Shown: positions 1-64,000 of the stretch, piece by piece
Layout: the number at the start of each line of letters is the position of its first letter
Position numbering within the stretch: position 1 is the stretch's first letter
Origin: Eukaryota sp. TZLM1-RC
Lineage: Eukaryota > Protista > Metamonada: BaSk clade
Direction of reading: 5' to 3'
NCBI GenBank assembly: GCA_040285825.1
Contig: JAUPSS010000014.1
Span: 66,337 to 130,336, forward strand
Length of the DNA stretch: 64,000 bases
Position numbers and translations under genes: made by a program
The notes under the pieces: model-generated
Told to the model about the DNA's origin: nothing
The model's input: only the letters and a program-made list of their open reading frames with translations
Databases searched by the model: none

Positions 1-3000
1 GAAACTAGGAACTTCATATGACCTCAATGCGTATCAAAAACGATACTCTTACACTTACAGCAATTGTTTTATTAGTTTTACAACATTCAGTGTACTTTTT
101 GATTTTTACTACAATTTAATGTTTATAAAAATTAATGAACTCAATTAATTTAAATATATACAAAATCAATTGAAAATGTAATCATAAGTTTGGAACGACT
201 AAGCAACACATAGCTAACATTACTCACTCACAATCTCACAAACAGTTTGATCACAAATTGGTCACATCTGGTACATAAAAACTACATGCAACTCACCCAA
301 TCAAATAATGACTACTCAAATGACCATAGCAAGGACTTTAACACCACAATTGTTATATTAATTGTCCCAAAATGGACTTTAAGATTTGACCAATGATTGT
401 AATAAACAACCATTGGTCAATATACGAAACTAGAACTTCATATGAGCCTCAGTAAATCGTATCAAAAACGATACTCTTACACTTACAGCAATTGTTTTAT
501 TAGTTTACAACATTCAATTGTATACTTTTGATTTTTACTTTTTTACAATTTAATGTTTAAAAATTAATACACTCAATTAATTCAAATATATACAAAAATC
601 ATTTGAAAATGTAATCATGAGTTGTATTGATCAAACTAACACATAATCAAACATTACTCACACACAATTTCACACAAAGAGTTTGATCACAAGTTGATCA
701 CATCTAGTACATAAAGACTACATGCAACTCATCTAATCATACCAATGACCATTCAACCAATCATACCAATGACTAATCAAATGACCATAGCACGGACTTT
801 AACACCACAATTGTTATATTAATTGTCCCAAAATGGACTTTAAAGATTTGACCAATGATTGTAATAAACAACCATTGGTCAATATACGAAACTAGGAACT
901 TCATATGAGCCTCAGTAAATCGTATCAAAAACGATACTCTTACACTTGCAGCAATTGTTTTATTAGTTTACAACATTCAATTGTATACTTTTTGATTTTT
1001 TACTTTTTTTACAATTTAATGTTTAAAAATTAATACACTCAATTAATTCAAATATATACAAAATCATTTGAAAATGTAATCCTGAGTATGTATTGATCAA
1101 GTAACACATAGCTAACATTACTCACACACATTTTCACACAAAGTTTGATCACAAGTTGATCACATCTAGTACATAAAGACTACATGCAACTCATCTAATC
1201 ATACCAATGACCATTCAACCAATCATACCAATGACTAATCAAATGACCATAGCACGGACTTTAACACCACAGTTGTTATATTAATTGTCCCAAAATGGAC
1301 TTTAAAGATTTGACCAATGATTGTAATAATCAACCATTGGTCAATATATGAAACTAGGAACTTCATATGAGCCTCAGTAAATCGTATCAAAACGATACTC
1401 TACACTTACAGCAATTGTTTTATTAGTTTACAACATTCAATTGTATACTTTTGATTTTTTTACTTTTACAATTTAATGTTTAAAAAATTAATACACTCAA
1501 TTAATTCAAATATATACAAAATCATTTGAAAATGTAATCATGAGTTTGTACTGACCAAGTAACACATAGCCAACATTACCACACAATTTCACACAAAGTT
1601 TGATCACAAGTTGATCACATCTAGTACATAAAGACTACATGCAACTCATCTAATCATACCAATGACCATTCAACCAATCATACCAATGACTAATCAAATG
1701 ACCATAGCACGGACTTTAACACCACAATTGTTATATTAATTGTCCCAAAATGGACTTTTAAAGATTTGACCAATGATTGTAATAAACAACCATTGGTCAA
1801 TATACGAAACTAGGAACTTCATATGAGCCTCAGTAAATCGTATCAAAACGATACTCTTACACTTACAGCAATTGTTTTTATTAGTTTACAACATTCAATT
1901 GTATACTTTTTGATTTTTACTTTTTACAATTTAATGTTTAAAAATTAATACACTCAATTAATTCAAATATATACAAAAATCATTTGAAAATGTAATCCTG
2001 AGTTTGTACTGATCAAGTAACACATAGCCAACATTACTAACACACAATTTCACACAAAGTTTGATCACAAGTTGATCACATCTAGTACATAAAGACTACA
2101 TGCAACTCATCTAATCATACCAATGACCATTCAACCAATCATACCAATGACTAATCAAATGACCATAGCACGGACTTTAACACCACAGTTGTTATATTAA
2201 TTGTCCCAAAATGGACTTTAAAGATTTGACCAATGATTGTAATAATCAACCATTGGTCAATATACGAAACTAGGAACTTCATATGAGCCTCAGTAAATCG
2301 TATCAAAAACGATACTCTTACACTTACAGCAATTGTTTTATTAGTTTACAACATTCAATTGTATACTTTTTGATTTTTTACTTTTTTTACAATTTAATGT
2401 TTAAAAATTAATACACTCAATTAGTTCAAATATATACAAAATCATTTGAAAATGTAATCCTGAGTATGTACTGATCAAGTAACACATAGCCAACATTACG
2501 CACACACAATTTCACACAAAGTTTGATCACAAGTTGATCACATCTAGTACATAAAGACTACATGCAACTCATCTAATCATACCAATGACCATTCAACCAA
2601 TCATACCAATGACTAATCAAATGACCATAGCACGGACTTTAACACCACAGTTGTTATATTAATTGTCCCAAAATGGACTTTAAAGATTTGACCAATGATT
2701 GTAATAAACAACCATTGGTCAATATACGAAACTAGGAACTTCATATGAGCCTCAGTAAATCGTATCAAAAACGATACTCTTACACTTACAGCAATTGTTT
2801 TATTAGTTTACAACATTCAATTGTATACTTTTGATTTTTACTTTTTACAATTTAATGTTTAAAAATTAATACACTCAATTAATTCAAATATATACAAAAT
2901 CATTTGAAAATGTAATCCTGAGTTTGTACTGATCAAGTAACACATAGCCAACATTACTAACACACAATTTCACACAAAGTTTGATCACAAGTTGATCACA

Positions 3001-6000
3001 TCTAGTACATAAAGACTACATGCAACTCATCTAATCATACCAATGACCATTCAACCAATCATACCAATGACTAATCAAATGACCATAGCACGGACTTTAA
3101 CACCACAATTGTTATATTAATTGTCCCAAAATGGACTTTAAAGATTTGACCAATGATTGTAATAAACAACCATTGGTCAATATACGAAACTAGGAACTTC
3201 ATATGAGCCTCAGTAAATCGTATCAAAACGATACTCTTACACTTACAGCAATTGTTTTTATTAGTTTACAACATTCAATTGTATACTTTTGATTTTTTTA
3301 CTTTTTTTACAATTTAATGTTTAAAAATTAATACACTCAATTAGTTCAAATATATACAAAAATCATTTGAAAATGTAATCCTGAGTTTGTACTGATCAAG
3401 TAACACATAGCCAACATTACTAACACACAATTTCACACAAAGTTTGATCACAAGTTGATCACATCTAGTACATAAAGACTACATGCAACTCATCTAATCA
3501 TACCAATGACCATTCAACCAATCATACCAATGACTAATCAAATGACCATAGCACGGACTTTAACACCACAATTGTTATATTAATTGTCCCAAAATGGACT
3601 TTAAAGATTTGACCAATGATTGTAATAAACAACCATTGGTCAATATACGAAACTAGGAACTTCATATGAGCCTCAGTAAATCGTATCAAAAACGATACTC
3701 TTACACTTACAGCAATTGTTTTATTAGTTTACAACATTCAATTGTATACTTTTGATTTTTACTTTTTACAATTTAATGTTTAAAAATTAATACACTCAAT
3801 TAATTCAAATATATACAAAATCATTTGAAAATGTAATCCTGAGTTTGTACTGATCAAGTAACACATAGCCAACATTACTAACACACAATTTCACACAAAG
3901 TTTGATCACAAGTTGATCACATCTAGTACATAAAGACTACATGCAACTCATCTAATCATACCAATGACCATTCAACCAATCATACCAATGACTAATCAAA
4001 TGACCATAGCACGGACTTTAACACCACAGTTGTTATATTAATTGTCCCAAAATGGACTTTAAAGATTTGACCAATGATTGTAATAAACAACCATTGGTCA
4101 ATATACGAAACTAGGAACTTCATATGAGCCTCAGTAAATCGTATCAAAAACGATACTCTTACACTTACAGCAATTGTTTTATTAGTTTACAACATTCAAT
4201 TGTATACTTTTTGATTTTTACTTTTTTACAATTTAATGTTTAAAAATTAATACACTCAATTAATTCAAATATATACAAAATCATTTGAAAATGTAATCCT
4301 GAGTTTGTACTGATCAAGTAACACATAGCCAACATTACTAACACACAATTTCACACAAAGTTTGATCACAAGTTGATCACATCTAGTACATAAAGACTAC
4401 ATGCAACTCATCTAATCATACCAATGACCATTCAACCAATCATACCAATGACTAATCAAATGACCATAGCACGGACTTTAACACCACAATTGTTATATTA
4501 ATTGTCCCAAATGGACTTTAAAGATTTGACCAATGATTGTAATAAACAACCATTGGTCAATATACGAAACTAGGAACTTCATATGAGCCTCAGTAAATCG
4601 TATCAAAACGATACTCTTACACTTACAGCAATTGTTTTATTAGTTTACAACATTCAATTGTATACTTTTGATTTTTACTTTTTACAATTTAATGTTTAAA
4701 AATTAATACACTCAATTAATTCAAATATATACAAAATCATTTGAAAATGTAATCATGAGTTTGTACTGATCAAGTAACACATAGCCAACATTACTAACAC
4801 ACAATTTCACACAAAGTTTGATCACAAGTTGATCACATCTAGTACATAAAGACTACATGCAACTCATCTAATCATACCAATGACCATTCAACCAATCATA
4901 CCAATGACTAATCAAATGACCATAGCACGGACTTTAACACCACAATTGTTATATTAATTGTCCCAAAATGGACTTTTAAAGATTTGACCAATGATTGTAA
5001 TAAACAACCATTGGTCAATATACGAAATTAGGAACTTCATATGAGCCTCAGTAAATCGTATCAAAAACGATACTCTTACACTTACAGCAATTGTTTTATT
5101 AGTTTACAACATTCAATTGTATACTTTTGATTTTTACTTTTTACAATTTAATGTTTAAAAATTAATACACTCAATTAATTCAAATATATACAAAATCATT
5201 TGAAAATGTAATCATGAGTTTGTACTGATCAAGTAACACATAGCCAACATTACTCACACACAATTTCACACAAAGTTTGATCACAAGTTGATCACATCTA
5301 GTACATAAAGACTACATGCAACTCATCTAATCATACCAATGACCATTCAACCAATCATACCAATGACTACTCAAATGACCATAGCACGGACTGTAACACC
5401 ACAATTGTTATAATAATTGTCCCAAAATGGACTTTAAAGATTTGACCAACGATTGTAATAAACAACCATTGGTCAATATACGAAACTAGGAACTTCATAT
5501 GAGCCTCAGTAAATCGTATCAAAAACGATACGCTTACACTTACAGCAATTGTTTTATTAATTTTCAACATTCAATTGTATACTTTTTGATTTTTTACTAT
5601 TTTTACAATTTAATGTTTAAAAATTAATAAACTCAATTAATTCAAATATATACAAAATCAATTGAAAATGTAATCATGAGTTTGTACTGATCAAGTAACA
5701 CATAGCCAACATTACTAACACACAATTTCACACAAAGTTTGATCACAAGTTGATCACATCTAGTACATAAAGACTACATGCAACTCATCTAATCATACCA
5801 ATGACCATTCAACCAATCATACCAATGACTACTCAAGTGATCATAGCACGGACTTTAACACCACAATTGTTATATTAATTGTCCCAAAATGGACTTTAAA
5901 GATTTGACCAATGATTGTAATAAACAACCATTGGTCAATATACGAAACTAGGAACTTCATATGAGCCTCAGTAAATCGTATCAAAAACGATACTCTTACA

Positions 6001-6909
6001 CTTACAGCAATTGTTTTATTAGTTTACAACATTCAATTGTATACTTTTTGATTTTTTACTTTTTTTACAATTTAATGTTTAAAAATTAATACACTCAATT
6101 AATTCAAATATATACAAAATCATTTGAAAATGTAATCCTGAGTATGTACTGATCAAGTAACACATAGCCAACATTACTCATTACTCACACACATTTTCAC
6201 ACAAAGTTTGATCACAAGTTGATCACATCTAGTACATAAAGACTACATGCAACTCATCTAATCATACCAATGACCATTCAACCAATCATACCAATGACTA
6301 ATCAAATGACCATAGCACGGACTTTAACACCACAATTGTTATATTAATTGTCCCAAAATGGACTTTAAAGATTTGACCAATGATTGTAATAAACAACCAT
6401 TGGTCAATATACGAAACTAGGAACTTCATATGAGCCTCAGTAAATCGTATCAAAAACGATACTCTTACACTTACAGCAATTGTTTTATTAGTTTACAACA
6501 TTCAATTGTATACTTTTTGATTTTTTACTTTTTTTACAATTTAATGTTTAAAAATTAATACACTCAATTAATTCAAATATATACAAAATCATTTGAAAAT
6601 GTAATCATGAGTTTGTACTGATCAAGTAACACATAGCCAACATTACTAACACACAATTTCACACAAAGTTTGATCACAAGTTGATCACATCTAGTACATA
6701 AAGACTACATGCAACTCATCTAATCATACCAATGACCATTCAACCAATCATACCAATGACTAATCAAATGACCATAGCAAGGACTTTAACACCACAATTG
6801 TTATATTAATTGTCCCAAAATGGACTTTAAAGATTTGACCAATGATTGTAATAAACAACCATTGGTCAATATACGAAACTAGGAACTTCATATGAGACTC
6901 AGTAAATTG
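1..6909. repeat. Tandem satellite, ~15 copies of a ~460-bp unit
   Basis: Marker GAAACTAGGAACTTCATATGA recurs at ~1, 426, 888, 1350, 1806, 2266, 2728, 3186, 3649, 4108, 4566, 5024, 5482, 5944, 6413 and 6875. Units are nearly identical apart from homopolymer lengths; the first unit is more diverged. Confidence 0.97.
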
Positions 6910-7079
6910 TACAAAACAAAAATATTGTTTGACCAATTTGGATGGAATGAGGTAGCAGATGAAATTAGTTGTATCATTTTGAAGAATAGCTTTAAATGCC
7001 ACAGTGCTTTTAATTATATACTTCAAAAGAAAAGAGAAGATTGTCAATGTTGGTAGGTAGTTGTTTTTAGTATTCAAGT

Positions 7080-7900
7080 AGTTTCTTCTTAATTTTCAAT
7101 AAAAGTAAATCGTACCACTACAAAATCAATTTTTGTTGATTTAATTTATTTGCCACATTCTATGGGTGGATTAGGGTTTTTTCATTTGAGTCATGTTGCT
7201 ATTTAGTTTCTTCAATTTCTGTATACTTTTCTGTACTTGATCTTGATTTATCCAATTTAATTCGAAGTGATCAGTTTAAAGTTTTGCTATCAGCTTTATC
7301 ACCATCTTTTGCTGGTTTTGACTCAATCTGGGACAAACGAATTAAAATTTTTCAGCGAAAAATCTCTCCTTTATTTTATAAAAAAGAATTCAATCTTGTC
7401 AAGAAATAATTATCAGAATGTGAAGGACTACAATTTATTTCAAATTGTGACAGTCAATCATCTTGCTTTTTTTTGAGAATTTTACCTATTTCTCAAAATT
7501 TCACGTTCTCAGATAGTTGCTTCAAATACCTAATAAATTTGAGATTGCTTTAAGGATAACAATTTGTGAAATGTCCATTGTTTGGTTATGGAAACTTAGA
7601 CTTAGATCACTCGTTTCAATGTAGAAAAGTCTCAAAGATGGTTACACAAAGACATGACGAAGTAAATAATTTTATTTACGAATTAAATAATTATGAATCT
7701 GAAAAGGAATTTAAATTTGGTTTACATAAGTACTTACGTGTTGATAGCTTTCAACAATCTACAAAAAGTGCTTTTGAAGTTACCATAGTTGCAAGTTATA
7801 GCAATAATTGGAATGGTGTTTCCCAATATTTATTCAGATAAAATCTCAAAATAATCAATTTTAAAAGATTTAAATTTAATTAACCAAATTGTACATTTGG
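7080..7900 (+). mobile_element. Decayed RLE-type non-LTR retrotransposon 3' fragment (family distinct from the CRE-like copies)
   Basis: ORF 7566-7841 has a degenerate Zn-knuckle (C..LDHSFQC), then RHD, E, R-x-D and EVTI motifs of a restriction-like endonuclease. An upstream GGLG motif lies at ~7165. Confidence 0.6.
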
Positions 7901-8576
7901 TTTGGGTGTTCTTGTGGGCGGGGTTCACACTAAAACTATAGTAATTTTTTAAATGGAATGAGGTAGCAGATGATATTAGTTCCATCATTTTGAAGAATAG
8001 TTTCAAGTGTCACAGTGCTTTTAACCATGCTTTTCAAAGGAAAGAGAAGAACGTTAGTGATGGTATGCAGTGTTATTTTAGTTTTCGAATAGATACTCCC
8101 AATTAAAGCACAAATGACACATATTAATACAAATTATTCTATTTGGTTGAGAATTTGATGGTTAACCCAATCCATCAAATATCCTTTCTTTGCCACTTCG
8201 AAGGCAAACCATTTACTCAAGCTTCTGAGTTCAAATTTTTCCAAAGTGAATAAATGGTCAATTTGTTCCTTCTTAGTATGAATGTTACTCATAGAATTGA
8301 TCAAGTTATTTGAACAATACTCAAGTATAGTAAATTATCGATACTACTCCAGTAAATGAATTAATCAATACTACTCAAGTAGATTAATTTGGCATCTTGA
8401 TATATTTTTTCTGAAATTATCATCAGTATGAGCTTAAGTTGATTTGGATTTTTTTAAGTCATGATGTGTGATTTCGAATCCCAGGTTTAAGAACCTAAAA
8501 TAAAATAACAATAACACAATAAAACATAACAAAAACAATTTACTAAAAAATACAGTTTATACACCTACAGGTAAAT

Positions 8577-9440
8577 TCAATCTTGAGAAATTGAACTCTC
8601 AACCCTAGAACATGTTTCCTCCAGTAACTTTAACAAAGTCTCTTCAGTAGATTCCCTTTCTTGTCTTTCTTGTTGAATTTCTACAGAAATTTTTTCACAC
8701 ATCTCATCCAACATTCTCATTAAAGAATTTTCGGAATCTTGGCGAACTTTCGTTTCTGTGAGTAATGTTTCTCTAAGTTTGGAAACTTCTTCATCAAGTC
8801 GTTCCACAATTTCATGAACATGTTCTTCACGGGTTCTACGTTCTGTTTCAATGGCAGAAGAAAGCTTTGATATCTGTTCAGACATTTCCCTGGAGGATTG
8901 TTCCTCGTTTTCCTCACGTTGTTTCTTTTCCTTAGCGAGTTCGATACGTACAGCAAATATTTTTTCGTCCATTTGTTTGACAATGCGAGCTTCAGCATCT
9001 TTGCGGGCTTGCTTTTCCACATTGAGATCAAGAGTGAGAGAAGATTCGATAAGTTTAAGTTCCTTGGTCTTGCGTTCGTCCAAGATCTCACGTGCCATCC
9101 GTTCAGTGGCGAGTTGTTCCTGGATCTTGGAAACCTGCTCCTTAATAAGCTTCCACTTTGTTTCTTCTGCAACAACTTGCCTTTGAACTTTTTCGTCAAG
9201 AAGTCGCAACTTCATTTCGATGGCGTCCCGTCGTGCCTGAGAGTTAGACAGTGGGAATCAGTCAAACATTTTTCTCTTCTTCAAGGTTAGTTTGAAGGCC
9301 GGCCATTTTATCTGAAAGCTGGGGTCAAAATCAAATGTAGAACCAACCTGTTTGATGCGAAGTTTTGTGGGACTGGAACTTGAGGAGCGATGATGGGGAG
9401 AGGATGTCACAGAGTGATACGGGGTAGAGAAGTCAGCCAT
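8577..9440 (-). CDS. SF-assemblin/beta-giardin family striated-fibre protein, 3 exons
   Basis: Spliced reading MADFSTP..SPTKLRIKQ|LSDKMAGLQTNLEEEKN|ARRDAIEMKLRLL.. uses GT-AG introns 9319-9347 and 9237-9267. Ser/Pro-rich head, then a long coiled coil ending ERQERESTEETLLKLLEETC. Confidence 0.85.
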
Positions 9441-9532
9441 TGTCACAAAACAATGAAAATGGCCAAGTAGGGGTTCTTGCAAGCAAAAAATATAAGTAGC
9501 TTTTTACCTGTCAAATCACCCTACATCAACCA

Positions 9533-10660
9533 ATGGGACACTTTTCATCTAAGTTCTATGTAGGCGCAATCCTCATGATGATTTTCGGTACAGGAACTAT
9601 GATCTCTGCAAAACTTATGCTGGATTCTAAGTCTATTGGCATAGATGGACGTCTTAAAAACTTTGACAAGCCTTGGTTTCAATCCATGGCCATGTTTGTT
9701 TCAATGTCTTTTTGCATGCTTTTTTTCTTCGAAGGACAGCGTAGAGATCGTGTTCGACAGTCCAACACTCTTCTCACTGATAGTATCAACTCTGAACCAC
9801 TTATCTCAGACAAACCTAGGAAAGTTCCTGACAGTCGTAGTTATTACCTCATTGCCATCCCTGCCCTTTTTGATTTACTTGCAACTACTATTATGACAAT
9901 GTCTCTCATCCTCTTACCTGTCTCCACTATGCAGTTATTGAGAGGATCCATGGTCGTATTCTCTGCCATTCTAAATGTAACTTTGCTCAAACGAAAGCTT
10001 CTTCCATACCGTTGGTTCGGTGTCCTTTTGGTCTCTATTGGAATTACTTGCATTGGATTTTCTTCTGTTCTTTCCTCACAAGATGAGGGTGGCTCTGTTG
10101 AAAAACAGGTTTTGGGCATTATTCTCTGTGTTGCTTCCCAGTTCATTCAAGCCCTTCAAATAGTTACCGAAGATCTCCTTTTATCCAAAGTTTCTTGTGT
10201 TACTACCCAAGTGGTTGGAATGGAAGGAGTTTGGGGTTCTATTTTTTGTTTTGGCTTGTTTCTGCCGCTTGCACAGCTGTTTAAATCTTATGGATTTGGG
10301 GAAGATTCCATTGATACTATCATTATGCTTCAAAACAGTAGATCTTTATTTTTCATGGCCATTGCTTATTGTATTTCTATTTTGTTATTGAACTATGCTG
10401 GGATGACTGTCACCTCTGAAAGTACCAGTGTTGTTCGGACGATATTAGAAGCGATAAGAACTGTGTTTATTTGGTTAGTTGGGTTATTTATTTACTACTT
10501 TATTACACCTCAATTTGGTGAGCGTTGGACAAGATGGTCATTTTTACAACTCTTTGGGTTTTTCGTCTTGTCTTATTCCATGTTTATTTATGAAGGTATT
10601 ATTAGGGTACCTGGATTTAGGTATGAAGGTGATTATCCTGAAATTATTGATCAAAAATAG
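9533..10660 (+). CDS. SLC35F6-like / DMT-superfamily nucleotide-sugar transporter
   Basis: 375 aa with ~10 TM segments. Motifs FDKPWFQSMAMF, PALFDL, QLLRGSMVVFSA, VVGMEGVWG and RTILEAIRTVFIW. Confidence 0.85.
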   Translation: MGHFSSKFYVGAILMMIFGTGTMISAKLMLDSKSIGIDGRLKNFDKPWFQSMAMFVSMSFCMLFFFEGQRRDRVRQSNTLLTDSINSEPLISDKPRKVPDSRSYYLIAIPALFDLLATTIMTMSLILLPVSTMQLLRGSMVVFSAILNVTLLKRKLLPYRWFGVLLVSIGITCIGFSSVLSSQDEGGSVEKQVLGIILCVASQFIQALQIVTEDLLLSKVSCVTTQVVGMEGVWGSIFCFGLFLPLAQLFKSYGFGEDSIDTIIMLQNSRSLFFMAIAYCISILLLNYAGMTVTSESTSVVRTILEAIRTVFIWLVGLFIYYFITPQFGERWTRWSFLQLFGFFVLSYSMFIYEGIIRVPGFRYEGDYPEIIDQK

Positions 10661-10711
10661 TCTTTTTTTAGTTTATTTTAAGAATTTAGTTAAATTTATT
10701 TTTACAATTAT

Positions 10712-11755
10712 TTATGACTTTTCTACAGCCAACTTCACAGCTTCAAAACCCTTAATTAATTTTTCAACAGTAGAAACATCAACATTTAACGAGAGGGAAG
10801 AATACAATTGAGCCTCGCTTACATCATTTCTTGACAATAATTCATAAAGAGAATCACGATGTTCAGCATAAAAGTTAAGTAAAACCAAGTCGCAGGGATT
10901 ATCTAATTTGCTTTGGATCAAATCTCTTGAAGAATCGATTTGACTTTTGAAATCAAACACGTCATTTGATTGTTGTTCGAGTTTACCCATCAACTCAGAG
11001 GAATCACTTTCCACAGAAGTTATTAACTGGGATTCCTTCTTATCAATCAAATTTCGTAAATCATCAAATTTTGATCTAATCAAGCTAACTGATTCTTCAG
11101 TTTTCTGATCCAATTGCTTTTTAACTTTTGAGATTCCATTTGAAATTTCCTCCAATGCAACAACTTTTCTTCTCATTTCTTCAACCAAAGTATCGACTTT
11201 CTTACTAATCAAAGGCCTTGATTTTGATAGTTTCTGAACATTATGACCCTTATGATCACCATGAATAGCACACTCTGCACAAAAAGCCTCCACTTCGCAG
11301 TCAAGGCAAAAGTAAGAAACAACTTCATCCTCATGGACAGGGCAAGCAAGGGGGCGGCGGTCAAATGTTGAGAGGTCAACGCGTAAATGTCTGCTCATTA
11401 AAGGGTTAGATGAGGGGTGAATTGAAGCATCACAGGAAGAACACAATGATCCATCGCAACGTTGACAAAATACAACTGCTTGTTCACGAGAGCAACTGTC
11501 GCATGGATGGTGGGATTGGTTATGACCGGACGAATATAGAGACTTGCGGGGAGAACCCAACTTGGAGGTACTGCTAGACGAAGGTGTAAAGGAGGGTGTT
11601 GGCTTTTGAGAGGAAGGTTTACTGTCAGCCACTGAAGAACCTTCCTTGAGGAAGTCATCAATATTCATTGTTGATGACAACGTCCCTTCCATGGCAAGAT
11701 CAGCTTCCAGTCTCCGTTCTAGAGCCAGAAAGTCATCTATTGATGGGGAGTACAT
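10712..11755 (-). CDS. Tandem B-box zinc-finger plus coiled-coil protein (RING-less TRIM-like)
   Basis: B-box1 CDSC..FCQRCDGSLCSSCDASIH..H and B-box2 CPVH..FCLDC..CAECAIHGDHKGH, followed by a BBC-like coiled coil. Confidence 0.85.
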   Translation of the reverse strand: MYSPSIDDFLALERRLEADLAMEGTLSSTMNIDDFLKEGSSVADSKPSSQKPTPSFTPSSSSTSKLGSPRKSLYSSGHNQSHHPCDSCSREQAVVFCQRCDGSLCSSCDASIHPSSNPLMSRHLRVDLSTFDRRPLACPVHEDEVVSYFCLDCEVEAFCAECAIHGDHKGHNVQKLSKSRPLISKKVDTLVEEMRRKVVALEEISNGISKVKKQLDQKTEESVSLIRSKFDDLRNLIDKKESQLITSVESDSSELMGKLEQQSNDVFDFKSQIDSSRDLIQSKLDNPCDLVLLNFYAEHRDSLYELLSRNDVSEAQLYSSLSLNVDVSTVEKLIKGFEAVKLAVEKS

Positions 11756-11924
11756 TGAATGGATTTAATTAAATTGTACTGAAAACAAGAATCACACATC
11801 CTCAATGTCACTTGACAATGTCAGCTCCAAATCACCCATACATTTCTTTAGATTTCTGCTTATTACTGCTTAAAAGACATCCAACACATTCTGTACATGT
11901 TTATTCTGATTCCGTTTATTGATC

Positions 11925-13066
11925 ATGACTGGCCAAGCTTACGACCGTTTATACAACTTTAGTGGTTTGTAGATGTTTTTAGTCTAACTCTAGCTGGACC
12001 TTCAATGCTTCCTCTTGAAGTTCTTGAAGAAGCTCATCGCAACTTTCTTAACCATGAAGGTACTGGAATGAGCGTTATGGAAATGTCACATCGCTCAAAG
12101 TCCTACATGAAGATCATCGATGAAGCACGTGAAAACATGCGTGAGTTGCTCAATGTCCCTGACAACTATGAGATTCTTTTCCTTCAAGGTGGTGCCTCTC
12201 AAATGTTTGCAACTATCCCACTCAATCTCCTCGGAGAAAAAAAGAAGGCTGTGTATGCCTTAACTGGAGAATGGTCAAAGAAGGCTATTGCAGAAGCCAA
12301 GCGTTATTGTGACGTTGAAGTTGTTCTTGATACCACCGCTGATAAGTTTACCCATGTACCTCCTCAGTCCGAGCTCAATGTTGACCCAGAAGCAGCTTAT
12401 TTTCACTTTTGTTCAAATGAAACTATTCACGGTGTTGCCTTTGACTATGTTCCTGAGGTCCCCGCAAATGTTCCAATTGTTTGTGATATGAGTTCTAACA
12501 TTCTTCAAGGACCAATTGATGTCAGTAAATATGGTATTATTTATGGAGGAGCCCAAAAGAACTGCTCTATGGCTGGTCTTACCTTTGCTATTGTTCGAAA
12601 GGATCTTATTGGCAATGCTCATCCACTCTGTCCTGATATGATGAACCTTGCGACCCAAGCAAAAGCTGCTTCAATGAAGAACACCCCTCCCACTTATGCT
12701 ATTTATCTCGCCGGTTTAGTATTTAAATGGCTTAAGAAGATTGGTGGACTTGAAGCAATGTATGAGCGAAACAAGATGAAGGCTGACATGATTTACAATG
12801 TTATTGATGGTTCAGACTTTTTCCACGCCCCTGTTCAAAAATCATTCCGCTCGCTCATGAACATTCCTTTCCGTGTTGGACCTAATGGAGGTGATGCCGA
12901 TCTTGAGAAGAAGTTTATTGCTGAAGCTCAGGAAGTTGGTCTTGTTGCTTTAGCAGGTCATCGCAGTATTGGTGGATGCAGAGCTTCTATTTATAATGGA
13001 ATGCCCGTGGAAGGCTGTCAAGCGCTTGCTGATTTTATGAAGCGTTTTGAACAGGAAAACAAGTAA
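11925..13066 (+). CDS. PSAT1: Phosphoserine aminotransferase, copy 1 (29-nt intron 11965-11993)
   Basis: Spliced start MTGQAYDRLYNFS|AGPSMLP, plus SVMEMSHRS, PLP-lysine motif GAQKN, NTPPT and GHRSIGGCRASIYN. Confidence 0.97.
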
Positions 13067-13563
13067 GCTTGTTGTGTATTTTTCTTGTGAATAAATAATT
13101 GTTTTTGTAGGTATTTGATGATTTTATTGTTGTACATCATATTTGATTCAATTTAAAGGAAGAGTTGGAGTTTGATCAAACAATAGTTTATTCTTGTTAT
13201 CAACAGTCACTATAATTAACAAAACAAAATACAAAACCAAAACAATGAAACGATGAACAGTACAGGTCAGGTTTAAAAAATATATTAGTTTATCAGATTT
13301 CGTTTCACACCTATAAGGGCTATAGTTAGTCTCATGTGCTACAGTAGTAAACAGATAACAGTATAAGTTCACCATTCAAGAGCGAAAAAGAGCCAAAAGT
13401 ATACAAAGTAATATTCATCTTATCCAAGTCAAAAGTTTTTATGTTTACTATCTCTTTGAAGTGCAGTGGTGGTCATCATTGAATCAATGATGATGTACAA
13501 CAATAAAATCATCAAATACCTACAAAAACAATTATTTATTCACAAGAAAAATACACAACAAGC

Positions 13564-14706
13564 TTACTTGTTTTCCTGTTCAAAACGCTTCATAAAATCA
13601 GCAAGCGCTTGACAGCCTTCCACGGGCATTCCATTATAAATAGAAGCTCTGCATCCACCAATACTGCGATGACCTGCTAAAGTAACAAGACCAACTTCCT
13701 GAGCTTCAGCAATAAACTTCTTCTCAAGATCGGCATCACCTCCATTAGGTCCAACACGGAAAGGAATGTTCATGAGCGAGCGGAATGATTTTTGAACAGG
13801 GGCGTGGAAAAAGTCTGAACCATCAATAACATTGTAAATCATGTCAGCCTTCATCTTGTTTCGCTCATACATTGCTTCAAGTCCACCAATCTTCTTAAGC
13901 CATTTAAATACTAAACCGGCGAGATAAATAGCATAAGTGGGAGGGGTGTTCTTCATTGAAGCAGCTTTTGCTTGGGTCGCAAGGTTCATCATATCAGGAC
14001 AGAGTGGATGAGCATTGCCAATAAGATCCTTTCGAACAATAGCAAAGGTAAGACCAGCCATAGAGCAGTTCTTTTGGGCTCCTCCATAAATAATACCATA
14101 TTTACTGACATCAATTGGTCCTTGAAGAATGTTAGAACTCATATCACAAACAATTGGAACATTTGCGGGGACCTCAGGAACATAGTCAAAGGCAACACCG
14201 TGAATAGTTTCATTAGAACAAAAGTGAAAATAAGCTGCTTCTGGGTCAACATTGAGCTCGGACTGAGGAGGTACATGGGTAAACTTATCAGCGGTGGTAT
14301 CAAGAACAACTTCAACGTCACAATAACGCTTGGCTTCTGCAATAGCCTTCTTTGACCATTCTCCAGTTAAGGCATACACAGCCTTCTTTTTTTCTCCGAG
14401 GAGATTGAGTGGGATAGTTGCAAACATTTGAGAGGCACCACCTTGAAGGAAAAGAATCTCATAGTTGTCAGGGACATTGAGCAACTCACGCATGTTTTCA
14501 CGTGCTTCATCGATGATCTTCATGTAGGACTTTGAGCGATGTGACATTTCCATAACGCTCATTCCAGTACCTTCATGGTTAAGAAAGTTGCGATGAGCTT
14601 CTTCAAGAACTTCAAGAGGAAGCATTGAAGGTCCAGCTAGAGTTAAACTGGACAAGTTCTACAAACCACTAAAGTTGTATACACGGTCGTAAGCTTGGCC
14701 AGTCAT
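13564..14706 (-). CDS. PSAT1: Phosphoserine aminotransferase, copy 2 (30-nt intron 14637-14666); tail-to-tail inverted duplicate
   Basis: Protein is identical to copy 1 except L/V in exon 1 and A/T near the C-terminus. Confidence 0.97.
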
Positions 14707-15184
14707 GATCAATAAATGAAAAAAAAACTGGTAAAATATGTTGGATGTCTTTTAAGTACTGATAAGAAGAATTTTAAAGAAATTTAGGAAATTTGTAAAC
14801 ATCAAACTTTTTCCTACTGTTCTTCAAATCTATGCAGAAACTATGGAGTTGTGATCTCAGTACCGTTGTCCTATCTCTTAGTTAACCTTTTTCGTCCGCC
14901 AATAATCCTTTGGAAACATGTAGTGCCTAAGTTATAGTTTATCTCAAATCAATATCAGAGGCTCCTACTGTCATTGTTGTCGTGGATCTAATAATATTGA
15001 TATGTAATATGATATTACATAGTGCTTCGAGTACACAAACATTTGATATAAATGGTCCATTCATAATCTATTGTACAATTACATCTAAATACATATTGGG
15101 TGGTGTAGAAGTCCATCTACAATCACCACAGTAATTCAGTGTGGACAACATTACAACCAACCAACATTATCAATATAATTAGTA

Positions 15185-15705
15185 GATTCCTTTGGTAAAA
15201 GAAGGGCAGATTTAGTAGCTCCAAGGATCGATGGTGTTCTCAACGTTGTGGATGTTGTCTCAGTCGATGTCTGCAAAAATACTGCTGCTCGTTTGGTGTA
15301 TTCCGCTGATTCGCCGCTATTCAACGCAGAAAAAAAGAATATAACAAAATATGAAGCTCCATTGGCACAATAAGGTAGAGTCGAACATGTGAAATATCAG
15401 TTTGTGCCGTTTGCAATTTCTCTTTTTGGCAATATTGGACCTTCAGGATTACACTTTTGGAAAATTTCAAAAAAAATTTTACTAATAAGACCTCGTAAAA
15501 ATGAATACCACTTTCTGGTTAAATAGAATTGCTTGTTGCATTTTCAAGTCTATTCCAACAATGACTTCTAAAGCTCTTTAGCTATTGGTGTAGAAAATGA
15601 ACGAAATGTTGTGAGTAGGTTTAGTAGTTGCGATGTTTGTTTGGAAGAAATTGAATATTAGATAGAATTTTAGTTCAATAAAAATACAGTTTACAAAAAA
15701 AATAA
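15185..15705 (+). mobile_element. CRE-like RLE non-LTR retrotransposon, 5'-truncated 3' end
   Basis: Closely similar to 29715-30245 (RRADLVAP..VVDVVS..KYQFVPFAISLFG); ends in an A-rich tail. Confidence 0.85.
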
Positions 15706-15749
15706 AATTAGTCAACACAGATTGAAAACAATTCCATCCAATTCAATGG

Positions 15750-16450
15750 TTGTTACAATGTCAACATGAACAAAATGGTTAAGCAAGAAGAGTTTATTCA
15801 TATTCTGTACAACATCTGGTATTCCTACACAGATGCTCAAGAGATTAGAGCATACAGACATCTTGAAAAGCTTTGGAAACTGTTGGTCAACTTTACTGCA
15901 TCTATCTCAAAGACCAGACCAATAACTTTTGACTAAACACAGTTGTTTTGAATAGACCGCAACAACAAGTGCCTATGTCAAAGAAGAAAGCTGTTTGTAA
16001 TAAATGTCTCGTAGCAGCACATTATCAGAGACAATGTCCAAACCCCTGTGGAAAGTGTGGTTTAGAAGGTCTTATCTGTACAAGATTGTACAACCTAGCA
16101 CAAGTTCAAGTATCGCGTGCCACAAGTTCACACAATTTGTGCCACAAGAAAAAAGGTTTCCAGCAATGTAGGTGATTTGTGATATTGTCAAGTGACACTA
16201 AGGATGTACATTATACCTCTACTGATTTGAAATCTTATTAAATGAGGTAATAATCAAAAAAAATATTGTAAACAGAATAAAAGAAAAAAAGGAATCGTTA
16301 ACGTTGAATGAGAAACAAAGATTGACGAAACTGCAATTTCACATTGAACAAATTGATACAACTTCTTGATTGTTCGGAACAATTAACATGAAAAGTGATG
16401 TATTCACTGTGTGCTCTGTAGATAGTCAATGAGTCTTGATTAATATTAAT
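15750..16450 (+). mobile_element. Decayed gag (CCHC knuckles) / protease remnant of an LTR retrotransposon
   Basis: CNKCLVAAHYQRQC followed by CGKC (ORF 15948-16175). A frameshifted LLDC(G)TIN, resembling a retropepsin motif, lies at ~16360. Confidence 0.45.
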
Positions 16451-17254
16451 AAAGAGTGTTAAAACCAAAACTATGTCATTTCAACTGTAAGAAGGACGTT
16501 TTCATAATTAACATATATAAATACTTTACAACATTAAATATTAAGTCAGCTTTAGCAATAGCGACAGCGAATTCATAGTCTAGTTCAAAGAGATTCAGTG
16601 ACATGGAGTACAGCACATCAGTATATGAACATCAGAAGGTGAAACTGACTCCAGAATGAATGAAAGGTCATCAACAGCTAGTGATGTTTTACCAGAACCT
16701 TCAAATGGGGACATGGCTGACATTGTTTCAAAAGTCTGAGAATCTATTTTCGGTGATTCTGGAGATGAAGAAGGAGAAGCTGAATGCATTGATGAATGAG
16801 AGTCATCACTAGAGGTATCATCGGAGTCGGAAAGAGAGGAGCTAGGAAGTGATGTCTCTGAAAATATTTCCTGACAAGGGTTCTGTGGAAGAGTGTCAAA
16901 AGCTGCTCAGGGTGAAGGAGCAATCAGCATCTCTCAGCCAGATTCACTTCACACTTCACATTCTTAACAACATGAAGCAACAAAACAAAAACGATAACGA
17001 GGTAACGGACTCAGCTCCCACCTCCTTGTCCAACCTGTTGTTCACAAAACAGCAGGGATCTTCCTCTAGAACTCCTCAGTCGAAAACAGTCGTCCTACAT
17101 TACAAGAATAAACGGAAAATCACAGCCTCAGTTTCCGAACGGAAACGTCGTTCTGATCCTTTCGTAGAAGTAGAGTATTGCACTTTTTTGGGTCATCATG
17201 TTAGCCATGATATGGGTGCTGTTGAATCAGCCATCGTTATAATCACTTTAGATA

Positions 17255-17720
17255 TGAGATGTTTTTCTTGTTTGTGTGTTGTTTTAAATCTTTATTAAGG
17301 TTGAGTTTGTTGATTGTATGAATAATTTTTGTCCAGTTGCTTCCAACATCTCCTATCAACAAACTTTTTTTCTGTTGATTTAGCGATAGATGGAGATGTT
17401 GAATCTAACCCTAATCCTTTCGACATACTTTCTGCTGATTTAGACAGTCTTACATCAATAACATTGATTACTGGCGCTGTGATGGATTTTTGGGCTGAAC
17501 AACTATTGAATGATAATAATAACTTGAATACCAGTGTTGTTTACATTAGCCCTGCAGAATGATCTTGTCTAATTTTTATGAGCATTTGATCGAAAGAATT
17601 TCAGAAAATAGTGTTATCATCATACCTTTGAATGATGCACTAGATCAACAAGTCGGTTAGCGATTACATTGGGGTTTAGCAATTCTTGATGTTGTGCAAA
17701 AAGAATGCATCCTTTTAGCC
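17255..17720 (+). pseudogene. 2A-like peptide followed by a Ulp1/SENP (peptidase C48)-like domain; remnant of a retroelement ORF N-terminus
   Basis: LAIDGDVESNPNP (motif 17392-17418), then DLDSL..VMDFWAEQL..VVYISP. After a frame break it reads VIIIPLNDALDQQVG*RLHWGLAILD. Confidence 0.6.
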
Positions 17721-17764
17721 CATCAGTTGGATTAGTTATTTACTTCTGTTCAAGAAGAAAAGTC

Positions 17765-20700
17765 TGTTTTTTTTTAGTTTTTTTTATTAAAAACCTATAA
17801 ATTAACATCTAATTAGTATTTATTGAATTTGCACACTTGATTAAATTAAATCATAACTAATGGGACGACTATCATTAAACCAAGATTTCCTCTACAAAAT
17901 CTTGATTTGCTTGCTGTCTAGCTAAAGCTTCTCTAATTCGATTGAAAAACCGCGGTAATCTATTAATAATGGCAAATTGAATCCGTGAACGCCATAAAAA
18001 AATATCAAATCTTTTCATTGTTTTTTCTTTCACCATTTTTTGGAAGTCATCCAAAAAAGTTTCTGCTTCAGCTGATAATCTTCCATTTATCGAAATTAAC
18101 ATCTAAATAATCCATCTCTCCCAAAACAAAACAACTAGATGAAACACTCTCATAGTGAGATCCAAGAGAAAACAAAGCATCAGAAACCATCTTCAACATC
18201 CCCTTAAAAATAGAAAACACAATTCTATTTTGCCAAAAAAATCTGTTGAAATTTCTGTTGGCTCTTCTTTTTACAATCATTTCAAAATCTTCCAAAAAAA
18301 CGTATAGCCGTTGGAGCAAGTGAACCAAAAAGAGAAAACACAATGGATACAAATTGTATTTTGCATGCCGTTTTTCTTTATTTTAACTTTCTTTATTCAA
18401 AAGAAATTGTTAAAAACTAAAAATAAATTGGATTCGATCTTGTAGGACTCAAACATACAATTGAGCTGAGCACGAATTGCATCATGCACTTTTGATCTAA
18501 AAGCGATAAAACGATTACAATTAAAGAAATGGGTTGGAGTGACAGTCTTTCCACATTTACAAATTAAACCATGAGGAAGATTATCAAGCCCAATAAAAGA
18601 TCGAAGACGCATAGATAATAAAAAGCAAAAATCATCTGGAAACAAACAATAAATTCTTAAAACTTGATTAATTAAACAAGACGCAAAACTGTCACAAACA
18701 TCCAGTAAAAAATTTGCAAAAGCGAATTATAAAATTATTTATATTTATTACTCATCATCGTTTTCTAGTCATTATCAATTTTTAACAACTATTTTAGTCA
18801 ATGACACACAGTTGTTCTTGTTCTGCTGAAAGGTATCTCCTTATAGTTTTGCATTTTCATTTCAGTAGTTAGAATATTGAGAAGTTTACCAATCATTCCG
18901 TCTTATTGAGCAAACAATAATTTCCTCCAAAAAACAATGTTGTATAGCACCAATTTTCATTAAACGTTTTCCCAATCATCAGACAAGTTTATAATTGAAG
19001 ATGAAGGAGCTGAACTCTTCAGAAGCTAGGTCGGTCTATAAAATTTCTCCGAATTTTTATTTTCTATACAAAAAGAAAACTGATTGTTTTAAACAGCACT
19101 TATTTATTTAAAAACTTATAAATCAATATATAATTAATAGATCTCTCCCAAAACAAAACAACTAGATGTAACTCTCTGATAGTGAGATCCAAGAGAAAGC
19201 ATAGCATCAGAAACCATCTTCAACATCCCCTTAAGAAAAGAAAACACAATTCTATTTTGCCAAAACAATCTGTTGAAATTTCTGTTGGTTCTTCTCTTTA
19301 CAATCATTTCAAAATCTTCCAAAAAACGTATAGCCGTTGGAGCAAGTGAACCAAAAAGAGAAGATACAAATGGATACAGATTGTATTTTGCATGCTGTTG
19401 ACTGGCCAATTTGGAAAAATGTTCATTGTATTTTTTGATTTTGAAATTTTCAGCATTTGAAAGAGGATTATGAATTTCAGAATTAACAAGCCTTTCATTT
19501 GAGGCATTACAAGGATCAAAGGACTTTACATCCACTAAAATGAAGGTTCCGTCTAATCCTGGTAATATGACATCACCTCTATTATTCTTATGAAAATCAT
19601 CAGTATCAAACAGATTTGAGAACAGAGGTTCCAAAAAGATTCAACTCCATAAGACTTACACATACAATATAGTTGGTCTTTTACAGCATCATGAACCTTG
19701 CTTCTAAAAGTAATAAAATGTTTACAATTTAACAAATGAGTAATTGTAATTTTTCGAGAACATTTACAAATTAAATTATGATCTAAATTATTAGGCCAGA
19801 TAAGGAACGAAATCTCATATTCAAAGTCCAAGCAGAATCAGTTAAGAGAGTACCATAAACTTAAGGAATTGTTGTTACTAAGGCAGAAGTACTATCACAC
19901 ATTTCTTGTAAAAGATTTGCAAAAACGGGATTCTTTTTATTGACCAAGCCAAGTCTAACATCAAAATCCAAGCTTTCAAAAATCTTTGACATATTTTTTT
20001 GTATTGTGAATTTTATTAAAAACCTATAAATCAACATTTAAATAATCCATCTCTCCCCAAACAAAACAACTAGATGCAACTCTTTCATAGTGAGATCCAA
20101 GAGAAAGCAAAGCATCAGAAACCATCTTCAACATCCTTTTAAAAATAGAAAACACAAATCTATTTTGCCAAAGCAATCTGTTGAAATTTCTGTTAGTTTT
20201 TCAATCATTTCAAAATCTGCCCAAAAACGTATAGCCGTCGGTGCAAGTGAACCAAAAAGAGAAAAAACAAATGGATACAAATTATATTTTGCATGCTGTT
20301 GACTGAACATTTTTGACAAAGATTCATTGTATGACAATTTTTGTTGAAGCTTTTTACAGCAAAACTGCAAATTAAAAAGAAATCGGTTTGGAATTTCTTG
20401 AATTGATTGGGGACAACATTTGGTCCAAATTTGTGGTGGCAATCTATCAATTTCACAAGATAACTTATTCAAATATGGACTGCAACTGGAAACTAAAAGA
20501 TGAGAATCATCAGAAAATCTGCGAGAAAACTCATAAATAAAATTCTTGCCTCCGCCCAAAAAAGCTGATTGACACAAAATAGAAGATTTAGTTAATCCAA
20601 TGCCACTCAAATTTGCTGAAGAAAATAAGTGATTTTTCGACATTCCTGGTTCTGCATCCAATAATTCAGCAAAAAATTCTGTTCTCAATGAAATAAGGGA

Positions 20701-21578
20701 ACGACAAAAAGCTAATGAGGGAGCACAAGATCTCAAAATGTGGGTTATTCTCCCAGTTAAGCGAATTTTTACCTTAAAAAATTCAATATGTTTTTCTAAA
20801 TCTAAGGACGAAATTGAATCAAGTTCAATTTTCATTTTCTCCAAAATAGCTTGTAATTCATTCTGAATTTGAGGCACATTTCCCAACCAGCAACCAAGAA
20901 ATTCAAAAGCTTCACTACTATGGTTAGTAAAAGGGACAACAGAATTATTTACCGCAATATCCTGAGGAGAAGAACCAATCAGGAGGCATTTGCTCGCAAA
21001 AAGATGAAATCCACTAATTTCATATGAATTGGCAATTTCTTGAGCAACCAATTCTAGTAAAGCAAATGAACCAATCAAGGATATATCATCCATATAAGCA
21101 ACTATTTTTATAGAAGGGTATTTTTGCTTAATGATATTTAATATTTTGTGAATTACTAAACAAAACAATAATGGACCTAAAGGATCACCTTGTTTTACAC
21201 CAGAAGATGATTTTAAACCAAAAAAATTAAATATTAAATTTGATTCTTGACCATAAAATTAGTTGAAAAAACTCAAAAGCTCAGGAAAATCAGATTTATT
21301 TACTTCAAAAATTGCTTTTCGTTTTACAGAATTAAAAGTATTTTTAAAGTCAAGATTAAAATTAAAGTTATTTTCCTCTGCATTAAAAAGAGTATTAGAG
21401 GCAAGAGCAGCAACAAAAGCAGCACCAATTGTTTTTATTCCAAATTGATGAGGATTCAAAAATTTAGAAGCTTTGTCTTTGACACAATCGAAGACCATCA
21501 ATGCTAACAAACGAGATTCACCAACAGCAATTGGGCGTAAACCATCAGGTTTAATTTTATTACCTGGCTTTACTAAAG
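17765..21578 (-). mobile_element. Head-to-tail cluster of CRE-like RLE non-LTR retrotransposon fragments (>=5 pieces from several subfamilies)
   Basis: RT motifs ALVKP..DGLRPIAVGE, HQFG, LDFKNTFNSV, GVKQGDPLGPLLFCL and AYMDD at 20128-21578. Also CCHC (CKC..HLLNC), RSKVHD, RGD and KKY RLE motifs, and poly(A) tails (T runs at ~17770, ~19100, ~20000). Confidence 0.92.
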
Positions 21579-21599
21579 TCTGTTTTTCGTTGGAGGTTT

Positions 21600-23245
21600 C
21601 GTCAAGTCAAAAATCTATTTCTTGAGACGAATCGTGACAATCCTCCCATTACTGATGATCAAGTTGGCAATTTCATAAAACTTTCGGATGAGAAAATCTT
21701 GAACGAAGACAATAAAAAAGTTTGAATTAATCAGCAAAAACAGTTTAAACAGTAATCATTCCAAAAAATTTTGGAATATTTTTTTATTCTCTTATTTTAT
21801 TCAAAAAAATTATTATCCAAAATTTGTATGCTGTTAAAAGATGAAAATTGGATAAAATCAATTTTTCCTACATTTGTTGTAGTAAAATTTCCAACGACGA
21901 GGAGATGGCTATTGACGTTAATTCATTACTTTCCACTGTGCAAAAGAATCCCCAATCTTTTATCAAATCAGCTGTCAAAATTAATAATTTTATAGAGGAA
22001 GCAGAGGGGAAAACATTTAATGTCATTCCAATAGTTCAACATAAAAGTCCTACATTTTTTGAAGGTGATAGCCAAGGACTGTGGGGTATTTGGCGTTTTT
22101 TAGTTTACAGTTGATGAAATTACTGACAAAAAAATTCGAAATGGAGTTCAAGGACTGAAATTCAACGTAGGAATCTAGAAAATCGAAATTTATCTTAGTC
22201 ATATGGTTTTGAATTTAATAGACCATTTATTAAAAAAAGGCTACAATTTTAACAACACCGATAAAACTGATGATGTTGCTGACTGTATTGAGCTTGTAAG
22301 AGAGTATTGTATTGACATGTCCTTCAAGCCTGATAGTGCAAAATTTGTCACCATTGACAACTATTTAGATGAGTTGGGTGTTGAATTTCTATCATCAAAC
22401 CACAAAGTACATATTGACCTTGGAATTTACTTTATTTTTGTAGTCAAAACAGCTTTCAACTCAATGCAAAAGAACAATTAAAAAGAGATAAACAATCTAA
22501 GTGGCTAATATTAACAGAATTGGAGTGGTCAAGGGTGTCGAGAGTTCACCAAAAATTCAGAAAATTCAAAATAAAGAGTATATTTTACAAAATGGAATCA
22601 CAGTGCAACAAACGGAAGCTACATTATCAAAACAATCATCAAAATCTTCCATTAATGATAATTTCTATTCTTATGTTGCTTCCAAGCTGACAAACATGAC
22701 ATATACAATTGATTACTACTGTTTAATGATAAGGCATTCAAAAAAGGCAAAGGTATGCCCATCATCAGAAAACTGAGACTAAGTTATTAAAAAGGATGGC
22801 TGACAAGCAATGAAAAAAAGAAACTATCCTAAAGTTTGGTAAAAAAAATTTCATCAAACTTTTTTTTACTAAAAATGGCAATAAGACCAAGAAATTAAAG
22901 CATCATCAATCAAGAAGAGGAGTTGAATGGAGAAATTTCTTTAAGAGAAATGGTTATACAGTATGTTTAGTTGATGAAAAAAAGACATCTTCAAAGTGTC
23001 CAACTTGTTATAACCCGTAAATGTATTTTCTTGATGTTGAGAATCCTAGGCCATGAATGAGGGAGAAATATCCTACTGTGAAATGTCATGCTTTGTTAAG
23101 ATGTCGATCTGATGTTTGTTAAGAAGAGTGTGATGTAAAGGATAAGAGAAGGAATCGTGACAAGTTGGCATGTATCAACATCAAGGCAATTGTAGATTAT
23201 TTTGTAGAGGATAGTGTTGGTGATAGGCCTCCATATTTGTCGTAA
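21600..23245 (+). pseudogene. Fanzor1 (TnpB-derived RuvC nuclease) pseudogene, family A
   Basis: RuvC-I-like HIDLG at ~22410. One frame (22873-23245) reads RGVEWRNFFKRNGYTVCLVDEKKTSSKCPTC..VENPRP*MREKYPTVKCHALLRCRSDVC..RNRDKLACINI..GDRPPYLS*, i.e. RuvC-II, Zn ribbon and RuvC-III, with in-frame stops. Confidence 0.85.
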
Positions 23246-23318
23246 GTTATAACTTTTTACTTTAGAGAATCTTGCATTTTTCGATTTTCCCATTCAAGTT
23301 CCTTCATTTCATATCAAT

Positions 23319-23802
23319 ATGAGCAAACAGATCATTGAAACCGATAAAGCACCTGCTGCCATTGTAAGTTTTGATTCAATAGTGTATTGATCGCAGGGGT
23401 ATGTACAAAATTAGATACATCACCACAGCCCTTACTCTCAAGCCGTAGCTGCTAACGGATTTCTTTATGTTAGTGGATGTCTCGGTGTCGATTCCAAAAC
23501 TGGTGATTTTGTTTCCGATAACGTTGTTGAACAATGTAGATGTGCCTTGGATAACATGAAGGCTATTGTTGAAGCTGCCGGTTGCACCATGGAGGATGTA
23601 ATTAAATGCTCCGTTTTCGTTCGTATGTGCTTTTCCATATAAGCTTATATCAGAAGACATGAATGACTTCGCTCAAGTCAACACTGTCTATGCTGAATAC
23701 TTCAGTGAAAGGCCACCAGCCAGAGAGTGTATTCAGGCTGCCTGTTTGCCCAAAAATGCCAAATACGAAATTAGTGCTATTGCCATTCATCGTGGTGAAT
23801 AA
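23319..23802 (+). CDS. RIDA: RidA/YjgF/UK114 enamine-imine deaminase, 4 exons including a 2-nt microexon (absent from the ORF track)
   Basis: MSKQIIETDKAPAAI|G|PYSQAVAANGFLYVSGCLG..KCSVFV|QDMNDFAQVNTVYAEYFSERPPARECIQAACLPKNAKYEISAIA. Introns are 23364-23396, 23399-23428 and 23623-23653. Confidence 0.93.
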
Positions 23803-23928
23803 GTTTGTTGTTCTATAAACATTATTTATACCTTTTCAGCAGTATTTTTTTGGTGTTTTTTTTGTTCAATTCAAAATAGGTTGTTTATTTGCGTAGCTAG
23901 AAATTGCTTTCAATAACTTCTAGAAATT

Positions 23929-24884
23929 TGAAGGAATTCGAAAATTCCATTTCTCTGGCAATTATTCATTATTTTTCCATTTCTATTCACTAAAACATTA
24001 CAAGTCTTAAGTTCTGCGAATATATGAGCAACTACTAAGTTACTGAGTGCGACGATTTTGAGTGCGACGATTTTTCGAATTAATTTTTACTATTATTATT
24101 AAGTTAATAATATTAATTATTAATGTCAGTATTAGAAAGCACAATGTATAAAAATAGTAGCAGAATAGTACATTAATTCTTCACCCCACCAACACCATTG
24201 TTCACTCTCCACCACAAATGAGTAAGATTCAACACATAGACTCCTCTCCGGAGTTGGACATATTGGACTTTTATGATGTAGTAAGCCATCCCACCAGAAA
24301 CGACAAAGGAAGTCCACGTCATGGAACCTTTTTTTTGAATTAGTGTTAAAATTACTGTAAAAATTGTACTGGATACGACGTAAACCTCATATGAATATGA
24401 ACAACACAACAATGTAAACCGTTTTTTCACACAGCATAGTCTTGATCAAAGTGAGTGCGAGTGCGAGTGCGAGTGCGCACTCGGTAACTTAGAGCAACTA
24501 TAACACTCTCACAATGAGTATTTTGCACCTTCTTGGTCACCATCAACAAAACATCACATTTCTTCTCACTGACTTTAAATAAATGTATGATATATATTTC
24601 AGATAAAAATAAAAAAAACTTGAATCTATAAAGAATTTAAGGAATTTATTTACTTTTTAGAATAATTGATTAATTTTTTCAGATCATTTGAGCAGTTCCC
24701 AGAAATTTTTCACTTACAGAATCTCAAGCGCTGTTTATTTGACAACTAATGTTCATCAACAGTTCCAAATTTTGAATAGAGGGTTATCACAACTTCAATC
24801 CAAGGAAAGGTATCCCTATAAAATTATGAAGGAATTCAAAAATTCCATTTCTCTGGCAATTATTCATTATTTTTCCATTTCTAT
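23929..24884. repeat. ~58-bp dispersed direct repeat (23929-23986 and 24827-24884)
   Basis: TGAAGGAATTC[G/A]AAAATTCCATTTCTCTGGCAATTATTCATTATTTTTCCATTTCTAT is present twice with one mismatch. Confidence 0.85.
24035..24492. mobile_element. MITE / non-autonomous DNA transposon with 17-bp TIRs and an 8-bp TSD
   Basis: TIRs CTAAGTTACTGAGTGCG and CGCACTCGGTAACTTAG (1 mismatch). TSD AGCAACTA at 24027-24034 and 24493-24500. Subterminal GAGTGC repeats. Confidence 0.9.
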
Positions 24885-25673
24885 AGCTTCCTGTGTATAA
24901 TATATAAGAAAAATATGAATTTTAAAACTAAGTAGAAGTAACTAGATAGAATACACCAAAAAGTTTTTTCTAAAAAATCTCATAAGTGTGGATAAGTGCA
25001 AACCAAAATCATGATATAAATTCCTTTTCCCACTTACTTTCCTAGACTATTATGATGTTTGCTGTGACTCAACCTTTCACACAACTCATTATATAAATTT
25101 TCCTTTGGTTGTGATTGAGTCATGTCCTGATATTATTCTTACCACAAAAAAATAACAGATGAAAAGATTCTTGATTTGTGAGTCAACATAATCAATGGAA
25201 TAATATTTAATTTTTTATTTATTTTATAATATTTAGATGGTAGACATACTTTAAAAATGAGTGTCTTGAATTGTTATTATCAAATATAGATTTAATTGGC
25301 TTAATCATTTCCTTTTGAAGTATCAGCAAGAGGAATAGTTGCTAATAGCTGCATTTCATTGATGAAAAGATTACTCAATCCAAAGACTACAATAAAACCA
25401 TCAGTAAAGAAATAACATTTTAAGCTCTCAAATGCTCCTACCGCATCTTTTCGAGAATCTTTTAGAGAATCCCGCATATGGTTGTCTGATGAAGTAGAAT
25501 GATAGAAACACACCATGGGCGGTGGTTTAAAAGTGTTGCAAGTTCATGTTGATTGTTAATAGGAAAAATTGTTTTTGTTATTTTATAAAAAGAACTTTAT
25601 ATAATATGTTTCTTATAAAATGACCTCATTTTCAAAAAAAAGAATAAATTAAAAAATTTACTATACAGTGGAA

Positions 25674-27143
25674 CTATTTTACAGCTAGCTTTGGAGTACA
25701 TACTCTAGGAGATGTAACTTCAAATTTAGGGTCATAAAACACATCAGGTGCTGAACTTTTTGATCGTCCTTTCTGAGCCCTTTTTCTACAGATTTGTGCA
25801 TCTAATTTAATAAAAGTATTCTTTGGTGAAGAAGGCGGAATATCATAATAAAGGTCGTTAATGGTCGATTTATGACCTACATCACGTGATAACTGTTTAG
25901 AAATTGAAGGTCCACGTGTTCTAGGGGAAACCAGGTTATAATTTGCTTCATAGGGATCACTCATTGAAGCAAATGAACCATTAACAAATCTTCTACTATT
26001 ACTTCTAATTAATACAGACTTTGTTCGTGGTGACACGACGTCATAGTCATAATAATCAACTTTTGATTGATTTTTTGATTGATCACTTGGATAATGACGA
26101 GGACTTTGCTTATCAAACGTGATGAAACGATCTTTTTTAGGAGAAACTGCATTCCTTGACTTATCTGGATTATACAGCGGAACATCAATCTTTTTATCTG
26201 AAATTGAATCAAAAAATGATCTTCGTGGTGAATATCTTCTTAAATTAGTTGTTCTGCTGGAGGGACGTGTTAATGATTCGTCGACATCATATTCAGCTTC
26301 GATCAAATTTGATTGGTGATGCGATCTTGGTGAATAAAGCTCTAATTTCGGAACAATTAACCTTGGATCAGTTTGAGAATAATTAACCGGGTAACTATCA
26401 GGAACGGAAACCATTGCATCATTATCACGTGACTTTGATTGCCTTGATAGTGGAACAGCAGGGTCATGATTCCTTCTTGTTTGTTTGTACCATTCTTCAG
26501 TCTTGTAAACAACATCAGGTGCACTAGGAGAAGTAACACAACTGGGTCTAGCCATCTGCTTGTCAAAGGGAACAACTCTGGGAGATCGAGGTGATACGGG
26601 GTCAAGGGAATGATCAATCCAGCCATCAAACTGTGACAAGGAAGGGTTCTTGCGGGGAGAGGAGAGGAAAGAAGAAGAAGGTGAGGGAGATCGTTGTGGA
26701 GCAAGAGAAGTATCACAGGAAGATACATTGTGAGCGAAGGGACAAGCCTTGAACACAGGGTCAGCAGAAGGTCGCCGAGGTTTAAGGGCAAAGCGAGGAG
26801 ATGTAGGGGAAGTAAGACGATCTTTAGGGTGATAGTGACCTACAGGTGGAGCGACAGTTGGCCTAGCGGTTGAAGGACGTGGAGAAGAAGCAAAACTAGA
26901 CGTTGGCCTTGGACGGGAGATTCGTGAGGTTTGAGGCCGGATAGGCTGAGGTGGAGGAACTAAGGTAGAGGAAGACCTATCAATGGATCGATTAGCAAAG
27001 TGCTCCGAGACTAAAGTGGAGTTGTTTGGTTGTGTAGTCTTCTTAACAATGTCTCTGGAGCTCGGATGCTTAGGCTTGGGTCGATGGAGTTGTGCATGAA
27101 TGCTTTTTCCAGCCTTGGAGAAATGAAAGCGGGTACATTGCAT
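25674..27143 (-). CDS. Ser/Pro/Arg-rich protein with SHIPPO/ODF3-like repeats (probable flagellar microtubule-associated protein)
   Basis: 489-aa ORF with recurring P.vg.Y.p / PDV.Y.P and F.KQ..R motifs. The start may lie in an unresolved upstream exon. Confidence 0.55.
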   Translation of the reverse strand: MQCTRFHFSKAGKSIHAQLHRPKPKHPSSRDIVKKTTQPNNSTLVSEHFANRSIDRSSSTLVPPPQPIRPQTSRISRPRPTSSFASSPRPSTARPTVAPPVGHYHPKDRLTSPTSPRFALKPRRPSADPVFKACPFAHNVSSCDTSLAPQRSPSPSSSFLSSPRKNPSLSQFDGWIDHSLDPVSPRSPRVVPFDKQMARPSCVTSPSAPDVVYKTEEWYKQTRRNHDPAVPLSRQSKSRDNDAMVSVPDSYPVNYSQTDPRLIVPKLELYSPRSHHQSNLIEAEYDVDESLTRPSSRTTNLRRYSPRRSFFDSISDKKIDVPLYNPDKSRNAVSPKKDRFITFDKQSPRHYPSDQSKNQSKVDYYDYDVVSPRTKSVLIRSNSRRFVNGSFASMSDPYEANYNLVSPRTRGPSISKQLSRDVGHKSTINDLYYDIPPSSPKNTFIKLDAQICRKRAQKGRSKSSAPDVFYDPKFEVTSPRVCTPKLAVK

Positions 27144-28499
27144 ATCCCTCAGTGGTTCTCACTGAAAATGCATTCTTTACCTGAAGTACCAATTTCCAAT
27201 ACTTCAACCACATCCACATGTCTAAACTAAATCATCCGGAGATGATCAGCTTTAAACAAATCAAATAAACACCGAGTATGGTCAAAAAAATTGAACCCTG
27301 ATCTTTTAATTCAATTCAAATCGATGACCGCAAATCAAAATCTTCCTATGGTTAGGGGATTTTTTCTTGAAACTATCAGGATTGTCAACTTTACTAAAAT
27401 CATGATAACCAATTTCTCCTTCCTGATGAGATTATCAACAAAAAAAGATAAGATGGTGCAAATCTTTTAAAAAGAAAAAATGATGAGCAAACGGATGAGT
27501 GGATTTCAGATCAGAATTTTTTTAATTTCAATTGTTGTTGGAAGGTTTGATCGCCATTATTGATTTTTGGAGAGTAAATAATCACTTATATTGAGAATGA
27601 GTCCTCAAATTACCAGATTACCAGACATTGATATGGATATTCCGCCAGAATTATTCTTTGACGAAAAACCTTGCTTCGTAGGTTTTTAAACAGTATTGGT
27701 AATCATCAACCCCATTGTTTCCTTAATAACATTTTAAGGCAATTTGATTTACAGGTTTTAAAAAATAGATTAAATTATTTTGATTTACCACTTCCTACTG
27801 TTCGAGATGGTACAGTAATTAAGCACTCTATCAACTTTTACCGAGATGGAGAGAAGTTGTCATCAGGGAAAATCGGTTTTTTCTTGAAGATACACTGGTA
27901 TTTGCCAAAAAATTCATCAAAATCCAATATGGACATGGCTTAGGCAATCTGGCATATAAAATGATTTATGAAAAGAAAACCAAACTTCATCAACAATTCA
28001 ACCTTATTTTAGCAATTGATTGTTTAGCTACTTCTCTACTGAGACAAAATCTTATTTAATATGGGTTCATGATTTTATCCTTTATCTGAAACTTTTCGTG
28101 TTGAAAAATAAATAATAGTATATAATAGTATATAATAGTTTTATCATCTTATAAAACCAATTTTGCAACCGTCAACTGAATTAAACTGAGTTAAACATTC
28201 AAATGTGATACTCAAATTGAAAGAAACTGCTTCAAAAATTCAACAGTTACAAATTCATACTACATGTTGCTTGGAGCTGCATTTACAGTCCCGATTGGAA
28301 CGTAATTTACTATTACCACGAATATTTGCCAAATTTTATGAATCATTAATGGCCAAATTTTGTTTTTTTCAACTGAGTATTATGGGCAAAAAACGGTTAG
28401 ACCAAGAAGTGCATGTCCACAGGATTTTGAAGACTTTGTTTCTGGTGAAGGAGTTTATACTTTAAGAACTACCTTTAAGCAACAAAAGTTCACGAAAAT

Positions 28500-28715
28500 T
28501 GATTGATTCCCACATTGTAGATTTTGAAAGTTCTTCTCTAAATCAAACTGACAGCATCATGTAACTATGTAACTAAGGCTGATTAGTTATCAATATAGGG
28601 CATTTTGAAGCATGACGTAAGGTGAGCTGTATTGAATTGGAGCAAATACATGTTTCTTTTGATAGTAGTTGGTCAATTGAACATATTCAGTTATTTCATC
28701 TTTGTTACAAAAACT
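28500..28715 (-). mobile_element. Small CRE-like retrotransposon fragment
   Basis: Reverse complement resembles 52020-52270 (CICSNS..LRHA..C zinc knuckle). Confidence 0.6.
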
Positions 28716-28959
28716 TCATCATCATTGAGAAATCAGAGGTGTTAAAGAAACAACAGTCTCAACCCAAAGTTATGAACCCACTCATCACAGTCTAAAGGCT
28801 GTTGGAAATGGTGCTGAAGGTGCTGGTATACCTATGAGTCCGATGCAACAACCTGATCTCAATTCATTATCACCAGTAGCGAAAGCGAAAGTTGAAGAAC
28901 AATGTATAGTTTTGAAGTAACTTAAGAAATCAAGCTGTTGTCTATTTAGGTTGGTTCTT

Positions 28960-29165
28960 AGGAGAAAGGCCAAGAGCGAATGTGGTTAGCGTACTATTGT
29001 TAGTTAGGAACGACACAATTGTAGGTGTAAGGGAGTCAGAAATGTTGTTTCCGCTCACGTTGAGGGAAGTAAGGACACAGGACAAGACAGGATGGTAGAG
29101 GTACCAAGAACACGAAGGAAGTTGTGAATGTTGTCCTGTCAAGAGTCATTGTTAGGTTGAGTGGT
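28960..29165 (-). pseudogene. RI-like leucine-rich-repeat fragment
   Basis: LTSLNVSGNNISDSLTPTIVSFLTNNSTLTTFALG in ORF 28942-29142; no complete gene is visible. Confidence 0.4.
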
Positions 29166-29169
29166 TTCT

Positions 29170-30245
29170 ATTTTAAGATTGAAGAATTGACAACAGGAAA
29201 TTGAAACTCTTTCACCCAATATTTGGACTAAATGTTTCCCCTCTGATATTGTGGAACTTCCTTCAAGAAGCTTGCTCTCCTTACCACTGACTTTTGCAAA
29301 ATTGCAGAAAAATTTTTTGAAAGTTTTAGTAAACTTGGATTGTATTGTACGTCTTAGCTTGGCTAAGGAAAAAAATCCCGTTTTTGCAAACTTTTTGATT
29401 GATCTTGAAGACAGTTGTTCAAGTTGCCTAATCTCCCAAATTCCCAACATTTATGGCCTTCTACTTAATGATCACCAATGGACCACTGCAATGAGAATGA
29501 GATGTTTTCTATGGCCTTGTTCATTACCAAATGATTTAATTTGTCGCTGCAAGAGTGTTGTTACGCTTTCCCATATTTTAAACTGTAAGTATTTTATAAC
29601 TTATCGCTCAATTGTTCATGACTCAGTTCGTGATTAATTATATGCCATGTGCAAAAGTTTCAATATAGAGGCATTTATTGAGCCACTAGTACGTAAGCTG
29701 TCTTCAGATCAAACTGATGATTCCTTTAGTAAAAGAAGGGCAGATTTAGTAGCTCCAGGGATCGATGGTGTTCTCAATGTTGTAGATGTTGTCTCAGTTG
29801 ATGTTTGCAAAAATTATGCTGCTCGTTTAGTGTATTCCGCTGATTCGCCGTTATCTAACGCCGAAAAAAACAAGATAAAAAATATGAAGAACGATTGGCT
29901 CAGGTAGGTAGAGTGGAACATGTGAAATATCAGTTTGTGCCATTTGCAATTTCTCTTTTTGGCAATATTGGACCTTCAGGGTTGCATTTTTTTGAAAACT
30001 TCAAAAAAGTGTTATTGAATAGGTCTAGTAAAACAATGAATTCCACTTTCTGGTTAAATAGAATTGTGTTTTGCATTTTCAAGTCTATTCCAACAATGAT
30101 ATCCAAGGCGCTTTTAGCTATTGGTGTAGAATATGAACGTAATGCTGTGAGTAGGTTTAGTAGTAGTGACGCTTGTTTGGAGGATATTGAATTCTGGATG
30201 GTAATTGTTATCTCAATAAATATTCCAGTTTTTTTAAAAAAAGGA
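29170..30245 (+). mobile_element. CRE-like RLE non-LTR retrotransposon, 5'-truncated
   Basis: CRC..HILNC..RSIVHD, EP, RRADLV, VDVVS and KY motifs across ORFs 29251-30257; A-rich 3' end. Confidence 0.88.
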
Positions 30246-30486
30246 TTGACAAGTTGATCACATTATGAAAATATACTTTACGAACTCATTGAAACAACAC
30301 GTTCTCTTGATTGATTTGCTACTGTTAACCTTTTCAAGAAAGAAAATAGTTGCGGCAGCTTAAATATCACATATTATAGTGTTTAATTATCATTTTGCTC
30401 AGGGTTTGTAGATGTTAGAAGTTGTGAAAAAATCAAATTTTTATTGTTGACTGTCTGATCTTTTCTCGACTGACATATTCACCCCA

Positions 30487-32337
30487 ATGGCAAATCCAGA
30501 GTTGCCACGTCGAGGGCGTGTACTCCCCTGGGAGGTTAACCGTCGTGAGCAACCAATAAACGACAGCAAGACGACAGTTCCAGCAAGTGCTGCTCACTTC
30601 TTCTCTACTGCAGCTCTTGTTTCAATGGAAAGACAGTTTCGCTATATTCGAACTGTCACTGTGCTTACTGCCCGGTTAGCACAGCTGTTCGTCCTGCAAT
30701 ATCCGGAAATGGCTTTCTGGTTATATCAACAACAGTTTTGGTATCAATGCCAAGACTTTGTAATGGTACCTCATCCGACTGTGAGACGCCCATTCGAGAA
30801 TCATATGGAAGTGTACCGCAAACTCTATGATGTCTCTTTCCGACCTGTCTGGCCGTTTCCTCCTATTGGCTTTCAGAAGGGAACCGACAACTGCCTCTCT
30901 GACATTAGAAGCTTTCGCGCACTGCAAATGGCGAACAGCTTTTGTCAAATACTTACTGATGGCCCTGTCTCCTGGAAGCTGAACTTCTTCCGGACAATGG
31001 CTACCTTCTTTGAGTGCCCTTGCCCAAAGAAATATGCTTCATTAGTGGTGAACACGACTGCAGCCACTATTCCTGTCTCTTTGCGCGCATGGTATGATGA
31101 AGGTCCCCATGAGTACATAATGGACCTATTTATTCAGCAGGTTGCCGACCCTCATCGTTTTGACGCTATGTTGATGCTGGACAATGTTGATCTCAATCCA
31201 GACAACATCACCTTCTTATTCACTGCTGGGCTAAATATTTTATCCTTTCTGGAAAATATTGCATCTGACACGATGCGAAGAAATGCAGTGCCCCCTCCCC
31301 CAGTTATTCTCCTGGCTTTATCTCTTTTAGTCAAAAACTGGAAAAGCATTTTCTCTCTTTTAATGCCAACCACTGTCTGCTGAAAGATCCGTTGACCTTT
31401 TTCAGAAAAAAGAAGTATCTGACTTACACAATCAGTTCAGATGCTGTTTCAATCCGCTTCATTTTTTCCTTTGCCCCGAAAAAAAATAAGAATCGCCGGA
31501 CAGTCAGAGAATTGGCAACCATCATAGCCAGTGGGGAACTCGATATACCTGCAAAGAGTCGAAAGCGACACTCTAGACTTCAACAACAGGTTCGTCCTTG
31601 GCAACGTCGAAGAACTGACGACGCCTATGAGCCTCCGCCAGTTGATCCAATTGAATATTCATTTTGATAACAATGTTGATCATCAACTTTCGGGCCTTGT
31701 TCTGAATCCAAAGGCAAGGAAGATCATTCACCCACCGGTCCTGACCCATGCATCACCAAATTGCTATTTTGCTAAGAATTTACACAAATATCTTAATGAA
31801 ATAGCAATGCCTTTGATGTGGGTACCGACACAGGAAGAAATCAGCAATCCCGACTTCCGTCCAAGAACTATACTAGACCAACTGCTGATAAATGGAGATC
31901 GCCGAGCCCTGTGTCGCAACAAGTTTGATTTCTTTATAAGAAGGCAAAAAAGAATAATGGGATTAATTGAAAAAATTAAACTAATGGCTAATGGAAGAGA
32001 AACCATAATTTGGTTTGGTAGTGGAGGTGATGGGCCATCAAGACAAGCTGTGAAAACCCCAAGGAAGCGCTTTTTGAAGGAGATTCAGAAACATTTTACA
32101 TATATGAAGCCTAATGGAGATGAATTCTACACATCTGCCAAAACGAATTGCTGTAAGGTATTCAATCAAAAGTTGTATCACGATGATGGGAGGGTGCACA
32201 ATGATAAGTTTGTATGCCCTCAATGTCAGACACTCTGGTCGAGGGACATCTCAGCTTCCAGAAACCAACTGGAGATTGTCATAAGTGAACACTACTACAA
32301 TGAAAGACCTGAGGCGTTCCGGAGACCCCGTAGATAA
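30487..32337 (+). pseudogene. Fanzor (TnpB-derived RNA-guided RuvC nuclease), family B copy 1; one gene split over three frames
   Basis: C-terminus IIWFGSGG..NGDEFYTSAKTNCC..CPQCQTLWSRDISASRN..RPEAFRR gives the RuvC-II Glu, Zn ribbon and RuvC-III Asp. A WED-like YTISSDAVSIRFIF is in the middle frame. Frame breaks at ~31360 and ~31663; collinear homology to 52833-54655. Confidence 0.85.
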
Positions 32338-32339
32338 GT

Positions 32340-32497
32340 GTTTTTCAATGTATTACGTACCTGTACGCGTATTGTGATGTTGCTGCTTTAACTATCATTT
32401 GATCGTAATATCATATTGTGATGGATCTAAAGTATGCTTAACGTCTATCAAGGTTGCATGAACTGGTCAAAAGCCAGAAGTGCATTTTGATAGAAAT
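32340..32497 (+). ncRNA. Candidate Fanzor omega-RNA scaffold
   Basis: Three consecutive stem-loops immediately after the Fanzor stop; the strongest is TCTATCAA..TGCAT..CTGG/CCAG..GTGCA..TTGATAGA (32444-32494). TCAATGTATT..TATTGT is shared with the 3' flank of copy 2. Confidence 0.5.
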
Positions 32498-32558
32498 TCA
32501 CAGTAAATCAAACTTTCACAATTTAGCAATCACATCTGAAGCCACTTGCATTGCTTAA

Positions 32559-33803
32559 ATGAATGCAGTCGCAGAGTCTCTACTTGAGCACCTCAATGAT
32601 CCACTGCCATCTCTGTGGAAATTTCATCCACCTTCTTTGCTGTCTCAAGCATCGTTTGTTGTTCAACAACTGATTTCATCTTCAAATTCATATCATCAAG
32701 TATTGGCGGTTAAAATTGCTATTCTCTGTCAATCCCTAGTTGAACTTCCTCCATCCATTGATCCAATTACTGCTGCAGTTTATCATCTCTCCCATAGCTC
32801 TCCTGAAAGGGCATTAATAGCTCTTCCCCCATCTGAATGTCCCAAAGTTCTGTTTCTCAAATCAATCTCCTTTGCGCTTCTCAATAACCACTCAAATGCC
32901 CTTCATCACTCTTTACCTCTCCTCTCCTCGTCTCCTTCTCCCTCCTGTTATGCTCTTGTCTCTCTTCTTCTTTCCACACCCACTTCCTCACTTGATCTTC
33001 TCTCTCCTTCATATTCTCAATCCATACCCATCATTCAGAAGGGTATTTCCCTCTACCCAGATGATGTAATCCTCCACGTGATAGCTGCCCTTACTTGGTC
33101 AAGAATTGGATCACCATCCAAAGTCTCTTACCATTTACACACTCTTATTTCATCTCTTCAGAAGCTTTCTCCTGGTTCTCCTCCTTTTTCCATTTCCTTT
33201 TCCTCACACCCTTCACTTCCTTATATAAACGACATCTCTGTTACCCTTCCATCTCTGCCTTCTCCTCTTCAATCCACCATAGCCTTGATATTGACAGTTG
33301 CTGCTATTTGTTTTACTTATCTTCATCAATACCAAGATGCAGCGGTATGTGCTCAATCAGCTGGTACTTTGATTCCCGGATTTGCTCCTGCTTTGTTGCT
33401 GTCGGCTAGAGTACTTGCAAGTGAAGAAATCAACGAAGAATTAAGTTCTTTGGATGCCCTGTATGGTGTTGGTGTCTTGGATTGTGAAAATTTAGAAGTT
33501 GCACTTTATTTGTTGAAAATTTGGTTTGAAGGATTGAGAGAAGTTAAAGAAGCAGATTTAATTTATTTGGAAAACGAATTAGCTTTTATTATAAATAATT
33601 TGAAGAATTGTAAATCAAAAAGCTTTTGGAGAATTCTTTCACCAGGATTACTTGGGGAATGCTATGAGTTAATGGCACGTGTCACTGAGTTGTCTGGTGA
33701 CAAGAAGAGATCAGAAGAGTACAAGCAATTATCAGTAGAGGTGTTTCTTAATACCCCAATAATTAGTTATGAAATTATTGATTTTTTACATTTAATTAAA
33801 TGA
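32559..33803 (+). CDS. Hypothetical helical (TPR-like) protein
   Basis: Intact 414-aa ORF with Ala/Leu helical patterns; no recognisable family. Confidence 0.65.
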   Translation: MNAVAESLLEHLNDPLPSLWKFHPPSLLSQASFVVQQLISSSNSYHQVLAVKIAILCQSLVELPPSIDPITAAVYHLSHSSPERALIALPPSECPKVLFLKSISFALLNNHSNALHHSLPLLSSSPSPSCYALVSLLLSTPTSSLDLLSPSYSQSIPIIQKGISLYPDDVILHVIAALTWSRIGSPSKVSYHLHTLISSLQKLSPGSPPFSISFSSHPSLPYINDISVTLPSLPSPLQSTIALILTVAAICFTYLHQYQDAAVCAQSAGTLIPGFAPALLLSARVLASEEINEELSSLDALYGVGVLDCENLEVALYLLKIWFEGLREVKEADLIYLENELAFIINNLKNCKSKSFWRILSPGLLGECYELMARVTELSGDKKRSEEYKQLSVEVFLNTPIISYEIIDFLHLIK

Positions 33804-33813
33804 ATTAAACAAT

Positions 33814-34803
33814 TTATTTATTTTCTATACTTAATAAAGCCATTTTCAAAACACTCTCAAAACTTCCCGCACCACCAGTGAACCCACTACCATGGACAAA
33901 ATTAGCATCAGAAATACCACTTTTAACTTTAAGTTCTTCACCTCTCAACCCCCTCCATTCTTGACATATCCCTCTTCTCAATTCAAAACTACCTCTAACC
34001 AAAGGAACAGTGCCCAGTCTGTATTGGTCTTGGTCCTTGTAAATGCAAAACAAAATGTTATTATCTGCGTTTAAACCAAGTTCTTCTTCTATTTCAAGCA
34101 AATGCTCCTTCCAAGGACAGATAATATCAAGGTACACAACTCTACCACTTGAATCAATGCTGAATCTTTCATTGACGGACTTTTCAACAATGGCCCTTGC
34201 TGGCAACCAGCAGCCAGCAATGTAATCAAGAGCATCCCAGAACTCAACCCCAACAAGGTGAACTGCCTTTGCAAACAGATGGTCTACATCAACCACAGAT
34301 TGGTTCCAACAAGGGTTGAGGTTCTTAACCCTAGAGGAGAGATCTGTTGAGATGGAGTATCGTTTGGGAACGTCAGTGTCGTATTGGCTAACACCATTGT
34401 CGATTCCATCAATTGCTTCTACAAAGTTCCTGTACAACCTCACATGGACAAGTTCCACGAGATGATCTGAAAGATGAGGACATCTATCCTTGATGATTTG
34501 TTTACCGAAATGACGATAGACAAGGCCAGCTGAAGAAAGGGGTGTAGAGAAACCAGGGAATGTTTCCTCAAACGGACGTTGATGGTGATCAAAGCGTAGA
34601 GTTGAAGAATCAAAGACACCACCAACATCTACAACTACGTCAGCAAGAGCCATCCTAGACTCATCTCGAGTGCGAATGACAGTAGCGTTTGAGAACCGTG
34701 GAATTTGACGTAGGAGGAATATTGAGAGTGATTCGTCTGCATGAAAAACTCCAGAGTGTGTAACAATTATTCTTGAAGTAGAGGGTTCCTGGGTGGAGGT
34801 CAT
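33814..34803 (-). CDS. MYG1: MYG1 exonuclease (UPF0160)
   Basis: THSGVFHADE, VVDVGGVFD..FDHHQR, LSSAGLVYRHFG, AIDGIDNG and WRGLRGEEL..FVHGSGFTGG. Likely start MTSTQEP at 34803. Confidence 0.95.
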   Translation of the reverse strand: MTSTQEPSTSRIIVTHSGVFHADESLSIFLLRQIPRFSNATVIRTRDESRMALADVVVDVGGVFDSSTLRFDHHQRPFEETFPGFSTPLSSAGLVYRHFGKQIIKDRCPHLSDHLVELVHVRLYRNFVEAIDGIDNGVSQYDTDVPKRYSISTDLSSRVKNLNPCWNQSVVDVDHLFAKAVHLVGVEFWDALDYIAGCWLPARAIVEKSVNERFSIDSSGRVVYLDIICPWKEHLLEIEEELGLNADNNILFCIYKDQDQYRLGTVPLVRGSFELRRGICQEWRGLRGEELKVKSGISDANFVHGSGFTGGAGSFESVLKMALLSIENK

Positions 34804-35562
34804 TGATTGTGAAGGATAGATTAATTTGATAATTAGAATGTTCGAATAAGGCTTCAAATTGTACAGGAGTACCTTATTTTCAGTAAAAGAAAAGCATAAT
34901 GAACATGACAATATTTAAGAACCATAAATTGAACGAGGGAAGCAATAATCACAAAGCTAGAACCCTTAAATTCCAACGTTTTCCTTTTGGAATTCCAAAT
35001 ACTTAAGGAAATACTTAAAGAATTCTAACAGTACTTACTGGAATTCCGGAATTGCAGATTCCTTGTTGGACTTGTTCCAAAATGGAAACTATATCACTCA
35101 GTGTTCAAAATTTCACGTGTTCAACAGGTGCATCCTCAGGTTGAATACGAGCTCTGCTTTACCATCGAAGTATATCAGGGAACAATTATCAAGGTTATGT
35201 ATAACAAATAATTTCAACCAAATTTTTGATAGAACAAAAGTACAGTTTTTCGTAATAACACGGGTCTAAATACACTATCGGGTAAGATTAATCCATGATA
35301 AAAATGAAAAAAATGGTAATGGTGATGGTGATGGTAAGATCCAGTTATCAATTTGTCACATAGACAATTGACAATATTCTCCTTCTCGTCACTTCTTGTT
35401 CTTTTCAGATTTTGTTGGTTTTAGTGTCGAAAATTTGCAGGAGAGGTCGGATTTACAATGGTCAAGACAAAAAGAATTAAAGAAGAAGTGAGATAAGAAA
35501 ACACGAGTAGTTCTGATGCTGAGAACACTGATACCACATCATCAGTCACAAATAACTTCTCA

Positions 35563-36690
35563 ATGATCATCCTCAATGATGATCTTTCTTCATCAGATGA
35601 TGAACTACAACCTATATCATCTCTTTCCCCACTAGAACATCAAGCTAATTCCGGAATTGTTGCTGCACAAATTGATCTCGCAAAAATACTTCAACACGGT
35701 GACCAACAGCATCGCCGTAATCCACAAAAGGCTTTTCAATGGGCTCAAAAGGCTGCTGAATCTCGTCATCCAGAAGCTTTGCATATCCTTGCAAGGTGTT
35801 ACTTGGATGGTGTGGGGTATTGTCACCTTGTTTAACCAGTCTTGTTTAACCACAGAACGGAAAAGAATATAGATTTGGGATATGGTCTTCTAAAGGAAGC
35901 TGCTTTCACCCATGAGCACCCTGACTCGATGGCTACTATAGCCAACTGTTGGTTAACCACACATAAGGCAGAAAAGACTCCCGACCAAGCCAAGAGTTTG
36001 TTCAAGAAAGCTGCTAAGAATGGAAGCGCTTTTGGGATGTTTAAATTGGCAATATGCTACGATAAAGGAATCGGAACCACTATTGACCAAGAAAAGGCTC
36101 TGTTGTGGTACGAAGCAGCTGCTGACAATGGAATTGCATCTGCAGCAAAGCAATTGGGAGACTATTATAAAAGTGAACCCAATAGTGATCCATTTAAAGC
36201 CTTTGAGTACTATTCAAAGGCTGCTGAATCCGGAATGGTTGAAGCAATGGTACAGTTGTCGTATTTATTGTCATCTGGCACTGGGTGTACCAAGAACCAA
36301 GAAACAGCAAGAGAGTGGATGAAAAAAGCTGCAGATCGGGGACATTCCCGTGCACAAAACCAAGTAGGTCATTATTACAAAAGAAATAACAATATGACAC
36401 TGGCAGTAAAGTATTGGACTAAATGTGTACGACATGGGAAAGGAGTTCCAGGTTCCAGCGATTCTGCCTATCAATTAGGAATTGCTTATCAAAATGGCAA
36501 GGGGGTTGATAGAAATCTGAGGAAAGCGTTTTTAAATTATAAACAAGCAGCCAATGATTCCAATTATGTGAAAAGGACAAATGCCATCAAATCTGTGATG
36601 CACTTTTTAAGAAATGGAATGGGGGTGAATAGAAATGATACAGAAATGAGGAAATGGCAAGCATTATTAAGAAGAATCGAACCCCATTAG
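35563..36690 (+). CDS. Sel1-like repeat (SLR) protein; intron 35817-35855; start uncertain
   Basis: Multiple A..LG..Y..G.G...D..KA..WY..AA repeats. Splicing joins DGVG|TEKNIDLG. Confidence 0.88.
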
Positions 36691-36829
36691 AGTTTTTTAA
36701 TGGAATTTCTTGTAATTTAATAAAAGTTTCATTAAAATGCCTAAAACAAATGTAACACGGCAGTATTATTAATCCTTGAATATTATACACTTCAAACTAC
36801 AATAACATTTGGGCTGTTGTGGCATTTGG

Positions 36830-39200
36830 AATGAATGCAGACATAAGCTTGTTTTTCACCTCCTTCATTTGTTCCGCTCAAGATTTTAATATTGTCAACA
36901 GAGATTCGAGGGGGCTGAAATTTGTTCGAGCTGAGAAAAATTTGAATCCCCTATCCCGCTAACAAATGCAAGCAGTGTGTTTACGCAAGCTTGTTCACTT
37001 GTTGTTATCAAATGTAAACGCAGTCAAAGGAAAATGACTGCAAAACAGGGATCCATCGCAAAATTACTCTGTTTGTGTCAGGGCAGAAAAATAATTCCGA
37101 CAAGTTTTGACGGTTGTAAAATACTTTTTTTTTTATTATTTATTTTTATTCAACAACAAATATGAAATACACAATTAAAACTCCACATCCTCAAAACCTG
37201 CCTCCCCTACATCAAAACAATTAATCGCCAAAGATTCAGAAAATTTCCCAAAAGAAGATAGTGAATCAGAAATTAGTGTTACCATTCCCTTAAAAATAGA
37301 AAATACAATCCTGTTTTGCCAGTAAACACGATTGAAAATTCTTCCAGTTCTTTCCTTTACAACTACAACAAAATCCTCAAGGAAAGCCATAGCAGCCTTA
37401 CCTAGAGATCCAAGCAAAGAAAAAACAAATGGACATAAATTATATTGGGCATGAGAATTTTCATTAACCGAGGAAATGGGTTTCGCATATTTAGCAATTT
37501 TATATTTTTCGCCTGCAAGAAGAGGATTATTTACATCCGAGTTAATGAAATGTTTGTTAGAGGAATTACAAGGGTCAATAGACATGGCGTCCAAAATAGT
37601 AAAACTACCATTTAAACCAGGAACAACTAGATCACCTCTAGTCAGACCCATAGAAGCTCTGTTGTAACGCGTACTATCAATATTGGGATCATCAAGAATT
37701 AATTTTGATAACAGCGGTTCTAAAAAGGAATCTACACGATATGATTTGCACATTACATAAATTTGGTCCCTGACGTTATTATGCACTTTGCTTCTAAACG
37801 TAATGAAATGTTTACAGTTCAAAAGATGAGTAAACAAAAGAGGTTTACCACATTTACAAGTTAAATGATTGGGCAAATTGTTTGGCCACAGAAAACAACG
37901 AAAACGCATGTTTAGAAGCCATTCATTGTCTTTTTAACAAGAGTCCATAAACAGAGGGAACTTGAGTTACTAAAGCAGCAGCTGAACTATCACGAATATC
38001 CTTTAAAAAATTACCGAAAGCGGGATTTTTAGTTTTGGCCAAGCCAAGTCTTACTTCATAATCCAAGCCTTCATATAATTTAACCAGATGGTGCTGAAGC
38101 TTTTTCAAGCAAAAACGTAAATTTGGAAGTGATCGAGTGGGAATTTCTTGAACATTTTGAGGAAAACACTGAATCCAGATATCACTAGGCAAATTTTCTA
38201 ATTCAAATTGCAGTTGATTCAAGTAAAAATTTGATTCACCATTGATCAGATGAACAAAATAAAAAAAAATACTGTTAAATATCGAGTTTTCAAGTAAATG
38301 GCAAGATTCGGTTGGTTAAAAGTCATTACAATGGCGAAGAGTTCTTTTTGAATGGTAGACCAGCGTTGTTTTGTAGGCGACAGAATTCTTGAACAGAAAG
38401 ACAACGGAGCTACAATATTTTTTGAAAGGCAAGTTCCAAGTCCAGAGGGAGATAATTTTTTCCAAATGATTCCAACAATACCCATCTCAGAAGCGTCATT
38501 AGAGACAAAGTTTGGGGGCTCATTACCAAGCAGTTCTAAGAAGACGCTGTTACTTATCGTCTTTTTATTTTTATTACAAAATTCCATCTGTTGATTGGTT
38601 AAGGAAATTCTTCGTGGTTTCCCCACAGTTCTATAAGCGGGGCCAGTTGAGCGCTAATTGCGGGAAACTTGTCCCGAACAAAATTGATGACACCTACGAC
38701 GGAACGGAGTTCTGGATTTTAGTATGTACCTAACTCTTATTAAGCTTTCCAATTTCTGAGGGGCAAATTCTACGGGTGCCTTTCTCGAATATACTTTCAA
38801 GCACTAGAATGGGAAAGTGTTTTGTCTGGAATGCGCATTTATGGAGACCAATTCTTACTCGATATTCTCGTGCTCTCTAAAAGACATAGTCTAGAGGAAA
38901 TAAGAAGTCAGCTTTCTGGTCAGCGACAACGATTAACTTCATCTAAGTAAATGAGACTCATTCACAATCGAAAATTTCTTTTATGAGATTCTGAAAAATA
39001 ACAAGGACGTTCTCGAATCCAAAATAAACGTAGTTGAACTTTAATTTTTTTCTAAGAATTATTATAGCAGTACTTGGTTGGTCTTTTGGGCGTAAGTATA
39101 GTTGCCAGAAAGCTTTTGGCAAATCTAAAGTAGCAACAAAAACAGCAGAAGAAATTAAACACAAACCACTTAGTTTAGCACACCAGTAAAGATTTAGAGT
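36830..39200 (-). mobile_element. Decayed Ty3/gypsy pol fragment (RT-RNase H), interrupted by a CRE-like insertion
   Basis: ATLDLPKAFWQ (~39130) and NDASEMG..QKELFAIV..YLTVF (38246-38626). It continues beyond the insertion as VFYNRQNL..NRVILRWIPVLQSFSFD (from 37124 leftwards). Confidence 0.85.
37125..38265 (-). mobile_element. CRE-like RLE non-LTR retrotransposon, 5'-truncated, 7-bp TSD
   Basis: ORF 37175-37909 with CKC..HLLNC, RSKVH, RGDLV and KY motifs; poly(A) at ~37125. TSD AAAATAC at 37118-37124 and 38266-38272. Confidence 0.92.
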
Positions 39201-39700
39201 TCATTAGTGATGGCGTTATCATGAGCCAGTGAATTTAAATCATTATACTTCTATCCCATTACTGTTATTGTTGCTATAATTCTATATAAAAGTACTTGCT
39301 ACTGAAATACCTATATAGATTTGCTGATAAATATTGAAAGCATCAGCTTTGAATTGAACTGTTTATTCAATAATTTAACTACAGATAACATAGTTGACAT
39401 TTTCCGTTTTCGGATATATGCCTGAAAGATTTTCTTGGTTCCATGTCCAATGATATTACACATGACACTGTGGTTGAGAAAAAGAGATTCTATCAAGTGG
39501 GTTCAATTTCAAAACAAACAAATATTATTGTTAATATGTAAATAGTATTGAAGGTGTTGATAATGACAAAAACAGACAACTTGTTCTTAATTCATTCCCA
39601 TATAACATAATTAGAAGTAGTATTATTGAAGCCCCTGTTATGGATTCAAAATTGAAACAATCATGAAATAAGAGTGATTAAAAGTCAAAATAAGGAACTA

Positions 39701-41077
39701 ATGTTCACAATTCAATCTCATGCAGAAGCTTCTCAATGGATTCATTACTTGGCAGTTGGTTCTCGTGTCTTCTTCGTCATTCTGCTGGCAGGAGCTTCTT
39801 TTCTCCCCGTTTACGACAAATCGTCATTGTTAAACCAGCCACCAACCACGATCCTCTCCACCATTACCAATCATCTGGCCCCATTCTGTTCATGGGATGG
39901 GGAGCATTTCGCTTCGATCACCTCTTATGGCTACACTACTGAACAATCCTTTGCTTTCTTCCCTGGCTTTCCTATCTTTGTCCGGGCTTGTTCCTTTCTC
40001 TTTAAATTTGCCTACCGTTTCATTCCCCCTGAAATTGTCCACTGTGTTGTTGGTTCTGCTATTTCCAACTTTTGTTACGTTTTATTCATACGCTATTTGT
40101 TCACTGTGAACCAACTTGTACTTGGTCATTGGAGAAATGCTTACATAACTACTGTGTTATACATCTTTTTAAATCCTTCCAATGTCTTTTTTTCTGTAAA
40201 TTATTCCGAAAGTGTTTACAATCTGTTGTTTATTCTGGGCATTACCGGGTTTTTTGCAATCTCTATTGATCCAGCATCTTCAACGCAATCAATCAGATTA
40301 GTTCAATCAAATCTGATACCTACCCTTTCTGGAACATTGTTACTATTTTTAGCAACATTTGTGAAAAGTATGGGTATTTTTAACATTATTTTTGTTTTAT
40401 TTTCATTTCTACTTATGCATAACAAGAATTACTCAATGTTTTTCACTACTTTGATTTACTCAATTATTGCTATTTTCCCTTTTTTCTCGTTTCAATTATT
40501 TGCCTATTATCAATTGCCCTTTGAATTCAAACCAGATATTAAGGAATTTTATAAAATTTACAGCAAAATTCAAACTAAGTATTGGAATTTGGGTAAATTT
40601 ACTTTTTGGCATGTTGAACAACTTCCTAATTTTATTTTGGCATTTCCTTTTGTTTCGTTGTCTTTTGTTTCTATTGTATTGGTTTTTTCGCTGCACATAA
40701 CACAATTAATTAAGAAAAGGCGGTCAAAATTGAAACGTGTCAAGTCCAGAAAAGGTAAGACCTATCAAATTGGTCAACAGGAGTCAAGCGCAGACTCCCT
40801 CATCAAGAACACATTTGAAAGTTTTGGTCTTGCTTCTAATTTCACGATTCCATTCTTGGTTCATTTTGTTATTGTGCTTGGTTTTCTTCTAATTTTTGGC
40901 CATGTTCAAACAATTCCTCGATTGTTGAGTAACAATCCTTTGATTTATTGGGTTTTGGGTTATTTTTTGTCAAAAAAGGGAATTTTAAAATCAATAGGTT
41001 TAATTTTTTCTACCATTTTCGTTTTTCAATCTATTTTTGGTGCATTTTTGTTTTCCACTTTTAATCCTTATACCTAA
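39701..41077 (+). CDS. PIGV: GPI mannosyltransferase II (PIG-V/GPI18)
   Basis: WDGEHF..GYTTEQSFAFFPGFP, NPSNVFFS.NYSES, YSKIQTKYWNLG..QLPNFILA and HVQTIPRL; multi-TM. Confidence 0.92.
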   Translation: MFTIQSHAEASQWIHYLAVGSRVFFVILLAGASFLPVYDKSSLLNQPPTTILSTITNHLAPFCSWDGEHFASITSYGYTTEQSFAFFPGFPIFVRACSFLFKFAYRFIPPEIVHCVVGSAISNFCYVLFIRYLFTVNQLVLGHWRNAYITTVLYIFLNPSNVFFSVNYSESVYNLLFILGITGFFAISIDPASSTQSIRLVQSNLIPTLSGTLLLFLATFVKSMGIFNIIFVLFSFLLMHNKNYSMFFTTLIYSIIAIFPFFSFQLFAYYQLPFEFKPDIKEFYKIYSKIQTKYWNLGKFTFWHVEQLPNFILAFPFVSLSFVSIVLVFSLHITQLIKKRRSKLKRVKSRKGKTYQIGQQESSADSLIKNTFESFGLASNFTIPFLVHFVIVLGFLLIFGHVQTIPRLLSNNPLIYWVLGYFLSKKGILKSIGLIFSTIFVFQSIFGAFLFSTFNPYT

Positions 41078-41305
41078 TAAATAATTTGTTAGAAATGAAT
41101 TCAATCAATACGTTATCACTTGGGCACTTGGTAGTTGAATAACAATCAAATCATTCATCAAAACGGTGCTAAAAGAATAACTTGCTTGTATATTGAAAAT
41201 ACAGTTTTCTTGCAATCCAATAATAATCCTTAGTTGTAGAGCAATTTGAATTTTCAAGAAGAAAAAGTCAAATTTGGAATTAATTTATTAAATTTATACA
41301 GATAC

Positions 41306-42982
41306 TTAAACACATGGTTCTACCTTTTCCTTATAAAGTTGCATTGCTTCTTTATTCCAATCAACCTCTTCAACTCCCAGCAAGACAGATCGAATTCTAT
41401 TTTCACCATTATAGGTTTCATAAGTAATCTTGGTTCTACACAAAAAAGGAGTAAACTTTAATCGATCAATTAAGCTATCAAAAGCTTCTGGGTCTGATTG
41501 CTTTAATTGACCTATATCGGCAGCTGATTGATTGAAGATGACCTTCATGGGCTCATCAAAAGCAGTAGTGAATAACGTATCAGTTTCATCCTGAATCTGA
41601 ACTCTACAAGTAAATCTTGGCCTGAATTGGGTATTGGTATTACATTTACCACAGAATGCTTGGTCACCATTAATTTCCACCTTCTTATTACAAACTTGGC
41701 ATGCATTGTAATAGAAAGGGGCATCTGCATCCTTTGACATTGCTCTAATGTCGATAATTCTTCCAAAAATGGTAACAAATGCTGGCTGGTCAAGTCCTAA
41801 AGAATCTTCGTGAATCTTAGCAATGGAAACCCTTTGATTTGATTGATTAGGGTTTTGATTGGAGTTTCCTATTGAAGCTGATAGACTGGTAGTTTGATTA
41901 AGACCTGATAACGCCCACATTTGAAGTCCTCTTGACTCCTCAAGACTGCTGACGTCACCAAAAATTCTGGTTGAGGAAACCGTAGATAACGATTTCTGAT
42001 CTCTATAAGAGGTCACCTTTGCTCCTTTGATAACAATCACTTGCCCTTCTTGGAGGTCATTAACTGTATCAACATTCTTTCCCCAAACGGTCAAGTTGAG
42101 CTCACTGCCACCGTTTGACTGATCAGCAATGACACCATCCAATTTAGTTATTTCCTTGTTGAACTTGGTTGAAGTGACGGTACTTGGAGGATCTTTTCTT
42201 TTCAAAACAACCAAAACATCTACCACGTCCCCATCAGGTCGAGTGCTGACGTCATAAAGGTTCAAAAAGGGACCAGAAATCAAAGAAATTGAGCTGGTTT
42301 CCGGTCCATTGTATTCCTTGACAATAGATTCGCTTTTCAAACTAATTTCGTATTCATGTTTGGTAGTATTAAACCTTGAATCAGCAACCTTGACTGTGAA
42401 GTTTGATATGATTAACCCCTTTCCTTCCTGAACAATACCTTCCAAATTGGTAGCAACATCATTGAACCCTGCTACCTTGATTTCATCTCCATTCTTATCA
42501 GCTACACAGAATGAAAAGAGGGTTCCACTACCCCTGGCGTTGTTCCAGTGTCGTAATCCTGAAACGGAAGTGACTTTTACCAGGATGGATTGCTTGCCTC
42601 TAATGAAGTTGTTGAGGGCAGCAACTGGGACATGTGAGGATTGGGAAGAGGAGGGAGCAGTGTTGGTAGGGAGAGGTCTTGTTGGAAGAGAGGAAGTCGA
42701 GCGTTGAACAGGGATGAAAGACTTAATCATAATGATAGAGTTGTGCTGTTCAAGCTTGGTAAGGTTGATGTATGACCCTCTAGAGAGAGTGGACGCCTGA
42801 GGAATATCTTCGGAAGAGAAGAATGCTTTTGATTGACCGCTTCCATCTGAGATGGTACATGTCACTCCCTTTACAGGGCCATTGAGATGTTGAGTTGGTT
42901 GGTCAATAATTTCAACTATACAGGGAGTGGGTACCTTGGATGTCAAAGCAATAGACTTAAGGGCATTTGGTGTTAGAGACAT
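41306..42982 (-). CDS. RPA1: Replication protein A 70-kDa subunit
   Basis: Four OB folds: ISDG, WNNARGSGTLFSF, LTVWG, and a C-terminal C4 Zn motif YYNACQVCNKKV..CGKC. Confidence 0.95.
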   Translation of the reverse strand: MSLTPNALKSIALTSKVPTPCIVEIIDQPTQHLNGPVKGVTCTISDGSGQSKAFFSSEDIPQASTLSRGSYINLTKLEQHNSIIMIKSFIPVQRSTSSLPTRPLPTNTAPSSSQSSHVPVAALNNFIRGKQSILVKVTSVSGLRHWNNARGSGTLFSFCVADKNGDEIKVAGFNDVATNLEGIVQEGKGLIISNFTVKVADSRFNTTKHEYEISLKSESIVKEYNGPETSSISLISGPFLNLYDVSTRPDGDVVDVLVVLKRKDPPSTVTSTKFNKEITKLDGVIADQSNGGSELNLTVWGKNVDTVNDLQEGQVIVIKGAKVTSYRDQKSLSTVSSTRIFGDVSSLEESRGLQMWALSGLNQTTSLSASIGNSNQNPNQSNQRVSIAKIHEDSLGLDQPAFVTIFGRIIDIRAMSKDADAPFYYNACQVCNKKVEINGDQAFCGKCNTNTQFRPRFTCRVQIQDETDTLFTTAFDEPMKVIFNQSAADIGQLKQSDPEAFDSLIDRLKFTPFLCRTKITYETYNGENRIRSVLLGVEEVDWNKEAMQLYKEKVEPCV

Positions 42983-43059
42983 TGACTATTGGATATAATG
43001 CAGGATAGTAATATGATGTCTGCAACTGCTGAAGGATGTAGATGAATTGCAGTACAAAT

Positions 43060-45085
43060 TTCTTTTTTAACACAATTTTATTATTTAAAATCTATTTATT
43101 AAAAAACCTATAAATCAACATCTAAATAATCCATCTCTCCCAAAACAAAACAACTAGATGAAACACTCTCATAGTGAGATCCAAGAGAAAACAAAGCATC
43201 AGAAACCATCTTCAACATCCCCTTAAAAATAGAAAACACAATTCTATTTTGCCAAAACAATCTGTTGAAATTTCTGTTGGCTCTTCTTTTTACAATCATT
43301 TCAAAATCTTCCAAAAAAACGTATAGCCGTTGGAGCAAGTGAACCAAAAAGAGAAAACACAATGGATACAAATTGTATTTTGCATGCTGTTTTTCTTTAT
43401 TTTAACTTTCTTTATTCAAAAGAAATTGTTAAAAACTAAAAATAAATTGGATTCGATCTTGTAGGACTCAAACATACAATTGAGCTGAGCACGAATTGCA
43501 TCATGCACTTTTGATCTAAAAGCGATAAAACGATTACAATTAAATAAATGGGTTGGAGTGACAGTCTTTCCACATTTACAAATTAAACCATGAGGAAGAT
43601 TATCAAGCCCAATAAAAGATCGAAGACGCATAGATAATAAAAAGCAAAAATCATCTGGAAACAAACAATAAATTCTTAAAACTTGATTAATTAAACAAGA
43701 CGCAAAACTGTCACAAACATCCAGTAAAAAATTTGCAAAAGCGAATTATAAAATTATTTATATTTATTACTCATCATCGTTTTCTAGTCATTATCATTTT
43801 TTAACAACTATTTTAGTCAATGACAAACAGTTGTTCTTGTTCTGCTGAAATGTATCTCCTTATAGTTTTGCATTTTCATTTCAGTAGTTAGAATATTGAG
43901 AAGTTTACCAATCATTCCGTCTTATTGAGCAAACAATAATTTCCTCCAAAAAACAATGTTGTATAGCACCAATTTTCATTAAACGTTTTCCCAATCATCA
44001 GACAAGTTTATAATTGAAGATGAAGGAGCTGAACTCTTCAGAAGCTAGGTCGGTCTATAAAATTTCTCCGAATTTTTATTTTCAATACAAATAGAAAACT
44101 GATTGTTTTAAACAGCACTTATTTATTTAAAAACTTATAAATCAATATATAATTAATAGATCTCTCCCAAAACAAAACAACTAGATGTAACTCTCTGATA
44201 GTGAGATCCAAGAGAAAGCATAGCATCAGAAACCATCTTCAACATCCCCTTAAAAGCGAAAAACACAATTCTATTTTGCCAAAATATTCTGTTGAAATTT
44301 CTGTTGGTTTTTCTCTTTACAATCATTTCAAAATCTTCCAAAAAACGTATAGCCGTGGGAGCAAGTGAACCAAATAGAAAAAATACAAATGGATACAAAT
44401 TGTATTTTGCATGCTTTTGGGTGGACAATTTGTACAAAAGTTCATTGTATTTTTTGATTTTAAGATTTTCAGCATTTGAAAGAGGATTATGAATTTCAGA
44501 ATTAGCAAGCCTTTCATTTGAGACATTACAAGGATCAACGGACTTTACATCCACTAAAATGAAGGTTCCGTCTAATCCTGGTAATATGACATCACCTCTG
44601 TTATTCTTATGAAAATCATCATCATCATCATGAAACAGATTTGACAACAGAGGTTCCAAAAAAAATTCAATTCTATAAGACTTACACATACAATATAATT
44701 GGTCTCTAACTGCATTGTGAACCCTGCTTCTAAAAGTAATAAAATGTTTACAATTTAACAAATGAGTAATTGTAATTTTTCGAGAACATTTACAAATTAA
44801 ATTATGAGGTAAATTATCAGGCCAGATAAACGGACGAAATCTCATATTCAGAGTCCAGGCAGAATCAGTTAAGAGAGTACCATAAACATGAGGGATTGTT
44901 GTAACTAAGACAGAAGATGTACTATGACACATATCTTGTAAAGGATTTGCAAAAAGCGGGATTCGTTTTCTTGGCCAATCCATGTCTAACATCAAAATCC
45001 AAGCATTCCAAAATCTTTGACAATTTTTGTTGAAGCTTTTTACAGCAAAAGTGCAAATTAAAAAGAGATTGGTTTGGAATTTCTT
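43060..45085 (-). mobile_element. Composite of CRE-like fragments; duplicate of 18097-19990
   Basis: ORFs 43108-43371, 43416-43664 and 44153-44995 match 18068-18352, 18397-18645 and 19134-19831; the intervening spacer is also shared. Confidence 0.92.
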
Positions 45086-45883
45086 TATGCTATTTTATGA
45101 TCGAAATTGATGCGTATTCCCTGAAAAGACAGAAATTTTCACGGCAAATTGCATTGAAAGCAAATGTATCGTAAATAAAAGTAGGTAAGTAAGCGGTAGG
45201 TGTGATAACTGAAGCTTTATCTCGAAATCTTGCTTCAGTTGTATTCAGCAGGATAAGTGGAACAGAGAAAGAATCTTCTAGTCCTTTTCAACTTGCAAAT
45301 TGGCATGGAATATGGTGCTTTAGACCAAATATGGTTGCAGCCGATTGTAAATTATCAATTGCGAATGTGAACATTTTGTAATACAACACAAAATTTCAGT
45401 TTCAAACTTTAATCATAATTAAGTGTATTCTTTTTCTAGATTGATTGATTTCTGTACAACAAAATCTGTTACAAAATAATCAGAACATAAATTCGTGTAG
45501 ACTTAAACTGAAAAATGGTGAAACAATTTCTATTTGGAAACAACATGAATTTTCAAAGTTCGTTGTGGGTGTTGGGTGCTGGTTGCGTGCAAAAGAACCT
45601 GATGTTTTGACACTTACTATCTTGTTGCTTACTTGTTGCTGCAATCATACCAAACCCTTACCAGAGATATAACATTCTTGATGTGTGTTTTTCTTGTTTT
45701 TCACTTCACTGCTAATCAATAGTGCAATAGTTCAACAAACTAATTATTGGATGTCTTTTTAAATGATTGTTTGATCAATTCACTGAAGGTTAGCCATATT
45801 GGAGGAAAGTCTTTTATTCCATCTTTAAATGAGTGAAAAAATTAGTCTTTTTATTTGAAGATTTTCCTCTAAATTGACATTGA

Positions 45884-48800
45884 TCACATTGCATCACTAC
45901 CAAGATTCACTCTTTGAACTTCACCTTCATGTCCTTTACCATCAACAACTTCGCCTTCTGTTTTTTTAAAACAGTCACCTGTAGGATGGCTACCATCCAC
46001 CACTGTTGAAACACTTCCAACAAAACAAGGGGGTGTTCCGTGGCCATAGATACGAAGCCACAAAAGAGTCAGTAACGACCTAATGTAGTTATCTAGTTTG
46101 GGATTTGCAATCAATTTCCACATCAGTTCTGGGAATTTCACAAGCACTTCTGAACCTTCTTTTTCCCTAAACAGAGACATACAATCGTCAGATAATGGCT
46201 CCGTAAACCTTGGAGGAGGACTCTCCAATGAAGAGGTATAAGGATCAAGAACTGTTTGGTCATGTTGAATTAGTGGAGGAGGATGCAAAAGCTGACCAAG
46301 CAATTGTCTCCCAAATAACGAATCATTATCCGAAACAGCTACAGAAACCAGAAAAGGAACAATATAGAATGGATGTAGCTGTGATTTTAATTGGGAATTT
46401 TCCACATTAAAAACTGGTTTTTCTATTGGTGGGTTGAAATGATACATTAATGACACCAAACAAAACCCAGCAGTAACTCTGAGTTGTCGTGACGTGGCAG
46501 ATGTCAAAACCAAGGCTAATAATGACTTATAGAATTGACTAGACAGGACTGACAAATGTTTTCTAATTAATTGCATATAAACTTTCAAAACAGCACAAGA
46601 GACAATGCCGGCAAAAGAAGGCACAATCTCGTCAGCAGAAAGCAACTTATCCAAAACTTCCTTTAATTTCAGAGCTTGAACTTCCGTCGCTACATGTCTC
46701 GAAACTGTCCTTAGAATCGAACAGAAGTAGTGTGAGTTATCGGAAGCTGAAACGTCATCAACATATCTGTTCAAAAGGTCAAAACAAAGGTCAAAAACTT
46801 CGTCATTTGAGACTTTTAGCTTGTATAATGAATCAACAATTTCAATAAAAAATTCTACTAATTCTGGTTCACTGTTATAACTTGGTAATGGTAAAGGAAA
46901 AGAAAATTCATTAAACAAAGTCTCCCTTGCCAGTTTAATTAGCAAAAAACTAGCCTCTGCCACTTTCATTTGAGCCAAAAACCAAACAGCTGCCCTTCTG
47001 ACCACCAAGGGAACCTCTGAATAACTATCTTTGAATAAATGTTCAAGGCTGTCAGCAGCACAGTACTTAATCGTAAATGCAGAGGCAGGAGTATCAAGAT
47101 CACAAAGTCCTTGTAAAGCGGAGAGAGCATTGTGTAGATCAAATGGGGGACTTAACGAGTACTCAGAGAGCAACGTTGACCACATGTAAGGGTGTTGCTT
47201 CACTACTACCAACCCTGGTACTTCACTAGTGCGGTCGCAGTTGATTGCCATTACGGGCGTTTTTGCCAGCACATCACTTTCCTTTCCTTCATCATCAAAA
47301 ACTCTCCTTTTTCTTGGTCTTCGGTTTCTTGATCTAGCTTTAATCAAAAACAAGCTTAATTTACTACTCATTCCCGTAGTTCGATCTTGCTGAAAAGAAA
47401 CATTGATAGTCTCCTCAAATGATCCATCAGGTTCATAAACATTTACCACTAAAGGGCCAAAGAAAGGGGGAATTCCAACTCTGCAAAACTGTTTGAATCC
47501 CAACTCTGTTTGAATGGCCCTTCTATTATAAAAAAATTTAAAATGTAATTGTCCCAATCCTCTAGTATATATCCAATGGTTAATAAAAGTTGCTACGTCC
47601 ATATTGGAGTTATTCCTTATGAAATTCACAAATTCAATTTCATTTATAAAACTTTTTAATTGGCCAGAAATCGAATAGTAACTGTGGAAAGGGACAATCG
47701 GTGTGTTGGTCATAAAGCAAGAAACTTCTTCAATTGCATCATTTAAAAAAGATATAATTAATTTGGATAAAACTGAAAAACCAACAGATCTTCCCAAGTG
47801 ATTTGTAACTAAAAGTAGCTTTTTCCAATGGAAATAAGAATTCCGAAAACTATTACGAAACTCTAATCGACCAAGATGATTGAGTTCTTTGATTGATTGA
47901 CTGCCAATCAAATCATAATCAACTTGCTGGTGACCGGGAGGAGGGGGCGAAATCGACAATTGTAAAGGTGACTGATCAAAATGGTAGACTGAATATCTAT
48001 TTTTAAATTGAAAAAGTGTCGACTCGTCATTACCAACGAAATCAGGGAATAAGGTACTAAATAAGACAGAGACGAACAACGTACTGGTCCAAGAATCAAA
48101 TGAAGCAGAATTAGTAACAAAAGTGTCAAAAATACAGCTCAAAAAAGTCTTGAAAAGTCTTGACTCAGCCTTGACTTTCCTTGAAACTAAAGATAAAGGT
48201 CTTAGTGATTCTAAAGGAAGGACTACCACCCCTGAAAACCAAGTTCCATTATAAGGGGCAAAGGGGGAAAAACAAAACTTAATAAAAGGAATGGGTTTAA
48301 TTGTAGAAAAAACTTTTAATAATTCTGGTAATTTACTATTGTAAAAATTATTTAATAAACTGGTGGTATTCGATGATGAAAATGATGAGCAACTTCCAGA
48401 AAAAGAAACTGATTGAGATTGATTGATTGAATAGAGCTCACATGGGATCACCAAAGAATCATCGCTACTAATTTTTAAAAATTTACCAATAATTAAACCC
48501 AATTTCGAAGCAGTAGTTGGAATTGTTAATTCATAGAGATTTTTTTCCTTATTTAAGATTCCCGGACAAATAGCTGAATAATCATTAGGAAAGGATAGGT
48601 CAAAATCCCACGTTGGTCTGAATAAATAATGATCTACACAGGGAATAAAACACCTACCACTGCTAGAATCAACTCCTTCAGAAATAAATGAAAATAAATC
48701 AGAATTAAAGAAAAAATTGGAATCAAAGAAAACTGTAATGGTAAATGTCTTGAACTCAGACTTTTTAAATTTCTTCTCTGCCGCCTTTGTCTTTCTTCTC

Positions 48801-49201
48801 TTCAAAGTCAACTTTAACGCGTCCTTCTTAGTAAGTGAAGCAAAAGAAAACTCCGAGGGAGAGGGTAAAAAAATAGTGAGTTCAGCATGGTTAGATTGTG
48901 AGGCCGAATAGGAAGAAAGAGAAGAAGATATGGCATGAAAGTCACGACGAGAAGGACCAAGATCGAGCAAAGATGGTATTGGGGAGTGTGTGAAGGAAAC
49001 ATCAATATTGTTGACAAGAACTTTTGATATTGACATCTTTTGTGCATTCAAGAATAGGACGGGTCTGTTGTTGTAAACATCAGGGGTGATGGACGTTGGC
49101 ACAGCAGTAATTGTGGTATATCCTGAATATGTTTTAGATTCAAAGTCGAACGATAGATTGACATATTGATGTTGAACAAAAAATGGAGGGTTGAGTTGCA
49201 T
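45884..49201 (-). CDS. TAF2: TFIID subunit 2 (TAF2; inactive M1-aminopeptidase fold)
   Basis: HQYVNL..YSGYTTI, LFLNAQKMSISKV, CFIPCVD..RPTWDF and FINHWIYTRG..FFYNRR..ELGFKQ..GPLVVNVYEPDGSFEE. Likely start MQLNPP at 49201. Confidence 0.85.
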   Translation of the reverse strand: MQLNPPFFVQHQYVNLSFDFESKTYSGYTTITAVPTSITPDVYNNRPVLFLNAQKMSISKVLVNNIDVSFTHSPIPSLLDLGPSRRDFHAISSSLSSYSASQSNHAELTIFLPSPSEFSFASLTKKDALKLTLKRRKTKAAEKKFKKSEFKTFTITVFFDSNFFFNSDLFSFISEGVDSSSGRCFIPCVDHYLFRPTWDFDLSFPNDYSAICPGILNKEKNLYELTIPTTASKLGLIIGKFLKISSDDSLVIPCELYSINQSQSVSFSGSCSSFSSSNTTSLLNNFYNSKLPELLKVFSTIKPIPFIKFCFSPFAPYNGTWFSGVVVLPLESLRPLSLVSRKVKAESRLFKTFLSCIFDTFVTNSASFDSWTSTLFVSVLFSTLFPDFVGNDESTLFQFKNRYSVYHFDQSPLQLSISPPPPGHQQVDYDLIGSQSIKELNHLGRLEFRNSFRNSYFHWKKLLLVTNHLGRSVGFSVLSKLIISFLNDAIEEVSCFMTNTPIVPFHSYYSISGQLKSFINEIEFVNFIRNNSNMDVATFINHWIYTRGLGQLHFKFFYNRRAIQTELGFKQFCRVGIPPFFGPLVVNVYEPDGSFEETINVSFQQDRTTGMSSKLSLFLIKARSRNRRPRKRRVFDDEGKESDVLAKTPVMAINCDRTSEVPGLVVVKQHPYMWSTLLSEYSLSPPFDLHNALSALQGLCDLDTPASAFTIKYCAADSLEHLFKDSYSEVPLVVRRAAVWFLAQMKVAEASFLLIKLARETLFNEFSFPLPLPSYNSEPELVEFFIEIVDSLYKLKVSNDEVFDLCFDLLNRYVDDVSASDNSHYFCSILRTVSRHVATEVQALKLKEVLDKLLSADEIVPSFAGIVSCAVLKVYMQLIRKHLSVLSSQFYKSLLALVLTSATSRQLRVTAGFCLVSLMYHFNPPIEKPVFNVENSQLKSQLHPFYIVPFLVSVAVSDNDSLFGRQLLGQLLHPPPLIQHDQTVLDPYTSSLESPPPRFTEPLSDDCMSLFREKEGSEVLVKFPELMWKLIANPKLDNYIRSLLTLLWLRIYGHGTPPCFVGSVSTVVDGSHPTGDCFKKTEGEVVDGKGHEGEVQRVNLGSDAM

Positions 49202-49735
49202 TGAGCCAATCAAAACGTGGGAATCGGTTGAAATAAGGAAAAAAAGGTTGAAATGATTCAAAAACAGCAGTTGAAGGTTGATTCAAGGTTTGATCATCAA
49301 CTTTTGAAAAGCACTATTTAAGTTACTACATTGAATCTTTACTCACTTGACGAATTCAAAACTGTTACTAGTACATCAAAGGTAGGGACTGGTTGTCGTT
49401 AATGAAGCTGTTGACAATTGCAAGTGATTAACCTTCATAATTCTAATCATAAACTATTTCTATTACAAAATGTGTTTCAAATTCAATGCAACTTGCCTTC
49501 TATCTTTGATAGATTTTAAGGTTAGAATTGAGGGAATTTAACTTTATGCAATCAATTCATTGATGTTTTGAATGAACTGTATATAATTAAATGTGATTAA
49601 AAATTAGATCGAGCTTTATCTATAAAGAAGTCTACAAAAAATAGAAAAAAATAGATGATTTTAACTTAAAAAAAGATAGAATTACAAAATTTTTCAGAAC
49701 AATTACCATTAAATATAATAAAAACATAGTATGCA

Positions 49736-50891
49736 CTACAATCTGCTCTTGACACTCCTTAAGATACGGTGCAGCCCCTCTAGTCTATCTTGAACCGACT
49801 CTTGATCACTCCATCTCGACTCAGACACCGACCTATAATCCGATCTAAAGGACCTATCACGTGACCTATCACGTGAAGTGCGGGAAGGCTTAGCTGAAGA
49901 AGGTCTTGACTTTGAAGTTGGTCTTTTTTTCACGCTTTTCTTCCTCTTTTGTTCTTCTACCCAAGCAGTTGGATCGAACCTTGGTGTTGAGCTTGGTCTC
50001 TTTCTAGTGGCTGAAGTAGGTCTAGAGGAAGCCCTTGAAGAAGGGCGAGAATTAACAGAAGAAGAGCGTTTTCTGGTAGCTGAAATAGGTCTTCCGATCG
50101 ATCGGGACGTTGATCGAGGTCTTGAGCTAAGAGACCGCTGAGCTGCATCCGCTCTTTTTCTTTCTTTTTCAAGAGAATTCTCCAGACTTTTGACCTGTTG
50201 ACGAAGGTTGCGGACAACTGACTCTTGATCCTTATATTTGCGTAGTTTTTCTTTATTTTGTGAACACTCCCGTTCCAGTTGAGTCAATTTATTATTGAAA
50301 GACTTCTTTTCCCGTTCAATTTGAGACTTCAACTTGCTATTTTCATTGGTAAGTTGTTCAACCCTCCTCCTCAACGAAGCGGTCTCCTCCTCGCTCTCTA
50401 CACGGCTGGCTTCACTACTGACTGGTTCACGTGTCCTAGGAGTAGCAGCGGGGATCAAAGGAAGGGGGTAATGGACTCTATCAAACTGAGAAGCATAGGT
50501 TAAAATAAGATATCGTCTGTCTTTCTTCTCGTTTGAACTGCTTGACTTGGATGGCTGTCCACGGGCTTGCTTGAGACGGTCAAGATCTTCAGGGGTAAGT
50601 AGATCAAGGAACACTGATTCTGAAGAGTGAGTGAGACCAGCTTTGAGCATATCAACAAAAACAACAAAGCCTTTCCTACTACCAGCTTTCTTAGTATATT
50701 CTTCTATATCTGTTGTGAGAGTCAAAAGGAATAAACCAACACTTTGCTGAGAACTCCCCAGTCCATTTAAGATTGGGAGCAGTTGACTGCTGTACATCAA
50801 TAAGTAGACGCTGATAATGTGAATCTATGACAACTGTATAAGGAAAGCCGTGGAAGGAGACATTAAAAGTAAGAGTCTGCCCTTCTTGCAT
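49736..50891 (-). CDS. CCDC61: CCDC61/VFL3 centriolar protein; intron 50710-50740
   Basis: Spliced WTGEFSAK|YIEEYTKKAGSRKGF..VFLDLLT..RRYLILTYASQFDRVHYPLPL, then a coiled coil and RFDPTAWVEE. Confidence 0.93.
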
Positions 50892-50959
50892 GTGGATTGA
50901 AGGGAGGAAAGCAAATTTGTGCAGACTGAGAATTTCCCATCAAATGCATACTAGTATTG

Positions 50960-52790
50960 GATAAATGTCAAAGATGTAAAGCAAGGAGATCCTTTAGGAT
51001 CTCTTTTGTTTTGTTTGGTCATTCGTCCAATTTTATTACAAATTCAAGAGATGTTTCCTTCACTAAAGATGATTGCATATATGGATGATGTTGTTCTTAA
51101 AGGTGAATTAAAGATTGTAAAAAAAGCAACTGTATGTTTCAAAGAACTATTTAGCAAAAGTGGCTTTCACTTAATTTACTGAAATGTGTTTTGTTATCGA
51201 ATTCTCCAGTTTCTGCAATAGTTGATAGTTGATGGTATTGAAATTCAAGCCAAATTGTATACATTCGATGCTATTAGTCATTTGGGTTCGTTTTTGAGAA
51301 ATAATGATGAAATTACCAAAAAATTGTTTGAAATGTTGAACTCAATTGCCGGCAAAATTAACCGAATGATGACTTTAGATATACAGAAACTCATCAAATT
51401 TACCATTATAAGACTATGTTTTAGTTCCAACTTCAATCATATATTTCAATCTACAAATCCTTTCATCACTAGGCTTTTGGCTCAGAAGTTTAATGAGTTA
51501 CGTGCAAAAGTTTTGTCACAATTACTAGGATGTAAAATGTTCCAAATTCCAGACCATGCTTATCTTAGTCCACATTATGGCGGTTTAGGGTGGACAAAGG
51601 CTTCTATTCTTACCTCGTGTGCTTTTGTTGGTGGATGCAGAAATGCCATCATTGAGTTATCCGAAAGATTTGCTGATTGGGAAGATTTATCAACGACAAC
51701 GCAAAGTTCCACTGTTTTTGCATTAAATGAAGAAATTTCAAAAATTGATGTAGAAAAATGGAGTCGATACTTTCCCCAATCACTCAATGGCAATATTCCA
51801 CAAAAGAATCTTTTAAATTTAAAATTCACTCTTCGAACATTATAGAAACGATTGACTGGAACGTATGAAAACGATCGTTATAAAAATATACGCAGCTTGG
51901 CTTTTTTAAATCAAGGTCTTCACTCATTGTTATTGGAAAAGGGTGTTTGTGAAAACCAGTCATCAGATTCTTCACTGTTTATAACCATTGTACGACGAAG
52001 ATTTGCACTGTGTGCTACTAATGAAGCGTTTGTAACAAAAATGAGATTATATTTGAATATCCCCATTAATCAATTATTATCAAATGAAAAATGTATTTGT
52101 TCGAATTCACCTCAACTCATTTTGCGCCATGCCCTGAATTGTTCTAAATTGATAACTTATCGTTCTTCATTACATGATGCTGTTAGAGACACTGTTTTCA
52201 ATATGGCACAAACTGCAAGGATATCGTGTATCAAAGAGCCTCTGCTGAAGGAAAACACTTTCTCTGAATAATTTTAGTTCTGATGATAGAGGTGATGTAT
52301 ACTTCGATTGGATTGATAATTCTGAAGCTATTGTTGATTTTGTCTCATGTAATGTTGCAAATGATACTTTGGTTCACAGAAGAAAACTTAATCCTGTGAG
52401 TGCTCTTGATTTTGAAGCAAAAGAACAACATAGAAAATATGATAAAGATATTGAAGAGGCTAATTCTGATAGAAATACACAGCTGGTTTTTATTGCTTTC
52501 CCATTTTCGATAAACGGAAGATTATCAGATGAAGCAGAAACTTTTTTGAACGACTTCCAAAAAATGGTTCAAGAAAAATCAATGAAAAAATTTGATATTT
52601 TTTTATGGCGTTCTCGGATTCAATTAGCCATTATTAATAGATTACCTCGGTTTTTCAATCGAATAAGAGAAGCTTTAGCTAGGCAGCAAGCAGATCAAGA
52701 TTTTGTAGGGGCAATCTTGGTTCAATGATAGTCGTCCCATTAGATATGAATTTATTTTATTAAATGTCCATGTTCAGTAAATATACTTTA
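50960..52790 (+). mobile_element. CRE-like RLE non-LTR retrotransposon (RT C-half plus RLE), decayed
   Basis: VKQGDPLG.LLFCL, AYMDD, GGLG, CIC..HALNC..LHD and RGD motifs. The 3' part matches 17875-18096. Confidence 0.9.
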
Positions 52791-52832
52791 TAAATATCAC
52801 CAACACTGATGTAAACTTCTCAGCACCGAGGG

Positions 52833-54655
52833 TTAGTGTACAATAAACATTTTGGAAATACATTGATAAAAAGAGCTACTACTGTGTTTTGCAATCTCCA
52901 GCTGATTTGTAGAGTCTGAGATGTCCCTAGACCAGTTGGTCTGACACAGAGGGCGATCGAACTTAGCGTTATTTACCCTTCTGTCATCATGATATATCTT
53001 TCTATGAAAGACCTTACAGCAATTCACTTTTGCTGAGGTTATAAACTCGTCCCTCACTTTGTTGTTTTTAAAGTCTTTTCGGATTTGTTTGAGAAATTTT
53101 TTCCTAAAGGATTTCACAGCTTGACGACATGGACCACCGCCGCCATTTCCGAACAGGATTATAGTGTTTTTTTCTTCAGACAAGCGTTTAATGTTGTTAA
53201 TAAAACTAGTTAGTCTTTTTTGTTATTGTATGAAAAAATCAAATTTATTTCTTCTAAGTCTGTTTCTTCCACCACCCTGCATGTTTCCACACATGATTGA
53301 AGATTATTCAAAAGATTTCCTCAAATTCATCAACATAAGGTAAACTTACTTCAATCAGATACTCTTGGAACTCTGAGCGGAATAAGTATTAGAAATTGCT
53401 TGAGTGAGATGAGGAGAATGATTTGATTTTCGTTCTTTTGGTTTTAGCATCAAGCCAAAACACTCAAAAATATGTGCAAAATTTCGGAAACAATCAGTAG
53501 TCCAACCACAAAGATTGCTGTGGTCGGGATTAATGGCTACAAAAAGCAATTTTTTATCAGGATCTGGTTAGTTGGGCTGTTCATTCACTAATAACCGTAG
53601 TCTCTGCTGTGTATTTCCTTTTCTATGGACATTATATTTTCTTTTCCTTACATAATTATGAAAATCATAATTTCCAGAGACACGTCTCGACTCAACTTCC
53701 ACTTTAATTTGCCGATTATATGTTTTTTTGCCTATTGGGTCAACACAAACCGCAAAAAATCACCATTTGAAAAAATCGTATAGTTAATAAACTTAGATTG
53801 ATTAAAAAACCGATAAGTTTTGTTCAGCACGCTCATTGGTTTTATTTAGCTTTGTGAAATAAGCTTCGGCTTCTTTATATCAAACTGCAGAAACATGGAG
53901 ACCAACTGGATAGAGGTGTGAGAGAGTGTCTTTTCATAACCTCAGGGTAGTTATCTTCTAGAAGAGATAAAATATTCAATCCTGACTGAAAAATTGTAGC
54001 TGCAGTTTCTATATTTATGGTAAATCGTTCATTTCTGATTGGGGTTTCCAACACATTTTGCCCCCACCTATAAAGGCATTTGTTGTCTTATTTAAACAGT
54101 GGGTCAGAATATGTTGGTGCAGACCTCTGATACCATTGTGAAATGGTATCATCCGGCTGAAGATTTTGAGGTACGCATTCGGCGTAATTTTTGGGACTAG
54201 GGCAATTCAGCCTTTGAACACAGCTTTTGAAAAAATTGTGTATATAAACAACAAGGCGGTCAACCAACAGCTGACGCAACGCTTCCCTCAGTTAAATGGC
54301 TCGATTGCCAAGCAGACTGGAATGGCACCAGATCCTACCACCGTCGGCTGACGTGGTTTCAGTCAGTGGGCGCCAAGGCCAAAAGTGTTGAACAAAATGT
54401 TGCAGCGCTTGAAAAACCAGAGGATGGTTCTCGAAAGAGCTTCTTTGTTTGGGTTCTCTTTCACAAACAAAGTCGAAACAGAGGCTCCAGAACTGGCTTT
54501 GAGTAGGCCAGCATAGAGTGTTTTGGGTATTGGAGTACAAAGAGTTTTGAGAAATGAGTACCGTGAGCCCCAATACTAGCGAGAACTGGAAATTGGTGTT
54601 CCAAAATGATTGAAAATTTGTTTTCTAAAATTGAAGATTTGTTGAAATCAATCAA
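52833..54655 (-). pseudogene. Fanzor family B copy 2, heavily decayed
   Basis: IILFGNGGGGPCRQAVK..RDEFITSAKVNCC..PLCQTNWSRDISDSTNQLEI, RuvC-I-like LLFVAINPDHSNL and YTIFSNGDFLRF. N-terminal KLFVLQYP, SSFENH and CPSPKNYA match the 30487 ORF. Confidence 0.85.
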
Positions 54656-56713
54656 TCTTTTAGTTGTCGAATCAAAGTGAAGTTAGTTACAAGTGTTTAT
54701 AAATGATATAGCCAATAGAAGCTTCAAAACTCCCAGGACAATCTGACTGGTCTCGTGCTATGTTGATAGCGATCCAAATATTTGATGAAGGAAAGACCCA
54801 GATTACTCCTGAGCTCATTTCATCTCTCCCGACTCATGTCAGAGAAGAAATTGATAGGGACATAAAACAGCCACTTTTAAGTATTGACCCAGAACTGATA
54901 AAACGACTAAGCAAGCATCATAAAAAAGACAAAAAAAAAAGACTTTGACAACAGGGTCAGAAACACAGGTAACTTCCCCAATCGGAAACAAATCAATGCA
55001 ATCGATCATATTCAATCAATTGGCGATTTCGGAAACCCAGTCAACAACTCCCCAACAGATCAACAATTCTTACTTAATCCTCTACAAATCCACAAACACA
55101 GCTCTGATATCAACGGTATTTTTGGTATAAATTTTACTGTTAGTGAAAATTACATCAGATCCTAGCGTTCTCCATTTCTAAGATTGGAGATTTTAATAGA
55201 GAACATAAAAAGGATTGCAACTATTGATTTGGCAGCGTTTTGTTCGGTTATAACAGAAGATTCGGCTAACAAATGCAATATGTCAATTAATAGAGATGAT
55301 ACGATTGAGTTCTTATTAGCCAATAACGTATCAAGTAAATAGCTAGAAACGAGGAGTGCAAATGGTATTTTGTCGTTCAACGTAGGAAACATTGCGCACC
55401 AGGTACATTATAGACATAATCTTCCCATAATCCCGGGTTCGAACAATTTATTAATAGGGATAGATATGTTGAAAACACTTGGGTTTCAGACATGATGGTC
55501 TTTTCATTAGATTAGACAAAGAACACTTCGTTAAATGCAGAATCAGAATTCGACTCAAGAATCGCTCAACATTCGATTGGAACCTTAGATAACCAATCAT
55601 CGAGTCCTTCCGATTTTGAGGAGCAATTAACTAGATTTGGTTGTGAGATAAAATTAGATTATGATAATAATAAATTAAAATGAATGAGTCTACTAGGAAT
55701 TTTCAGCGATGTTTTTAGCGAAACTCCAAACAGAAAATGATTCGATTGTAATCCTCTAACAATCTCCTTCAGAAATGAAAATGCTATAGTAAACAAACCT
55801 GCTAGACGGTTTAATCCCAGCAAAATGGAAATAGCAAACAAAATATTTGATGAAATAATTGAAATGGGCTATGCAGTTGAATCTAATTATAAATTCAGCT
55901 CTCCTATCGTTTTAGTTATATATCCTGACGGCAAGAAACCCAGGCTAACTGGAACCTTTAGTGGTAAAGATGGTGTTTATGCCCACACGATTTCAGTAGA
56001 GCCTAATCTACCTAGGATTAGTGATATTTTAGAATTTTTGGGTAGAGCAGATTATATTGCCACGCTTGATTTACCAAAAGCTTTCTGGCAAATGACCGTA
56101 GCTGAGAAGGACATTGAGAAAACATCAGTCTCAATCCCTGGAACATCTATTATGTTTAAAAGAGCTTGCTTTGATTGAAGTACATTTCAGCAGTATTTCA
56201 AAACGTAATGATGGAAATTTTCCAAATTGATGGCGTTTTTATATGTCTTTTTTGTTAGATGCCCAAAACAGTTCCTCTTCGTGTTTAACTACTCAGATTC
56301 CTCAAAATTATGGTCTTCTTTTAAATGATACCGAATTTTCTTGTACAATGCGCCTTCGTTGTTTTATTTGGCCTAATAACGTGCCTCATAATTTGATTCG
56401 TAAATGTGGATCAAAGATTTCTCCAAATCATTTATTCAATTGTAAACATTTTATTACTTTTCGATCAAAAGTTCATGATGCAGTAAGAGATCAACTCCAT
56501 TGTATGTCAAAACCACATACAATTGTTTGCTATTTAGAACCATTACTTTCCCGTTCGGTTGATGAAGATACTTTGAATTCGTTTGGTCGAAATAGAGATG
56601 ATTTAATGCTTGAAGGTCTTGAAGGTACTACCATTATTACAGATGTGAGATCCACTGATGTCTGCAATGATTCCTTCATTCCAATGGCTCAATCAAAATG
56701 TAAAGACTCCTTA

Positions 56714-58341
56714 TGTTGCCTTAGGTTGCAAAAGTGGTTGAGATAGAGATGATTGACATAAAGTGCATGACATAAAGTGCATGACATAAAGTTGATTTAT
56801 TTTGCCCTTATTCTATTTAAGCCTAAAGGCGCCAACACTACTTCTTCCCTTTTTCAAAATTAATTAACTTTAAACTAATAACTAAACTATAAATATACAA
56901 AATACTAATAACTCAATTCTAATGTTTCCTGATGTATACTATTATTTTCGCACTGGATTCACAAAAACACGGGTCTTACTTCTTGATAGTTGATGTATTA
57001 TATCCCTTTAACAATAATGTAGAATAAAGGAGTGAGCAATAACGTAAAAGAACTGGTTCCAAGATCCATGTGTTTGAATACTTTGTTGTATTAGCTTTAG
57101 TCGTTACATAATGACGTTCTGCTTTTTCCTTTTTTCGTAGACGAGTAACGTGGTAGTGTCGTTTAGTAAAGTTATTATGGAATCGAATAATGGATTCGCT
57201 AATAAATATGCAGGGTCTATGATGGATTGAAAACAACAGAAAACAAAGCAACAAAGTTCAAAAATCTGAAAGAGGCATCATTTGTTGTTAAAGTACTGCC
57301 TGTCTACAAAAATTGTTAAAGTGGGAGGGTTAAAATACATCGTCGTTCCCATTCGCTAAAAGAGGTGAGCTCGATGACTGTACCTGTATCCCATTACTTA
57401 ACCTTGACTTCTTTTTAAAAAGGAAGGGGGGAGGGATCAACTTCCCTATATCTGCTCTTGTAATACATTATTGATGGAGGTGGAGTTTGTAATCGTAACC
57501 TCGTACATTGAGTGGGGGAGGAGGATGCTACACTAGAACCCTCGTAACCCGGTTTTTTTGTTGTCGTTTTGATGGAGGAGGGGTGTATACCCGTAGCCTC
57601 ATTTCCAGTGTTTGAAATCCAACGTTTCTACCTCTCTTTTGGATTTGCTTCCATAAAGGAGGGAGCTGCTCAAACAAACAGTAATCTGTAGGTTCAGGGT
57701 GGGCTTCCGCGTCCTTCATTATCTGTTGGTGAAGCTCTTTCTCTTCGTCGTCCATTTCTTCTAAGACGGACTGAAGTTCTTCGTAGTCCTTTAGAACAGA
57801 CGAAGTATCTGAGCTTAACCCAACGTTTTCTTTAGGTGAAGAGGGGGGTGGTCCCGTTCCTGAAACTTTATCTGGTTTGTTGGACATGGAAGAGGCGGGA
57901 GGTGGTTCCGTGCCTGGTTCCGTTGTTTTTGATTTGGAAGAGGCGGGAGGTGGTTCCGTGCCTGGTTCCATATCTTTCTCATGAGGAGGGGCGGAGGGTG
58001 GTCTCGAGCCCGAGTCCTCTTTTTTATTCGACTCTTCAGTCCCTACTGATGTTGTATGTATGCTAGAAGCATCTCTGTCGTACTGTTGCATCTGTTCAAT
58101 GTAAAAAATTTGACAAGAGTCAGTGTCCTGGCGAGGAGAGGCTGACATGATATCTGCTGATGATATCCTCTGTTTGATTGCTGTAAGTTGTGTAAGCGGT
58201 ATACCTATAACCTAATACGGCCAATAATTATTGTTGCCTTAGGTTGCAAAAGTGGTTGAGATAGAGATGATTGACATAAAGTGCATGACATAAAGTTGAT
58301 TTATTTTGCCCTTATTCTATTTAAGCCTAAAGGCGCCAACA
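56714..58341 (-). mobile_element. Non-autonomous (TRIM/LARD-like) LTR element with 110/124-bp LTRs and a 4-bp TSD
   Basis: LTRs 56714-56837 and 58232-58341 (TG..CA) are identical except for one extra TGCATGACATAAAG unit. TSD CTTA; PPT GAAAAAGGGAAGAAGTAG (- strand) next to 56837; internal 206-aa ORF. Confidence 0.93.
57528..58148 (-). CDS. Low-complexity ORF inside the small LTR element (possible gag N-terminus)
   Basis: ATG lies just downstream of the 5' LTR; repeated EPGTEPPPASS. Confidence 0.45.
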   Translation of the reverse strand: MSASPRQDTDSCQIFYIEQMQQYDRDASSIHTTSVGTEESNKKEDSGSRPPSAPPHEKDMEPGTEPPPASSKSKTTEPGTEPPPASSMSNKPDKVSGTGPPPSSPKENVGLSSDTSSVLKDYEELQSVLEEMDDEEKELHQQIMKDAEAHPEPTDYCLFEQLPPLWKQIQKRGRNVGFQTLEMRLRVYTPPPSKRQQKNRVTRVLV

Positions 58342-61300
58342 CTTAACTGTTTCCGAAAAAGCCAAAATTGACAAATATAAAGCAAAATTGTTATCCTTGA
58401 ATGCAGAATCGCATACTCATTATGTCCTCCGTCTTTTTGCAGTTTCCCTTTATGGAACGCTTGGACCTCTTGCTGTATCTTTTCTGGATGATTTTGTTGA
58501 AATTGTGAAACAACGTACTGGAAGAGTTTTTACAAGAGTTCTTTCCAAAACAGAATTGTATTTTCAATTTTCAAGGGTGTTGTTCCCTTATTATCTTCAG
58601 CTTTGTTATCTCTTGGACGCTTTTATGAAAGAAAAACTTCCAGTCAATTCTTCTTGGCTGAATTGGGTTATAAAAACATAGAATTTTAACCTTGTTGTAA
58701 AGTTTGTTTTTGTTGGAATTAATAAAAATAATAAATAAAAAAATTTTTATATATATTGACGATATCATAATAGTTGGAACGATATTCGATGAATTTAATA
58801 AGAGATTACAAAGAATCCTCCAATGCGCCAGAAATAGACGTGTAAATATTGGCTTACGTAAATGTAAATTCGTAATATCTAACCACCCTATTGATATTTT
58901 GGGAAGTACCTTTCAGAATAAAACTAGATTTATAAGTAAAAAAAGGATAGAAGCCTTGATGAGAATCCCTAGACCAAAATCAGTGAAAGAAGTTGGTAGG
59001 ATTAGGATCCATTAAATATATTAGAGATTGGCTTCCAGGTATTTCCGGATTAATAGTTCCAATTAATGAGTTAATCAAAGGGAAACCCAGAATAATTAAA
59101 TGGACTAACGAGCATGACGATTACCTAAAACAAATAAAAGATTTAATAGTCAATCACATGCCCCTAGAACAACCAGCCCCGGGATAAGCGAGTGCTCATC
59201 AGTACTGATGCCTCAGATGTAGCAGTAGGAGGAGTTATTTGGCAAGAAATTGAGCCCTACTCACCTGCAGAAACCCCGTTAAGTAAAAGAAAAGTAAAAT
59301 CTCTGTCATTTTACAGTAGATTACTTACAGAAACACAAAAGAAATGGTCCTCATACAAAGTGGTCATACAAAAGGAGTTATATGCAATACTTTTAATTTT
59401 AACTGAATATTGCTTAGAGAGCTATCTTCTGACTAGACACCTAACAATTCCCACAGATCATAAAAACATTGCATTCCTGGCAACGGCGCCAGAGAAAAAT
59501 AGAATTGTAAGAGATGGTTGCCGATACTGTCTGAATTCGACCTTGACATAGTTTATGAACCTGGTGAAGATAACCACTGGGCAGATATGTTATCGAGAAA
59601 TATCGACCTGAATCAAGAGGAAGAACCTTCATCTATTTGCAGTATTAATATACCATGCACGATGTACTCAAATTACGAAACACCTGCTCTAATTGATGAC
59701 TCAGATTCGGAATCTGAAGATCTCCCATCAATCTCGTCACTTAGCAGACACCAAGATTTATTCATTTTTTCTTCTAGGTTCTCTAAGATTTGATCGGAAC
59801 AACCGATTGCCATAATTAATAAGGACTCCTTATTTGAAAACACAATTTTAGATGAAAATATTCAAATTTGGGAAAATAATAAATAAAATTCTAATCCCAC
59901 AAAGTCTCAGAAAACAGGCTTTATTATTAATACATAGATTGGTTCAATCTGGTCACCCCAGCAAAAACGATAGTCTACATAAATTATCTAAAAGCGATTT
60001 TTACTGGCCTAATAAGAAAAAGGACCTGATAGATCATGTTAAAAGATGCCCTACTTGTCAAAAAACCGCACCAGTCAAACGAACAAAAACACCTTCCACA
60101 GGTTCCCTTTAAGCAGATCGTCCATTTGCTAGACTAAATGTTGATACAATTGGAATTCTGAATACTGATAGCGATGGTAATAAATACTTGTTAGTATTTG
60201 TAGATTCATTTACTGGTTATTCATTTCTAGTCCCTCTAAAGAAACTCAATGCCTTAGAGACCGCAGACGCATTGATTTTTAACGTTTGCGCAATTTTTGG
60301 CATACCTATGTCAATTCGTGATGATAACGGTCCTGAGTTCGCCAATGAGACTTTCAAGATAGTGTGTAACAGATTAGCTATTGAGACGAGTAACTCAATA
60401 CCCACTACTCTGAAAGTAATGGACTTGTCGAACGTAAACATAGAGACGTTTTACAATGCTTGAGGAAATTATTAATAGATTTTAATGATTATGGAAATTG
60501 GTCTACTTATGTACCCATATTCCAACTATTAATAAATTCTACTAAAAGCAAAAAAACAGGTTTTACCCCATACGAACTTTGTTTGGATCTTCGATTAGTC
60601 CAAGATCGGACCCTGCAATTATATTAGGAAACTTATCAAAATTCGATTCCAATATTCCTTTATTAGATGATATTCAATTGAAAAATACTCATCTACAAGA
60701 AAAAAGGGAAGAAGCAGAGCGTCACCAAACATTTGATACTCCGACTTCAGTAGATAATACTAATTCGCGCTTTATAGTATTCAATATTGGTGACTATGTC
60801 TTACGTAAAACCAAGCAAAATAATAAACTACATGGATCCTGGAACGGACCATTCTTAGTTATTGACATTCCTTGCAAATCCACTTTATCATTAAAGAATC
60901 TTACTACTGGCACGGAATTAAAAGCTGCCAAGAAAGATTGTCAGATCTATAACGCTAAAAATCCGCAGGACATTGAATTCCTCAAAGCAGTCGCAGCAGG
61001 CGATGCTGAAAAACACGTTATAGAGAAAATCCTCTCAGAATATAATTCTGATTCAGGTGGTTTCTGTACTGTTCAATGGTTTGGCTGTGAGACCACTGAA
61101 GAGCGTCTCCATTCAGTTAAACATTCGGAAGCTTACAAGTTACTTATTAAAGACAGGAGATTTAGAAAATTTGGTAAACGTACTTCCAATAGAAGAGGTC
61201 TTTCCAACGAGTCTAGCGCCCCTAAACGGCCTAGGCGTAGCAGTAGAAATAGGAATTAGTTTAGTATTTTAGTTATTATTATTAGTTATATATTCGTTAT

Positions 61301-61439
61301 AAAGCCGATTGATTTTGAAAAAGGGGAGAAGCAGTGTTGGCCCTCTTAGGCTTTTATAATATGAATATGAAAATAAATCACCCTTATCTAACCCTTCTTT
61401 TCCAACCTACGGCATCAGGATAGTACATTTTCTGAAAGG

Positions 61440-62213
61440 TTACAACCATTCCTCAAGTTCATGGCACACTCTGAACTGATTCTGCCTGAACTTTGAATAA
61501 GAGATTTCGTTTCTTTATCTGGCCTGATAATTTACCCCATAAGTGAATTTGTAAATGTTCTCGAAAAATTTCAATTACTCATTTGTTAAATTGTAGACAT
61601 TCCATTACTTTTAGAACCAAGGTTCACAATGCAGTTAGAGACCAATTATATTGTCTGTCTAATTCTTATAGAATTGAATCATTTTTGGAAATCTCTGTTG
61701 TCAAATCTGTTTGATGCTTGAGATGATTTTCATAAGATTAAGATTAATAGAGGTGATGTCATATTACCTGGATGAGATGGAACCTTCATTTGATTGGATG
61801 TAGTGTCTCAAATGAAAGGCTTGTTAATTCTGAAATTCATAATACCCTTTCAAATGCTGAAAATATCAAAATCAAAAAAAATACAATTGTCAAATTGTCC
61901 AGTCAACAGCAAGCAAAATACAATTTGTATCCATTGTGTTTTCTCTTTTTGGTTCACTTGCTCCAACGGCTATACGTTTTTTGGCAGACTTTGAAGTGAT
62001 TGTAAAGAGAAGAACTAACAGAAATTTCAACAGATTGTTTTGGCAAAATAGAATTGTGTTTTTTATTGTTAAGGGGATGTTGAAGATGGTTTCTGATGCT
62101 TTGCTTTCTCTTGAATCTCACTATGAGAGAGTTGCATCTAGTTTTTGTGTTTTGGGAGAGATGGATTTTTTGGATGTTGATTTATAGGTGTTTAATAAAA
62201 TTGATAAAAAAAG
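61440..62213 (+). mobile_element. CRE-like RLE retrotransposon 3' fragment
   Basis: Matches 44153-44900 (KYNLYP..NRNFNRLFWQNRIVF..GEMDFLDVDL); A-rich tail. Confidence 0.9.
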
Positions 62214-62223
62214 TACTTTCAAA

Positions 62224-62934
62224 ATGTCAAGATTCAAAAATGGTTCTCCTCTCCTCAGTATGAATGCTTCTTCCTCAGCACTATCTTACAGTGCATACTC
62301 TTCACCTTCTGTGAAAAGAGAGATGGTGAGTGCCTTTAAACTCGCTGAATCTGATGTTCAATCTGCAGCAAATAGACTTGCTAACCTTCGTCATAAGGAA
62401 CAAAAGCTCCAATCAGAAACCCAAAAACGTCAAAATCATTGTATACGGAAAATTCATTCAAAACAAAAAGTAATGGAGCAGCAGCTGTTGAAATCACAAA
62501 GAACTAGTCAATCCACCGAATCTGAGAAACTCTTAACTTCCAAATTACGTGCTGAACGCTTAAATCGCCAACGTAAGATTAAGCAACAGCAGCAAGAAAG
62601 GTTGGAGAAAGCTCGAATCAATGCTCAGAAAATAAAGAATGAATCAAGAAAATGTGATGAAATTAAACTGAAATCCAAGTCTGAGGCTGCTGAAATTGCT
62701 CGAAAAAAAAAGGAAAAAGTGGAGAAAGAAAAACTAGATTTTAAAAACAAACTGTTGGAAGAGCAACAAAGACAAGAACTGATTCAAATAGCTTATAATG
62801 TGGAAGAAATTAATAGACTCGATCTTGAAAGAGAGGAATTGTCCAGTAGTTGTCGAGTTTTAGAGTCTGAGGCTAATGAAATAAGTGATAGAATTAATCA
62901 CAATCTTGGTCTTTGTGAGTCTCTGTCGATTTGA
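62224..62934 (+). CDS. Hypothetical coiled-coil protein
   Basis: Intact ORF from MSRFKNG; K/E/Q-rich heptads. Confidence 0.7.
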   Translation: MSRFKNGSPLLSMNASSSALSYSAYSSPSVKREMVSAFKLAESDVQSAANRLANLRHKEQKLQSETQKRQNHCIRKIHSKQKVMEQQLLKSQRTSQSTESEKLLTSKLRAERLNRQRKIKQQQQERLEKARINAQKIKNESRKCDEIKLKSKSEAAEIARKKKEKVEKEKLDFKNKLLEEQQRQELIQIAYNVEEINRLDLEREELSSSCRVLESEANEISDRINHNLGLCESLSI

Positions 62935-63779
62935 TTGAAGTTTTGATTGGTGGAATTATTAGTACTATCGTTGTAGTTTTTGTATCATAATGTGTAAATG
63001 TATTTTTTCCATTAATTTTTAATTAATTTGATTTTTCCTCCGAGAAAACCAATTCATTTCTGTTTCAATGCTTATGGATAATAAACATTTGAAATCCTGA
63101 AAATACTTTATGATTAACACTATCAGATTTAAAGCACACCATTGTCTAGTTAACTAGTAAATTAATTAGAATTAGCAGGCTCGTAATTATTCTTTTATAA
63201 TTCAAGCATTCCACATTGAAGCTGAAGTGAACATAATGTCCAATCTTTATTATGATTGCTTCTTTTCGTGTAAATTTCGGATTTCAATTGTTTAAGTTGA
63301 ATATGAAACCAACAGATAAAATGAAAGCTATAAATTTCTCAATTTGAAGCTATAGGCCTTGATTCAATGAAAGAGTACACTTTGAAGGTATTTTGGTGTC
63401 ATTTTTCCTATCAAAAACACTGAATTTGGCAGAAAACACCACTGTTCATCACCAGTTGAACTGCACTCAGTTGCCCAAGACAGTATGTGTTCTAGTGCTA
63501 AATGAAATAATGAATTCATTACCCCACGCATAGTGGATATTGTGAAAGTAATATAGATATAGCTACACAACACAACAAGAAAAATTGTGGTGTGTTTTTT
63601 AAGTGTACCTGATTTGCCTTCATCGTTTACAGAGATTCACAACTCAGTAGATGCATTGCCTTATTTTGAACCAACTAATGATTGTTTTTGTCCATGTTTA
63701 AACACAAATTAATAATGTGATTCACTTTAGAAGTTGAGACCTTTGAGGTAAATCAAAATACAATTCATTCAAATCTTCA

Positions 63780-64000
63780 ATGTCAAGAGAACCTAGCTCT
63801 GACGAGTTTGTGGTTAACGATATCACCTCATTTGTTGGACCCTTTGAGCGTGCTCTCATCACACATGATGAATCTGTTGCAGCAAGAGCGGCAAAAACCG
63901 TTTTTGCTCATCGTAAGAAGCTTTCGGTACATCTTGTCCAGCGTATCATTACTTCTATCCACACAAGACCAACCCCAACAATAGAATCTCTCACCTCCAT
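63780..64000 (+). CDS. Hypothetical protein, 5' part (runs off the window)
   Basis: ATG at 63780 opens a stop-free frame to the end (MSREPSSDEFVVNDITSFVGPFERALITHD..) with gene-like base composition. Confidence 0.55.
   Translation, partial: MSREPSSDEFVVNDITSFVGPFERALITHDESVAARAAKTVFAHRKKLSVHLVQRIITSIHTRPTPTIESLTS

Follow-up and report, generated by a model that had tools for sequence, protein, structure and literature searches.

A pseudogenised copy of a multi-copy element with a divergent, probable Fanzor1 gene in the metamonad Skoliomonas litria

Three consecutive open reading frames were confirmed in the ORF listing of the window, the whole stretch of 64,000 nucleotides analysed here: 30487-31383 (frame 1), 31392-31667 (frame 0) and 31531-32337 (frame 1). 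The host is Skoliomonas litria TZLM1-RC; Skoliomonas is a free-living metamonad from soda lakes. The strains TZLM1-RC, TZLM3-RCL and GEM-RC1 all belong to this haloalkaliphilic anaerobic metamonad (PMC11603281). The first-pass annotation had joined the three frames into one gene, and intact paralogues do read through as a single 637-codon ORF. The protein P0124 is encoded by one of these, a single unbroken intron-free ORF of 1914 nt (L001:6001-7914, 637 aa), which served as the reference for the lesions of the window copy.

A global alignment of the window copy's DNA to L001 shows 55 substitutions and, in all, three indels. The first, a deletion of 3 nt at 30892, costs the protein Trp136, and a 1-nt deletion at ~31296 (codon 271) shifts ORF1 into the ORF2 frame. 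The third, a 59-nt deletion at ~31667 (codons 395-414), removes the segment CAIDPNHKNLCGYSIGSRID and with it the RuvC-I strand containing the predicted catalytic residue Asp398. Because the 1-nt and 59-nt deletions sum to 60 nt, ORF3 is back in the ORF1 frame. The gene survives in pieces on the forward strand. Codons 1-270 (30487-31295) comprise a disordered N-terminus, the first WED strand and the helical REC region. Codons 271-394 (31296-31666), read in the shifted frame, contain the end of REC, further WED strands (YLTYTISSDAVSIRF) and a basic disordered linker, and codons 415-637 (31667-32337) follow the 59-nt deletion. The C-terminal piece keeps the WFGSGG motif, Glu567 within GDEF, the zinc-finger cysteines, Arg607-Asp608 and RP..F.R; the motifs quoted in the first-pass annotation are all present in the ORFs. 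ORF3 narrowly matches the Pfam family PF07282 (OrfB zinc ribbon, Cas12f1-like_TNB): its score of 26.6 bits (E 6.8e-6) just exceeds the 26.3-bit cut-off.

The flanks of the gene, also on the forward strand, belong to the same element. The distal 5' non-coding part of this element, assigned to subfamily A, is found at 28727-29193 (93% identical to L001:5260-5728), and the proximal 5' leader, directly upstream of the start codon, occupies 30240-30486. The leader is part of a blast match between L001:5716-8085 and window 30240-32508 at 92% identity. Since these two adjoining segments of L001 match 28727-29193 and 30240-32508, the DNA between them (29194-30239), which is not Fanzor-element sequence, is a secondary insertion. 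It is the 5'-truncated 3' end of a non-LTR retroelement that terminates 3' in an A-run and is framed by a ~12-bp target-site duplication; its flanks read AAGAATTGACAA and AAGGATTGACAA, and the two blast segments on either side overlap by 13 bp of L001. The insertion is missing at the same point in L001, L002 and L004, and in other subfamily-A copies the distal 5' part adjoins the gene without a break. Downstream of the stop codon, a conserved 3' flank (32338-32503) may represent an omegaRNA scaffold or the element's right end.

A second copy of the family is located at 52790-54706 on the reverse strand. It is a heavily decayed member of subfamily B, with 83% DNA identity to L005:2869-4953. The first-pass annotation had noted a decayed paralogue that aligns with the three pieces in order, and tblastn in the window agrees, with the paralogue now placed in a different subfamily. 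ORF1 residues 50-270 align at 54588-53914 (28% identity), ORF2 residues 3-32 at 53809-53720 (37%) and ORF3 residues 55-250 at 53456-52890 (51%), all on the reverse strand. In the relic, 10 indels shift the reading frame, and two larger deletions have removed 105 nt spanning the start codon and 67 nt at the end of the ORF. The RuvC-I motif of the relic reads AINPD in place of AIDPN. It is the older ruin of the two and stems from a sister subfamily; both copies in the window are pseudogenes. A tblastn search of the window with 13 family and metagenomic bridge proteins (described below) detected no copies beyond these two loci.

The family is large in this genome. Subfamily A, to which the main window copy belongs, is a 90%-identity cluster of 28 annotated models, and three of the 15 listed are full-length: P0121 and P0124 (637 aa) and P0123 (632 aa). 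Intact copies elsewhere in the genome, which the first-pass annotation had envisaged, are accordingly present. Another 18 models fall in sister cluster B and 17 in sister cluster C, where full-length proteins measure 589-663 aa, so that the three 90%-identity clusters together hold at least 63 annotated models. In the TZLM3-RCL and GEM-RC1 strains there are additional families, with proteins of 589-605 aa, and proteins of different subfamilies are 32-49% identical. Protein searches with ORF1 and a longer paralogue returned strong matches only from the three Skoliomonas strains; at close range, the family is lineage-specific as had been proposed. For the N-terminal ORF, searches with the single sequence and with a 19-sequence profile brought up no close homologue from outside Skoliomonas.

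Copies of subfamily A are 92-98% identical and have a common 3' boundary. All eight copies lose similarity at one base, ...GAAATTCACAG, 166 nt past the stop codon (window position 32503), where the 3' flank ends sharply. The 5' ends are different in each of seven copies, at L001-equivalent positions 5185, 5205, 5260, 5368, 5440 and 5779. The 3' flank is closed by a terminal block, ATGCAT-N6-9-GAAA-NN-C-N-CAG, located 72-166 nt after the stop codon and conserved in six subfamilies from the three strains. That the block is conserved across subfamilies with such divergent proteins suggests that it acts in cis. Judging from characterised TnpB and Fanzor systems, the conserved flank is a candidate for the 3' end of an omegaRNA scaffold that lies at the right end of the element, with the guide starting in the adjoining DNA. 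In the window copy the guide, if any, would begin at position 32504.

Terminal inverted repeats were absent from the ends of L001:5150-8150, target-site duplications from the six copies checked and a transposase partner gene from the copy neighbourhoods. Window 32100-32600 has no match in Rfam, and RNAalifold gave no consensus RNA structure for the 3' flank. A terminal stem between CACAG and an upstream YUGUGA was considered and rejected: the duplex energy is significant in subfamily B only (0/300 shuffles), the stem is missing from intact subfamily-A copies, and the end-anchored helix test gave p values of 0.07-0.98.

The combination of a fixed 3' end and variable 5' ends offers a rival, or complementary, reading to an omegaRNA. 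The 3' flank may be a cis end recognised by rolling-circle (Helitron2-/IS91-like) or other transposition machinery, with no omegaRNA, and the Fanzor gene may be passive cargo. The single 3' end of the subfamily-A copies, their seven 5' ends in seven copies and their lack of target-site duplications would fit such an element. The same end pattern is known from the Chlamydomonas CRe Fanzor1/Helitron2 elements (Bao and Jurka, PMC3627910), and a conserved RNA structure was looked for in the flank and none demonstrated. However, the element end CACAG differs from the CTRR of Helitron1, and in all characterised TnpB and Fanzor systems the scaffold of the guide RNA lies at the right end itself, which makes both roles compatible. 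We consider a purely transpositional role of the flank unlikely overall, but with enough in its favour to be taken seriously.

The identity of the protein was approached through both sequence and predicted structure. Among other family members, PF07282 is matched by P0034 with 28.1 bits, and the rest score 21-25 bits, just below the cut-off of 26.3. A profile built from Skoliomonas proteins only reached no solved Fanzor in a profile search of the PDB; it gave only a marginal match to LaTranC (E 0.047), confined to the zinc-finger and RuvC-III stretch. In an exhaustive phmmer search, window ORF3 weakly matched (E 1e-7 to 1e-3) unnamed PF07282-bearing proteins from metagenomes, 530-735 aa long, and 17 of these were combined into a bridge profile. 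This profile matches SpuFz1 over nearly its whole length (E 1.9e-36), as well as PpFz1 (E 3.3e-29) and GtFz1 (E 5.3e-28), and its match to Fanzor2 (E 2.1e-13) covers only ~65 C-terminal residues. The alignment of the Skoliomonas and bridge profiles by hhalign (99.8%, E 5.9e-29) runs collinearly through 507 columns that begin at the first WED strand and reach the C-terminus. Within it, the first WED strands are aligned with each other, the SnGvS strand with the TDGV strand, AIDPN with DPG, RRNKFDFFIRRQKR with RLKFD..IR.QK, and WFG with FG. Further along, GDEF.TS is paired with DE..TS, the zinc-finger cysteines with each other, SRDISASRN with NRD.NAA.NI, and the RP..F.R motifs. Judged by these profiles, the family is truly divergent but homologous over its whole length, and metagenomic intermediates link it to SpuFz1, PpFz1 and GtFz1.

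The putative active site can be traced along the same alignments. Residues at least 90% conserved in 41 sequences include D398, E567, C577, C598, C601, R607, D608 and N614. The motif described by Bao and Jurka, D-X(125,275)-[TS]-[TS]-X-X-[C4 zinc finger]-X(5,50)-RD (PMC3627910), is found in P0124 as D398, T570-S571 171 residues on, C576/C577...C598/C601 and, five residues beyond the final zinc-finger cysteine, R607-D608. The window copy lacks the motif, its first Asp being deleted. In Fanzors, RuvC-II is rearranged: the canonical Glu is replaced by Gly or Pro, and an alternative conserved Glu lies ~45 residues downstream (Jiang et al. 2023, PMC10530073). In the Skoliomonas family, G532 of the WFGSGG motif is invariant in a 19-sequence alignment and E567 is located 35 residues downstream; in the alignment with the bridge group, these residues correspond to G517 and E553. 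Gly532 and Glu567 are consistent with the rearranged Fanzor active site. The predicted catalytic triad of the intact gene is Asp398/Glu567/Asp608, accompanied by a putative four-Cys zinc finger.

Protein-level analyses were carried out on natural intact paralogues, represented by P0124, and not on a joined version of the window gene. The AlphaFold2 model of P0124, built from a 41-sequence alignment, has a mean pLDDT of 83.6 and a pTM of 0.78, and its N-terminal helical region is mostly above pLDDT 90. The model shows a bilobed WED-REC-RuvC-TNB fold with an enlarged REC of the Fanzor1 type. In a Foldseek search of the PDB, the top seven matches are all Fanzor1, led by SpuFz (E 7.5e-12, TM 0.55-0.58) and followed by PpFz and GtFz, with Cas12g, Cas12f, TnpB and Fanzor2 far behind (ApmFz2, E 0.083). 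VIA-align superposes residues 25-635 of the model on residues 18-633 of the SpuFz chain with a Z-score of 20.5 and an rmsd of 4.8 over 509 residues. GtFz (Z 19.4) and PpFz (Z 18.6) lie in the same range, solved Fanzor1 structures spanning Z 18.1-20.5, while the best non-Fanzor, a Cas12, reaches Z 14.3 and ISDra2 TnpB Z 10.8. Fanzor2 is not among the best 50 VIA-align rows. The assignment to a TnpB-like Fanzor family made in the first-pass annotation is borne out by the PF07282 match and by the fold match to SpuFz, GtFz and PpFz, and the WED-REC-RuvC-TNB architecture that it expected from modelling was recovered as an end-to-end match to solved Fanzor1.

The same annotation had regarded the N-terminal half as an unrecognised, possibly new REC region, and this view is not upheld. 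A model of residues 26-392 by themselves (pLDDT 78.7) was searched, with no Foldseek prefilter, against 48,161 representative chains. The best match is the N-lobe of GtFz1 (chain 2-393), with a Z-score of 14.4 and an rmsd of 3.6 over 269 residues. Ranks 2-11 are N-lobes of TnpB, Fanzor2, TranC or Cas12, with Z-scores from 8.2 to 5.8; TnpB, the next best, aligns over 147 residues (Z 8.2) and ApmFz2 over only 146 (Z 7.0). Because it best matches the GtFz1 N-lobe when folded alone, the N-terminal half is, as modelled, a Fanzor1 WED-REC lobe with a very divergent sequence and not a new REC; the whole protein also superposes on SpuFz.

A different origin would be a recent acquisition of a bacterial TnpB or a Fanzor2 by a bacterivorous protist. 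Skoliomonas is a bacterivore, TnpB-like leaves in bacterivores were noted by Saito et al., and the LaTranC protein that provides the best direct PDB match of the family-only profile is prokaryotic. Against this, the N-lobe of ~370 residues is Fanzor1-sized and aligns over a much longer stretch with GtFz1 than with TnpB, the whole-protein Z-score of the predicted model for SpuFz is well above that for ISDra2 TnpB, and the bridge profile covers Fanzor1 at full length but only the C-terminal residues of Fanzor2. Several deep subfamilies in three strains argue for long residence, and the loci sit on Mb-scale contigs amid eukaryotic genes. The family also differs from Fanzor2 in its traits (TnpB-sized, short REC, IS607 link), and no serine recombinase is present in any copy neighbourhood examined. 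We regard a recent TnpB or Fanzor2 acquisition as very improbable. On the basis of the predicted fold and the bridge profile, the family is probably best assigned to Fanzor1, rather than to Fanzor2 or TnpB.

The window copy itself is a pseudogene of Fanzor1, without function. It cannot be a nuclease, because the 59-nt deletion takes the RuvC-I catalytic Asp. Introns were considered as the cause of the ORF breaks and rejected: the GT...AG segment at 31375-31405 fails to restore the frame, and the intact paralogues are intron-free. Among the three intact subfamily-A copies (L001-L003), dN/dS by the Nei-Gojobori method is 0.27-0.31, compared with 0.44-0.52 in most pairs with the window copy and 0.36 against L004, although the counts of differences are small (16-36). 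The direction fits a protein that is kept functional in the propagating lineage and has been released from constraint in the window copy. It is hardly conceivable that the window copy is really intact, with spliced exons for its three ORFs or homopolymer assembly errors for its breaks: the 1-nt difference does fall in a C-rich run and the assembly's gene models do span frameshifts at other copies by tiny introns, but the paralogues are unbroken, neither splicing nor homopolymer error could supply a 59-nt coding deletion that includes the RuvC-I Asp, dN/dS is raised in most pairs with this copy, and its leader is broken by a retroelement.

Taken together, the window very probably contains a pseudogenised copy of an S. 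litria multi-copy mobile element, whose sole gene encodes a divergent Fanzor1 with WED, REC, RuvC and zinc-finger (TNB) domains. By analogy with characterised Fanzor1 and TnpB, the RNA bound by the intact copies would be a transcript of the gene's 3' end together with the 72-166-nt flank ending GAAAnnCnCAG. The adjoining flank would serve as guide, matching DNA would be cut next to a TAM, and guided cutting may help the element to persist or spread. The window copy would be disabled in this scheme by the 1-nt frameshift, the deletion of the RuvC-I catalytic strand and the retroelement in its leader. We propose only tentatively that intact copies such as P0124 are active intron-free Fanzor1 nucleases with a short 3' omegaRNA ending GAAAUUCACAG, and that they spread in a 3'-anchored, 5'-truncating manner without target-site duplications.

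Fanzors are already established as widespread and programmable, and because they are known to be widespread in eukaryotes, one more family leaves this picture unchanged. The enzyme family itself is known; what is new here is the lineage of the host, and how far the sequence has diverged. Fanzor1 is extended to Skoliomonas, and in the searchable papers we found none that pairs Fanzor with Metamonada or Skoliomonas. The family makes a tractable candidate: it comprises several subfamilies of long standing, its intact genes lack introns and are under purifying selection, and its conserved 3' end is short. It could be useful to collectors of divergent compact RNA-guided nucleases or in studies of how Fanzor elements move. 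If the intact copies are indeed active, they would enlarge the editing toolbox by compact enzymes of very divergent sequence (~13% identity to SpuFz1), and would add one case to the argument that Fanzor1 spread among eukaryotes early or with the help of viruses.

Several known systems can be compared with the Skoliomonas family. SpuFz1 of Spizellomyces punctatus (PDB 8GKH, 9CEU-9CEZ) is similar in size (~640 aa), in its end-to-end fold (509/590 residues) and in the domain order WED-REC-RuvC-zinc-finger. However, identity over the structural alignment is 13%, SpuFz1 is out of reach of the family-only HMM, and its host is a chytrid fungus, whereas that of the family is a metamonad. GtFz1 of Guillardia theta (PDB 9CER) provides the best match to the N-terminal half and is close behind SpuFz1 over the whole protein, but identity over the structural alignments is only 12-13%. 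A further difference from GtFz1 is the basic, disordered linker of the Skoliomonas proteins at residues ~330-390, where the pLDDT of the model is 53-67. Fanzor1-like proteins of giant viruses (Nucleocytoviricota), 620-800 aa long and with PF07282 and DUF8286, form the nearest language-model clusters (score 0.98), which is a lead only; DUF8286 is not matched in the Skoliomonas proteins by a Pfam scan.

The CRe-1/2/3 elements of Chlamydomonas reinhardtii (non-autonomous Helitron2; Bao and Jurka 2013) are likewise multi-copy elements with a solo Fanzor1; they too are truncated on the 5' side, over-represented on the 3' side and bounded by a defined 3' end. Their Fanzor1 genes are split into 5-10 exons, whereas the Skoliomonas gene has no intron, and no Helitron termini, ATIRs or target-site duplications are recognised in the Skoliomonas copies. 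ISDra2 TnpB (PDB 8H1J, 8EXA) shares the core of WED with a small REC, RuvC and zinc finger, its N-lobe matching with a Z-score of 8.2. TnpB is shorter (~400 aa), its REC is roughly half as large and its RuvC-II Glu is the canonical one; the Skoliomonas family, in contrast, has Gly at the aligned site, with Glu567 35 residues downstream.

A perfect 16-nt palindrome flanks the RuvC-I codons in intact subfamily-A copies. Its arms lie at L001:7160-7175 and L001:7219-7234 in the locus encoding the intact protein P0124, equivalent to the region around 31640-31667 of the window. The second arm is lost from the window copy through its 59-nt deletion, which may therefore have had a hairpin-mediated origin.

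Public gene models at the Fanzor copies of loci L005, L007, L010 and L012 do not have a collinear translation. In the L005 model the coding frame changes after 266 codons, and tiny annotated introns in these models thus appear to bridge frameshifts. Some of the annotated "full-length" Fanzor proteins may therefore be pseudogenes.

The leader of the window element is interrupted by the 5'-truncated 3' end of a non-LTR retroelement (window 29194-30239), which carries an A-run at its 3' terminus and is flanked by a target-site duplication of ~12 bp, AAG[A/G]ATTGACAA. Related sequences are located at 15185-15692 and 51023-52783 of the window, and at L001:1218-2963. At L002, a 94-codon ORF with no Pfam match on record is annotated within the element's conserved 5' non-coding region (L002:5174-5458; window equivalent about 28727-28900). 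In the TZLM3-RCL strain, two Fanzor loci have ~360 bp of upstream DNA in common (L008:2581-2935 and L009:2511-2864, 89% identity), while their proteins are each just 32-38% identical to P0124. Either a 5' module common to both loci or an unrelated repeat may account for this similarity.

In the window, copies from two Fanzor subfamilies are separated by 20 kb, and the DNA around them is rich in transposons. This pairing is paralleled at L004 and L005 (contig JAUPSS010000004.1, 6.71-6.73 Mb), where a subfamily-A copy and a subfamily-B copy occur no more than ~10 kb from each other.

Among the subfamily-A copies examined (L001-L004, L011, L012 and the window copy, which begins at 28727), the 5' ends all differ, the 3' end is identical and no target-site duplication was found. 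The pattern resembles one-ended or 5'-truncating replication, and is similar to that described for the CRe Fanzor1 elements of Chlamydomonas.
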